A DNA stretch of 63,409 nucleotides, counting the filler, from Basidiobolus ranarum (Eukaryota): assembly GCA_040143965.1 (NCBI GenBank). It is 33 parts of 33 records of this genome, joined end to end, with 100 filler letters (N's around TTAATTAATTAA, not from the genome) between each part and the next. Parts side by side here need not be neighbours in the genome. Positions count along the whole stretch, not along the records: positions 27,020 to 28,844 come from JASJQH010011134.1; 32 more parts are not named here. One strand, written 5' to 3'. Below the pieces are notes generated by a model. It made no database searches. It saw nothing but the letters and a program-made list of their open reading frames with translations, and was not told the origin of the DNA. Below, piece by piece: positions 1 to 63,409 of this stretch (positions are counted from its first letter, which is position 1; the number at the start of each line of letters is the position of its first letter). The translations under genes and the position numbers were made by a program.

Positions 1-119
1 AACCACTTAAATGCTACGTCTATTTGGATGGGGGGCCAGTCTGTTTGCCAAATTCCGGGAGGGGCCTCCCGACCCTTTGGGATGAATATTAATTCCGGCT
101 TCGCACGCAAAACAATCAG

Positions 120-1834
120 AGAAATGGCACATATTGGTGGCTTGCATTCTGCCGGGGATTTTGATGGTGTGATGGCAGTTTCCAGATGGTATTTTGATGG
201 TAGTCATACATGTTAAAATATTGATCCTCAAATTTGGCATGCATTATTCAAGATCCAGCAATTTTGCAAAAATATGACTTTCAAATGGCAACTTACTGGG
301 TTTACTGCTGTAGGAATTTGAATTAATATGCAGGCCTTTATTTAAATATTTTAGGCTTTGTATTCCAGCCATACTGAGAATCACAAAATTCAAGAATCTT
401 GTGGTGTTTAGTCTCTACATATGCACATACTTGACTGATTTGAAATAACTCAACAACAGCAATATGCTTTACCAGAAAACTAATGGTGGAAAATTAGCTT
501 AACATCTCAAATTTTGAATAGCAGGATACTTGGCAAGTAGGTGACTCTTGTTTATATTCACAATCAGAACAAGCTCTTGGAGTTGGGCAAATTTCTAAAA
601 AGAATTCAGCCTATATATCCCTGACTTGCAGTCAACAAATGTGCTGCCACAACTAAATGTATCATTGCTTGAATAGATTATCCCATGGCTTAAGCAATAA
701 TACTGTGTATCTTGATCTATCTCACCAATAAGTCTGTCTTGCAGCTCTCCTAAAAATACTGTCATATTATCAAAGTGTATAGAAAGGGCCTTTAATCTCT
801 GAGCATTGAGAAAGATGCAGCAAGGAGTATATTGGATACCAGTATAGATTCAGTCTATCTTCTTTAAAATTGTAATAAAATCTTTCATATTGAATTACAA
901 AATCTATGCACAGTTGCTGTAACTGCCTGAGATCTGCCAATGTGAGTTGATGCTGTAAGAGTATATTAACAATTTTGACAAACAACTCCCAATGTTGCCA
1001 ACAGTTATCAGGCAGAAATCTTTTCAAAATTCTACATGAATATATACAAATCCAATACTGCCAGTCTTTGCAATTGAATGAACACCTAGATGAGTGGATA
1101 ATCATGGAAGTCCTGGTAAAATATGATGGTATCTTGACATTTTCAAGCATTTTCCCAATCAATTCAAACTTTGATCCCATCTCAAATGGTTCATTCATAT
1201 TGAATTTTCCATCCTATAACTGAGTAAGTGGTATTGGAATGTTGTTGAATAGTAAGTGCATAGTGCCTAATGGGAAGCTCTGGCTCCAGCTGATCCCCTT
1301 TAGCAATACACTCTTAGGCTTATGGCTAATACCAAGTTTGATTTTAGACTAACTATTTGATGAATTGATATCAGTGATCATGTTGAAATCTGACTGGGCT
1401 CTTTACAGTAATAGCATGGATTTTAGTTCTATATTTGGATAGTAGTAATGTGTATGCCTGATAGAGTAGACTCCATTAATTTGACAAAATCTACAGCAAG
1501 ATAGTGCATTGTGCCTACAAAAACCTCCAACTTTACTGATGGCCGGAGTATCACCAACATGTAAACTAATATTAGCTTTCATAAAATATTCTCCTATCTA
1601 AACCCTATTAGATAACCATTCAAATTCCATAATCAAAGACTCCAAGAAGCTATCTATAAGCACTGGTGATTTAGGTACAGGTATGATGGACAGTATCAAA
1701 ATATTATGACTCCTATAACTTTTAGAAGGAGGAAGATTTAAGTTGATTAAAATTATTGGCCAGCAAGCCTTTCCAATGGTATAGTTGTTTAGTGAGAAAC
1801 CATCCAGAGCCAATGCAAATGCATGATCATACGT
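120..1834 (-). mobile_element. Degenerate CACTA/CMC (Tnp2-like) transposase, 3' two-thirds plus 3' non-coding region
   Basis: Minus-strand ALDGFSLN..WPIILINLNLPP, SFLE and WQHWELFV..DFV..YE..FKEDRLNL..SLLHL motifs with stops; homologous to contigs 5, 18 and 26. Confidence 0.8.
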
Positions 1835-1934
1835 NNNNNNNNNNNNNNNNNNNNNNNNNNNNNNNNNNNNNNNNNNNNTTAATTAATTAANNNNNNNNNN
1901 NNNNNNNNNNNNNNNNNNNNNNNNNNNNNNNNNN
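1835..1934. other. Artificial contig-joining linker (44 N + TTAATTAATTAA + 44 N); first of 32 copies
   Basis: The identical 100-bp block recurs every ~1.92 kb (last at 61494-61593). The 12-mer gives stops in all six frames, and the intervening contigs shrink monotonically from 1834 to 1816 bp. Confidence 0.98.
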
Positions 1935-2447
1935 CTGGTAAATATGATGGTATCTTGATGTTTTCAAGCATTTTCCCAATGAATTCCAACTTTGATCCTA
2001 TCTCAAATGGCTCATTCATAGTGAATTTTCTACTATATAGGCAAGTAAGTAGTATTGTAATGTTGTTGAACAGTAAATTCATAGTGCCTGATGGGAAACT
2101 CTGGCTTCAGCTGATCCCTTTTAGCAATGAAATCTTAGGCTTATGGCTAATACCAAGTTTGTTGTTGAACTGACTATGTGGTGAATTGATATCAGTGATC
2201 ATATTGAAATCTGACCAGGCTATTGATGGTAAAATCATGAAGTTTAGTGTTGTATTTGGATAGTAATATGCATATGCCTGTAGGAGTAAACTCCATTTAT
2301 TTGACAAAACCAACAGCAAGATGGTGCATTGTGCCTACAAAAACCACCTAGTTTACTGATGGCAGGAGTGTCACCAATACATATAATGCTATTAGCTTTA
2401 ATATGATATTCACCCATCTGAACCCCATTAGATTACCCTTCAAGTTC
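1935..2447 (-). mobile_element. CACTA/CMC transposase fragment
   Basis: Decayed GDTPA region and FP..TM.LLFNN region, colinear with 32794-33519. Confidence 0.8.
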
Positions 2448-2452
2448 CACTT

Positions 2453-2493
2453 AGGATCCAATCCGGATCAAATTGATTTTGTTTTTGTTAGGG
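2453..2493 (+). mobile_element. Right terminus of the CACTA-like element (…GGATC…TTTTTGTTAGGG)
   Basis: Near-identical to 7801-7841; homology stops after TGTTAGGG. Confidence 0.65.
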
Positions 2494-3043
2494 AAATAGT
2501 CAAAGTGTCAAGGAATATTTTCAAAAGTATTAGGGGAAAAAGGCAGTGCAAGTATCCAGAAAGTGGCTTCAGAAGAATAACATTCAGCTTGCAATTCAGT
2601 CTGGTGTTGACCATATTACAGGATATCTGCCAGATAGTTGGAATAATGTTCATTGAGCAACATTAATACAATGCTGGGTATTGATGGATATATTGATGCA
2701 AACTTGTGTTGGGTATGAGCTAAACCTTGGGTATGAAGAACTCTATAAAAATATTCAGGGGAATACATCAAAGAGACAAGGTGACAAATTAGGGTTCAAG
2801 TGTTAATTGTGTAAAATTTGAGTTACATTTTTTGCACATGTGTTGATCCACAGTTCTCTGAGATTGTAGCCAATCATGTGCAAATATTTTGCGAGATCCT
2901 CAAATTTCACTCCTGAAACTGAAAAAATTGATTAAATCAAATCTAACTTGACAATTTCATAATGGTAAGTAAATGGTCAATCCCAAATGGATTAAAATAG
3001 TGATGGTTATGCTACAATAACAATCCTCAAATTTCTGGCAGGG
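2494..3043 (-). mobile_element. Putative left terminal region of the CACTA-like element
   Basis: Reverse complement of 53397-53824; ends in a decayed terminus CCTCAAATTTCTGGCAGGG. Confidence 0.55.
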
Positions 3044-3767
3044 AGAAGTTATCTATAAATTTAAATCTTCCTCCTACTAAATAGTACAAGAGTCATAATT
3101 GTTTGATACTATCCATCATATCTGGACCTAAATCACCAGTGCTTATAGAAAGCATCTTGGAGTCTTTTATTGCGGAATTTCAATGGTTATTTAATGCGGT
3201 TTAGATGGGTGAATATTTGATTAAAGCTAATATCATTGTATGTATTGGTGACACTCCTGACATCAGTAAACTTGAAGCTTCTTGCAAACACAATGCGCTA
3301 TCTTGCTGTAAATTTTGTCAAATCAATTGAGTTTACTCTAACAAGCACATGCATTACTACTTTCCAAATACAAAATCAAACTTCATGAATTTACCGTCAA
3401 TTGCCTGGTCAGATTTCAATGTGATCACTGATATTAATTCACTAAATAGACAGTCTAACATCAAACTTGGTATTAGCCTAAGATTATATTGCTAAAGTGG
3501 CTCAGCTGGAGCCAGAGCTTTCCATTAGGCACTATGCACTTACTATTCAACAACATTCCAACATGACTTACTCAGCTATATAGTGGGAAATTCAGTATGA
3601 ATGAGCAATTTGAGATAGGATCAAAGTTTGAATTGATTAGAAAATGCTTGAAAAATAAAAGATGCTATCTTATTTTATCAGGTTTCTCAGCAATACCCAT
3701 TTATCTAGGCATTTATTCAAATGCAAAGGTTTGAGGTATTGAATTTTTATACATTCAAGTGGAATTT
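3044..3767 (+). mobile_element. CACTA/CMC transposase fragment
   Basis: SIISGPKSPVLI, IGDTP, SCCKFCQ and FPLGTMHLLFNNIP read on the + strand, with stops. Confidence 0.8.
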
Positions 3768-3867
3768 NNNNNNNNNNNNNNNNNNNNNNNNNNNNNNNNN
3801 NNNNNNNNNNNTTAATTAATTAANNNNNNNNNNNNNNNNNNNNNNNNNNNNNNNNNNNNNNNNNNNN

Positions 3868-5163
3868 AATTCAATTACATTGATTTTAACAATTTCAGCT
3901 AAATATCAGTATATTATACATCAAATGGATGTTAAAACTATTTTTTGAATGGTGAGCTTGCTGAGGAGATCTATATAGACCAGCCAGATGGATCTGTGGA
4001 CCTAGAAAACCCTAAAAAAGTTTGCAGACTCCACAAAACACTCTATGGCTGAACAACAATCTCCAAGAGCTTGGAATAGCATGATAGATGCTTTTTTGAA
4101 AACACTCAAATTCCAAAAGAGTAATGCTGACTATGATATCCACTTCTGGCCAGATAAGACAAACCCAGTTTTATTAGCCTTATATGTAGATGACCTTATT
4201 ATAGCAACTAATAACATGAAGACTTTGGAGAAAACCAAATCAATCTTATCTGCCAAATACAAAATGACTGATCTTGGTGAACTGATGTACTATCTTAGAA
4301 TCCAAATTAAGATAGATAGAACTACCAAAGCAATAGCTTTAAACTAATCTGAGTATATCCCAGATATACTAAAGAAGTTTAAAATGGAAGAATGTAATCT
4401 AGTATCTACCCCAATGGAGACAAACCTTAACTTGCCCAAAAATGGCTCAAATCAGATGTTCTTAGATTCAAATGAAAGCCAGGAGTTTCCTTAACAATCT
4501 ATGGCTGGTAGTTTGATGTATATCATGGTTGGAACACATCTGGATACTGCATATTCTGTGGGAGTTATGTGCCAATATCTTCAAAATTATGGATCTGATC
4601 AAATCACAGCAGTTATGCAGATTTTCAGATATTTGAAAGGTATTGTGGATCTGTGTTTATAATACACATATTCAGGATCAAACTTTGATCTAATGGGATA
4701 TTCAGATGTAAATTGGGGAAGAGATATTGAAAACAGGAGATCTACAACAGGATACCTATTTCTTTGCTGTAATGGAGCTATTTCTTAGATTTCAAAGAAA
4801 CAACATACTGTAGCACTTTCAACAACAGATGCAGAATATATGACTGCCTGTGAAGCAACAAGAGAAGCAATTTGGCTAAGAAAACTCTTAACAGATATTG
4901 GTTATTTTCAAATTTCATCAACTACAATGTTTCAAGATAATCAAAGTTGTATCAAATTAGCTAAGAATCCCACATTTCATAATGGAAGCAAACATATAGA
5001 TATTAAGCATCACTTTATTAGAGAGACTATAGAGAATAAGTTTATTGCCTTAACTTATTGTTTTACAGAAGATATGTTTGCTGATATTTTAACCAAACCA
5101 TTGGCTAGGGAGAAATTTGAAAAATTTGGACCTTTATTAGGATTAGTTTATATGACTAATTAA
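3868..5163 (+). mobile_element. Ty1/copia pol remnant (reverse transcriptase and RNase H), LTR-B family
   Basis: HQMDVKT, LALYVDDLII, GYSD.NWG, ALSTT.AEY, QDNQSCI, KHIDIKHHFIRE and ADILTKPL motifs; stops and frameshifts. Confidence 0.92.
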
Positions 5164-5174
5164 TTGAGGGAGAG

Positions 5175-5521
5175 TGTTGAAATGAGCATTGCCTAAACAC
5201 CTATATAGTCATATATAGCTTAGTACTTAGTTATCTTATAACTCACCAAGATGTTATCCATTATTCTCAATTGGAATTTACTTATGATGTTTTTACCAAC
5301 CTATAAGTTTTCAGATATATCGATTTTTCAGACTTGTGCTGGAAGACCCAAACTTTGCACACATGTTTCTGGGACCTTGCTTAACACATTCTTCATGCTA
5401 GTTTCTTACATCTTGACAAAACTATAAATGTCAACTTTCTACTCAATAAATCAGTAAGTGAAAACCCCCAATTCCTCTAATTTTCCAAACCACTTCCAAC
5501 AGGCTCCCAAATACTTTAATA
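5175..5521 (+). repeat. 3' LTR, copia family B (~347 bp), preceded by polypurine tract GAGGGAGAG
   Basis: TGTTGAAA start directly after the RNase H stop and PPT; homologous to 38863-39210 and 51277-51605. Confidence 0.85.
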
Positions 5522-5572
5522 GTATTGGCAATGCTAATTTCAACATTAATTATGGAAGGATCTCAAGTCACA

Positions 5573-5700
5573 CTATTGACAAGTGTTTTCCACTTGTATC
5601 AAGTATATAGCCAGCAACAGTTGTCAAACAACTGTGGCTAAAGTGTTAGAAAACCTGTAAACAACTGGTTGCTAAATTGGATTGAACTTTCCTCTCCTTG
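5573..5700 (-). mobile_element. CACTA-like transposase N-terminal fragment
   Basis: Matches 7145-7260 and the reverse complement of 62930-63050 (YKWKTLV). Confidence 0.6.
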
Positions 5701-5914
5701 NNNNNNNNNNNNNNNNNNNNNNNNNNNNNNNNNNNNNNNNNNNNTTAATTAATTAANNNNNNNNNNNNNNNNNNNNNNNNNNNNNNNNNNNNNNNNNNNN
5801 GTCCCAGTCCTTGTCCAGTTCCGTATTGTGACACTTTGCCAAGAGTGTCATGCAGCCTACCCAGAAAAACCTGGCCATATGATGTCTGGAAGCCATCACT
5901 AGATGAGGGGATAC

Positions 5915-6448
5915 TGTCATGATTGAAATCTTGGCATACTCATCCACTGCAAATAGAATTCATCTATTATTAGATTTTGACATCATATCTGCTGTGCCAT
6001 CCTACTTGGCAATCTTATGTTAGTTCATCCCGGTTACTTTATATTGAATTCATGTTCTTTGGAGAATTCCATGGAATCTAACCAATCATCTTATTCTACA
6101 CATAGTGTATCTCCACAATGACCTTCCATGGAGGGTTGCCTGATCTTCCTTACATCAGCCCTCTATGTATAGGTCCTTGTAGTCCCTAACATCCCAACAC
6201 TTTATCTTGCCACAGTATATTCCCTATTTGGTATATTTTGTTTCACCCTGCAATATCTATATAAGCTCCATGTATTCCTTGATCAAATTTCAGTGTGATC
6301 AACACCAGATATGAATAAAGATCTTTGCCATAGTATCTTCCCTGTCCAGTCTGGTCTTGTCTTGCCTTGTGGCCTATATCTAAGTATCCTCCTGATTTCT
6401 GGCCTGCTGTCTCTGCTTCCAGTCTTTGTCGACTACCTTATTGTAACA
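5915..6448 (+). repeat. 3' LTR, gypsy/chromovirus family D (~530 bp)
   Basis: TGTCA…TGTAACA ends, preceded by PPT AGATGAGGGG and a chromodomain tail (HAAYPEKPGH); homologous to 23886-24410. Confidence 0.8.
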
Positions 6449-7632
6449 CTATTTGGTGATTTGATATCAATGAGCATCTTACAATCTGACTGGGCTCTTG
6501 ACAGTAACATCATGGAGTTTAGTTTTGTATTTTGATTGTTGCAATACATATGCCTGATATTGAAAACTCTATTGATTTAATAAACATTCGCCCAGCTGAA
6601 CCCTATTTGATAACCATTCAAATTCTGCAACCAAAGGCTCCAAGAAGGCATCTATAAGCACTGGTTATTTAGGTCCAGATATGATGGATATCATCAAAAT
6701 ATTATGACTCCTACACCACTCAGAAGGAGTAAGATTTAATTTAATTAAGATTATTGGCCAGCAAACCTTTCCAGTGGTACATTTGTTTAGTGCAAAACCT
6801 TCCATAGCCAATGCCAATGCATGATCATATGTGTTCTCAAAAAAACATTGACTTTTCAGATTCTTGCAGTGATATCGATCAAGTATATCAGTAATACCAT
6901 TAGCTTTATGGTGAGTACTTTGGTGTTCGATCAATGATCTATATTTGGGTGATTTCATCAAAGCTCCAGGATAGGGAATCAATGGTATGTAAGCCAAATA
7001 TGAACAATATTTACCCAATTCAGTGATTGCCAATAGTGTGTAAACAGTACACAACTGCAGGTTTTTCAGATCATGGGTGAAAGCCAAACAACCATTTGGA
7101 CTTGAAGGTAACTCAATTACTAAAGGATAATAAGCCATACATTGGACAAGTGTTTTCCACTTGTACATGGTCTGTGGTAAGCAACTGATGCCAAACAAAT
7201 ATGGTAAAAGTTTATAAAAGCCAATTAACACCTGGTTGCCAAGATTTGATTGAACTCTCTACTCCGGAATAATCAAAGCTGCTTCCTTTACTGTAAGTGT
7301 TATGTGTGGACTAATGCTTACCAATAACAAAAATTTTTAACAAAATAATCATGTTCTCCTTTAACTTCTGATATACTACCATCAGTACTGGAATAACCAA
7401 GGTCAACATCTAGCATCATGTCCACAAATTTGAATGGGCTTACTGATATGATCCAAGCTGCCTTTCTACCTACATCATTGTGATGATATTACTGTGGTAA
7501 CTCCATGGTCTCTTGACTTTTGGCAGTGTTACCAAACATTTGTGGTAAAGCACAGCCAGTAGACTAAGTGGGCAAAACTAAAGTCAATTTTGTGCACCTA
7601 TTACTGTTAATATTTACCTGGGTTTGTGCAGC
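6449..7632 (-). mobile_element. CACTA/CMC transposase, N-terminal and catalytic-start region, with an internal deletion
   Basis: ORF 6665-7231: PNGCLAF, YLAYIPLIP, DILD.YH, ALAMEGF, WPIILI.LNL.P. Confidence 0.8.
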
Positions 7633-7732
7633 NNNNNNNNNNNNNNNNNNNNNNNNNNNNNNNNNNNNNNNNNNNNTTAATTAATTAANNNNNNNNNNNN
7701 NNNNNNNNNNNNNNNNNNNNNNNNNNNNNNNN

Positions 7733-7841
7733 AAATCCCTGGCAGAATGCAAGCCAACAATATTGTGACGGTTCTCTGACGGTTTTGCTATTTTGGAGGG
7801 TGGATCCGATCCGGATCAAATCGATTTTATTTTTGTTAGGG
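7733..7841 (+). mobile_element. Right end of a CACTA-like element, terminus TGTTAGGG
   Basis: Reverse-complement homology to the transposase 3' region at 7884-7970 and 130-165; terminus shared with 2453-2493. Confidence 0.7.
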
Positions 7842-7883
7842 TATAGTTAACTATGATGTTGAATAAAGATTACTGATCCAACA

Positions 7884-9564
7884 GATCTGGATTGGATCCA
7901 CCCTTCTGGATTGCATTACTGTCAGAGGGCAGTCATAGTATCAGTGGCTTGCATTCTGCCAGGGATTTTGATGGTGTGATGGAGTTTTCTTGATAGTATT
8001 TTAATGGTATTCATGTATGTTAAAATATTGATCCTCACATTTGGCATGTGTTATTTAATTTCCTGCAATTTTTGCAAAAATCTAATTGTTAAGTGGCTAA
8101 TTACTGGGTTAACTGCTGTACAAATTTAAATTAATATGCAAGCCTTTTTTTATATGTTTCAGGCTATGTATTCCAGCCATAATGAGAATCAAAAATACAA
8201 GAATCTTGTTGTGTTTAGTCTCTGCATATGCACATACTTGACTGATCAGACATAACTCTACAACATTAATATGCTTCACCAGCAAACTAATAGTGGAAAA
8301 ATGCTAAACATCTGAAATTTTGAATAGCACTGACACTTGGCAAATAGCTGACTCTTGTGACTGTTTATGATGAGAATAAGCTCTCTGTGTCCATGGATTG
8401 GGCTTTGTTACTGTCATTGTGCACAAACAATGCAAAAACCTGTCAGCACATTGAAAAGAGCCCTTTGTTGGAAGCTTAATATACTCTGGAGTCTCCTTAA
8501 CCCATTGCATTACGTCCATCACTCAATTTGCTGATACATTGTTAATCACATGAGCATATGATGATACTGATGATTTCACATGGAGCATCATTTCACCACA
8601 GTGGCACTCCATTGGGAGCTCCAAGATTGTATAGTATAGGCCTATAATCTTTAAGCATTGTGAAAGAAGCAGCAGGGAATGTATTGAATAGCAGCATATA
8701 TTTATTCTATCTTCTTTAAACCTGTAACAAAGCTTTTCATATCCAATTACAAAATCTTTGCACAGTTGCTCTATCTGCCCAAGATCTCCTAATGTGAGTT
8801 AATGCCATAAGAATATATTAACAATATCCACAAACAACTCCCAATGTTACCAATACTTATCATGCAGAAATCCTTTCAAGATTCCACTGAAATATATACA
8901 AATATAATTCTTCCAGGCTTTGTATTTGAATAAATGCCTAGATGAGTGGATATTTATGGGAGTCCTGATAAAATATGATGGTATCTAAATGTTTACAAGC
9001 ATTTTCCCCATCAATTCAAACTTTTATCCTCTCTCAAATAGCTCATTCATATTGAATTTTCCACTCTATAGCTGAGTAAATACTATTGGAATGTTATTCA
9101 ATAGCAAGTACATAGTGCCTAATAGGAAGCTCTGGCACCAGTTGATCCACTTTAGTAATAGAATCTTAGGCATACAGCTGATACTAAGTTTGATGTCAGT
9201 CTGACCATTTGGTGAATTGATATCAGTGATCATGTTTAAATCTGACTGGGCACTTGATGGTAAAATCTGGTAGTTTAGTGTATTATTTAGATAGTAGTAA
9301 CATATTTGCTTGATAGAGTGAACTTCATTGATTTGACAAATCTACAAAAAGATAGTGCATTATGCCTGCAGAAACCTCCAAGTTTACTGATGGCAGGAGT
9401 GTCACCAATACATACAATGATATGAGCTTTAATAAAATATGCACCTGTCTGAACCCCATTAGATAATAATTCAAGTTTTGCAATCAAAGGCTCCAAGAAG
9501 CTATCTATAAGCACTGGTAATTTAGGTCCAGATATGATGGATAGTATCAAAATATTATGACTCT
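7884..9564 (-). mobile_element. CACTA/CMC transposase 3' part and 3' non-coding region
   Basis: SIISGPK..IDSFLEPL, IGDTPAISKLGGF, CRF, LGTM, and the ELPMECHCG (WEFPMER-like) motif; many stops. Confidence 0.82.
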
Positions 9565-9699
9565 NNNNNNNNNNNNNNNNNNNNNNNNNNNNNNNNNNNN
9601 NNNNNNNNTTAATTAATTAANNNNNNNNNNNNNNNNNNNNNNNNNNNNNNNNNNNNNNNNNNNNCCACATAAGTAAAATAAACTGTTTCCAAAATGGTA

Positions 9700-9793
9700 A
9701 ATAACATCATGCCAGATAGTGCCCAATCATGCCAATTTGTGCTGGCACACTTTTTGACTGGCCTGATCTGGCTCAATAAAATGGAACAAGTCT
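9700..9793. mobile_element. Diverged end of the GGACTTGTTC-TIR MITE family
   Basis: Ends ATGGAACAAGTC(T) followed by AAT, as in the copies at 14658 and 25558. Confidence 0.4.
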
Positions 9794-10024
9794 AATGTGA
9801 GAATTAGTGATTCCACATTGGAAATTTCAAACTTGTCCAAATTGCCCCAAAGATACCTCATTTTACTCCCACAGATGTTCTGAACACAACCCCAGTGTTA
9901 TTTTTCTGTGTTTCCACCAAAAAGTATAAATGCTTTATTTCTGGACAATAAACAATTATCTCACAAAGCTATTCACAACTCCACTTATCTAAAGTTCCTC
10001 CAAACAGCCCATATTTTCCCAATA
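9794..10024 (+). repeat. LTR-A, 3' part
   Basis: Matches the LTR-A consensus through TTTTCCCAATA. Confidence 0.85.
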
Positions 10025-10099
10025 GATCAACTTCTGCAAGAATTATACAGACAACTCATGAAGAACCACTTCCCACAATGAACAAGGAAACACCTACAT

Positions 10100-10520
10100 T
10101 CACATACTACTCAGTGGCCACTGCCATAGTTAGTGGGACTACTCATGGAGACCTTACATGATGCCATATTGATAGTGGGTCAGATATTTGTGTGATGCCA
10201 ATGGACTTCTATTAGTCATTACCATGCAAACACTTGCTCCCAATGTATGCTGACATACACTGGAATATACATGATGCCAACACTGGAGTCTCTTCACTTT
10301 TAGGAGTAATTCATGCATTTCCCATCAACATAGAAGGAGTAGAGCACAATGTACCTGTCTACATCTGCCAAAAAGCAAACTTCAAAGTACTACTTGGAAG
10401 ACCTTGGGAAACAAAAGCATGAGCAATGGTCATGAATTACCCTGATGGATCTGTTAGGTACACCATTTATGGAATTAACCCCGGACTACTTGCCAACTTT
10501 TGTGGAGCACCAGCTACTGA
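10100..10520 (+). mobile_element. Ty3/gypsy-type aspartic protease remnant
   Basis: IDSGSDICVM active-site motif followed by IHDANTG…VLLGRPWE. Confidence 0.6.
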
Positions 10521-11341
10521 CCATAGGCTCTTGATGGTAAAATCATGAAGTTTAGTGTTGTATTTGGATAGTAGTAATGCGTAAGCCTGTTGGAGTAAAC
10601 TCCATTGATTTGACAAAATCTAGAGCAAGATAGTGCATTGTGCCACAAATTCCTCCAAATTTACTGATGGCAGGAGTGTCACCAATACACACAATGATAT
10701 TAGCATTAATAAATTACCAATACATACAATGATACAAGCTTTAATAAAGTATTCACCCATCTGAACCCCATTAGATAACCATTCAATTCCTGCAATCAAA
10801 GGCTCCCAGAAGCTATCCATAAGCACTGGTTATTTAGGTCCAGATAGGATGAATAGTATCAAAATATTATGACTCTTATACCAATCAGAAGGAGGGAGAT
10901 TTGAGTTACTTAAAATATTGGCCAGTAAGCCTTTCAAATGGAATATTTGTTCAGTGAGAAACCATCCAGAGCCAATGCAAATGCATGATCACTCATGTTC
11001 TCAAAGAAACCTTGACTTTTCAGATTCTGGTTGTGATATCCATCAAGTATACTAATAATACCATCAGCTTTACAGTGAGTACTTTGGTATTGGATCAATG
11101 ATCTATATTTGGGTGATTTCATCAAAACTTTTAGATGGGGAATCAATGGTATGTAAGCCAAATAAGAAAACCTCCAAGTTCACAGATGGCAGGAGTGGCC
11201 CCAATACATAGAAAGATAATAGCTTATGGGGAGTCAATGGTATGTTAGCCAAATATAAACAATATTTACTTGATTCAGTGATTGCCAATTGTGTGCAAAC
11301 AGTACATGATTTCAGATTTTTCAGACCACTAGTGAAAGCCA
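10521..11341 (-). mobile_element. Rearranged CACTA/CMC transposase fragment with internal duplications
   Basis: ALALDGFSLNK and IIVCIG; the IVCIGDTP and YIPL segments each appear more than once. Confidence 0.78.
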
Positions 11342-11495
11342 TGTTGAAGTTTATTGTCTTTATCATATATGTTATCTCTATCTTTATACACCTAACTATT
11401 TCATATATCACATATTATTTAGTCAACATTATTTAGTCAAATATCACTTAGCTGCAAATTGGAACATATATTTTATATATATGTGAATTATGTGA
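11342..11495 (+). repeat. LTR-A, 5' part
   Basis: TGTTGAAGTTTATTGTC start. Confidence 0.85.
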
Positions 11496-11595
11496 NNNNN
11501 NNNNNNNNNNNNNNNNNNNNNNNNNNNNNNNNNNNNNNNTTAATTAATTAANNNNNNNNNNNNNNNNNNNNNNNNNNNNNNNNNNNNNNNNNNNN

Positions 11596-11845
11596 TCTAA
11601 TTGATAGAAATATCAATTAGATCACTTTTACCGATTTTCACTATTTTCTTGTAACTTCTCCAAATCACCTCAAACTTTCACCCATGTTCAACAGGCATGT
11701 TTGTTATGACCTAAGCACATCCAATAGTCCTATTTCATAGTAAACTATAAATAGGACATATTCAATACAATAAAACTTAAATGTTTAATTCACAAATCCA
11801 AATCTTGTCCAAAACCACTTTGAAGTCCCCTACACACTTTTATCA
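11596..11845 (+). repeat. LTR-C, 3' part
   Basis: Matches 44330-44576 through ACACTTTTATCA. Confidence 0.8.
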
Positions 11846-11899
11846 ATTACAACTTCAGATTTTCTCCAACACATCTCCAAATGTACTAGTACATCAGCA

Positions 11900-12620
11900 A
11901 GCCATGAGCCCTACCCCAGTGGTGAAAAGAGTGTCCACAGGCATCATTCACAATATTTTTCAATCAACCAAGAGGTTGGATGGTGAAGCTTGTTATCTTG
12001 GGAGATTCAGGATGGAAATGATGCTAAAAGACAGACAACTATTTTGGATTTGTTGCTGGAGAAGAGTTACAGCCTAAGCAGCCACCAGAAGCAATCCTTA
12101 CCTTTAACAAGAAGTAGAAAGGAACTTGCTTCATTTTTCTACTTTGCATTTACCTATATTGAAGGAAATATTCTGAGCCAACAATTTTCAAATTGACTGG
12201 AACATACTTCATGGACTGAATGGGAGCAACAGTTTAGCTCATAGGCCACATCTTAGGCAAATATCACTGTCAATTTGGATGAAATCCAATCAATTCCTGT
12301 ATAGCAGATTAAAATAATGGTTCTAAGATATTGCAGATCAGCTCATCCATAGGTACATCTCAATATTAATAACAAAGAGCTGTGCCACTGATTGGGTGCT
12401 GTCCAGACCAGTTTGAGGATCTAATAAATGAATTGTTTACAATATAAGAACCATTGGTAATAGAATATGTTTTAGCCTGGCTTTTGGATGAGGAAATGCA
12501 AGATCTAAATCTCAGCAATATCAAACAGATCAGGTATTTTTTAGAGCTGTAATCATATAAAAGACTTTCATAATGTTGTGTCTAACAAGAAGTCAATAAA
12601 GTGCCAGTAATAATTATGTA
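11900..12620 (+). mobile_element. Highly decayed copia gag with PBS remnant
   Basis: ATGAGCCC PBS remnant, then STGIIHNIFQSTKRLDGE..RFRMEMMLKDRQL, similar to the other gag N-termini. Confidence 0.55.
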
Positions 12621-14657
12621 AAGCTTAGAAACAAGTTCTACTCAGCCAGGAGCTTGCTGCTTTGAAGTAAACAGGAAAACTTGGGTCATGACCTTCAAAC
12701 CAAATCAAAGAAAGATAGTTTACTTAGGGTTAATTGTGCAATACATGAGCAGATAAGGGCCCTTTTGAGCTCCAGACTTAATAAATCCACCAAGTATTTA
12801 ACCCAGATACATTTGAACTATTTAGGCCTACTAAAAAATTGTTGAAATTAGGTAAATAGCAACTCATCATTGGAAGGCAATTTATTTACATCCTGATTAT
12901 TTAGCATACAATTCTGACACTTTAACATGTTTGATTATTGCTCTAATTGACAGATATAGAAGTTGGATTACATTTACCAATTATGGCTATTTCTCAAACT
13001 TTTCCATATCTTCTTCCATTTTGAAACATATCTTGCAGGCATGTTTGTTTCAATCTAGACTTCTCCAATAGTCCCATTTCTTAGTAAGAGATATATTGGA
13101 CATATTAAATTCAGTCAATCTCAAGCATATATTTCACAAATGTACATCTTGTCAAAATCACTTCAAGTTCCATAAATGCTTTTAGCAGGATTTGAAACTG
13201 AAGCTAGCTGTTGAATAATTGTCTACAATTACTTTTACCAGTGTATTTGTAGGACTAAATTGAGGCACATATGCCACACTAGAAACATCCAAAATGCTTG
13301 GATAATCATTATGGCTAAAGGTCTAGCTGCTTGTCCATATCTTAGGCAAAAAATATCTGTTGATTCTGTTGCCACTCATTCAAATTGAATACAATCTATG
13401 GCAGATCAGTTCTCATCCATTGGAGNNNNNNNNNNNNNNNNNNNNNNNNNNNNNNNNNNNNNNNNNNNNTTAATTAATTAANNNNNNNNNNNNNNNNNNN
13501 NNNNNNNNNNNNNNNNNNNNNNNNNATCCCAATGGGCTTAGCTAAGGTAGAAGTAGCAAGCACGGTCCAAACAGCTAGGTCGGTCAAGCGAAGTTGCATC
13601 TTAATCTTATGGGTTAGAATAATCCACAGGAATGCGCAAACCATCTATTTTATATAGATGAGCTTCCAGCACTTGTTGACCTCCATGTAAAACTTGTCTG
13701 ATTGATGCTGTTTATGTCTTATCACAGTGGAAAATTCTGCCCTTGTCTTTTCACCTAATTCTGGAACAGCCCAAACACTGGCCAAGTCTTCGTTATCTGT
13801 TCACCTCTTTCTAGCCAAGTATTTGTCATCTTTCTGCTTCCTTCCATCAACTGACAACTGATGTAAGGCCGCCATGACTTGTTCTATCCTTCCATAGCTG
13901 CTTTTCTTTGAAATACGTTTTCCTTATCACACTCTAGAACCAATGTATCTTGCGTCTTGTCCATGGTCTATATCCGTTTAGCTCCTGTTGCTAAAATAGG
14001 AGAATATATTTCCGCTTGTCAACAAGCTTTTAATTAAACGTGCTTGGAATATGATTAACCTATTAAGTAACATTTCAGGATTAAAAATAAACCAACGTAC
14101 TTTTTATTTACCTAAGCGGCTGGATTGATTTGCCTAATTAGTAAATTTTTATGGCCAAATGTAGCTAGGGAAACCTGTGGAGACCAAGACTATCACATCG
14201 CTTAATCTAGGTTTCTGATAGTGCTCCAATCCATATCAGTATTTGGTAAGCGAGTGCTAGATAACAGGTACCTCAAAGAAGCTAAATCAGTTTATTGATG
14301 ACACAACCATATGGGGCACCTTTGCTAGTGCAAGTAGAAGTTCGGACTTTTATGGGGTTTATTTTCCGTGATGAAAGTATAGCTGTACGTATTGAGATGC
14401 CTTACCTATTATTCTATAAAGGGTTAGGACCGGGAATCTCAAATTTTTTTTCATGAAAGTATTCTAAGGAACTTAAAAGTAATCGTAATCATAAATATGA
14501 ATCATTTTTTTTATCATATTAGTAAATAATATTCTTGGAGGATTTGTTACCTTGTTTATGAATAATCATAATATTTCTCTAGTTTACAGGCTTATTGATT
14601 TTGCAATATCTATAATTGTTAATGAAAAATGGTATTGTCCTGTAATGCTGCTATAAT

Positions 14658-14839
14658 GGACTTGTTCCATTGTGCCAAGATTTATTGGACCTCGGATCAT
14701 TATATTAGAGTAAATGTGATTGAAATTGATCATGCCAGAGGGTGATGGATAGTGCCAAATTGTGGTGTATAAATTTTAGAATACTTTATCCAATATGATA
14801 TATACAGCACAATCTGGCACTATCACAGAGAACAAGTCC
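14658..14839. mobile_element. MITE, 182 bp, 10-bp TIR GGACTTGTTC, 3-bp TSD AAT
   Basis: GGACTTGTTC…GAACAAGTCC flanked by AAT (14655-57) and AAT (14840-42); inverted full copy at 25558-25739. Confidence 0.8.
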
Positions 14840-15454
14840 AATGATGGTATGGTACTTTAATGAAGTACACAGTGCTCATAAGTCTACTGTGACTGGCGAT
14901 GCTTGCAAATCTAACAAGACAAAAGATACTTCCAGGTCTATCAAGGCTCAGCACACTCCCATGCTACCACAACTTAAGAAGCTTTCAAATCTACTCAGAC
15001 TCAAGATGCCCAGATAACCAACAAGACTTGTGATATGCCTAGGTCTATAATAACTCATGATGTTACATGTCTTCAAAATCTTACAAATTTTATAAACCTA
15101 ATGATACCCATAACTCAAACAAATTAATGAAGACTCAAGAGACTGAGGCCAAAAATAATCACAAGTCAACACAGTCTGACAAAGGGTTAGGGGGATGATA
15201 AACACCAGAAGGCATAATATTTATTTATCAATTTAAACAATGGCAATAAATAAATAAGCCAAGTTAGAATATAATATTCAAAGATAAAGTCAAGCAGTTG
15301 ACAAAGCTGAGTTTCCTAGTAAGCTAGGCCTAAGAGTATTCCAGATAGGATGGANNNNNNNNNNNNNNNNNNNNNNNNNNNNNNNNNNNNNNNNNNNNTT
15401 AATTAATTAANNNNNNNNNNNNNNNNNNNNNNNNNNNNNNNNNNNNNNNNNNNN

Positions 15455-17283
15455 GTCTGAACATGTTATAGCCATTGTAAACATTAAACTACCTACCATG
15501 GATTGATAAGGGAACTCCTGGCCTTGATTTAAGTCATTTTGGGCCAATTCAGCTAAAATTTGATTAATTACTATTGGGATTTGTTGCTCTTGATACAGGC
15601 TTGATATTCTCCATGTTTAAGCATTTTAAGATGTGTAGGATGTATCTAGTCTGATTCAGCATGATTTTCTGATTGGGTTCATCTCTCTTGATTGGGATTC
15701 CAAGAAAGGATCTTAATTCACCCACATCAGTCATCTGAAATTGGTTTGATAAGCTGCTTTTTGTCAGGTTAAGTACTTCTAGATTATATGTGGTTATGAA
15801 CAAGTCATCTACATATGGTGCCAAGATAAAGCGCCTACTTCCAGTTGCTTTGATGTAATTAATATGGTCTGCTGAGCATATTTGGATTCCTAGTGATTCC
15901 AAGTAGGTACCAGTCTTAGGGTACTATGCCATGGATGCTTGCTTGAGTCTGTATAGTAATTCCCTGCAGCATACAGACCATATCAGGATGTTTTGGGTCA
16001 ACAAATCCATCTGATTACTCCTAGTAGATCTCTTTTTACAGATTTTTATTCAGAAAGGCTGTTTTTACATCCATTTGATGTAAATCAAGGTTATGGAATG
16101 CCAAGAGTGCCAAGATTGATGTAAATGAGCTAAAAATATCTATGGAGCAAATTTTTCAATACAATCAACACCTGTAGTCTAGAAATATTCTTTTGCACCT
16201 AAGCTTGCTTTGTAGCTTTTTATAGTTCCATAAGCTTGGTTTTTGACTTTGTTGACCTATTTGTAAACTATTGGCTTTCTCCCTGATGGTAGCAAACTTA
16301 GAACCTATGTTTTATTGTCTGGAAGTGAAGAAAATTCATCAAGCATTGTTTTTTCCCTTATTTTGATTTGTGGGCACTCCACAGCATGACCTAGAGTCTG
16401 TGACTCATCACAGAATGCTGCATAAACATATAAAACATCATTAGAAGTGTTCCACAACTTCCCTGGCTTATTCTCTCCTTCTGGATGATTTTCAAAATCC
16501 TAAATCATCCTCTGATGTTATTGCAACTGGAACTTGGGATGAATTGGGCTCAGATGCACCTGTAATTTTGTAAAACACTTCCAGAATAGGACTGATGGCA
16601 TTTTCTGGATCATGTACAGTGATTTAAGGTGGAAAATTGCTTTTTCATTGGATTTCACTTCTCTGCACACAATTAACTTCTGATTTTTGGTATCAAACAA
16701 TCTGTAGGCCTTAGATCCTTCACAGTAACAAAGAAATATGCATATATATATGCAGCCTTCATACAGATCAACTTTAGTGATATTTACAGTTTCTAAGCCT
16801 GAAACAAGCTAATTTTGTATCATTTGCTTCAGGTTTTGTTCCCCAATGTGACGTAATCTTCTATACCATGCTTTACAACTTATTTCACTGGTTTTGGCCA
16901 AGTTCACATGCTCAGAATGCAACTTGTTGATATCTAGCTTGCGTAAGATTTGAGTTTTGATCCAAGTAGCTAATTTGGTATTATTCTGCTCTTTAATAGG
17001 GCACTAGTCTTGCTGAGTACAAGATGTAGTCCTTGAGTTATTGCTTGGCTTACTGAGAATAGATTCATGTATATTTTTAGTACATAGAGTAGAGCATCCT
17101 ATTTTGCAGATGTTGTAGCTGAATTTTGGTCCAAATTGAGCAATACTGTGCCCTTGCCAACTGATATCTGATACATAGTTACAATTTAAGTAGGCTTTCC
17201 TTATTGGGATTGGTTTTAAGCTGGAAAACTAATCTATCTTGTTTGACATATGCTGAGCAGCTCCTGAATCAATGTACCACATT
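15455..17283 (-). mobile_element. Ty1/copia pol remnant (protease, integrase C-terminus, RT); integrase core apparently missing
   Basis: MWYIDSGAAQHM, SKAYRLFD..REV, HQMDVKTAFL, YVDDLFI and FQMTDVGEL motifs. Confidence 0.85.
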
Positions 17284-17383
17284 NNNNNNNNNNNNNNNNN
17301 NNNNNNNNNNNNNNNNNNNNNNNNNNNTTAATTAATTAANNNNNNNNNNNNNNNNNNNNNNNNNNNNNNNNNNNNNNNNNNNN

Positions 17384-19076
17384 ACATAAACCAATCCTAA
17401 GGAAGGTCTAAATTTCTCAAATTTCTGTCAGGCTAATGGTTTGGTTAATATATCAGCAATCATGTCTTCTGTAGAACCATAAGTTAAGTCTATATAATTA
17501 TTCCCAATAGTCTATCTAATGGAGTGCTGTCTAATATCTATATGCTTGCTTCTATTATGAAACATGGGACTTTTAGCTAATTTGTTACAACTTTGATTAT
17601 CTTTAAATATTGTAGTTGGTGCATTTTCAAAATGATTTATATCTGTCAAGAGTTTTCTGAGTAATATTGCTTCTCTTGTTGCTTCACAAGCAGCCATGCT
17701 CTCTGCTTCTGTTGCTGAAAATGCTATGATAGGTTTGTTCTTTGATTTCTGAGAAATGGCTCCATTACAGCAAAAAAACAAATATCCTGTTTTAGATCTC
17801 CAGTCCTCAATATCTCTTCCCCAATTTGCCTCTGAATATATAATCAGACCAAAGTTTGATCCAGAATATATATATAATACAAGCACAGATCCACAGTACC
17901 TTTCAAATAACTGAAAATTGACTTAACTGCTATGAATTGACCAGATCCATAATTTTGAAGATATTGACACATCCCTCCCACAGAACATGCAATATCTGGC
18001 CATGTTCCAAACATGATATATATCAATCTACCAGACATAGAGTAATAAGTATACTTTTGGTTTTTATTTGAACTTGAAAATATCTGACTGGAGCCATTTT
18101 TAGTCAAGTTGAGCTTTGTCTCCCTTGGGGTAGATGCTGGCTAACATTCTTCCATTTTAAACTTCTTTAGTACATCTAGGAAATACTTGAAGTGGTTTAA
18201 AGCTATTGTTTTGGTAGTTATATTTATCTTGATTACTATCCTGGAATAGTATGTCAGTTCATCACAATCTATCATTTTGAATATGGCAGATAAGCTGAAT
18301 TTGGTTCTCTCCAGAGTCTCCAAGTCGTTGATAGCTCTAATAAGGTCATCAACATATAAGCCTATTAGGGCTGGGGTTGTCTTATCTGGCCTGAAGTGGA
18401 TACAATAATCTGCTGTGCTCTTATGGAATATGAGTGTTTTCAAAAAGGTTTCTATTATGCTATTCCAGGCTATCAGAGATTGTTTTAAGACACAGAGTGT
18501 TTTCCAGAGTCTACATACTTTTTTTGGGTTTCTGGCCCCACCAATCCAACTGGCTTGCTCATATAGGTCTTCTCACCAAGCTCACCATTCAAAAAGCAGT
18601 TCCAATATCCATTTGATATTATAAACTGATATTTAGCTGAAAGTGCTGAAATCAATCTAATTAAATAAAACTTTACCACATATGCAAAAGTTTCTGTACA
18701 ATCTATTCCTGGTGCTTGGGAATGGCCTATGGCTCCTAGTCTAGCCTTGTATTTTTACATTGCCATCAGAGTTGTACTTAACTTAAAACACCCATTAGTA
18801 GCCAATTGATTTTCTATCATCAAATAAACTGGTAAAATCCAAGTTTGATTATCTGTCAAACCCTGGTGCTCATCAGCCATTGCAGATCTCCAAAAATTTG
18901 TGTAAAGGCTATTCAAGGCCTCTTTTACAGTCTGGGGCTCAGGTTCTTAAGCTGTACAGGTATTGGCCCAATTCAGGGACTAATTGAAATAGTAATCAGG
19001 GCTATTTTGAATCTGATTTGATCTCATGATTTGGGTTGATGGTACTACAATTTCTGGAATTGAATTGTGCACTTTG
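17384..19076 (-). mobile_element. Ty1/copia RT-RNase H remnant (family B-like)
   Basis: LYVDDLI, GTWPDIA, YSEANWG, ATEAESMA, DNQSC and KHIDIR motifs. Confidence 0.9.
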
Positions 19077-19211
19077 TATTGGGAAAATATGGGCTGTTTC
19101 GAGGAACTTTAGAAAAGTGGAGTTGTGAATAGCTTTGTGAGATTTGACTAAATAATGTTGACTAACTAATATGTGATATATGAAATAGTTAGGTGTATAA
19201 AGATAGGGATA
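19077..19211 (-). repeat. LTR-A, internally deleted
   Basis: TATTGGGAAAATATGGGC end joined to the LTR-A 5' segment. Confidence 0.75.
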
Positions 19212-19311
19212 NNNNNNNNNNNNNNNNNNNNNNNNNNNNNNNNNNNNNNNNNNNNTTAATTAATTAANNNNNNNNNNNNNNNNNNNNNNNNNNNNNNNNN
19301 NNNNNNNNNNN

Positions 19312-21010
19312 TTGTATCTACAGTCTCTTCTTCAGATGTGGAGCCTTCACTTAATGGGTCAACCAGCCATTGCTGCTGGTGCGCAGCTCTACGCGTCAAC
19401 CCGGAATGTCTCACTTGAGGTTTGTGCTCAACAGTTATTGCTTCTTCAACCACGGTAGAAGCTTCATCTCTTTTGACTGGCCGCCGTGACCTCTGCTGCA
19501 TGGCGGAACGTGTTGGAGCATGTCGTCTACCTTGTGGTTTGTGTTTGGCAGTTCTTGCCTCTTCAACCACGGTAGAAGCTTCATCTCTTTCAACTGGCCG
19601 TGGCCACGGTCACATGGCAGTACGTGTTGGAGCAAGTTGTCTACCTTGTGGTTTGTGTTCTGTGGTTATTGCTTCTTCAACCACAGTGGAAGCTTCATCT
19701 CTTTTGACTGGCCATTGCCGTGGTTGCATTCCAGTATGTGTTGGAGCAAGTCATATACCTTGAGGTTTGCGTTTGGCAGTTCTTACCAGCTCAACCATGG
19801 TAGAAGCTTCAGATCTTTTGACTGGCGGCCGTGACCTCTGTTGCATGGCAGAATGTTTTGGAGCATATTGTCTACCTTGCGGTTGTATTTGACTGTTGTG
19901 GCTTCTTCAAGCTCAGTAAGAGCTTCACTATCTCTCTCAAACACCCATTGTCTTGGTCTTGTAGGGATATGGATTGTAACGGATTGCTGTCTTAGTAGAT
20001 TGGTCCCAGGTGTCAGATTTTTATCCAACAAAGTGGAAGGTTCAATAATTCTTGCTGTTGGCCTTTGTTGCTGTTATGCGGTTGTACGCATTAAATCAGT
20101 ATGTCTTTCTGGTGACACACTCCTTGGAGCGGACTCTTCTCCAGATGTAAAAAGCTCACTGTTTGGCTTGGTTGAATCAGGTAAATTGCATACTACAATG
20201 CATGAGAATGTGGGCCGTCCTCTTTCTGGTTCTTCATTGACTGCTTACTCTTCATCAAAATGTCAGAAACATCATGGACTCTTCCAAGCAGGAGTTGCTG
20301 TCAATTTGTACTACTAGCTGATGAACCAGCTTGTTGGGCTCTTGCCCTTGTTGGAGATGTTACCTCAATTCAAGTGGTGAGTTGTGTAGATTCTTCTTGT
20401 GAAATAGATATCTCGTCAGGAGTTTCTTTGATTTGGAGTGATCTAGTACCTCTCTGCAACAGTCTAAACTGCTCCAATTTGCCTTTGGGAATATCTCTGA
20501 TTCAATAAATTGTCTTGCTTTTCTCTTTACACTTCTGTTGATTACTCTTGCTATAGTGTCCTGAAATGTTGTTTTGAACTCTGCAACCTCCATCCACAGT
20601 TGCTGCAAAGTCTCATTCAGTAGTGGTAGATGTCTATTTAGAACATCTTTTGTCTCTAAAGTTGAGGCTGCAACAGTTGCTTCTCATCTATGCAAGCAAA
20701 AATGCAATTGGAATTGTATCTTTGTGGACTCAAAATCAAAATTCCTATTTCTTAATTCATGCATTCTATCCTCATGCATCTTATTGTATATTTTCTTGCA
20801 GACTTCTGAAGCCATGAAGATATAGTATTCTCTCCAAAGCAGAGGCAAAGCAGCTTCCACTTTTGTCTAATGCCCCCTTCCCTAGCTTCTGTCAAGTTTA
20901 TCAATAACTCCCATATATCCAAGCAAGAATTCATAGTGGATACCAGGGCATCTGTAAAATTAGAGGCACATGGTGCTTCATGCCTCCCACACTTTCATTT
21001 GATTGCGCAA
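19312..21010 (-). pseudogene. Frameshifted long ORF of unknown family with a C-terminal 38-39-aa tandem repeat
   Basis: Overlapping minus-strand ORFs (20752-20934, 20360-20608, 19783-20031, 19312-19570) read as one S/T/R/E-rich protein broken by frameshifts. Confidence 0.45.
19328..19935. repeat. Tandem repeat, ~5 units of 114-117 bp
   Basis: The TTCAACCAC-type anchor recurs at 19331, 19445, 19562, 19676, 19790 and 19906. Confidence 0.9.
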
Positions 21011-21239
21011 GCAAAATTTTGGAAGTGGTGGTTTCCTATACCAAAGTAGGTTGTGAATCAGGAAGAGTCTGTTTTGACAAAATATGTACCTACCATATAT
21101 ATCTATAATGTTAGACTTTATTGGTTTCAATCAGAGTTANNNNNNNNNNNNNNNNNNNNNNNNNNNNNNNNNNNNNNNNNNNNTTAATTAATTAANNNNN
21201 NNNNNNNNNNNNNNNNNNNNNNNNNNNNNNNNNNNNNNN

Positions 21240-21914
21240 AGGCTCAACGTCACATCCGTATTTCAATTACCTGTCGCGTGAGTATCAAGTGTACATTGAG
21301 GGTATTTCATGTTGAAGTCTTGCTGATCTTCACATTTGAATTCAGTTGTCTGCCATTGCTGGAAGCATCAAAACGTCAGAGTGCCGACCCAGCAAGAGTT
21401 ATAAATGTTGGATCGATTGCAGGTTTTATCACTTTATTTAAGTTACATATAGAAGGAACCTAACCCAATCAATATCTTAGGGGTTATTCATAGCCCTAAC
21501 TTTGATGGGTACTCCTATCAAAGCTCAAAAGCTGCTGTGCTACATTTATCTTCTATATTGTCTTCACATTTGGCGGGGAGGAAAATAAATGTGGTATGCA
21601 TTGCTCCCGGACTCTTCCCAAGGTTTGTGATTCTCGTACACTTGCGAGTGATGGCGTTCTAACTCTAATTCTACAAACAGTGAAATGAGTAAAGATGTCA
21701 TTGAGAAACCTGAATTTTTACAAGCAATTCCACAAGGTAGAACCTATTAATTCATCACAAGGTGCATTAAATTGCTCACCAAAGATACTCTATAGGCCGT
21801 ACCGGGAATGAAACAGATATGGGTGGCTTAGGATTATTCTTATGTTCGAAGGCAGCGGCTTATATCAATGGCTCCACCATTACCATTGATGGTGGTGGCG
21901 CCTTATGGATGTAG
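21240..21914 (+). CDS. Short-chain dehydrogenase/reductase (classical SDR), 5'-truncated, 4 introns (21278-21345, 21423-21480, 21623-21680, 21737-21795)
   Basis: The spliced product reads LNVTSVF…PARVINVGSIAG…YSYQSSKAAV…INVVCIAPGLFPSEM…IPQGRTG…YINGSTITIDGG. It has the YxxxK catalytic motif, and all introns are GT-AG with branch-like sites. Confidence 0.9.
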
Positions 21915-22367
21915 GCAAGAGAATAATGCAGCAGACAGCTCACTGTATCTTATTTATCTATGTTTATTGCAGGCAGTTCTGTCGAGTGGGTATTACTACA
22001 ACGCTACATAATATCAAATCCAAGACTACTGCAGTTGAAGTAAATCATTCAATAAACATCTATTGTCAAATTTCATACCTTGTACCAGTTTACTTCCGAC
22101 CACAGATCATAGTTCTAAACACTCCTGGCTGCAGCATACTTATCAGCATATTAGTCAAATTCAAATATGCTAGTACAGGATTGTAGTATTGTCTCCAGAC
22201 TAAAAGATATCAGTGAATGAAATATAATAATGTGGTCAACCAGCAAAACATTTGTGGATTAGGGTCAATTGTGTAGCCAACTTTGAAAATATTGGTGGAT
22301 AAGGTTAAATTTTGTAGTCAGCATTCAAATTGACTGTGGATGAAACTCAATTGCTTAACCAATATTT

Positions 22368-22716
22368 TGTCAAACTATTTTTGCAACCTGTTAAAGGTGG
22401 TTTGGAGAAATAGAAAAATTTGTAGTTTTCAATTATTGTTTTATTGAGTAGAAAGCTGATATTTATATTTTGATCAAGATTTAAACAAACTAACCAGTAG
22501 AATCTGGTAAGGAAGGTCATAGGAACATGTGTGCAAAGCTTGGGGCTTCTAGCACAAGTTGGAAAAATAGATGTGGCAGAGCATTACTAAGCTGGTCAAA
22601 ATATTCAAAGTAAATTCCAATTGATAATAATGGGTGATATCCTAGTGAGATACAGGATAACTAAATACTAAGCTACATATTACTCAATAGGTGATTTGGC
22701 AATGCTAATTTCAACA
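22368..22716 (-). repeat. Diverged solo LTR-B
   Basis: Reverse complement of LTR-B ending GCAATGCTAATTTCAACA. Confidence 0.75.
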
Positions 22717-23166
22717 CTATTGACAATGATGGTTGATAAGAGTCAATTGTATAGCAAACTTGAGAGAATATAGGTGTATTAGTGTTGGAGGATCTTCATA
22801 TAATGGGGGTAGACCTTGGGTATTAGAAGCAACTTATGATAGTGTGTTGAAGTTACTTTATTCTTATGGGGGTTAGGGGGGGGAGACAGTCACCAAAAAG
22901 TGAAATCTTTATTTTAAACAAAACAAAGAAGCCATAACTACTTTTGTAGTTTCTGAACTAATGTATGGAGATCTGGAGTATTTGTATGAATGTTGCAAAG
23001 CAGAAAAGTTAAGTCAGTAGAATCTAAGACACTGTTAAGTGGAGTGGGGGGGAGTAACAAAGGTAANNNNNNNNNNNNNNNNNNNNNNNNNNNNNNNNNN
23101 NNNNNNNNNNTTAATTAATTAANNNNNNNNNNNNNNNNNNNNNNNNNNNNNNNNNNNNNNNNNNNN

Positions 23167-23350
23167 TTGCCCCAAAGATAGCTCATTTTACTCCCACAGA
23201 TGTTCTGAACACAACCCCAGTGTTAGTTTTCTGTATTTCCACCAAAATGTATAAATGCTTAATTTCTGGTCAATAAAGAATTATCTCACAAAGCTATTCA
23301 CAACTCCACTTTTCTAAAAGTTCCTCCAAACTGCCCATATTTTCCCAATA
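23167..23350 (+). repeat. LTR-A, 3' part
   Basis: Matches the consensus through TTTCCCAATA. Confidence 0.85.
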
Positions 23351-23384
23351 ATATGAGGATCAATACTTTACATGTATGAGTACA

Positions 23385-23885
23385 AGAACTTTGTTGATAT
23401 GAAAAGAAAGCAAAGCCCAGATCTAAAGCTAGGATATTATGTGTGGATACTCCAAAAAAATATCAAACCACTAGACCTTGTGAAAAACTTGATCATAAAA
23501 GACTTGTACTTTTTAAGCTTATGAAGCAAATCAAATCAGTGGCCTTCTGCCTGGAACTCACAGCCCATTTCAAGCTCCACCATGTATTCCATGTGTCTCT
23601 GCTAGAGCCACATGCCAGAAACACCTTCCAGGGCCAATCAATTGACCCATCCCCAGCAATCCCTGTTAAAGAGCACCCTGAATATGAAGTTAGCAAAATT
23701 CTAGAGTTGATCAATGTGAATTGTAATACCTAGTGGACTGGAAGGGATACTCAACAAATGATTAGATATGGGAGCCAGCTACAATTCTTTCCAATATAAA
23801 GGAGCTTTGCAAGGAGTTTCATGAAGCCTGCTCAGAAAAACCTGGCCCTACAAAGTATGGAAGCCATCACTAAAGGAGGGTATAC
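23385..23885 (+). mobile_element. Ty3/gypsy chromovirus integrase C-terminus (GPY/F region and chromodomain), decayed
   Basis: KLDHKRL..FK…HHVFHVSLLEP, then EYEVSKILE…YLVDWKGYS…WEP, then PPT AAAGGAGGG. Confidence 0.85.
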
Positions 23886-24410
23886 TGTCATAATTCTGGT
23901 CTTGGTGTACTCATCCACTGTGAATAGAACTCTTCTATTGTTAGGTTATGAAAGTGTGTCCGCTGTACCATCCCTTCTTGGCAATCTTATGTTAGCTCAT
24001 CCAGGTTACCAGATATCAAAGTGATGCTCCTTGTAACATTCCATGAAACCTTACCAATCATGTTATCCCACAATAGTGTATTACTTCCAAGACCTTCCAT
24101 GGAAGGTCACTGATCATCCTTTCATCACCCCTCTTTGCATTGGTCCTTGTACACCCCAACACCCCAACAATTGAACTTGCCACAGTATATTCCCTACTCA
24201 GTATATTGTGTCTCACCCTGCAATATCAATATAAGCTCCATATATATTTCTTGATCAGCCTTCAGTGTGATAAATGCCAGTAATTAATAAAGATTCTTGC
24301 CAAAGTATCTTCCCTGTCCAGTCTTGTCTTGTGGTCTACACCCAAGGACTCTCATGCCTTCTAGCCTTTTTTCATTGTTTCCAGTCCTTGTCCAGCTCCT
24401 TATTGTGACA
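23886..24410 (+). repeat. 3' LTR-D
   Basis: TGTCA…TGACA ends; homologous to 5915-6448. Confidence 0.82.
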
Positions 24411-24840
24411 ATCATAATTGTAGGAAAATCAACATAACTTTAATCTATTTTGGAATGACCATTTACTCACTGTAATAAAATCATCAAGTTGGATTTCATT
24501 TAAATCAATTATTTCAGTTTCAGGAGTGAAATTTCAAGATATTACAAAGTAATTGCACATGTTTTACTACAATCTGAGAGGATTATGGATCAGCACATGT
24601 GCAACAAAGATAACTCAAATTTTACACTTTTACCACTTATATGCTAATTTGTCACCTACAAAATTCCTACTTTGTTTTATATTATCCTAAACATTTTTAT
24701 AGTGTTCTTCATAACCTAGGATTAGCTCATATCCAAAACCAGTTAGTATTGATATCTCCATCAAAGCCCACCATTGTATTAACACCGCTGAATCAAAATT
24801 TTACCAGCTATCTAGCAGATACCCTGCAATATTCTGCCAC
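24411..24840 (+). mobile_element. Subterminal left region of the CACTA-like element
   Basis: Homologous to 53420-53824. Confidence 0.55.
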
Positions 24841-24882
24841 TCTGTATTAGGTTCTTTGCAGATATTTGCATGGTCAAAATCA

Positions 24883-24993
24883 TATTGGGAAAATATGGGC
24901 TGTTTGGAGGAACTTTAGAAAAGTGGAGTTGTGAATAGCTTTGTGAGATAATTGTTTATTGTCCAGAAGTAAACATTTGTACTTTTTGGTGGA
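24883..24993 (-). repeat. LTR-A, 3' part
   Basis: Begins TATTGGGAAAATATGGGC. Confidence 0.8.
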
Positions 24994-25093
24994 NNNNNNN
25001 NNNNNNNNNNNNNNNNNNNNNNNNNNNNNNNNNNNNNTTAATTAATTAANNNNNNNNNNNNNNNNNNNNNNNNNNNNNNNNNNNNNNNNNNNN

Positions 25094-25556
25094 AGAATAA
25101 GCATGTCCAACTGGAGTACTGTCCAACTGAGGACATGATTGCTGACTTCCTTACCAAACCATTACCCAAGCCAAAATTTGAAGAATTAAAATTTAAGTTA
25201 GGATTAAGATATATGAATATTTAGTTGAGTGGGAGTGTTGTAGTTTATTGTCTTTATCACATTTGTTATCTCTGTCTTTATACACCTAACTATTTGATAT
25301 ATCACATATAAGTTAGTTAACATTACTTAGTCAAATATCACTTAGCTGAAAATTGGAACATATATTGTATACATATGTGAATAATGTGAGAATTAGCAAT
25401 TCCATATTGGAAATTTCAAATTCATCCAAATTGCCCCAAAGATAGCTCATTTTACTACCACAGATGTTCTGAACACAACCCCTGTTGAAGTTTATTGTCT
25501 TGATCATATATGTTATCCCTATCTTTATACACCTCACTATTTCATATATCACATAT
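25094..25556 (+). mobile_element. Copia RNase H end, PPT, LTR-A (25236-25482), and a second nested LTR-A start (25483-25556)
   Basis: DMIADFLTKPL, PPT GAGTGGGAG, and two TGTTG starts of the same LTR. Confidence 0.82.
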
Positions 25557-25557
25557 T

Positions 25558-25739
25558 GGACTTGTTCTCTGTGATAGTGCCAGATTGTGCTGTATATATC
25601 ATATTGGATAAAGTATTCTAAAATTTATGTGGCTCAATTTGGCACTATCCATCACCTTCTGGCATGATCAATTTCAATCAAATTTACTCTAATATATTGA
25701 TCCAAGGTCCAATAGGTCTTGGCACAATGGAACAAGTCC
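25558..25739. mobile_element. MITE, full copy inverted relative to 14658-14839
   Basis: GGACTTGTTC…GAACAAGTCC with flanks ATT and ACT. Confidence 0.8.
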
Positions 25740-25769
25740 ACTATACCAAGCTTACCATCTGGAAATTTT

Positions 25770-26919
25770 AATACCATTTAAAAAGCATCCAAAATCAAAA
25801 TCAAAATAGGCTTCCAAGCAAAACCCGCCTGGCACAAAAGGAAGAATACTAGCAATAATTGAGGACTTGAATGATGAGGAGTCTGACAGTCCACTATCCA
25901 CTTTGGAAGTCACTCACATGCCAGAAACTACTCAAGTAATGATGAAGCAGTAATTAATTTACCAGTTGTATTCCTTTCCAGCAATAATGCAAGTGAAAAG
26001 ACTGTAATCCCCCACTTAAATACTAAATCAATAGTTGAGCAAAGTTAAACAGAAACATTGTTGACACTATCTACATCCAAAATGGCAATTTTGCAAACTA
26101 TTGAACAACTGGCTATTTAAAAATTGGGATAAAATTATTACAAGGGAATTGCAGGCATAAAAATGTAATGATTATATGCAATCTTAAATAAAATAGATAA
26201 AGTTGCTATACAGCCCATGACAAGTAATACTGCCACAAAATTGCAATTAATGAAGCATTCAGAAGCAACAAATAAACAGTTAGAGAGTCACTCAACATTG
26301 ATACAAGCTCCTCAGAATGATTTACCTGGGCTACAGCCTCATGCTGCTCTCTCCATCAATTCTCATATGGGATTTCATTCAATCATACACCATATATATG
26401 AGCATCACCATGACAATCAAGCATGTGTTGGATCATTAAACTACATAAAGACCCAAAATTTCATGGGCACATGAAAGTAGAAATCACAGATAAAAACCAG
26501 TGAACCAAAACACTCTAAATGTCAGAGCTGCTGTCACTTGCTCTGATGATGAGTGGTTTAACATTTTGAAACTGTTCACAATCTTGCCCAAAATCATCAT
26601 GATTTGAGCCCATTGTGGAAACACCAAAAATCAGGCTTTACTCTGAAGGTTCTTTACCTATTTCATGTGGCTTATCCTGGGTTTTTGCAAGCAATTGGCA
26701 TTTGGGCTAGTATTGGCATCTTCATGAAACATCTCAAAAATGTACACTATTGTTGACTTGGAGTAGAAAGAAAAGCAGCTAAAGAAGTACTGAAGGAGCA
26801 GGAAGTTAGTAAACCCAAGGGAAAAGCAAAGGAGCCAGTGATTTTAGGCTCTACTGTCCTGCTTACCAAATTCTTCACGCCATTGTGAAGATCTGCAATT
26901 CCAGAGTTAGATTTACTCT
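25770..26919 (+). pseudogene. Second (accessory) ORF of the CACTA-like element, decayed
   Basis: PFKKHPKSKSK…MTSNTA…TCSDDEWFNILKL…FHVAYPGFLQAIG.WASIG; homologous to the minus-strand copies in contigs 15, 32 and 33. Confidence 0.65.
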
Positions 26920-27019
26920 NNNNNNNNNNNNNNNNNNNNNNNNNNNNNNNNNNNNNNNNNNNNTTAATTAATTAANNNNNNNNNNNNNNNNNNNNNNNNN
27001 NNNNNNNNNNNNNNNNNNN

Positions 27020-27118
27020 TATAAATGTCAACTTTCTACTCAATAAATCAATAAGTGAAAACCACCAATTCCTCTAATTCTCCAAACCACTTCCAACAGG
27101 CTCCCAAATACTTTAACA
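27020..27118 (+). repeat. LTR-B, 3' part
   Basis: Ends GGCTCCCAAATACTTTAACA. Confidence 0.8.
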
Positions 27119-27571
27119 GAGAAATGCCTAAGTCTTTAAAGTGCTTGCTTACCCACATAGCCTCCTTTGTTGATGTCATGCTGCCATTTAATCTCCTTCA
27201 GTTGTACAAAGTGCTATGGTAGGTTGTTTCATGCTACTCCAAGATATGGCACCTTCACTATAGAGAAAGATTTATCCAGTTATAGATCTTCTGTCCTCAA
27301 AATCATGTCCCCAATCTGAATCACCAAACCCAATTAGATCCTTATTTACATATGAATATGCATATCTTAATCCAAGCTCAATTATCCCCTTTAAATATCT
27401 GAAAATCCACACAACTGCTGCAAAATGCTCAGATCCTGGGTTTTGCACATCTTGGTTGACTACTCCCACCACAAAAGAGAAGCTACACAGTTCCCTTTTT
27501 GACCACTAGTAGTACAGCTATTTTCATCAAATTGAAGCTGTATCTCAGATGTAGCTTTGCTTGTTAATAAC

Positions 27572-27852
27572 TATTGAAATTACTTTGGGAGAAATATTGG
27601 TCTGGCCAGGGTTTGAACCTGGGACCTCCTTCACTCTAGTAAGGAGCTCTAACCACTGAGTTAGCAGTCCTTGTATGCTATGCCTATATTGCTAGGGAAC
27701 CTTAACTTAGTCTGCCAAGGTATGGTTCTTTGGCATATTGGCGATACAAGCAACTGATTGGCCTTAGACTTTGTGTTCAATGCAGTTGCCATACTCCATA
27801 TTTTCCTCTTTGGGAATTACTGCCTATACCACAAGTCACCAGACTATCAACA
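27572..27852 (-). mobile_element. Solo-LTR-like element (281 bp, family E) containing a tRNA-like sequence; 5-bp TSD ATAAC
   Basis: Minus-strand ends TGTTGA…TTCAATA, with ATAAC at 27567-27571 and 27853-27857. Removing it restores a continuous copia pol segment; second copy at 39969-40250. Confidence 0.8.
27598..27670 (-). tRNA. tRNA-like sequence (73 nt, anticodon position AGA, short variable loop); probably TE-borne rather than a translational tRNA
   Basis: GGACTGC TA ACTC AGTGGTTA GAGC T CCTTA CTAGAGT GAAGG AGGTC CCAGG TTCAAAC CCTGG CCAGACC A. Canonical spacing, A and B boxes and a perfect T-stem, with mismatches in the other stems. Confidence 0.6.
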
Positions 27853-28139
27853 ATAACAGACTCTTGGCTATCCCAGTTACATATAGCACATTTTTCAGTA
27901 TTTGACACAAGCCCCCTGAGATGCGCTCAAGATTGACTTCTATCTCTTCCACTCCCAGAGCTTCTATTGGCAGGTCATCTGTCATATAGACCTTCCCATT
28001 TATATCAATTTTGAGTGTTTTAAACCAGTTTTTTAATTAGAAATGTTTAGTGGCTCCAGAATCAATGTACCACATACTACAGTTTTGTTCAGAGTCACTG
28101 ATATGGCAGAAATAAATGAAACTTCCTCTTTGATTGAAA

Positions 28140-28844
28140 CTTGATTTTGTTTCTTTGACATCTCATTTTTCCGTAATTTCCAAATTAGCAATTCTTTATA
28201 TGGTGCCTAGGTATGTGAGGTTGGAGAGCTGTGAGCTTTATTTGCTGGTGTTTTGGCTTGTTGAGAGGTGCCAGGTGTTGGACAAACTTCCAAATTTAGT
28301 ACTCTTCCAACTGGTGAACCCAGTTCCATGGTAAAACTAAGCTTTTTTGCTAGTATATCTGACTCTGAAAATGCAGATCTTCATAATAGTGTGAAGAATT
28401 TGGTAAGTGGGACAGTAGAGCCTAAGCTCACTGGCTCCTTTGCTTTTGCCTTGATTTTACTAAGTTCCTGCTCCTTCAGTACTTCTTTAGCTGCTTTTCT
28501 TTCTTTTCTAAGATGATAATTGCATACATTTTTGAGATATTCATGAATAGGCCTACATTAGCCCAATTGCCACTTGCTTGCAAAAACCCAGGATAAGCCA
28601 CATGAAATAAGTTGAGAACCTTCAGAGTATTGTCTGGTTTTTGGTTTTTCCATGATTGGCTCAAATCCAGGTGATTTTGGGCAAGATTCTGCACAGTTTC
28701 CAAAATGTTAAACCACTCATCATCAGAGCAAGTGATGGCAGCTCTGATATTCAGAGTCTTTTGGTTTGCCAGTTGTGCTATGAGATTTCTACTTTCATGT
28801 TCCTAAGCACTTTTGGGTTGTTCTGTAGGCTTAATGGTCCACAA
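28140..28844 (-). pseudogene. CACTA-like accessory ORF, 3' part
   Basis: ETVQNLAQNHLDLSQSWKNQKP…FHVAYPGFLQASGNWA. Confidence 0.65.
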
Positions 28845-28944
28845 NNNNNNNNNNNNNNNNNNNNNNNNNNNNNNNNNNNNNNNNNNNNTTAATTAATTAA
28901 NNNNNNNNNNNNNNNNNNNNNNNNNNNNNNNNNNNNNNNNNNNN

Positions 28945-30550
28945 GCTATTCTCCATGTTGAAGAGTCTAAGGATAGCTACAATTCATCTAGACTAATTCA
29001 GCATGATTTTCTGGTTGGATTTATCTCTTGATCTAGATTCCAAGAAAATAACTCAATTCATCCATGTCAGTCATCTGAAATTGGCTTGATATGGCTGCTT
29101 TCTGTCTGATTAAGTATTTCTAGATCATTTGTGGCTGTGATCAAGTCATCCACAAATAGTGCCAAGATATGAATCCAATTTCTGGTTGTTTGATGTAAAT
29201 AATGTGATCTGCTGAGCATTTCTGAAGTTTTAATGATTCAAAATAGGTATCTCTCTTGTAGTACCATGTCCAGGGTGTATGCTTGAGTCCATAGCATTTG
29301 TGGAGCTTACAGGCCATATTGCGGTGTTTTAGGCCAACAAATCCATCGGGTTGCTCCAAATTGATCACATTTTCTAGATCTTTGTACTTGAAGGCTGTTA
29401 TTGCATCCATTTGATGTAAATCAAGGTTATGGATGCCTGAGAGTGCCAGGAACAATCTAATGGAGCTAAACTTGGCTACTGGAGTAAGAATTTCATTATA
29501 ATCAGCTCCTGGTGTCTGGGAATAACCGTTTGCAACAAATCTTGATTTGTTCCTTTCTATTGTTCCATCAATTCAGTTTTGGACCTTCTGGACCCCTTTG
29601 CACCCTATTGGCTTTTTCCCTGATGGTAGAGGACTTAAAACCCATGTTTTATTACCCTGAGGTGAAGAAATCTCATCAGTCATTGTTTTTCCAATAATTT
29701 TTATTCTGGACACTACAGAGCTTGAACAAGACTATATGGTATCACAGAATTTTGCATAAGCTTATACATCATCATTGGAAGCATTCCACCAGTTTCGTTG
29801 CTGATTTTACCTTCTCAATGGTCTTCTGGGTCTTGAATCATCCTCTGAAGTAATTAAGACTGGAATTTGGCTGAATAGGGCTCAGATACAGCTGGAACTG
29901 TGTCAGAAGCTTCCTGCGTAGTGCTGATTATGTTTTCTGGATCAACAAATGTGATTTGGGGTAAAAATTTGCTTTTTCATTAAAAATCACATCTCTGCAC
30001 TTAACTAGCTTCTGAATTTTGGTATCAAACAGTCTATAGGCCTTAGACCCAACAGAGTAACCCAGAAATATGCATTTACTACTTTTGGTTCCAATTTAGA
30101 GAGTTTTTGAGCTGGAATTAGGCAATAAGCAGTGCAACAAATGATTGTGAGATGATCCACATTGGTTTGGATCCATAGAGGGCTTCAAATGGAGTGGGAC
30201 TTGGTCACAATCTTATTGGGCAACTATTTTGATATTGACTGCAGTGGAGCAAGATTCAGTGCAATATTGGCAATCTACCTTTAGATCATGTTATATTGAC
30301 CTTGCCATCTCCACTATGGTCCTATCCGCATGTTCTGCAACTCCATTTTGCTGTGGAGTATAAGGTACAGTTGTTAGATACTTATTTCCATACTTAGAGC
30401 AAAAACAAGCAAGGGCTTTAGAGCAGTATTCTCCATCATTATCACTCTTTAGTACCCATATTTTTTGTTTGAATCCATTATCTACTATTGCTTTATGGTG
30501 CTTGAATGTAGCTATGGCTTCACTTCAATTTGAGAAAGATTACCCAAGTA
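28945..30550 (-). mobile_element. Copia integrase-RT remnant
   Basis: SDNDGEY, VPYTPQQNGVAE, KCIFLGY, LHQMDA.TAF and LFVDDLI motifs. Confidence 0.9.
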
Positions 30551-30556
30551 TATCTT

Positions 30557-30769
30557 GTTATTGATAAAAGTGTTTAGGACAAGATTTGGATTTGTGAATT
30601 AGACACTTAAGTTTTATTGAATTGTATATGTCCTATTTATAGTTTACTATGAAATAGGACTATTGGACGTGCTTAGATCATAACAAACATGCCTGTTAAG
30701 CATGTGTGAAAATTTGAGGTGATTTGGAGAAGTTTTGAGAAAATAGTGAAAATTGGTAAAAGTGATCTA
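30557..30769 (-). repeat. LTR-C, 3' part
   Basis: Reverse complement of 44330-44576. Confidence 0.8.
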
Positions 30770-30869
30770 NNNNNNNNNNNNNNNNNNNNNNNNNNNNNNN
30801 NNNNNNNNNNNNNTTAATTAATTAANNNNNNNNNNNNNNNNNNNNNNNNNNNNNNNNNNNNNNNNNNNN

Positions 30870-32693
30870 TAGATGCATCAGTATCAACAAAGACAGGCTT
30901 GGAAAAGTCCGGATAAGATACAGTAGCAGCTTGGGGAAGCATTGTGCACAGTGAATCAAATGCTTGATCATGCACTTTGGTCCAAACTCAGGGTAGATTT
31001 GGGTTATGCTGTAAGAAATCAAGTGGGGCACTTAGAGTAGAGGGGAGTGGCATATGTTCCCTGAAATAGTTGAAGACTCCAAGGTAGAGTTGAAGTTGTT
31101 GAGTGGTAGTAAGATTAGGCCAATCCTTAATGTTGACTAACTTGAAAGGATCTAATTGGTGGCCTATAGGAGTAGCAATAAAACCAAGTAGATTGATTTT
31201 AAGACAAGCAAAGCTGCATTTGTCAGCATTCAGGATAAGTCCAGCAGAAGTAGAAGGTTGATAATATCAGTCACTTGGGTTGCATGATCAGCTCTATTGG
31301 TTGAGAGAATGATAACATCATCAACAAACACTAAGGCATAGCTGGCATCTTTGAGAATAATAGTCATGACTATTTGAAACTTGCTGGTCAACGTCTTGTG
31401 AGCAAGTCCAAAGGGTGCTCCTTGAAACATCCATTGCATGTTTCTCCATGTGAAAGCAGTCTTGTGTTGGTGATCTGGATGGATCAGAAATTGGTAATAA
31501 GCATCTTTTAAATCCAATTTTGAAAAACTTGTGCTGCTGAGAGTGAGGAAAAGATCGCATTGATCTTAGGTATAGGAAATTTATCATCCTGTAGTAGTTT
31601 GTTTAGAGGTCTTGGATCCAAATAGGGTCTTTTTAGAGTAAGGTTTCCTTCTGAATCCTTCTTTGCTGCTAAAGTCAAGGGGCTGTTGAAGGTAGTGCTG
31701 ACAGGTGCTTGAGTGATAATGCCTTTATCAGCCCATATCTGTACTACTTCATCAACCAAAGGTTGTAGTGTATGTGGAATTGGATATTGTCTTCTCCAAG
31801 TTGTTTCTCCAGATGGTGTTTCCAAGGTAATAAGTGACTCTGGTATTGTGCAGAAGCTGTTTTTCAGGATCTTCTGGTTTCTCTCAATAGCAGGTTGAAT
31901 GGCTACTTTGACAGAGTTGAGAAGGAAGGTGATAATTATTCTTGTTCAGAAGTTTCTGATTTTACTTCTGGTTTGTGATCAGAATCAGGTGGTAGAGATT
32001 TGGTGAATCCAGGATAAGAGACAGGTAGTCCTCCTACATTGAAGCCAAGTTAGGTGAAGATATCTAGACCAACAACAACTAAAGGTCCATCAGGGATGTT
32101 GATGACTTCCATGTGGTGTGAAATATGAGAATTTCCATATTCTATATTGAAAGAGTTGGTGATTCCTATTCTTGGGGCAGAAACATCTTTGGCAGCAAGA
32201 ATAATGGTTCCAGGCCACTCTTCTAATTCCAAATTGAGTTCTTCAACTACTGTGGGTGAGACAATAGAGTTGGTAGATCCAGTATTCAAGAGTGCTACAT
32301 AATGGTGACCATTAAATTTTAAGGGTACTTCAATAGCTTTAAGGTGGTTGGTTGATTGCTTCTTATCTTTGACAGTGGCAATTTTGGCTGAACAGTCAAA
32401 GAGATTTTGGTAGTCTTGTACTGTGAGTTCTTGATAAGCTTCTTCAAAGCTGGTAAAATCTTCTGCAGGTGTAGCCTCCAGTTGTGATGATGAATCCTTG
32501 GAGACTTCAGCGAGTTTAGCAGTAGGTGCTTTGTTTTGTGGGCATGCAGGTGCTCTATGACCAAGTTCATTGCATTTAAAGCAGCAGTCATCAGCATAGG
32601 GATTTTCTTGCTTGGTGGTTGGTTGGTTTGGCTTGCCAGATGTTGAGTTTGACTTGTTTGCTTGATTGGCTAAAGTTCTACAATCATTGGTAG
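30870..32693 (-). mobile_element. Ty3/gypsy gag-pol remnant (zinc knuckle, protease, RT, start of RNase H linker)
   Basis: CFKCNELGHRAPAC, LLNTGS (decayed DTG), RRQYPIP, FNSPL, DLKDAYYQ, KTAF…PFGL and FVDDVII motifs in gypsy order. Confidence 0.9.
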
Positions 32694-32793
32694 NNNNNNN
32701 NNNNNNNNNNNNNNNNNNNNNNNNNNNNNNNNNNNNNTTAATTAATTAANNNNNNNNNNNNNNNNNNNNNNNNNNNNNNNNNNNNNNNNNNNN

Positions 32794-33519
32794 GTTGAAT
32801 AGTAAGTGCATGGTGCCTAATGGGAAGCTCTGGCTCCAGCTGATCCCCTTTAGCAATATAATCTTAGGCTTACGGCTAATACCAAGTTTGATGTTAGACT
32901 GACTATTTGGTGAATTGATATCAGTGATCATGTTGAAATCTGACCGGGCTCTTGACGGTAAAATCATGGAGTTTAGTGTTGTATTTGGATAGTAGTAATG
33001 CGTATGCCTGTTAGAGTAAACTCCATTGATTTGACAAAATCTACAGCAAGATAGTGCATTGTGCCCACAAAAACCTCCAAGTTTACTGATGGCAGGAGTG
33101 TCACCAATACATACAATGATATTAGCTTTAATAAAATATTCACCCATCTGAACCCCATTAGATAACCATTCAAATTCCACAATCAAAGGCTCCAAGAAGC
33201 TATCTATAAGCACTGGTGATTTAGGTCCAGATATGATGGATAGTATCAAAATATTATGACTCTTATACCATTCAGAAGGAGGAAGATTTAAGTTGATTAA
33301 AATTATTGGCCAGCAAGCCTTTCCAACGGTATATTTGTTTAGTGAGAAACCATCCAGAGCCAATGCAAATGCATGATCATACATGTTCTCAAAGAAACCT
33401 TGACTTTTCAGATTCTGGTAGTGATATCCATCAAGTATATTGGTAATACCATCAGCTTTATGGTGAGTACTTTGGTATTGGATCAATGATCTATATTTGG
33501 GTGATTTCATCAAAGCTTT
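32794..33519 (-). mobile_element. Best-preserved CACTA/CMC (Tnp2-type) transposase core, open for ~240 codons
   Basis: ALALDGF, WPIILINLNLPP, IISGPKSP, DSFLEPL, IGDTPA, GHNA..CCRFC and LGTMH; retains CpGs lost in the other copies. Confidence 0.88.
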
Positions 33520-33629
33520 ACCAAAATGTATAAATGCTTCACTTCTGGACAATAAATAATTATCTCACAAAAGCTATTCACAACTCCACTTTTCTAAAGT
33601 TCCTCTAAGCAGCCCATATTTTCCCAATA
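33520..33629 (+). repeat. LTR-A, 3' part
   Basis: Ends TTCCCAATA. Confidence 0.8.
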
Positions 33630-33888
33630 AAATTAGCATTCAAGTGGTAAATGTATAAAATTTGAGTTATGTCTTTTGCACATGTGTTGATCTATGGTTC
33701 TCTGATATTGTAGCCAATTATGTGGAACTACTTTTCAAGATCACAAAATTTCACTCCTAAATCTGAAAAAATTGATTGAAATCAAATCTAACTTGACAAT
33801 TTTATAATAGCAAGTACATGGTCAATCCATAATGGATTAAAATTGTGATGGTTTTCCTACAATTACAATCCTCAAATTTCTGTTAGGG
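33630..33888 (-). mobile_element. Putative left terminus of the CACTA-like element (CCCTAACAGAAATTTGAGG)
   Basis: Reverse complement of 53397-53655; homology ends sharply at TGTTAGGG. Confidence 0.65.
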
Positions 33889-34508
33889 ATTACATCGGGA
33901 AGAATTTTGTTTTTATTAATAAGAATTATGAATGCTAAATAAAATTGTATCAAAAATACGCATGCAAGCGGCCTGATCTTCATTGCCACATACAGGTGGA
34001 GACCAGGATGGGAATATGGAAAAGGATAAAATTGCTGCTAATAAATTTGCTTTAGAACCAATCACCCAAATTCTGTAACAATGCCATTGGATTTACCCTG
34101 CAAAACAGCCAAAATGCAAGTTGAATTATTTTGGTTCCCCAATGGTTTTCTGCCAAGATGCTCATGATCCAATCTGTATTATCAGAAACTGTACCACAGC
34201 TCTTAAGAAATTATTCCAAATTATTTACTTTGCTCCTACAGTCTTCACCATGTGATACCAATGCAATAGATAGCAATTTGAGCAAAAGTTGGATTTTTTT
34301 TTGCTTAAAAGCCATGTACCAAAGAACTAGCATTAGCACATTTATAGTTTCAAAGTTTTGAAATTAAATCCAGAATAACTTACTTCATTCTAGGCAACTC
34401 TTTGAATGTAACATTATTGAATATATTGTGTATTTGCATCAACAAGTTGAGACAGATATCTCTGAAGCCAAGCACTTCTCCAGTTTCAACAACATCTGGG
34501 ACAAGCTC

Positions 34509-34617
34509 TGTTGAAGTTTATTGTCTTTATCATATATGTTATCTCTATCTTTATACACCTAACTATTTCATATATCACATATTAGTTAGTCAACATTATT
34601 TAGTCAAATATCACTTA
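34509..34617 (+). repeat. LTR-A, 5' part
   Basis: TGTTGAAGTTTATTGTC start. Confidence 0.85.
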
Positions 34618-34717
34618 NNNNNNNNNNNNNNNNNNNNNNNNNNNNNNNNNNNNNNNNNNNNTTAATTAATTAANNNNNNNNNNNNNNNNNNNNNNNNNNN
34701 NNNNNNNNNNNNNNNNN

Positions 34718-35519
34718 TGGGATCTACTTTGAGACATCTACCGATGGTCAGGTGATACTGTCCTTATATGTATATATTCTGATTATAGCTACCAATAATG
34801 ATGAAGCTCTCAGGAGCACCAAAAGAGATCTATCAGTCCAATTCAAGATGACCAAAAGAGGTGAATTTACATATTTTTTAGGCCTAAAGATTGACACAGA
34901 TATACTGGCAAATCTATTACTCTGAATCAGTCTAAATACATCTCAGACATTCTCAAACATTGCAGGTTGGAGAATTGTAAGCCAGTAGCAACTCCCATGG
35001 ATCCAGGTGTGAAACTTGTCAAAAATCCCATCAAAAATGATGAATACTGGCCAAATATGGCTCAATATATGTCATTTAAAAGCCTTGAGTTCCCTTATCA
35101 ATCTATGGTAGGCAGTTTGATCTATGCTATGACTGGAACCTGGCCAGATATTGCTTTTGCAGTAGGAGCATTTAGCCAACATGTACAAAACCCAGGATCT
35201 GAGTATTATGCAGCAGTTAAGTGGATATTCAGATATTTAATGAGGACAATTGATCTGGGATCAAGTTACACATGTTTATATGAGAATAAGGATCTAATTG
35301 GGTTTAGTGATGCCAATTGGGGATGTGATATTGAAAACAGAATATCTCTCACTTGATATATCTTTCTCTATAACAATGCAGCCATATCTTGGAATAACAA
35401 GAAACAACCCACTGTAGCACTTTCAACAACTGAAGCAGAATACATGGCAGCATCACATACAACAAAGGAAGCTATGTGGCTAAGGAAACTGTTAGGATTA
35501 AGGTATATGAATATTTAGT
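34718..35519 (+). mobile_element. Copia RT-RNase H remnant (family A), RNase H partly deleted
   Basis: CKPVATPMD, YQSMVGSLIY, GFSDANWG and VALSTTEAEYMA motifs. Confidence 0.9.
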
Positions 35520-35529
35520 TGAGTGGGAG

Positions 35530-35907
35530 TGTGGAAGTTTATTGTCTTTATAAGATTTGTTATCTCTATATTTATACACCAAACTATTTCATGTATCACA
35601 TTTAAGTTAGTCAACATTACTTAGTCAAATATTACTTAACTGAAAATCAGAACATATATTATATCTATATGTGAATAATATAAGAATTAGTTATTGCATT
35701 TTGGAAATTACAAGCTCATCCAAAATGCCCCAAAGAGAGCTCATTTTACTCCCACAGATGTTCTGAACACAACCCCAGTGTCAGTTTTCTGTATTTCCAC
35801 CACAATGTATAAATACTTTATTTCTGGACAATATATAATTATCTCGCAAAGTTATTGACAACTCCACATTTCTAAAGTTCCTCCACAGAGCCCATATTTT
35901 CCCAATA
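35530..35907 (+). repeat. Complete 3' LTR-A (378 bp, TG…TA) after PPT GAGTGGGAG
   Basis: Full-length match to 56310-56686 and 37146-37521. Confidence 0.88.
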
Positions 35908-36430
35908 AAATGGACATAATTTATCACATAAATTTTGTATGGAATCTGTTGCCATAGCTGTATATCTGAATAACAGGAGTTTTACCAGAAGTCTGTCTAA
36001 CTCTACACCATATCAAGCCCAGTTTGGTGCTAAACCTGGTGTAAAACATTTGAGGATCTTTGGATCCATTCAATTATGACCAAAGAATTGGTCTAAATTT
36101 GATCCAAAAAGTAAGAAAAGCATTTTTCTTGGTTATTGTACTCAAACTAAGGACTACTGACTCTATGATTACAAATTTTTCAAGTTAATCAAGTTCAGGG
36201 ATGTTTTGTTTAATGAATGTGAAAATGTTCACTCAAAATGACCTCAGATGTTGGCAAAAATCAATTTTCTCCTCATCCAACAATTCATATTTATTCAAAC
36301 CAAAACAATGAAGAAAATAGCATTTCTGTGGACCCTTCAACTGAGAATTTGCCTACTGAAGTGCCCAATAAAATGCCAGAAGTTATAGTACCTTTATCTT
36401 AAACCAGGTGATCAAATTGGATCAACCATA
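35908..36430 (+). mobile_element. Copia integrase C-terminal remnant
   Basis: ESVAIAVYLNNR, HLRIFGS, KFDPKS..IFLGY and RDVLFNE motifs. Confidence 0.8.
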
Positions 36431-36540
36431 GCTCATGCTGAAGCAAATGTATCAGGTTCAGTAATATTAGCAGGAATATTACTAAAATTAGCAGGTTATG
36501 GATTTTTAAGATATTCAATAGGAATATTTCCAGATGCTTC
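36431..36540 (+). pseudogene. nad4: Mitochondrial NADH dehydrogenase subunit 4 fragment (NUMT or chimeric contig end)
   Basis: Translates to [37 protein letters not shown], matching the conserved ND4 AHxEA…GS.ILAG.LLKLGGYG motif, with A/T-ending organellar codon usage. Confidence 0.85.
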
Positions 36541-36640
36541 NNNNNNNNNNNNNNNNNNNNNNNNNNNNNNNNNNNNNNNNNNNNTTAATTAATTAANNNN
36601 NNNNNNNNNNNNNNNNNNNNNNNNNNNNNNNNNNNNNNNN

Positions 36641-37521
36641 GTAGACTGCTTAGAAGAGTCATAATGACATCTTCTTCTTGTAAAGTTGCACCAATATTTT
36701 CCAATTGTTTTGCCAAAGATCTCATATTTCCAATATGAGTAACCATGCTTTCAGACTTTACCATCTTTGTATTGAAGAATTTTTGTCTGAGAAAGAGTCT
36801 ATTAGCAAGACTCTGTGCCTCATGACACACTTTAAATATTGTCCAAGCTTGATGGAAGCCTTTGCATATTAAATGTTTGCAAGTTTAGAATCTTTCAAAC
36901 TTTGACAAATGACATTAAAGGCCTTGTTGTCTCTTTTCTTGTGAGCTTCAATAAAGAAGGGTCAGAAGATTCCTTTTCAACTCCAGCAATTACATCCCAA
37001 AGCTCCCTCTCTTCCTGCTTGATTTGCATCTTGAACTTCCAGAAATTGCTGTTTTCTCCATCCAGCATTTCTACACTTGTGTTAATAAAAGTGGTAGTAG
37101 TGGTTTCTGTCATGCTGTTAAGGTTAGAGCACAGGGCTCATAATCTATTGGGAAAATACGGGCTTTTGTAGGAACTCTAGAAAAGTGGAGTTATGAATAG
37201 ATTTGTGAGCTAATTATTTATTGTCCAGAAACAAAGCATTTATACATTTAGGTGGAAACACAAAAAACTAACACTGGAGTTGTGTTCAGAACACCTGTGG
37301 AAGTAAAATGAGATCTTTTTGGGGCTGTTTGGACAAGTTTGAAATTTCCAATATGGAATTGCTAAATCTCATATTATTACTTATGTTTACAATATATGTT
37401 CCAATTAGTAATTAAGTGATATTTGACTAAGTAATCTTAGCTGACTTAAATGTGATATATGAAGTAGTTATGTGTATAATGATAGAGATAACAATGATGA
37501 TAAAGACAATAAAACTCAACA
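36641..37521 (-). mobile_element. 5' end of copia family A: LTR (37146-37521), PBS (37131-37145), gag from 37113
   Basis: LTR…CAATA-GATTATGAGCCCTG, then MTETTTTTFIN..LDGEN.NFWKFKMQ. Confidence 0.9.
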
Positions 37522-38463
37522 GAAAATAAGAAGCTAATCAAGTCAAGGGATGTGCAATTTGCTGAAGGAGAAAAGTTTATAAACAAAACAATCCAGGATC
37601 AAGAAAAACAACCAAAAATTGATGAAAATTCTTCTTTCTCTCACCAGATCCTGAGCAGTGAGAGAAAATTGCAAACTTCTCACCTGAAGTCTCCCCAACC
37701 AAGCCCAAGGTGGTTTCATTAACTAAATTGATACCAGAAGTTGTAGTGCCAGTTTCCCATCATAGGAGATCCAATTGGATAAGATCTCTGCCTGAATATC
37801 ACTCTGACACTAGCCAAACAGAGCCTAGTGCTAATTTAGCCTTTTCTGATGAGCTCCAATCAGTACAGGAGACCTATTGAGAGTCCCAACACAAAGCTTC
37901 AGAGTGCTGCAATGGCAGAGGAGTCTCAGTCCCTTGTAGATAACCAAACTTGGACTTTGGTTGGTTACAAGATGACCAGAAATCAATTGGATGCAAATGG
38001 GTGTTTAAAGTTCAACAGCAAGCTGATAGATCTGTAGGAAGACATAAAGCCAGACTTGTGGCAAAGGATACTCTCAAATGGAAGGAGTGGACTACAATGA
38101 AACATTTGCTCCTGTATCAAAGTTTAATTCCATGAGAACCATATTAGCAGTAACAGCAAGACACAGCTTAAAAATCCATCAAATGGATGTTAAAGCTGCT
38201 TTTTTGATTGGGGACTTGGAAGAGCATATATTCATGGATCCACCAGATGGTTTTGTGAATCCTGAGCACCCTGAGGATGTGTGTAAGCTTTAAAAATCTC
38301 TTTATGGACTTAAGCAATCATCCAGGGCCTGGTACACTAAGATAGACATATACTTGGAATCACTTGATTTCCAAAAGAGTGTGGAAGATTATGGAACTAC
38401 TTTAAGACAGATAAGGACAGTAAGGTGATACTTGCCTTATATGTGGATGATCTGATTATAGTT
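37522..38463 (+). mobile_element. Copia integrase tail and RT (host of the nested family-A insertion)
   Basis: KLIKSRDVQF, IGCKWVFK, KARLVAK, DYNETFAPV, HQMDVKAAFL and LYVDDLI motifs. Confidence 0.9.
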
Positions 38464-38563
38464 NNNNNNNNNNNNNNNNNNNNNNNNNNNNNNNNNNNNN
38501 NNNNNNNTTAATTAATTAANNNNNNNNNNNNNNNNNNNNNNNNNNNNNNNNNNNNNNNNNNNN

Positions 38564-39210
38564 TTAGTTATCTTATAATTCATCAAGATATTATCAGTTA
38601 TTCTCAATTGGAATTTACATAGATTATTTTTACCAACTTAGATGTTGTCAGATATACAGATTTTTCAAATTAGTGCTAGAAGCCCCAAACTTTGCACACA
38701 TGTTCCTGGGACCTTCCTTAACATATTCTGTATTTTAGTTTGTTTACATCTTGACAAAACTATAAATGTCAACTTTCTACTCAATAAATCAAATCAGTAG
38801 TAGGTACTCTAATTAATTCCATTTCATCTGCTAAAATGGTGACTCTATTAATTAGTGATTTATGTTGAAATTAGCATTGCCTAAACACCTATATGGTCAT
38901 ATATAACTTAGTAATTAGTTATCTTATAATTCACTAAGATATTATCAATTATTCTCAATCAGAATTTACTTAGAATAATTTTACTAACTTAGAAGTTCTC
39001 AGATATATAGATTTTTCAAACTTGTGCTAGATGCCCCAAACTTTGCACACATGTTCCTGGGACCTTCCTTAACATATTCTGTATGTTAGCTTGTTTACAT
39101 CTTGACAAAACTATAAATGTCAACTTTCTACTCAATAAATCAATAAGTGAAAACTACCAATTCCTCTAGTTCTCCAAACCACTTCCAACAGGCTCCCAAA
39201 TACTTTAACA
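38564..39210 (+). repeat. Partial LTR-B (38564-38790) and complete LTR-B (38863-39210)
   Basis: TGTTGAAA…TTTAACA ends; near-direct duplicate of the partial copy. Confidence 0.85.
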
Positions 39211-39224
39211 GACTCTAATACTCC

Positions 39225-39968
39225 AAAAAAGCTATGTGGTGATTAAAGTTATTTATGGACTTAGGATACATGCAAAATGGGCTATTACTTTATTTGAAGA
39301 TAATCAAAGAAGTATTTCATATCCTAAAAACCCTACATTTCATGCTATTGCCTTAACAACAAAATGTTTGTTGTCATCTTAACCAAACCATTAGCTAAAG
39401 CACAACTTGAGTTATTAAGATAAAGGTTAGGTTTAAAAGAAATACAAATTAACTAGTTGAATGGGTGTGTAAAAATTATGAAAATAGCAACATATTATTT
39501 AATAGTTAGTTTATTCATGTTCTGACTATTTAGCACTAAATTGTGCCATTTAAAAAAGCTTGTTTATTGCTGTAATTGATGGAAATATTATTAAGATCAC
39601 TTTTGCCAATTTAAACTGTTTTCAAAACTTCCCCAAATCACCTCATATTTTTACCCATACTTTACAGGCATGTTTAATGTAATCTAAGCATGTCTAATAG
39701 TCTTATTTTGTAGTAAACTATGAAAAGACCATATTCTAAATCGTAAAAATTAAGTATTTAATCCACAAATCCAAATCTGGTCAGAAACACTTTCGAATCC
39801 CCTGAACATTTAACAGGTTATGAGCCCCAAGGCTGCTGTAAAAGGAATGTTAACCAGTACTATTACCAAAGTTCTTGTATTGACACAGAAGCTTGCTGGT
39901 GAAGGCTTTCACCTTTGGAAGTTCAAGATGCAAATGGAGCTAGAAGGCAAGGACCTTTAGGGATTTAT
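39225..39968 (+). mobile_element. Copia family C junction: RNase H end, PPT, LTR-C (39468-39815), PBS (39816-39828), gag start
   Basis: FEDNQ..ILTKPL; PBS GGTTATGAGCCCC; FHLWKFKMQMELE. Confidence 0.8.
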
Positions 39969-40250
39969 TATTGAAATTGTTTAGGGAGAAATATTGATCT
40001 GGCCAGGATTTGAACCTGGGACCTCCTTCACTCTAGCAAGGTGCTCTAACCACTGATCTACCAGTCCTTTTATGCTATGCCTATATTGCTAGAGAACCTT
40101 AACCTAGCCTGTCAATGTATGGTACTTTGGCATTTCAGCTATACAAGCAACTGATTGGCCATATACTTTGTGTTCAGATGCAGTCACCATACTCCATATT
40201 TTCCTCTTTGGGATTTACTGCTTGTACCACAAGTCACCTGACTTTCAGCA
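39969..40250 (-). mobile_element. Second copy of the tRNA-bearing LTR-like element (family E)
   Basis: Colinear with 27572-27852 end to end; no TSD because the two flanks are different sequences. Confidence 0.78.
39995..40067 (-). tRNA. tRNA-like sequence inside family E element
   Basis: GGACTGG TA GATC AGTGGTTA GAGC A CCTTG CTAGAGT GAAGG AGGTC CCAGG TTCAAAT CCTGG CCAGATC A. Confidence 0.6.
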
Positions 40251-40347
40251 TTCAATGCAATAAAGCATAAGTGTCTAATTCCCAAATCCAAATCCTGTCC
40301 AAAACACTTCCAAGTCCCCTAAACACTTTTATCAGGCTATGAGCCCC
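40251..40347 (+). repeat. LTR-C 3' end with PBS
   Basis: ACACTTTTATCA followed by GGCTATGAGCCCC. Confidence 0.75.
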
Positions 40348-40485
40348 AGTTAGTACTAAATCTGGAAATCCTGCTTGAGGGGGAANNNNNNNNNNNNNNN
40401 NNNNNNNNNNNNNNNNNNNNNNNNNNNNNTTAATTAATTAANNNNNNNNNNNNNNNNNNNNNNNNNNNNNNNNNNNNNNNNNNNN

Positions 40486-41049
40486 GAAGGCCATAAGTTC
40501 ATTCCTATCGCGTCCCTTACCGACTCCTTTCCAGTGATGACTGTTGGTGGCTTAGCCAAGCGCTATTTGGTTCCAGGTTGGCGAGTTGGATGGGTGCTTG
40601 TTCACGACCGCAATGAAGTATTGAGCGCAGTTCGGGAGGGGTTGATTTCCTTGAGTCAAATGATCATTGGTGCAAACACAGTCATCCAGACTGCCCTCCC
40701 AGAGATCCTTCATAATACACCTGAAAGCTTCTATGAAGAAACCAATAAGCAGATGGAGGAGAACGCTCGTCTTAGCTCGGAGATCCTGTCGAGAATTCCT
40801 GGACTACGCGTGATAGAGCCCCAGGGTGCGATGTACATGATGATAGAAATCAAGCCGGAAGAATTCAAAGATATCAAAGATGATGTGGAGTTTTCAGAGA
40901 AACTTTTGGGTGAAGAATCGGTTATCATTCTGCCTGCCCAATGCTTTAAACTATCCAATTACGCTCGACTAGTGATCACTGCGCCAAAAGAAAGATTAAT
41001 CGAAGCTTATGAACGCATAGAAACCTTCTGTGCCAACCATCATATTTGA
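40486..41049 (+). CDS. PLP-dependent class I aminotransferase, tyrosine aminotransferase-like, 5'-truncated
   Basis: GGLAKRYLVPGWRVGW (PLP lysine), PQGAMYMM, EESV..LP..CF and R..I.AP motifs; intact frame and normal CpG content. Confidence 0.9.
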   Translation, partial: EGHKFIPIASLTDSFPVMTVGGLAKRYLVPGWRVGWVLVHDRNEVLSAVREGLISLSQMIIGANTVIQTALPEILHNTPESFYEETNKQMEENARLSSEILSRIPGLRVIEPQGAMYMMIEIKPEEFKDIKDDVEFSEKLLGEESVIILPAQCFKLSNYARLVITAPKERLIEAYERIETFCANHHI

Positions 41050-41549
41050 TACCTCTCTGAAATCTAGGGATCCATTCGGTTAATTGGTATCACCCCATAT
41101 CTTACTTAGAATGTACTTCATGATGTTGTAGAGTCCTTGATATTCTTACTGTGTCTCTGATCCTATTGTTGTCTTATACTCCATTGCCACCCGTTCTGTA
41201 ATGGTGGAATAAATATAGTTATCAATCTCCGTGTGATCTACAGGGCAGTACATCAATGCTTTGATGCTGTCGATAGTTATACTTTATATATTCATAGTTC
41301 CATCTCGTCACTTAGGTGGTATTTTAGTGTTCTATGTGTTGAGCAGAGTAGTATAGAGCCAATGCCATTTTTTACCTGTCAGAAAGCAACCACCACTGCT
41401 AAAGTATAATTTTTCAAACGCGTTCCTTTAGAGCCTAAAATTACCAGTTAGTAAGCATAACAAACTGCATCGTTCTACTTGTTAGTAATTCCATTCAATA
41501 TAAACCAGCCCTCAAATCTGAGTCAATTTTTGCATGTGAATCTGATGGT

Positions 41550-41900
41550 ATTGTTGGAGCTTATTGTTGTTATCATATTTATTATCCCTATCTCTATATA
41601 CCTAACTATTCCCTATATCACATCCAAGTTACTTCACATTACTTGGGCAAATACTACTTAGCTATTAATCAACCTATATCTAATACATATATGAATTATC
41701 CAAGAATTGGTAATGTTGTACTTGGGATTTAACCCCAGAATGGCTCATTTTGCTCCTACAGATGATCTGAACACAAGCCCATTGTTTGTTTTCAGTATTC
41801 TCACCGAAAATGAAATTACTTTATTTCTGGTTGACAAATACAGATCTCTCGAGTTATTTTGACCCTTATCTAATACATCCAAGATATATACTACAACTTT
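41550..41900 (+). repeat. Old LTR-A-related copy
   Basis: Diverged match (TATACCTAACTATT, CTCATTTTGCTCCTACAGATG.TCTGAACACAA); boundaries approximate. Confidence 0.55.
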
Positions 41901-42713
41901 AACCGGTAAAGTATTTACTAAATAAATACCAACTAACCTAAACAGAGGTATCAATGGTTAGGTGCTTAATTTTAGTATTTCAATAGTATGTTCATTAGTA
42001 AAATACTCTTGTAGTTAAAACTGCCATAACTTAAGGATCTATATAGGCATATAGCTAGCAAACTGAATTGCATCATGTTATTATTTAATATCTTCAAAAA
42101 GAACGGTCATAGAATATTGATATCAATTTGGAAGTTTGAAGGCTATATATGATTTTCTCAAACTTGTCCAAGTGGCTCAAACTTTGCACACATGTTCCTG
42201 GGACCTTCTTAAACATATTCTACATGTTGACTTTGTTAAAGTATTTTGGGAGTCTGTTGGAAGTCGTTTGGAAAAGCAGCTGAATTTATGGTTCTCACTT
42301 ATTGATTNNNNNNNNNNNNNNNNNNNNNNNNNNNNNNNNNNNNNNNNNNNNTTAATTAATTAANNNNNNNNNNNNNNNNNNNNNNNNNNNNNNNNNNNNN
42401 NNNNNNNCTGGTTTGCACTGAGTACCTTCCTTTCTGCTTACCACCTTTGCCCCTTAACACTATATTTACATCCTCTGAGCTTGATTACATTGGTCATCAG
42501 GTTAAGTATGGATATGATCCATTATTGTCACAATATCTTAAAAGATTGATATCTTGATTGTCACTTTGTTTAGATTAGTATTTTAGCTAAATAAAGTCCA
42601 GACCATCTGGTGCTTTTCATCCCCCCCTAAGATGCTAGTTATGCCTTAGTGTTTGTTGATAATGTTATCATTTTCTCAGACCGTGATTTCAAAAAGCATG
42701 TTGTAACATTCTA

Positions 42714-42861
42714 GACTTGGGGTAATATAATAGAGAAATCATGGTTGAAATTGATTGTGCTGGAGGGTGGACAGCGCTAAATTATGGCATATAATTTTTA
42801 GAGTACTATATCCATTATTTTATATACCACACAATCCGGCACTATAGAGGGAAACAAGTCC
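42714..42861. mobile_element. Diverged, 5'-truncated copy of the MITE
   Basis: Colinear with ~14690-14839; ends AACAAGTCC followed by ATT. Confidence 0.6.
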
Positions 42862-43961
42862 ATTCTATTAGATATATTCCCAAAATTTACCTATAAATGT
42901 AATCCACTCGGGTACTCATTGATTTTTGCGATTTTCTTTGTAGTTGGCTTGTGCCTATTGCAAGTTTTGGGCGAAGTAACACAAAATGTTTTAATAAAGC
43001 CAGTTTAGTAATTATGGAGATAGATTCGAGTTCATATGCGCGCGCAAAAAAGTGACGATGTCAGCGACACAGTACTATATACAACTAGTCCAAAAGCAGA
43101 CTCATTTAGTTGCAAGACATGCATGAAACAATATCAGTAACAGTGAGTCTTCCATGCTAGCCCTTTTTAATGGATGACTGTGCACTGAGACGCGCGGGGT
43201 GACTATTAGTTTTAGTGTGGTCACTGTGCAGACACCTTCGGAATGGTTCACTGGATGTGACACCTTGGCAGCTGAATGATGGATTGTTCGGGTGCGATAG
43301 ATTCGTTAAATGGTTCTACGCAATCAAGTTCGCACTAAGAGCTACACTTGAAATTGTGTTATAGGACACATGATTGGAAGTTAACTGATTACATGTAGCT
43401 CAGCATGATTTCAACGTTGAACTCATTGGCAGGAGCACCTGGCAAAACTAAAGAGGAATAGGTCTTACTCGCAAGTTCTAATTGTTTAAGATCTTCACCC
43501 AATGGTAGTTCAAGGTCAATGAGCCCTGTGATTGGAACTCTTCAAGAATTTCTTTTGACACAACACGGCCTGATGAGATGATTTCAGTCTTATTCGCCTT
43601 GCATGTGTAGCTAGCAGAAAATACACCCCAAGATTGAGATTGGATAGTGCGCACCCTGAGGGTTGAATTATCTGAATTATCACACTAGCCAAACGCTTGG
43701 GCGTGCTCTGGTTGCAGCACGAAGCTATCTCCACATGAACCGTCAGACATGCTGACATTTTAACATCAAACTCATTGACAATGAAATTGAAACTTCATTG
43801 GTATGTTTTCTTGCATACGGAAACTCATCATCCATATGGAACTACTTTATTTAGGGTCAAATCCTCAATATCTTTCCTTCAATAATAGTGGCTGGTTTTC
43901 TGAACAACTCGCCTCTTTCACTGGAACTCTCCCCTTTAACAGCATAAGTAAGCTTAACCTC

Positions 43962-44120
43962 TCAGTGGAAACTTTCACCCACCAGCTTTTCACTCAATCT
44001 CCATAACTTCTCAGTGTTTTCGTCACTTTTGGCGTAGGGAGCCACCGAGTTATTGTCAATCTGGCAATCTTGTAAATAAGAACCGGATTGCGATTTGATT
44101 GAGGGATCAAAAGCAGCTAC
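43962..44120 (-). pseudogene. C-terminal 52 aa of a retinol-dehydrogenase/WWOX-like SDR, cut off upstream by LTR-C sequence
   Basis: VAAFDPSIKSQSGSYLQDCQIDNNSVAPYAKSDENTEKLWRLSEKLVGESFH*, with the typical G.YL.DC…A…LW..SE tail. Confidence 0.7.
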
Positions 44121-44229
44121 ACTTAGGTTTTATTGAATTGAATATGTCCTATTTATAGTTTAAATAGAAGTTTTGAGAACATAGTGAATATTGGTAAAAG
44201 TGATCTAATTGATATTTTTATCAATTAGA
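44121..44229 (-). repeat. LTR-C fragment, internally deleted
   Basis: Reverse complement of the LTR-C segments ATCAATTAGATCACTTTTACC and AAACTATAAATAGGACATATTC. Confidence 0.75.
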
Positions 44230-44329
44230 NNNNNNNNNNNNNNNNNNNNNNNNNNNNNNNNNNNNNNNNNNNNTTAATTAATTAANNNNNNNNNNNNNNN
44301 NNNNNNNNNNNNNNNNNNNNNNNNNNNNN

Positions 44330-44576
44330 TAATTGATAGAAATATCAATTAGATCACTTTTATCAATTTTCACTATTTTCTCAAAACTTCTCCAAATCAC
44401 CTCAAATTTTCACCCATGCTTAACAGGCATGTTTGTTATGGTCTAAGCATGTCCAATAGTCCCATTTCATAGTAAACTATTAATAGGATATATTCAATTC
44501 AATAAAACTTAAGTGTCTGATTCACATATCCAAATCTTGTCCAAAACACTTCCAAATCCCCTAAACACTTTTATCA
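44330..44576 (+). repeat. LTR-C, 3' part
   Basis: Matches 11596-11845. Confidence 0.82.
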
Positions 44577-44579
44577 AAT

Positions 44580-46149
44580 ATTGGTTTTACTAAGACTTTG
44601 TGCTCAGATCCTCAATTGAAGTAAAATAGGCTGACATTTCCCACTGCCACGGCAATGTCTAGATGTATTCCAACCATTGTGTACACTTAACTACCAACAT
44701 GAATTAATCAGAGAACTCCTGGTCTTGGTTTGAGTTCTTTTGTGCCAAACCAGATGAAATGTTAATTAACTCAACATTAGGATCTATTGGTATTGATACA
44801 GGCTTGCTATTCTTCATGTTAAAGCATTTCAAGATTTCTAAGACATTTCTAGACTGATTCAGCATGATTTTCTGATTGGGTTTATCTCTCTTGATTTGGT
44901 TTCAGAGAAAGTAACTTAATTCACCCATATCATTCATCTGAAATTGGTTTCATAAGCTGCTGTTTGTCTGATTAGGTGCTTCTACATCATTTGTGGCTGT
45001 GATCAAGTCATCAACACACAGTGTGAAGATAAGGATCCTACTTCTAGTTATCTTGATGTAAATATTGTGATCTGCTGTACATTTTTGGAATTCTAGTGAT
45101 TCCAAATAGGTATCTGTCTTTTTGTACCTTGCCCTGGGTGCTTGCCTGAGTCCATATAGCAATTTCTGCAGTTTTTAGACCCTATCAGAGTGTTTTAGTT
45201 CAGCAAATCCATCTGGTTGCTCCATATAGGTCTCTTTTCTAGATTTCCATTTAGATGTGCTGTTTACCTATGGGCTTTTCCCTGATGTCAGATTAGTAAA
45301 AACCAATGTTCTTTTGTCCTGGAGAGAAGAAAACTCCTCAGACTTAGCTTTTTCTCATATTTTGATTCTGAACCCTCCAGAGCTTGATCTAGAGTTTGTG
45401 GCTTCTGACAGAATGCTGCATGAGCACATATATCATCTTTGGAAATGTTCCACCAGCTCCCTGGCATATTTTTCCTCTGGATTAACTTCAGGGTCCGGAA
45501 TCCACCATTGTGATTAGTACTGGAATTTTGGTTGAACAGGGCTCATATACAGCTGGAATTTTGCCAGACACTTTCTGAGTAATACTGATCATGTTTTCAA
45601 GATCTAGTACTGTGAATTGAGATAAAAAATCTGCTTTTTCTGCAAATATCACATCTCTGCACTTATTCAACTTCTGATTTTTGGTGCTAAACAGACTGTA
45701 GGCCTTAGATCTATCACAGGAACCAAGAAATAAGCATTTTCTATTTTTGGGCTCCAATTTACAACATTTTTGAGCAGGATTTAGCTACTATTCTGTGAAA
45801 CCAAAGATCCTCAGATGATGCACACTTGGTTTCTATCCATATAGGGCTTCAATTGGAATAGAAGCTTGTAGCAATCTTTTTGACCATCTGTATATGAAAC
45901 AGACTGCAAGTGGAGACAGATTCAGCCCAATATTGGTACTCTAACTTTCTATCATGTAATGTTGACCTTGCCATCTCTACTATGGTCCTATTAGCATGTT
46001 CTGCAATGCCATTTTGCTGTTGAGTACAAGGTCCAATGTTTGTTGCTTAATTCCATGTTGAGAACAAGAACTAGCAAAGTCTTTAGATCTGTACTGTCCA
46101 CCTTATCTCTCCTTAGTACCCTTATTTTTTTGTGCTGATTCTTTCTCTA
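44580..46149 (-). mobile_element. Copia integrase-RT remnant with internal deletion
   Basis: QQNGIAEHANRTIVE, KCLFLG, RDVIF, LYGLRQAPRA and CVDDLI motifs. Confidence 0.88.
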
Positions 46150-46369
46150 NNNNNNNNNNNNNNNNNNNNNNNNNNNNNNNNNNNNNNNNNNNNTTAATTA
46201 ATTAANNNNNNNNNNNNNNNNNNNNNNNNNNNNNNNNNNNNNNNNNNNNAGGTAGTAATTTATATCAACTATTATACTCATCTCATTTTTTTGAATGGGA
46301 GAATTGAGTGCTAAATATCCAGCTCATGAATAAAGTAACTACTAAATAATGAGTTGCTTTTTACCTAAT

Positions 46370-48069
46370 TTCAACAGTATCAATGCTAATTGCTTCCAAT
46401 GTGACATTAATCAAAATTTCATCCAAATGGCATGAAATAATCAAAATCAAAGCCAGTTGTTGCCTTATCATTCCATGGTGGGTAGTTTAATGCCTACAAT
46501 GGCAAGAACATGTACAGACATTGCTGTGGCAATGAGAACTGTCAGAAAATATCTCTAAAATACAAGATCTGAGCCAAAAACTGCAGTGAAATGAATATGC
46601 GGGTGTTTGTGAGGAACTTTAGATCAAGTTTTCAGATACTCTGCCACTCCAGATGTACAGAATTTTGAAGGCTATAGTGATGTAGACTGGGGAAAAAGCC
46701 TTGATCATTGAAGGTAACAACTGGGTTCACTTATCTCTATGGTAATGCAGCCATAACTTGGAATAGCTAGGAACAACCAACCAAAGCACTTTCCACTATA
46801 GATGCAGAGTATATGGCTGCCTCTGTAAGAAGATATGTGGTTGAGGAAGTTACTTATAGTCCTAGAATACATGCAAAATTGTGCTGTTACTATATTTGAA
46901 GATAATCAAAGTGGTATTTCATTGGCTAAAAACCCTACATTTCAAGCTAGGACAAAACATATGATATTAAACATTATTTTGTTACAGAAGCAATAGGGAA
47001 TGATATAATCAAACTTGTCTATTACCAAATGAAGAAAAGCTTACTGACATCTTAACCAAACCAACAGCTGAACAACAATTTGAATGATTCAGATATACAT
47101 TAGGTTTAAGCAAAATGCAAAATATAAAGTTTAGTGAGAGTGTTGAAATTAGATATATAGCTACTCATTTTTTAGTAGTCAATTTATTCATATTCTAATT
47201 ATTAAGCACTCAATTCTGCCACTTATATACATGTGTCTATCACTCTAGTTGATAAAATCTTCAACCTGATCACTGTTATTTATTTTGACTATTTTCTCAA
47301 ATCTTCTGCAAATCACCTCAAATTTTCACATATGATTAACAAGCATGTTTGCTATGTCTAAGCATTTCCAATAGTCCTATATTATGGTAAGCCCTAAATA
47401 GGACATATTCAATTCAATAAAACTTAAGTTTCCAATTCAAGAATCCAAATCTTGTCCCAGAAACTTTTAAATCCTCCTAACACTGTTATCAGGTTATTAG
47501 CCCCCAGCTAGCTGTTACAGAAGTGTCTACCAGTACTATTACCAACATTTTTGCATCCACAGAGAAGTTAGATGGTCAAGATTTTCCTCTTTGGAAGTTC
47601 AAGATGCAAATGGCGCTAGAAGTTCAGCACCATTGGGGATTTGTTAATGGAGAAGAAATAGAGCCAAAGGGACCACCAGAAACTATCTTTGCCTTTCACA
47701 AGAGTCAGAGGAAGGCACTCTCTACACTTTGTCTACAACTCAGAGATTCTCAATTGAGGCACATTTAATCAGCCAAAAACAACCAAAATGCTTGGGAAAC
47801 ACTTGAGGGACTATAAATCAGGCCATTTAATCCAAGATTCCATTTAACCAGAGAATGCAGAAAAAGGATTTTTGCGAAAGAGCTAAAATTGGAACAAGCT
47901 AATCAAGTAAGCAATGATAGGGTTCCTGTGTTTGTTTCTGCCCTATCAGTGACTACTAAAGAAGACTCAGAAATGTGGTACAGTGATTCAGGAGCTTCCC
48001 AATATGTGTCAAACAAGAAAGAATGGTTATACACCTCAAATTGAATCCATACAAGGAAAGTCTACATAG
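46370..48069 (+). mobile_element. Copia family C junction: RT end and RNase H, PPT, LTR-C (47141-47491), PBS (47492-47504), gag, protease remnant
   Basis: GYSDVDWG, EDNQSGI, DILTKP; TGTTGAAA…TTATCA-GGTTATTAGCCCC; KLDGQDFPLWKFKMQMALE; WYSDSGAS. Confidence 0.85.
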
Positions 48070-48169
48070 NNNNNNNNNNNNNNNNNNNNNNNNNNNNNNN
48101 NNNNNNNNNNNNNTTAATTAATTAANNNNNNNNNNNNNNNNNNNNNNNNNNNNNNNNNNNNNNNNNNNN

Positions 48170-49289
48170 GTCCAAACTATAGAGGTACTTACTCTGTGTC
48201 CATGGATTGGGTTTTGTTGCTGTTATTGTGCTCAAACAATGCAAAAACCTGTGAGCACATTGAAAAGAGCCCTTTGTTAAAAGATTAATATACTCTGAAT
48301 TCTCCTTAACCCTTGCATTATATCCAACACTGATTTTGCTGATACATTGTTAATCAGATAAGCATAGAGTACTACTAACAATTTCACATGGAGCATCATT
48401 TCACCACAGGTGTGCTCAATTGGGAACTCCCAGAATGTATACCAAGGGCCTATAATCTCTAAGCACCACAAAAGATGCAGCAGGGAATATATTGAATACT
48501 GGCATAGATTCAGTCTATCTTCTTTAAACATGTTATAAAGATTTTCATATCCAATTACAAAATCTTCCCGCAGTGGCTGTATGTGCATGAGATCTGCTAA
48601 TGTGAATTGATTCCACAAGAATATATTAACAATATCCACAAACAATCCCCAATGTTGCCAATACTTATCAGGCAGAAATCTTTTCAAGATTCCACTTAAA
48701 TATATACAAATCCAATACATCTAGTCTTTGCATTTGAATAAACACCTAGATGAGCAGATATTGATGGGAGTCCTGGTAAAATATTATGGTATCTTGATGT
48801 TTTCAAGCATTTTCCCAATAGATTTAAACTTTGATCCTATCTCAAATGGCTCATTCATATTGAACTTTCCACTATATTGCTGAGTAATTAGTTCTGGAAT
48901 ATTTTTGAATAGTGAGTGCATAGTGCCTAATGGGAAGCTCTGGCTCCAGCTGATCCCAATTAGCAATGTAATCTTAGGCTTACAGCCAATACTGAGTTTG
49001 ATGTCAGACTGACTATTGTGTGAATTGATATCAATGATCATGTTGAAATCTGACCAGGCTCTTGACAGTAAAATCATGGAGTTTAGTGTTGTATTTGGAT
49101 AGTAGTACTGCATATGCTTGATAGAGTAAACTCCATTGATTTGACAATATCTAGAGCAAGATAGTGCATTGTGCCTGCAAAAACCTCCAAATTTACTGAT
49201 GGCAGGAGTGTCACCAATACATACAAAGATATAGCTTTAAGAAAATATTCACCCATCTAAACCCCATTAGATAACTGTTCAAATTCTGC
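48170..49289 (-). mobile_element. CACTA/CMC transposase 3' half
   Basis: GDTPA, FPLGTMH, YWQHW and LLHL…GP…FWEFPIE..CG motifs. Confidence 0.85.
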
Positions 49290-49486
49290 TGCAGTGTGGT
49301 AGTGTTGCTACCCACTGGCAGGTTGACTTATTTCCACTCCAAGCTCAATTCATTACTATTGCAAAACTTCTATTTTATTATCCATATTTGACCTACCCGT
49401 ATTTTCTGGCCAATCATAAGACACCATTAGTATTATCCGCTATTATTTCAGATTTATCAGTATTAACCCACATTAGCCCTATTTTT

Positions 49487-49519
49487 TTCTGGAAAATTCT
49501 ACAATCTTCTGGAACATTC
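49487..49519. promoter_or_regulatory. Heat-shock-element-like array (alternating TTC/GAA at 5-bp spacing)
   Basis: TTCtgGAAaaTTCtaCAAtcTTCtgGAAcaTTC gives 7 in-phase units with one mismatch. Confidence 0.45.
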
Positions 49520-49658
49520 AATAAGATTCTTGGAATATGAGATGATTAAATGATTTTTGATCAGTCAAAACTTGGTTTTGCCATAACATTCCATGACTTT
49601 CTGGATTATTCTACAATCCACCAGAACATTCCATGGATTACTAATCTTATGACTTATG

Positions 49659-49988
49659 TGTTGAAGTTTATTGTCTTTATCATATTTATTATCTCTATCT
49701 TTATACACCTAACTATTTCATATATCACATATAAGTTAGTTAACATTACTTAGTAAAATATCACTTAGCTGAAAATTGGAACATATATTATATATATATG
49801 TGAATAATGTGAGAATTAGCAATTCCATATTGGAAATTTCAAACTTGTCCAAATTGCCCCAAAGAGAGCTCATTTTACTCCCACAGATGTTCTGAACACA
49901 ACCCCAGTGTTAGTTTTCCGTATTTCCACCAAAAAGTATAAATGCTTTATTTCTTGACAATAAACAATTATCTCACAAAGCTATTCAC
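49659..49988 (+). repeat. LTR-A, nearly complete
   Basis: TGTTGAAGTTTATTGTC start, truncated by the contig end. Confidence 0.88.
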
Positions 49989-51276
49989 NNNNNNNNNNNN
50001 NNNNNNNNNNNNNNNNNNNNNNNNNNNNNNNNTTAATTAATTAANNNNNNNNNNNNNNNNNNNNNNNNNNNNNNNNNNNNNNNNNNNNTTTGGGCTGGTG
50101 GAACTGTCTAATAAGCACAGCATGGCTTGGCCTCACGGCGATACAATGGAATTGTCTTAATGTCGCATTCGCGAATATGTGACCTGATTTGACGATCTAG
50201 CTCAATGTATTGAGAAAGGCGATGGTTGCTGCGTCACAAAAAGAGACATTATCATCGCAAATGAAGCGAGATATGGGCAAGCGATTTCCAGGCGCTTTAA
50301 TTGGTGGCGATATGACTAGATTCCCATGAAATTCTCGATATATTATGGCCCTTTGTGTTCCTACCGCTCCTGAATCCAGGTTTGGTAGACAATTATGGTT
50401 ACGGCTAATCATAGGGCCTGATTCGTAAGAAATTCCACCAGAGGTATGATTGGTTACCCTATCGAACATACTCTAACCATAACCCCAGATCGATGATAAA
50501 TTCCAATCCATGCCATGCCGTGCCTTGAGTTTGCGGCTCAAAACAGCACAAGCTCTGCCAACAACTATTTAAGTAATCAAGTAACAGCTCTATTACCTTT
50601 TCCATTTCATATGTCGCGTGATAGGCATTTAATGTAGCATGTACTCAAGAGTATTTTCTATAGAATCTTACACATACCCCTCGATTTGACAAGTCGCTTA
50701 GCCCCATAATCTCTACTATAGTAAGGATTGTGCATACACGGTTATACTAACCTTAAGTCCTGTTAATGGCTACGGGTATAATCCATGCAATGCACGAGGA
50801 GGATGATTACCAGTTGAGTGTCTAATGAGTATCAGAATAACTGAAATATATGAAGGTTTAGTCACCACGGAAACACTGCTAGTTCAGAGAAACTGCACTA
50901 ACGTCAGCTTATATCATTTAGCATTTGTACAAAAAGAAACCAGTGGTATACATCAGAGAAATTGAAATAATAAGAATTCAGCTGCGGTACATAAGTTTTC
51001 TTAATTAAATTTCAGGAAAGCATGCTGTATGTGGGTATATTATTTTAATGGGAAATTATTGGCTCACAAAGAAAGGTTTTGCTTATAGACATTTGGCCTC
51101 ATTAGGATATCAGCCAAGGGGAAGTTTGTGAGCTTGATGTACATGTAGCACAAAAGGTAAATATTTTTACACTAGTATGTATGGCTGAGTTGGCCAACAA
51201 TTTAGCTGCTAGAATCTGGCATGCCATTCCATTCTTATTATTAAGTATTCTTCAGTAAACTCCAGTATCTAATCCC

Positions 51277-51790
51277 TGTTGAAATTTGCATTGCCTAAAC
51301 ACCTTTATGGTCATACATAGCTTAGTATATAGTTATCCTATATTAAACTAATACATAACCCATTATTCTCATGAGGAATTTACTTACAAGTTTGAAGATC
51401 TATAGATTGTTCAAACTTGAGCTCAAAGCCTCAGATTTTGCACACATGTTCCTGGGACCTTTCTTAACAAGTTCTAAATGTTAGTTTGTTTACATCTTGA
51501 CAAAAGTATAAATGGTAACTTTCTACTCAACAAATCAATAAGTGAAAACCACCAATTTCTCTAATTCTCCAAACCACTTTCAACAGGCTCCCAAATACTT
51601 TAACAAGTGATGAGCCCCAAGCTTGCACTCTCTGTAATGGCTACCTCTCAAATCTAAGAAACTTTTCCTTCTTCAGAAAATTTGTATGAAAAAATTATCA
51701 AGTTTGGAAAATTAAAATGAATATATGGCTGCAAGAAATAGGACTTTGGGACACTGTTATAGGAGAAGAAAACAATGTAAACTATCTGAA
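51277..51790 (+). mobile_element. 5' end of copia family B: LTR (51277-51605), PBS, decayed gag start
   Basis: TTTAACA-AGTGATGAGCCCC, then a YQVWKIKMNIWLQEIGLW-type gag segment. Confidence 0.8.
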
Positions 51791-52006
51791 ACCAAAGTTT
51801 TACTCCAGGCTAAAAAAGGGTTAGGGGGGAGACAGTCACCAAAAGGTGAAATCTTTATTTCAAACAAAACAAAGAAGCCATAACTACTTTTGTAGTTTCT
51901 TAACTANNNNNNNNNNNNNNNNNNNNNNNNNNNNNNNNNNNNNNNNNNNNTTAATTAATTAANNNNNNNNNNNNNNNNNNNNNNNNNNNNNNNNNNNNNN
52001 NNNNNN

Positions 52007-53396
52007 GAGCCCCAGACTGTAAAAGAGGCCCTTAATGACCCTCACACAAAATATTGGAGATCTGCAATGGCTGATGAGTACCAGGCTTTGATTGATAACT
52101 AAACTCTGGATTTTAACAAACTTACGTGATGATAGAAAATCAATTGGCTGCCAATGGGTGTTTAAAGTTAAATGCAGCTACAAAGACAATATAGCAAGGT
52201 ACAAGGCTAGAATAGTAGCCAAAGTCTATTCCCAAACACCAGGAACAGATTATACAGAAACCTTTGCCCCAGCAGTAAAGTTTATTCAATTAGATAGAAT
52301 TTAGCAATTTCAGCTCAGTATCAGTTTATTATACATCAAATGGATATAAAAACTGCTTTTTTCTTTGGTGAGCTTGCTGAGGAGATCTATATGGACCAGC
52401 CAGACAGATTTATGGACCCAGAAAACCATAAAAAAGTTTGCAGACTCTGTAAAACACTCTATGGCTTAAAACAATCTCCAAGAACTTGGAAGAGCAAGAT
52501 AGATACTTTTTTGTATACACTTAAATACCAAAAGAGTAATGCTGACTATAGTATCTACTTCAGGCCAGCTAAGACCAACCCAGTTTTATTAGCCTTAAAT
52601 GTAGATGATCTTATTATAGCAACCAATGACTTGGAGACTCTGGAGAAACCAAATCCAGCTTATCTGACAAATTCAAAATGACTGATCTTGGTAAACTGAT
52701 GTACTATCTTGGAATCCAAATTAAGAAAGATAGAACTACCAAAATAACAACTTTAAACCAGTCTAAGTATATCCTAGGTACTCTAACAAAGTTTATAATT
52801 CAAGAATGTAATCCAGTATCTACCCCAATGGAGACAAATCTTAACTTGAACAAAAATGGCTCAAATCAGATGTTTTTGGATTCAAATGGAAGCCATAAAT
52901 TTCCTTATCAACCTATAGTTGTTAGTTTGATATATAGCCTGGTTGGAACATGGCCAGATATTGCACATTCTGTAGGAGTTGTGTGCCAATATCTTCAAAA
53001 TTATGGAACTATTCAAATCATAGCAGTTAAGCAGATTTTCAGATATTTGAAAGGTACTGTGGATCTGTACTTAGAATATAAGTATTCCGGATAAAACTTT
53101 GATCTAATGGGATATTCAAATGCAAATTGGGGAAGAGATATTGAAGAGAGGAGATCTACATCAGGATATGTATTTCTTTGTGGTAATGGAGCTATTTCTT
53201 GAAATTCACAGAAATAACCTACCACAGCACTTTCAACAACAGAAGCTGAATATATGGCTGCCTGAGAAGCAACAAAAGAAGAAATATGGTTAAGAAAACT
53301 GTTAGCAGATTGGGCTTATTCTCAAAATTCACCAACCAGAATATTTCAAGATAATTGAAGTTATATCAAATTAGCTAAAATCCCATGATTCATAAT
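52007..53396 (+). mobile_element. Copia RT-RNase H remnant (family B-like)
   Basis: IGCQWVFK, RYKARIVAK, HQMDIKTAF, LYGLKQSPR, VDDLII and ALSTTEAEYMA motifs. Confidence 0.92.
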
Positions 53397-53824
53397 CCCT
53401 AACAGAAATTTGAGGTCTATTATTGTAGGAAAACTGTCATAATTTTAATCCATTTAGGATTGACTGCTTACTTACCATCATAAAAGCATCAAGTTAGATT
53501 TGATTTTAATCAATTTTTTCTGTTTCAGGAGTGAAATTTCAAGATCTTGCAAAGTAGTTGCGCATGATTGGCTACAATCACAGAGAACTATGGATCAACA
53601 CATGTGTGAAAAATGTAACTCAAATTTTACATGATCACCACTTGAATGCTAATTTGTCACCTTCAAAATCCCTAGTCTCTTTGATATATTCTCCTGAATA
53701 TTTTTATAGAGTCCTTCATACCCAAGGTTTAGCTCATACCCAACACAAGTTTGTGTCAATATCTCCATCAAAGCCCACCATTGTATTAATGTTGCTGAAT
53801 CAACATTCTTCCAGCTATCTGGCG
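53397..53824 (+). mobile_element. Putative left end of the CACTA-like element inserted into copia RNase H
   Basis: Starts abruptly with CCCTAACAGAAATTTGAGG; four copies in the window. Confidence 0.65.
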
Positions 53825-55339
53825 NNNNNNNNNNNNNNNNNNNNNNNNNNNNNNNNNNNNNNNNNNNNTTAATTAATTAANNNNNNNNNNNNNNNNNNNN
53901 NNNNNNNNNNNNNNNNNNNNNNNNATCTAAAAATAATGAATCAAGCAATCCTGATCATTACCATCATACTGCAGATTGATCCATCATCAAGTGCTATGAT
54001 TTGTCACCAGTGTGCTAAAACCTAAACAAAGGATGGTCGAGGAAAGTAGTGGAGCAAGTGTCAGGTTTAGATGAATGTTTCTACGTATCTGTATTGATAG
54101 TGATACCTATCAATGGCCGAATCCCGATTCATACTAATATTGTGAATATTGGCTGAGATCCAAGATGCCAATACGTCGCATCAAGCACTGAGCTAGTTCG
54201 AAGAGCACCTTGAGGTCATGTTATTGGAGATTGAGCTGGGAGCTAACTGCGCCTGTAACATTTGCATATCCGAAAAGTGTGGATCCTGAAGATCCTGAAT
54301 CATCCCTCATATATTTCTCAGCTCACGAGTGGATTTTAAAAGTGGAATGGCTGACCGTATCCCAACGTAGACCTGTTCCAATTTAGTAGTGGTATCGAAT
54401 CACTTGAATGATTATGGCTGACTATTGCCGAGTACTTGGTGAAGGCGGCCAAACACTCGATAGTAATGGGATGCTACCTGAATCACTGGAAGGCGGGTGA
54501 ATATGACCTAGCCATGGAGTCAGCAAATCAGCTGTAGCGGCAAAAGCCATTTCTGACTAAATCATAAACACGGCGTGCCGTTTGTAGATTGAAGATTACA
54601 AGTTATCATGTATTTGGTCCATTTTCCACTGCATGACGATTGAGAAGCAAAGTGCAACATATGGTAACCAGACGTTGATGCTACAAACCTTTGAAAACTC
54701 CGGAACTTTTCCATTCATGTCGATGTTTTTCACTCAGCAAGATTGAAGCAAGAATGAGGATGATACTTCAAGTTGGATTTAAGGTCTTGAATGCCGTTTA
54801 AAGCTTCCGATGCTTCTTTCACCATTCCTATTAGAGATGCAGCCAAGCTACACTTGCTATCCACTGTATGTGCAGAAACAGCTGTGTTGCATATTTCATA
54901 CTTTCATCCTTTTGTTTCTAATTGCCTGTCTAACGCATTGAAATTGGACCTGAATATTCTATTATTTTGAATGATATATTTGACTAGCAAAACGAATGGA
55001 AAGACCTAGACCTAACAGATAACATATAAATTACAATAAAGAGCCTCGATTATATTGGCCCTGTAGAAAATTGAAATGGAGTTAGATTGCCTTTATTAGG
55101 TTAGAAATCTGTATATGTTGCAAAAACCTCATCTTAGTGCACTTTAATTTGTGAGCAGATTCAATACTTTCCATCATGCAAATGTTAAAAATATTTTGTT
55201 TGCAGCAAGCATAGTGAAATTTGTTTCCCTCTGATCAACAGTGAATTAAAACTAGGAGCAACACTATGGCAATATTTATATCAAGTGCCCAGTTAAACAT
55301 GTATTATGTCTATAGCTAATAGTACTTCTTACCAAGTAT

Positions 55340-55467
55340 TTTATAAAAGTATTTGGGAGCCTGTTGGAAGTGGTTTGGAGAAATACAGAAGTTAGTGATT
55401 TTCAGTTACTGACTTATTGAGTAGAAAGTTGACATTGATAGTGTTGTCAAGATGTAAGCAAACTACC
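55340..55467 (-). repeat. LTR-B, 3' part
   Basis: AAAGTATTTGGGAGCCTGTTGGAAGTGG. Confidence 0.75.
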
Positions 55468-55742
55468 TGTCATGATTCTGATCTCAGCATACTGATCCAC
55501 TGCAAATGGAACTCTTCTATTATTAGATTGTGACATCATATCTACTGTGCCATCCCTTCTGGGCAATCTGGTGTCAGTTCATCCAGATTACCTTATATGG
55601 AAGTCATGTTCTTTGGAACATTCCATGAAACCTGACCAATCATCCCATCCCACACATAGTGTATTTCCACCAAGACCTTCTATGGAAGGTCACCTGATTA
55701 TCCTTACATCATCCTGACATCATCCCTCTTTGTATTGGTCCT
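55468..55742 (+). repeat. LTR-D, 5' half
   Basis: TGTCATGATT start, colinear with 5915-6180. Confidence 0.8.
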
Positions 55743-55842
55743 NNNNNNNNNNNNNNNNNNNNNNNNNNNNNNNNNNNNNNNNNNNNTTAATTAATTAANN
55801 NNNNNNNNNNNNNNNNNNNNNNNNNNNNNNNNNNNNNNNNNN

Positions 55843-56686
55843 TAAAGTTGCACCAATACTTTCCAGCTGCTTTGCCAAAGATCTCACATTTGTAATATGA
55901 GTAACCATGCTTTCAGACTTTTCCATCTTTATATTGAAGAATTTTTGTCTGAGAAAGAGTCTATTAGCAAGACTCTTTGCTTCATAACACTCTTCCAATA
56001 TAGTCCAAGCTTGATGGGAAGTCTTTGCATATTGAATATTCACAAGTTGTGAATCCTTCCAACTTTGACAAATTACATTAGAACCCTTCTTGTCCCTTTT
56101 CTTGTAAGCTTCCAATAAAGAAGGGTCAGAAGGTTCCTTTTCTTCTCCAGAGACTACATCCCAAAGCTCCCTGTCTTCCAGCATTATTTGCATCTTGAAC
56201 TTCCAGAAATTGTAATTTTCTCCATCAAGCTTTTCAACACTTGAGTTAATAAAAGTGGTAGTAGTAGTTTCTGTCATGCTGTTAAGGTTAGAACACAGGG
56301 CTTATAATCTATTGGGAAAATATGGGCTTTTGGAGGAACTTTAGAAGAGTGGAGTTGTGAGTAGCTTTGTGAGATAATTATTTATTGTCCAGAAATAAAG
56401 CATTTATACATTTTGGTGGAAATAAAGAAGACTAATACTGGGGTTGTGTTCAGAACAACTGTGGGAGTAAAATGAGCTATCTTTGGGGCAATTTGGATGA
56501 GTTTGAAATTTCCAATATGGAATTGCTAATTCTCACAGTATTCACTTATATATAAAATATGTGTTCCAATTTTCAGCTAAGTGACATTTGACTAAGTAAT
56601 GTTAACTAACTTATATGTGATCTATTAAATAGTAAGGTGTATAAAGATAGTGATAACAAATATGATAAAGACAATAAACTTCAACA
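55843..56686 (-). mobile_element. 5' end of copia family A: LTR (56310-56686), PBS, open gag from 56277
   Basis: MTETTTTTFINSSVEKLDGENYNFWKFKMQIMLEDRELW…; PBS GATTATAAGCCCTG. Confidence 0.9.
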
Positions 56687-57480
56687 CAAGTATCACTTTA
56701 CTGCTCTTATCTGTCATAAAGTAGATCCAAAAACCCACCAAACTCTTTTGGAAGCAAGCATTTATCTTAGTGTACCAGGCCTTGGGTGATTGTTAAAGTC
56801 CAAAAAGTGATTTTTGTAGCTTACACACATCCTGGATTTTTAAGCTGTGTTATGCTGCTACTGCTAGTGCGGTTCTGCCGGAATTAAACATTGCTACAGG
56901 AGCAAATGTTTCACTATATTCCACTCCTTCCATTTGAGAGTATCTTTTAGCCACAACTCTGGCTTTATATCTTTCTACAGTTCCATTAGCTTGCTGTTTA
57001 ACTTTAAACACCCTTGTGCACCCCATTGATTTTGGTCATCAGCTAACTTAATCAAAGTCCAAGTTTAGTTATTTATGAGTGACTGATACTGCTCTGCCAT
57101 TGAAGTACTCCAAAACTCTGTGTTGGAACTCTCCATGTCCTCCTGTACTGATTTGGGTTTATCAGAAAAGGCTAAATTAGCATTAGGCTCCTTTTGGCTA
57201 GTGTGAGAGTAGTAATCAGATGGAGATCTCATCCCATTGGATCTCCTAAGATGGGAAATTGGCAATAAAACTTCTGGTACTAATTTAGGCAATGAAACCA
57301 CCTCAGGCCCAGTTGAAGACACTGCAGGTAAGGAATTTTTAATATTTTTCTCAGTGATCAGGATATGGTGAGAGAAAGAAGAATTTTCATTAATTTTTAG
57401 TTGTTTTTCTTGATCCTGGATTGTTTTGATTGAAGATTTCTCTTCTTCAGCAAATCCCACATTGCTTGACTAGATTAGCT
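56687..57480 (-). mobile_element. Copia integrase tail and RT start (host of the nested insertion)
   Basis: Homologous to 37522-38463; RYKARVVAK, ETFAPVA and QSPKAWY motifs. Confidence 0.82.
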
Positions 57481-57760
57481 TAAAATACAAAGTATCAGAA
57501 ATATAACACCTACCTGTCAGTACTTCCTTTGAGCCAGTCAGGCCCTTTCTAGCCACACAGTAGCCTGTAACTGTCTCTAGTAGTCTCTCTTGATCTTCCT
57601 CTCCAAAGGTCTTGTAAGTGGTGATGAAAATAAAGGGTGATCACAAGTAGTAATTGTTAGNNNNNNNNNNNNNNNNNNNNNNNNNNNNNNNNNNNNNNNN
57701 NNNNTTAATTAATTAANNNNNNNNNNNNNNNNNNNNNNNNNNNNNNNNNNNNNNNNNNNN

Positions 57761-59577
57761 ATGAGAAGCAACCTTCTGACCCTTCTTCATTGGAAGCTTA
57801 CAAGAAAAGAGACAAGAAGCCCTTTAATGTCATTTGTCAAAGCTTGAAGGATTTACAACTTGTGAATATTCAATATGCAAAGACTTCCCATCAAGCTTGG
57901 ACTTTATTAGAAGAGTGTTTTGAAGCAAAGAGTCTTGCTAATAGACTCTTTCTGAGATGAAAATTCTTCAATACAAAAATGGAAAAGTCTGACAGCATGG
58001 TTACTCATATTGCAAATGTGAAATCTTTGGCAAAACAACTGGAATATATTGGTGCAATTCTACAGGAAGAAGATGTCATCATGACTCTTATAAGTTGTCT
58101 ACCAAAACACTATTCAAACTTGGTCACTACTTTGGGAGAAAGATCTGACAAGTTATCATTGGAGTTTGTGGTGGCAAGACTAATGGATCAACACCTGAGT
58201 AGTAAGAATTTGGAAAAAGGATCTGAGGCAGGGGCTCTTTTTCAAGCTGGAAAATGTAGCTTTAGTAAGTGCAAAGGTTACAGAAGAAGGAAAACCAGGC
58301 TTATGCTGTGGTTGTAACAAACCTGGACACCAGTTAAAAGATTGCATATCAAGAAATTACTACAAAAATGAGAAGTCAGAACAAGCAAATCAGGCCTTAA
58401 CTAAAGAGAAGTTTTATTCATTTCCGCCCTATCAGTGACCTCTGAGCAAAAGTGTATGATGTTGTTTTTGATTCTGGAGCCTCTCAACAATTCTCCAATC
58501 AAAAAACTGGTTTAAGACACTCAAACTGACATAAACAGAAGGTTTATATGGGAGATGACCAGCTACTAAAAGCTCTGGCAGTGGGAGAAGTTGAAGTTGG
58601 TCTTGGGGGCATCTCTGGGGACATGTATTTGACACTACAAATATGTTATATGTGCCTGGGATAGCAAAATTTTTGTTATCAGTGAGCACAGTTCCATCTG
58701 AGGGATAAAGCTTCAATTTTGATCAAAATGGCTGTACAATCAGGGATCACAAAGAGGCTTATGTAGCTTTGGAAGCTGAGCAAAATAATTTAAAGAAACT
58801 TCATTATACTAGGCCAATATATGAACAAGCTAATACTGCCACAGCTGAAGAGATAGACTGGACAATCTGGCATCGGAGATTGGGTCATCTAAGAGCTGAA
58901 AATATGAGAAATTTAATCAAAAACAAGATGGTTTTGGCACTCAATTTTGTAAGTCTACCAGATCTGGAATTATGTAAAGGTTGCCAATATGACCGGCATC
59001 ACAGAGAGCCATTTGTGGGCTCTGGAATGAGCAAAACGGATCAAAAATTGGGCCTGATACACTCAGATCTGTGTGGCCCAATGCAGACAAAATGCTTAGG
59101 CAGAAAAACCAATATTATGACCTTAATTGATGATAAGACAAAGGACACTTGGGTGTACTTTCTGGCCAGTAAGGATGAAGCCGTTGATACCTTCAAGAAA
59201 TTCAAAGCCATGGTGGAGTCTGTAATAGGTCTGAAGATTGAGATTATCCATACTAAAAATGGAGAGGAATATATCTCAAAGCTCTTCTCTGACTTCTGCT
59301 CAACAGATGAGATAAAACAGCAGCCTACAGTGCCATATTCCTTGCAGCAGAATGGAGTAGTAGAACTAGCAAATAGATCAGTAATGGAAAAGGCAAGATC
59401 AATGCTTCATGATCTTGATTTACCAAAACAATTCTGGGCTGAATTGGTAGCAATTGCAGTATATACTAGGAATAGATGTCCTTCTGGGTCTCTATGGGCT
59501 ATGACACCTTATCAAGCTTGGTTTACAAGTAAACCTGATGTGGCTAATCTCAGAGTTTATGGAACTGCCACATATTC
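57761..59577 (+). mobile_element. Copia family A gag-pol: gag, zinc knuckle, protease, GAG-pre-integrase, integrase core
   Basis: CCGCNKPGHQLKDC, FDSGAS, WHRRLGH, IHSDLCGPM, IDDKT, PYS.QQNGV.E and LPKQFWAE motifs; a few stops and frameshifts. Confidence 0.92.
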
Positions 59578-59677
59578 NNNNNNNNNNNNNNNNNNNNNNN
59601 NNNNNNNNNNNNNNNNNNNNNTTAATTAATTAANNNNNNNNNNNNNNNNNNNNNNNNNNNNNNNNNNNNNNNNNNNN

Positions 59678-60713
59678 AAGTTGATAATTGCGTACATTTT
59701 TGAGATGTTTAATGAATAGGCCTATACTAGCCCAATTGCTATTTGCTTGCAAAAACCCAAGATAAGCCACATGAAATAAGTCAAGAACATTCAGAGTAAT
59801 GCCTGGTTTTTGGTTTTTCCACAATTGGTGCAAATGTATGTCAATTTGGGCAAGATTCTGCACAGTTTCCAAAAATGTTAAACTACTCATCATCAGAGCA
59901 AGTGATGGCAGCTGTGAAATTCAGAGTCTTGTGGTTTGCTGGTTTTCCTATGAGATTTTTACTCTTGGGTGCCCAAGCAATTTTGGGTTGTTGTGCAGGC
60001 TTAATGGTCCAACATATATTTTGCTCTGCTAGATTGTCACAGTGACATTCATATGTATGGTGTGGGATTGATTGAAATCCAGTATGAGTATGGATGAAGG
60101 GAGTAGTATGTTGCTGTAGCTCAATTACAGCATTCTGAAGGTCTTGTATCATTGTAATTGACTCTCTAACTGTTGACTAGTTGATTCCAAATGCTGCATT
60201 AATTGCAATATTGTGGCGTTATTGCTTGTCATGGCCTGTATAGCAACTTCATAGTTCTTACTTATGATTGCGTAGAAATCATTACGGTATTCTGCTGATT
60301 GCATACAAATTGTTATGGTGTTCTGCCTGCAATTCCCTTGTTGTAATAATTCTATCCCAATATTCTATGGAGGGTTGTTCAATAGTGAGCAAAGTAGCCA
60401 TTTTGGAAATTGAAGGTCTTGATGGTGTTTTGGTTGAACTTTGCTCAACTATTGAATTACTACATAGTTGGGGGAATAAAATCTCTTCACTTGCACAATG
60501 GCTGGAAAGGAACACATCCGTTGATTTGATTAATGCTTCATCATTACTTGATTTAGTTTATGGCATGTTAATGCCTTCCAAAGTGGATAGTTGATTGCTA
60601 GATAGCTTATCAATTAAGTCCTCTCTTCTTGCTGTTGTTTTTCCTTTTGTGCCAGCACGCTTTGGGTTGAATGCCAATTTTGACTTGGATTTTGAATGCT
60701 TTTCAAATGGTAT
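59678..60713 (-). pseudogene. CACTA-like accessory ORF, divergent from the transposase
   Basis: Homologous to 61594-62230 and 25770-26919. Confidence 0.65.
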
Positions 60714-60924
60714 TGAAATTTTCAGATGATAAACTTGGTGTCATGAAAATGCTTAGAAACAGCTTATAATAAATCAAGATTGCCATCCATTACTAGAAAT
60801 ATCTTGTAAATCCCTTGCTGACTCATCTGTGACACCGTCTCAGAATCAGCTTATAATATTGATGGGCTGTACCTAAAATACCACCGTTACATGGGAGGTG
60901 TTCTTTTTCTACAAAATCCTTCTC

Positions 60925-61493
60925 ATGCTACAACACAAACATTTATAGAAGCCCTGCTACTATTGTTGCAAATTCTTGTGCTATGAAAGCCAGAGGCTTC
61001 ATATAAAAAATAATCACAAGCACAGTCACTGTACAAAGCCACCAGCTGCATCAAGCCTGGTGTATAACAACAGTAATAAGTACACCAAGTTAACTTTACA
61101 TTTGCCCATTGAGTCCACTGACTGCACTTTTTCTCAAAGTTTTTATAAGACAGCCAAAAGTCAAGATACTGTGGAGTTACCACAGTTATATGACCAGAAT
61201 GATGTAGGTCAAAATGCAGCTTTGGTTGAACAAGTCAGTCCAGACAACTTTGAGGACTTGCTGCTGGATGTTGACTTTGGTTATTCCAGTAGCAATGGTA
61301 GTATATAAGAAGTTGAAGAAGAAGACAATGGTTTTGTTATGGACTCTTTGTTATCAGCAAACATTAGTAAAGGAAGTAGCATTGATTATTCAGGAGTAGA
61401 GAGTTCAATTCAATCTTAGCAACCAGGTGTTTATCGGTATTCTTAAACATCTACCACAGCTGATTGGCAGCTGTTGCTTGCCACAGACCTGGT
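60925..61493 (+). mobile_element. CACTA-like transposase N-terminus
   Basis: PCYYCCKFLCYESQRLHIKNNH (CxxC…H…H), an acidic linker, then CCLPQTW leading into the Tnp2 region seen in contig 33. Confidence 0.65.
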
Positions 61494-61593
61494 NNNNNNN
61501 NNNNNNNNNNNNNNNNNNNNNNNNNNNNNNNNNNNNNTTAATTAATTAANNNNNNNNNNNNNNNNNNNNNNNNNNNNNNNNNNNNNNNNNNNN

Positions 61594-62230
61594 CATTCAT
61601 ATGCATGGTGTGGGATTGATTGAAATCCCATATGAGAATGGATGGAGGGAGCAGCATGTTGCTGTAGCTCAAGAACAGCATTCTGAAGGTCTTCTATCAT
61701 TGTTGAGTGACTCTCTAACTGTTGCCTAGTTGCTTCCAAATGCTGCATTGATTGCAAAATTGTGGCATTATTGCTTGTCATGGCATGTATAGGAACTTTG
61801 TAGTTTTATTTATGATTGCATACAAATCATTACACTGTTCTGCCTGCAATTCCCTATTTGTAATAATTCTATTCAAATCTTTTATGGAGGGTTGCTCAAT
61901 AGTAGGCAAAGTAGCCATTTTGGAAGTTGATGGTCTTAGTGGTGTTTTGGTTGAACTTTCCTCAACTATTGATTTACTACATAATTGGGGGATTACAATC
62001 TCTTCACTTGTGCTATTGCAGGAAAGGAACATATCTGGTAAATTGATAAATGCTTCATCATTACTTGAGTTAGTTTCTGGCATGTTAATGCCTCTCAATA
62101 TGGATAGTAGATCACTAGACTGTGCACCAATAAAGTCCTCTATTCTTGCTGGTATTTTTCCTTTTGTGCCAGCAGACTTTGGCTTGGAGGCAAATTTTGA
62201 TTTAGATTTTGAATGCTTTTTGAATGGCAT
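61594..62230 (-). pseudogene. CACTA-like accessory ORF, 5' part (MPFKKHSKSKSK…)
   Basis: ORFs 61778-62230 and 61594-61781 joined by one frameshift; basic N-terminus and coiled-coil-like segment. Confidence 0.68.
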
Positions 62231-62440
62231 TTAAATTTTCAGCTGGTAAACTTAGTGTAATGAAATTTCTTAGAAACAGCTTATAATAAACTAAAGTTGC
62301 CATCCATTACCAGAAATATCTTGCAAATCCCCTGATGACTCATCTGTTACATCATCTTAGAATCAGCTGATGATATTAATGGGCTTACCCAAAATACAAC
62401 CCATATGTAGGAGGTGTTCTTTTTCCAAGATATCCTTCTC

Positions 62441-63409
62441 ATGCTGCAATACAAACATTTAAAGAAGCCCTGCAATTATTATCACAAATTCTTGCACTAT
62501 GAAAGCTGGAGGCTACATAGAAAAAATAATCAAAAGCATTGTCACTATACAAAGCAACTAGTTGCACAAAGCCTGAAGAATATCAACAGTAATAAGTGCA
62601 CAAATTCAGCTTTAGTTTTGCCCATTGAGTCCTCTGACTGTACTTTGCCTCAAAGTTTTGGTAACACTACCAAAAGTCAAGATACTGTGGAGTTACCACA
62701 GTTGTATTACTAGAATGATATAGGTAGAAATGCAACTTTGGTCAAACTAGTAAGTCCAGACAACTTTGAGGGCTTGCTGCTAGATGTTGACCTTGGTTAT
62801 TCCAGTACCAATGGTAGTATATCAGAAGTTGAAGAAGACAACAGTTTTGTTATGGACTCTTTGTTATTGGCAAACATTAGTCCACTCATCCAACCTATTG
62901 TAAAGGAAGCAGCTTTGAGTATTGAGGAGTGGAGAGTTCAATCCAATCTCAACAACCAGGTGTTTATTGGTTTTCTTACACATTTACCATAGTTGATTGG
63001 TAACTGTTGCTTGCCACAGACCTGGTACAAGTGGAAAACACTTGTCAATTGTATGACTTATAATCCTTCAGTAGTTAAACTACCTTCATGTCCAAATGGT
63101 TGTTTGGCTTTCACCAGTGATCTGAAAAACCTGAAGTCATGTACTGTTTGCACACAATTGGCAATCACTGAATCTGGTAAATATTGTTCATATTTGGCTT
63201 ACATACTATTGATTCCCTGTCTTCAAGTTTTGATGAAGTCACTTAAATGTAGATCATTGATCCAATACCAAAGCACTCACCATAAAGCTGATGGCATTAC
63301 TGATATACTTTATGGATATCACAACCAGAATCTGAAAGGTCAAGGTTTCTCTGAGAACACATATGATCATGCATTTGCATTGGCTCTGGATAGTTTCTCA
63401 CTAAACAAA
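62441..63409 (+). mobile_element. CACTA/CMC transposase 5' half
   Basis: Runs from the N-terminal Zn-finger-like segment through WYKWKTLV, CPNGCLAF, CTVC and YLAYI to ALALDSFSLNK; a few stops. Confidence 0.82.

Follow-up and report, generated by a model that had tools for sequence, protein, structure and literature searches.

Among the described systems, the one closest to the element analysed here is Helenus, a set of TRIMs with tRNA-derived sequence in their LTRs, which together with Cassandra and Ajax make up TRIMp3 (Kojima 2024, Biology 13:119, PMC10886601). A Helenus element consists of two LTRs and a short internal part that carries a PBS and a PPT, the whole being 311-1263 bp long, and its box patterns are TRGCY..YGG for the A box and GGTTC for the B box (PMC10886601). 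When tRNAscan is applied to the tRNA-like parts it mostly gives isotype disagreement, with types that include Thr-AGT and Ser-AGA, and in rust fungi Helenus copies account for most of the genes predicted for some tRNA types (PMC10886601). The tRNA-like part is not complementary to the PBS, for which reason Kojima rejected a role as a cis-supplied primer (PMC10886601). The fungal Helenus elements comprise 113 families in the Pucciniales and a few in the Agaricomycetes; they have 5-bp TSDs, there are families that survive as fragments and as solo LTRs flanked by 5-bp TSDs, and they are thought to be moved by Copia, with LTRs that are unlike those of the Copia partner (PMC10886601).

Does such an element reside in the genome of Basidiobolus? 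We describe here a 281-bp unit that we think likely to be a solo LTR of a non-autonomous, Helenus-type (TRIMp3) element with tRNA-derived sequence in its LTRs. The window, by which we mean the whole stretch of 63,409 bases that was analysed, is made up of 33 unplaced contigs of ~1.82 kb (1834-1816 bp) each, sorted by length, with joints that consist of 44 N's, 12 bases and another 44 N's, and the structural evidence on the unit is drawn from this window alone. A first, sequence-only reading of the same DNA had proposed that the unit might be a tRNA counterpart of Cassandra; this was right in kind, as a class of that description exists in Helenus (PMC10886601), and it is not new, the class having been published in 2024. 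The first copy of the unit lies on contig 15 (27020-28844), and the features at and around it, together with the corresponding empty site, are the following:

27272..27571, minus strand: host copia remnant downstream of the insertion (ORFs; BLAST to copia pol pieces on contigs 19, 3 and 28)
27567..27571, no strand assigned: target-site duplication (TSD), left copy, ATAAC (sequence; single ATAAC at the contig-31 empty site)
27572..27852, minus strand (the strand of the tRNA-like part): copy 1 of the 281-bp unit, interpreted as a Helenus-type solo LTR (ends are the limits of the similarity to copy 2; flanked by the TSD)
27853..27857, no strand assigned: TSD, right copy, ATAAC (sequence and contig-31 alignment)
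27853..28162, minus strand: host copia remnant upstream of the insertion, protease / Pol beta-barrel region, DSGATKHF ... GIAKSLL (ORFs; Pfam)
58675..58679, minus strand: empty target site, ATAAC present once, in the copia paralog of contig 31 (alignment, sequence, uninterrupted translation)

That the 281-bp unit is mobile and has duplicated its target is settled by the empty site on contig 31, with its one ATAAC, and by the copia reading frame, which is collinear across that site. The contig-31 copia paralog is ~75% identical to the copia sequence around copy 1, and its alignment shows both copy-1 flanks to be contiguous there, with ATAAC present once; its translation over the empty site runs ..GIAKFLLSVSTVPSEG*SFNFDQNGCT.. 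On contig 15 the corresponding translation runs ..GIAKSLL, is interrupted by the unit, and goes on as LLTSKATSEIQLQFDENSCT.., so that after discounting 281+5 bases the frame resumes collinearly with that of contig 31. On the upstream side of the insertion an ORF at 27836-28036 matches Pfam PF22936 (Pol_BBD) with an E-value of 1.1e-08. On the downstream side the frame goes on (LLTSKATSEIQLQFDENSC...) before it jumps to an RNase H-like stretch, from which it follows that the copia copy that hosts copy 1 is internally deleted. The insertion of 281 bp into a copia pol remnant, which the sequence-only reading had recognised, is thus placed at 27572-27852, in the protease region, by the empty-site paralog and the restored frame. 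The perfect 5-bp TSD (ATAAC) that it had also reported stands for copy 1, one of the two copies in the window; if the last A of the unit is included the direct repeat around copy 1 becomes 6 bp (AATAAC), so that a 5-bp and a 6-bp duplication are not distinguishable from copy 1 alone, and copy 2 has no TSD. The observation goes beyond chance by virtue of an exact-ended second copy, the contig-31 empty site and the copia frame that crosses that site.

A BLAST search of the region against the window finds two copies of the unit and no more, and the similarity between them starts and stops exactly at the unit ends. Read on the minus strand, the unit falls into a long part without a recognisable RNA family, a tRNA-like part and a short tail, and the tRNA-like part is found again in copy 2:

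27671..27852, minus strand: part upstream of the tRNA-like unit, 182 nt, no recognisable RNA family (copy alignment; Rfam E-value scan)
27598..27670, minus strand: tRNA-like cloverleaf, 73 nt, anticodon AGA, no long variable arm, B box GGTTCAAACCC (ARAGORN; Rfam RF00005, 36.5 bits; copy-2 alignment)
27572..27597, minus strand: tail after the tRNA-like unit, 26 nt, terminus ..AATTTCAATA (sequence; alignment)
39969..40250 (contig 21), minus strand: copy 2 of the unit, of 282 bp and with 88.7% identity to copy 1 (BLAST against the window; alignment)
39995..40067, minus strand: tRNA-like unit of copy 2 (ARAGORN; Rfam tRNA, 47 bits)

Over the whole window ARAGORN reports two tRNA-like genes, both on the minus strand, both Ser(AGA) and both 73 nt long, and Rfam at its gathering threshold (score 29) reports the same two, with 36.5 and 47 bits, and nothing else. 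A 73-nt cloverleaf with A and B boxes that ends 26 nt from the unit end, as noticed at the outset, is therefore recovered by two programs in each copy. Both copies retain the B box GGTTC unchanged; their A boxes each deviate from TRGCY..YGG at a single position, which is not the same in the two. In the cloverleaf of copy 1 one D-stem pair and one acceptor pair are broken and in copy 2 another D-stem pair is broken, and the Rfam alignment counts 3-4 broken pairs in the tRNA-like units of the two copies. The AGA anticodon goes with no long variable arm and the scores are 36.5 and 47 bits, and for these reasons the tRNA-like part is, judged by its sequence, a pseudo-tRNA, neither copy being a working tRNA-Ser gene. 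The separate lesions of the two copies look like neutral decay from a master that had a good cloverleaf. With ~11% divergence between them, and with A-box and stem-breaking mutations that each carries on its own account, the copies are old and probably inactive relics.

Is the tRNA-like part better kept than the sequence around it? Between the copies the 182-nt part is identical at 161/183 aligned positions, the tRNA-like part at 66/73 and the tail at 23/26. The tRNA part is not clearly better kept, in a comparison that with two copies has no power on this point. The other remarks of the sequence-only reading on the shape of the unit are accurate: ~180 nt (182 nt by our alignment) lie ahead of the tRNA part, the 26 nt that follow it are neither A-rich nor repetitive and form no poly(A) or simple-repeat tail, and with sequence so disposed on its two sides the element is not SINE-shaped. 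A search of the 182-nt part with Rfam for a further module of Pol III type (5S, 7SL or tRNA) found none at E<=10 in either copy, on which ground a dimeric SINE was dropped. A repeat search for internal mini-LTRs or terminal direct repeats inside the unit found none; with no internal terminal repeats and one tRNA module only, the possibility that the unit is itself a whole TRIM was ruled out. The RNA fold of the whole unit is not notable (z = -1.5).

The two ends of copy 2 join it to copia sequence that is not continuous. On the left it is bordered by the N-terminal part of a copia gag, at about codon 50, for which contig 25 provides an uninterrupted paralog, and its right flank begins within a copia LTR, ~85 nt short of that LTR's 3' end, beyond which lie the PBS-like GGCTATGAGCCC and then the start of gag; contigs 24, 16, 7 and 25 continue through this junction. 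It is because these flanks come from non-adjacent copia positions that copy 2 has no TSD. The two copia pieces that border it are 80% identical to each other, and the simplest reading of the locus is that two separate insertions have been joined, either by recombination or in a chimeric short contig. Since the copy-2 junctions also lie exactly at the unit ends, four of four junctions are precise in the two copies. We considered whether the copia that lies downstream of copy 2 could have the unit as its 5' LTR and rejected this, as the copia paralogs continue through that junction.

The resident copia LTRs with which the unit must be compared were delimited as two families, X (38863-39210) and Y (39473-39811), with further Y copies on contigs 7, 16, 24 and 25. 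The features of direct interest are:

39473..39811 (contig 21), plus strand: LTR of the resident copia family Y, which elsewhere has the termini TGTTGAAATTA... and ...TTTTATCA; candidate type of autonomous partner (alignments; pattern search)
39816..39827, plus strand: PBS-like GGTTATGAGCCC directly after the copia LTR 3' end (sequence; pattern search)

LTRs of both families start with TGTTGAAATTA; those of X end in ..TTTAACA and those of Y in ..TTTTATCA, after which comes GGTTATGAGCCC, which we take to pair with the anticodon arm of initiator tRNA-Met. The X family is common to contigs 22, 15 and 21, so that the contigs bearing the unit belong to one genome with contig 22. On contig 22 there is also coding sequence for a tyrosine aminotransferase (its C-terminal 187 residues), which has 82% identity to proteins named from Basidiobolus ranarum and B. 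meristosporus, the next best matches, from other early-diverging fungi, reaching 64% at most; a protein-atlas lookup of this piece gave its family and no useful taxa. The resident LTRs are ~340-350 bp in size.

At its TA side the unit terminates in TATTGAAATTA, which departs by a single base from the 5' terminus common to the two resident copia LTR families. The pattern TRTTGAAATTA is present seven times in the window, where 0.44 are expected, and none of 100 shuffles reaches seven; six of the seven are 5' termini of X or Y LTRs (one of them a 24-nt fragment), and the seventh is the unit end at 27572. The opposite end, on the other strand, has TGTTGA in copy 1 and TGCTGA in copy 2. In both copies the tRNA-sense strand of the unit thus has TG...TA and the opposite strand TA...CA, neither being canonical TG...CA. 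The earlier description of the ends as copia-LTR-like finds support in the TA-side terminus, which comes within one base of an LTR 5' terminus that in the window is confined to LTR ends; of the two ends one is canonical (TG / CA) and the other has TA for CA. Its reference to "copia LTRs here" holds as to the resemblance and fails as to the setting in a single locus, as the LTRs sit on contigs other than 15. The body of the unit is another matter. When it was aligned to three Y LTR copies, 11 of 12 local alignments fell within the range of shuffles (z<=1) and one had z=3.1, with no overall similarity, and its GC content is ~43% vs ~27-31% in the resident LTRs. Taken on sequence features, the unit appears to combine LTR-type ends of the local copia kind and a copia-type TSD with a foreign body.

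How does the unit compare with Helenus in particular? Like Helenus, it has tRNA-like sequence with A and B boxes in a unit of LTR type, here a Ser-AGA-like pseudo-tRNA; it has a 5-bp TSD (copy 1), survives in solo form and has a body unrelated to Copia LTRs, and the genome harbours a resident Copia with a PBS-like sequence, presumably of the anticodon-arm type, next to its LTR. It differs in its host, Basidiobolus (Zoopagomycota), as against the published Pucciniales and a few Agaricomycetes, and in its non-canonical termini (TG..TA / TA..CA), and it is likened to Helenus by structure, not by consensus sequence. Paired LTRs, a PBS or a PPT of the unit's family, which Helenus elements have, were not seen among the two solo copies in the 63-kb window. 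With Cassandra, the plant TRIMs, it has in common the principle that a non-autonomous LTR element bears, within its LTR, a module taken from a small-RNA gene. The Cassandra module is 5S rRNA-derived, whereas that of the unit is tRNA-like, neither copy giving a 5S match at E<=10, and the unit's host is a fungus rather than a plant. Cassandra moreover keeps a Pol III terminator (PMC10886601), whereas the tRNA-sense strand of the unit is without a terminator-like T run.

The preferred reading, that of a solo LTR from a Helenus-type element, entails a history along the following lines. The full element would have consisted of two such LTRs around a short PBS-PPT core. Its RNA would have been packaged by a resident Copia, as is suggested by Helenus and Cassandra, and the parent element of the unit would have been reverse-transcribed and integrated in trans by the machinery of that resident Ty1/Copia; copia integrases give rise to 5-bp duplications. 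Recombination between the two LTRs would subsequently have left the solo copies. The tRNA-derived module could have served as the family's internal Pol III promoter, a role demonstrated for Cassandra's 5S module and suggested for Helenus.

That last step depends on the direction in which the LTR is read. The ends are near-inverted repeats, so that LTR polarity is unreadable from the solo copies. By a manual base count the terminal match to the copia LTR ends is ~17-18/22 with the tRNA antisense vs 14-15/22 with the tRNA sense, and the resident LTRs have a T>A, C>G skew that the unit matches in the tRNA-antisense polarity. Runs of four T's number zero on the tRNA-sense strand in both copies and one and two on the other strand, a weak difference, about one being expected by chance. 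If the tRNA is antisense to the LTR, a Pol III promoter within it could not drive the element's own RNA, and the promoter model fails for the unit's family; the module may then be a chromatin boundary bound by TFIIIC/Pol III, or a passenger, and not a promoter.

Other origins for the unit have to be weighed against the same evidence. It might be a solo LTR left by a full-size LTR retrotransposon, whether an autonomous one or a large derivative that is non-autonomous, into which a tRNA-derived insert came by chance, and so belong to no TRIM or Helenus at all. The unit does resemble a Ty1/Copia solo LTR in its 5-bp TSD, its copia-LTR-like terminus and its size of a few hundred bp, 281 bp being compatible with copia LTRs of ~340-350 bp; the window has solo copies only, and 'not a few' Repbase LTRs contain tRNA-like pieces, only some of these being in TRIMs (PMC10886601). 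Such an origin is nevertheless unlikely: the unit has a whole tRNA-like part, its body and GC content are unlike those of the window's copia LTRs (above), and no coding element in the window has the unit as its LTR, the BLAST matches being the two copies and nothing more. A further possibility is a hybrid origin, read from copy 2, where on the same strand the unit is followed by the last ~85 nt of a copia LTR, the PBS-like sequence and the gag start, and is preceded by gag of a different copia copy, the two copia pieces being 80% identical. Copy 2 and the next 85 nt of copia LTR would in that case form a hybrid LTR, which with PBS and gag would make up the 5' end of an autonomous, chimeric copia lying within another's gag. 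We regard this as extremely improbable, given that copy 1 shows the unit integrating alone with its own TSD, that the copy-2 junction is exactly at the unit end, as a plain insertion predicts, and that in an unplaced contig of 1.8 kb a chimeric assembly or recombination between two insertions is the simpler cause.

Mobilisation by a mechanism other than that of LTR elements fares little better. An interspersed repeat that is short and non-coding and carries a tRNA-derived module with A and B boxes is what one finds in SINE2 elements, and the failure to see a paired copy in the window is in keeping with a tRNA-derived SINE or some other LINE-moved retroposon, possibly a composite one. In the unit, though, the module is not at the 5' end as in SINE2 but on the 3' side, and the 182 nt ahead of it would be absent from a Pol III transcript begun at the tRNA; the 5' part has no second promoter module, no A-rich, simple-repeat or LINE-like tail is present, and the 5-bp TSD and copia-LTR-like terminus point to an LTR integrase. 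We therefore think a SINE origin very unlikely. Still more doubtful is a MITE with very short terminal inverted repeats and a TSD of 5 bp or 6 bp. The ends do form an imperfect inverted repeat (TGTTGA.. / TATTGA.., five of six bases by eye) and the unit is short, non-coding and of uniform size in both copies, but the inverted repeat extends over ~6-10 nt only and imperfectly, none of at least 8 nt being reported by the repeat search, the terminus matches the LTR 5' terminus of resident copia families, and the window has no transposase-bearing relative. A 5-bp TSD is also uncommon among the superfamilies of cut-and-paste DNA transposons, which counts against a MITE.

Returning to the Helenus-type solo LTR, the unit most likely represents such an element in a host lineage that is absent from the published host list, and its novelty is modest. 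The terms Basidiobolus, Zoopagomycota, Entomophthor* and Mucor* have zero occurrences in the main text of PMC10886601, whose supplementary tables may list the genomes screened. Among the papers listed for Helenus or TRIMp3, none extends the host range, and two do no more than cite Kojima; among those listed on transposable elements or LTRs in Basidiobolus, none has such elements in its title or abstract. In the main text of an entomophthoralean genome paper the terms TRIM, SINE, Copia and solo LTR have zero occurrences. Short exact motifs of the unit gave zero matches in metagenome, prokaryote and viral contigs, by exact matching only and in collections that are mostly non-fungal. Whether the unit belongs to an undescribed lineage of Helenus type that arose independently in this early-diverging fungus, and was moved by a Copia primed by a half-tRNA, is a more tentative matter, on which we place our confidence a little below even.

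If it is correct that a Helenus-type element is present in Basidiobolus, the host range of TRIMp3 widens beyond Dikarya, and the view that LTR parasites have captured Pol III promoters repeatedly and independently gains support. If the lineage did arise independently, capture of tRNA modules by Copia-dependent miniature LTR elements would be recurrent across fungi and not a peculiarity of rust fungi. Modules of this kind in LTRs inflate tRNA gene predictions and spread potential binding sites for Pol III and TFIIIC through a genome. In annotation, both tRNA-Ser(AGA) calls of the window are to be taken as transposon relics and not as tRNA genes. Among the other mobile-element sequences of the window, the copia integrase has best protein identities of 32-46%, to plants and insects, which say nothing on the host, and a tnp2-like transposase has a single match, of 93% identity.

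The window (1-63409) was assembled artificially from 33 unplaced contigs, ordered by length from 1834 to 1816 bp and joined by N44, a 12-base linker with stops in all frames and a second N44. Adjacent features that lie on different contigs have no physical linkage to one another. The resident copia LTR family called X and the PBS-like sequence that adjoins resident copia LTR ends are located as follows:

38863-39210, plus strand: full LTR of family X, 348 bp, TGTTGAAATTAG...ACTTTAACA; also present on contigs 3, 12, 15, 22, 27 and 29.
39816-39827, plus; 40335-40346, plus; 47492-47503, plus; and 37134-37145, minus: PBS-like GGTTATGAGCCC, immediately following the 3' ends of copia LTRs.

The family X LTR is found on at least seven contigs of the window, and contig 21 also carries a partial copy (38564-38792) 351 bp upstream of its full one. 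Matches to GGTTATGAGCCC number four in the window versus an expected 0.27, and this putative PBS would resemble the Drosophila copia/Ty5 type, in which initiator tRNA-Met is bound through its anticodon arm.

Priming from tRNA anticodon arms is a property of fungal Helenus as well as Copia elements. In copy 2 of the 281-bp unit (the repeat with a tRNA-like part, read as a Helenus-type solo LTR), a 9-nt stretch of the 182-nt part could pair without mismatch with the anticodon arm of the tRNA-like part in the same copy (40031-40039 and 40086-40094, 46 nt apart); this is about the chance level for 300 nt, and copy 1 keeps only seven of the nine positions.

Copy 1 is inserted in the following element:

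27272-27571, minus strand: copia remnant with an internal deletion, marked by a frame jump.

About 33 codons past the insertion site its protease/pre-integrase frame jumps to an RNase H-like stretch, and the hosting copia therefore lacks integrase and reverse transcriptase.

The only clear host gene seen in the window, and the one that points to a probable taxon, is a fragment whose identity is 82% to proteins of Basidiobolus ranarum and B. meristosporus and 64% to the next best match:

40486-41049, plus strand: tyrosine aminotransferase, C-terminal fragment, intron-free (Pfam PF00155).

Other mobile elements are represented by these open reading frames:

32794-33564, 48784-49236 and 6665-7258, all minus strand: tnp2-like transposase (Pfam PF02992 and DUF1258, 32794-33564).
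32050-32691, minus strand: gag-like, with CCHC zinc knuckle and aspartyl protease (Pfam PF00098, PF13650 and PF13975).

The tnp2-like transposase matches one unnamed public protein (698 aa, 93% identity), and its reading frames indicate that a CACTA/KDZ-like DNA transposon family is present in the same genome. The gag-like ORF is a member of another retroelement family.
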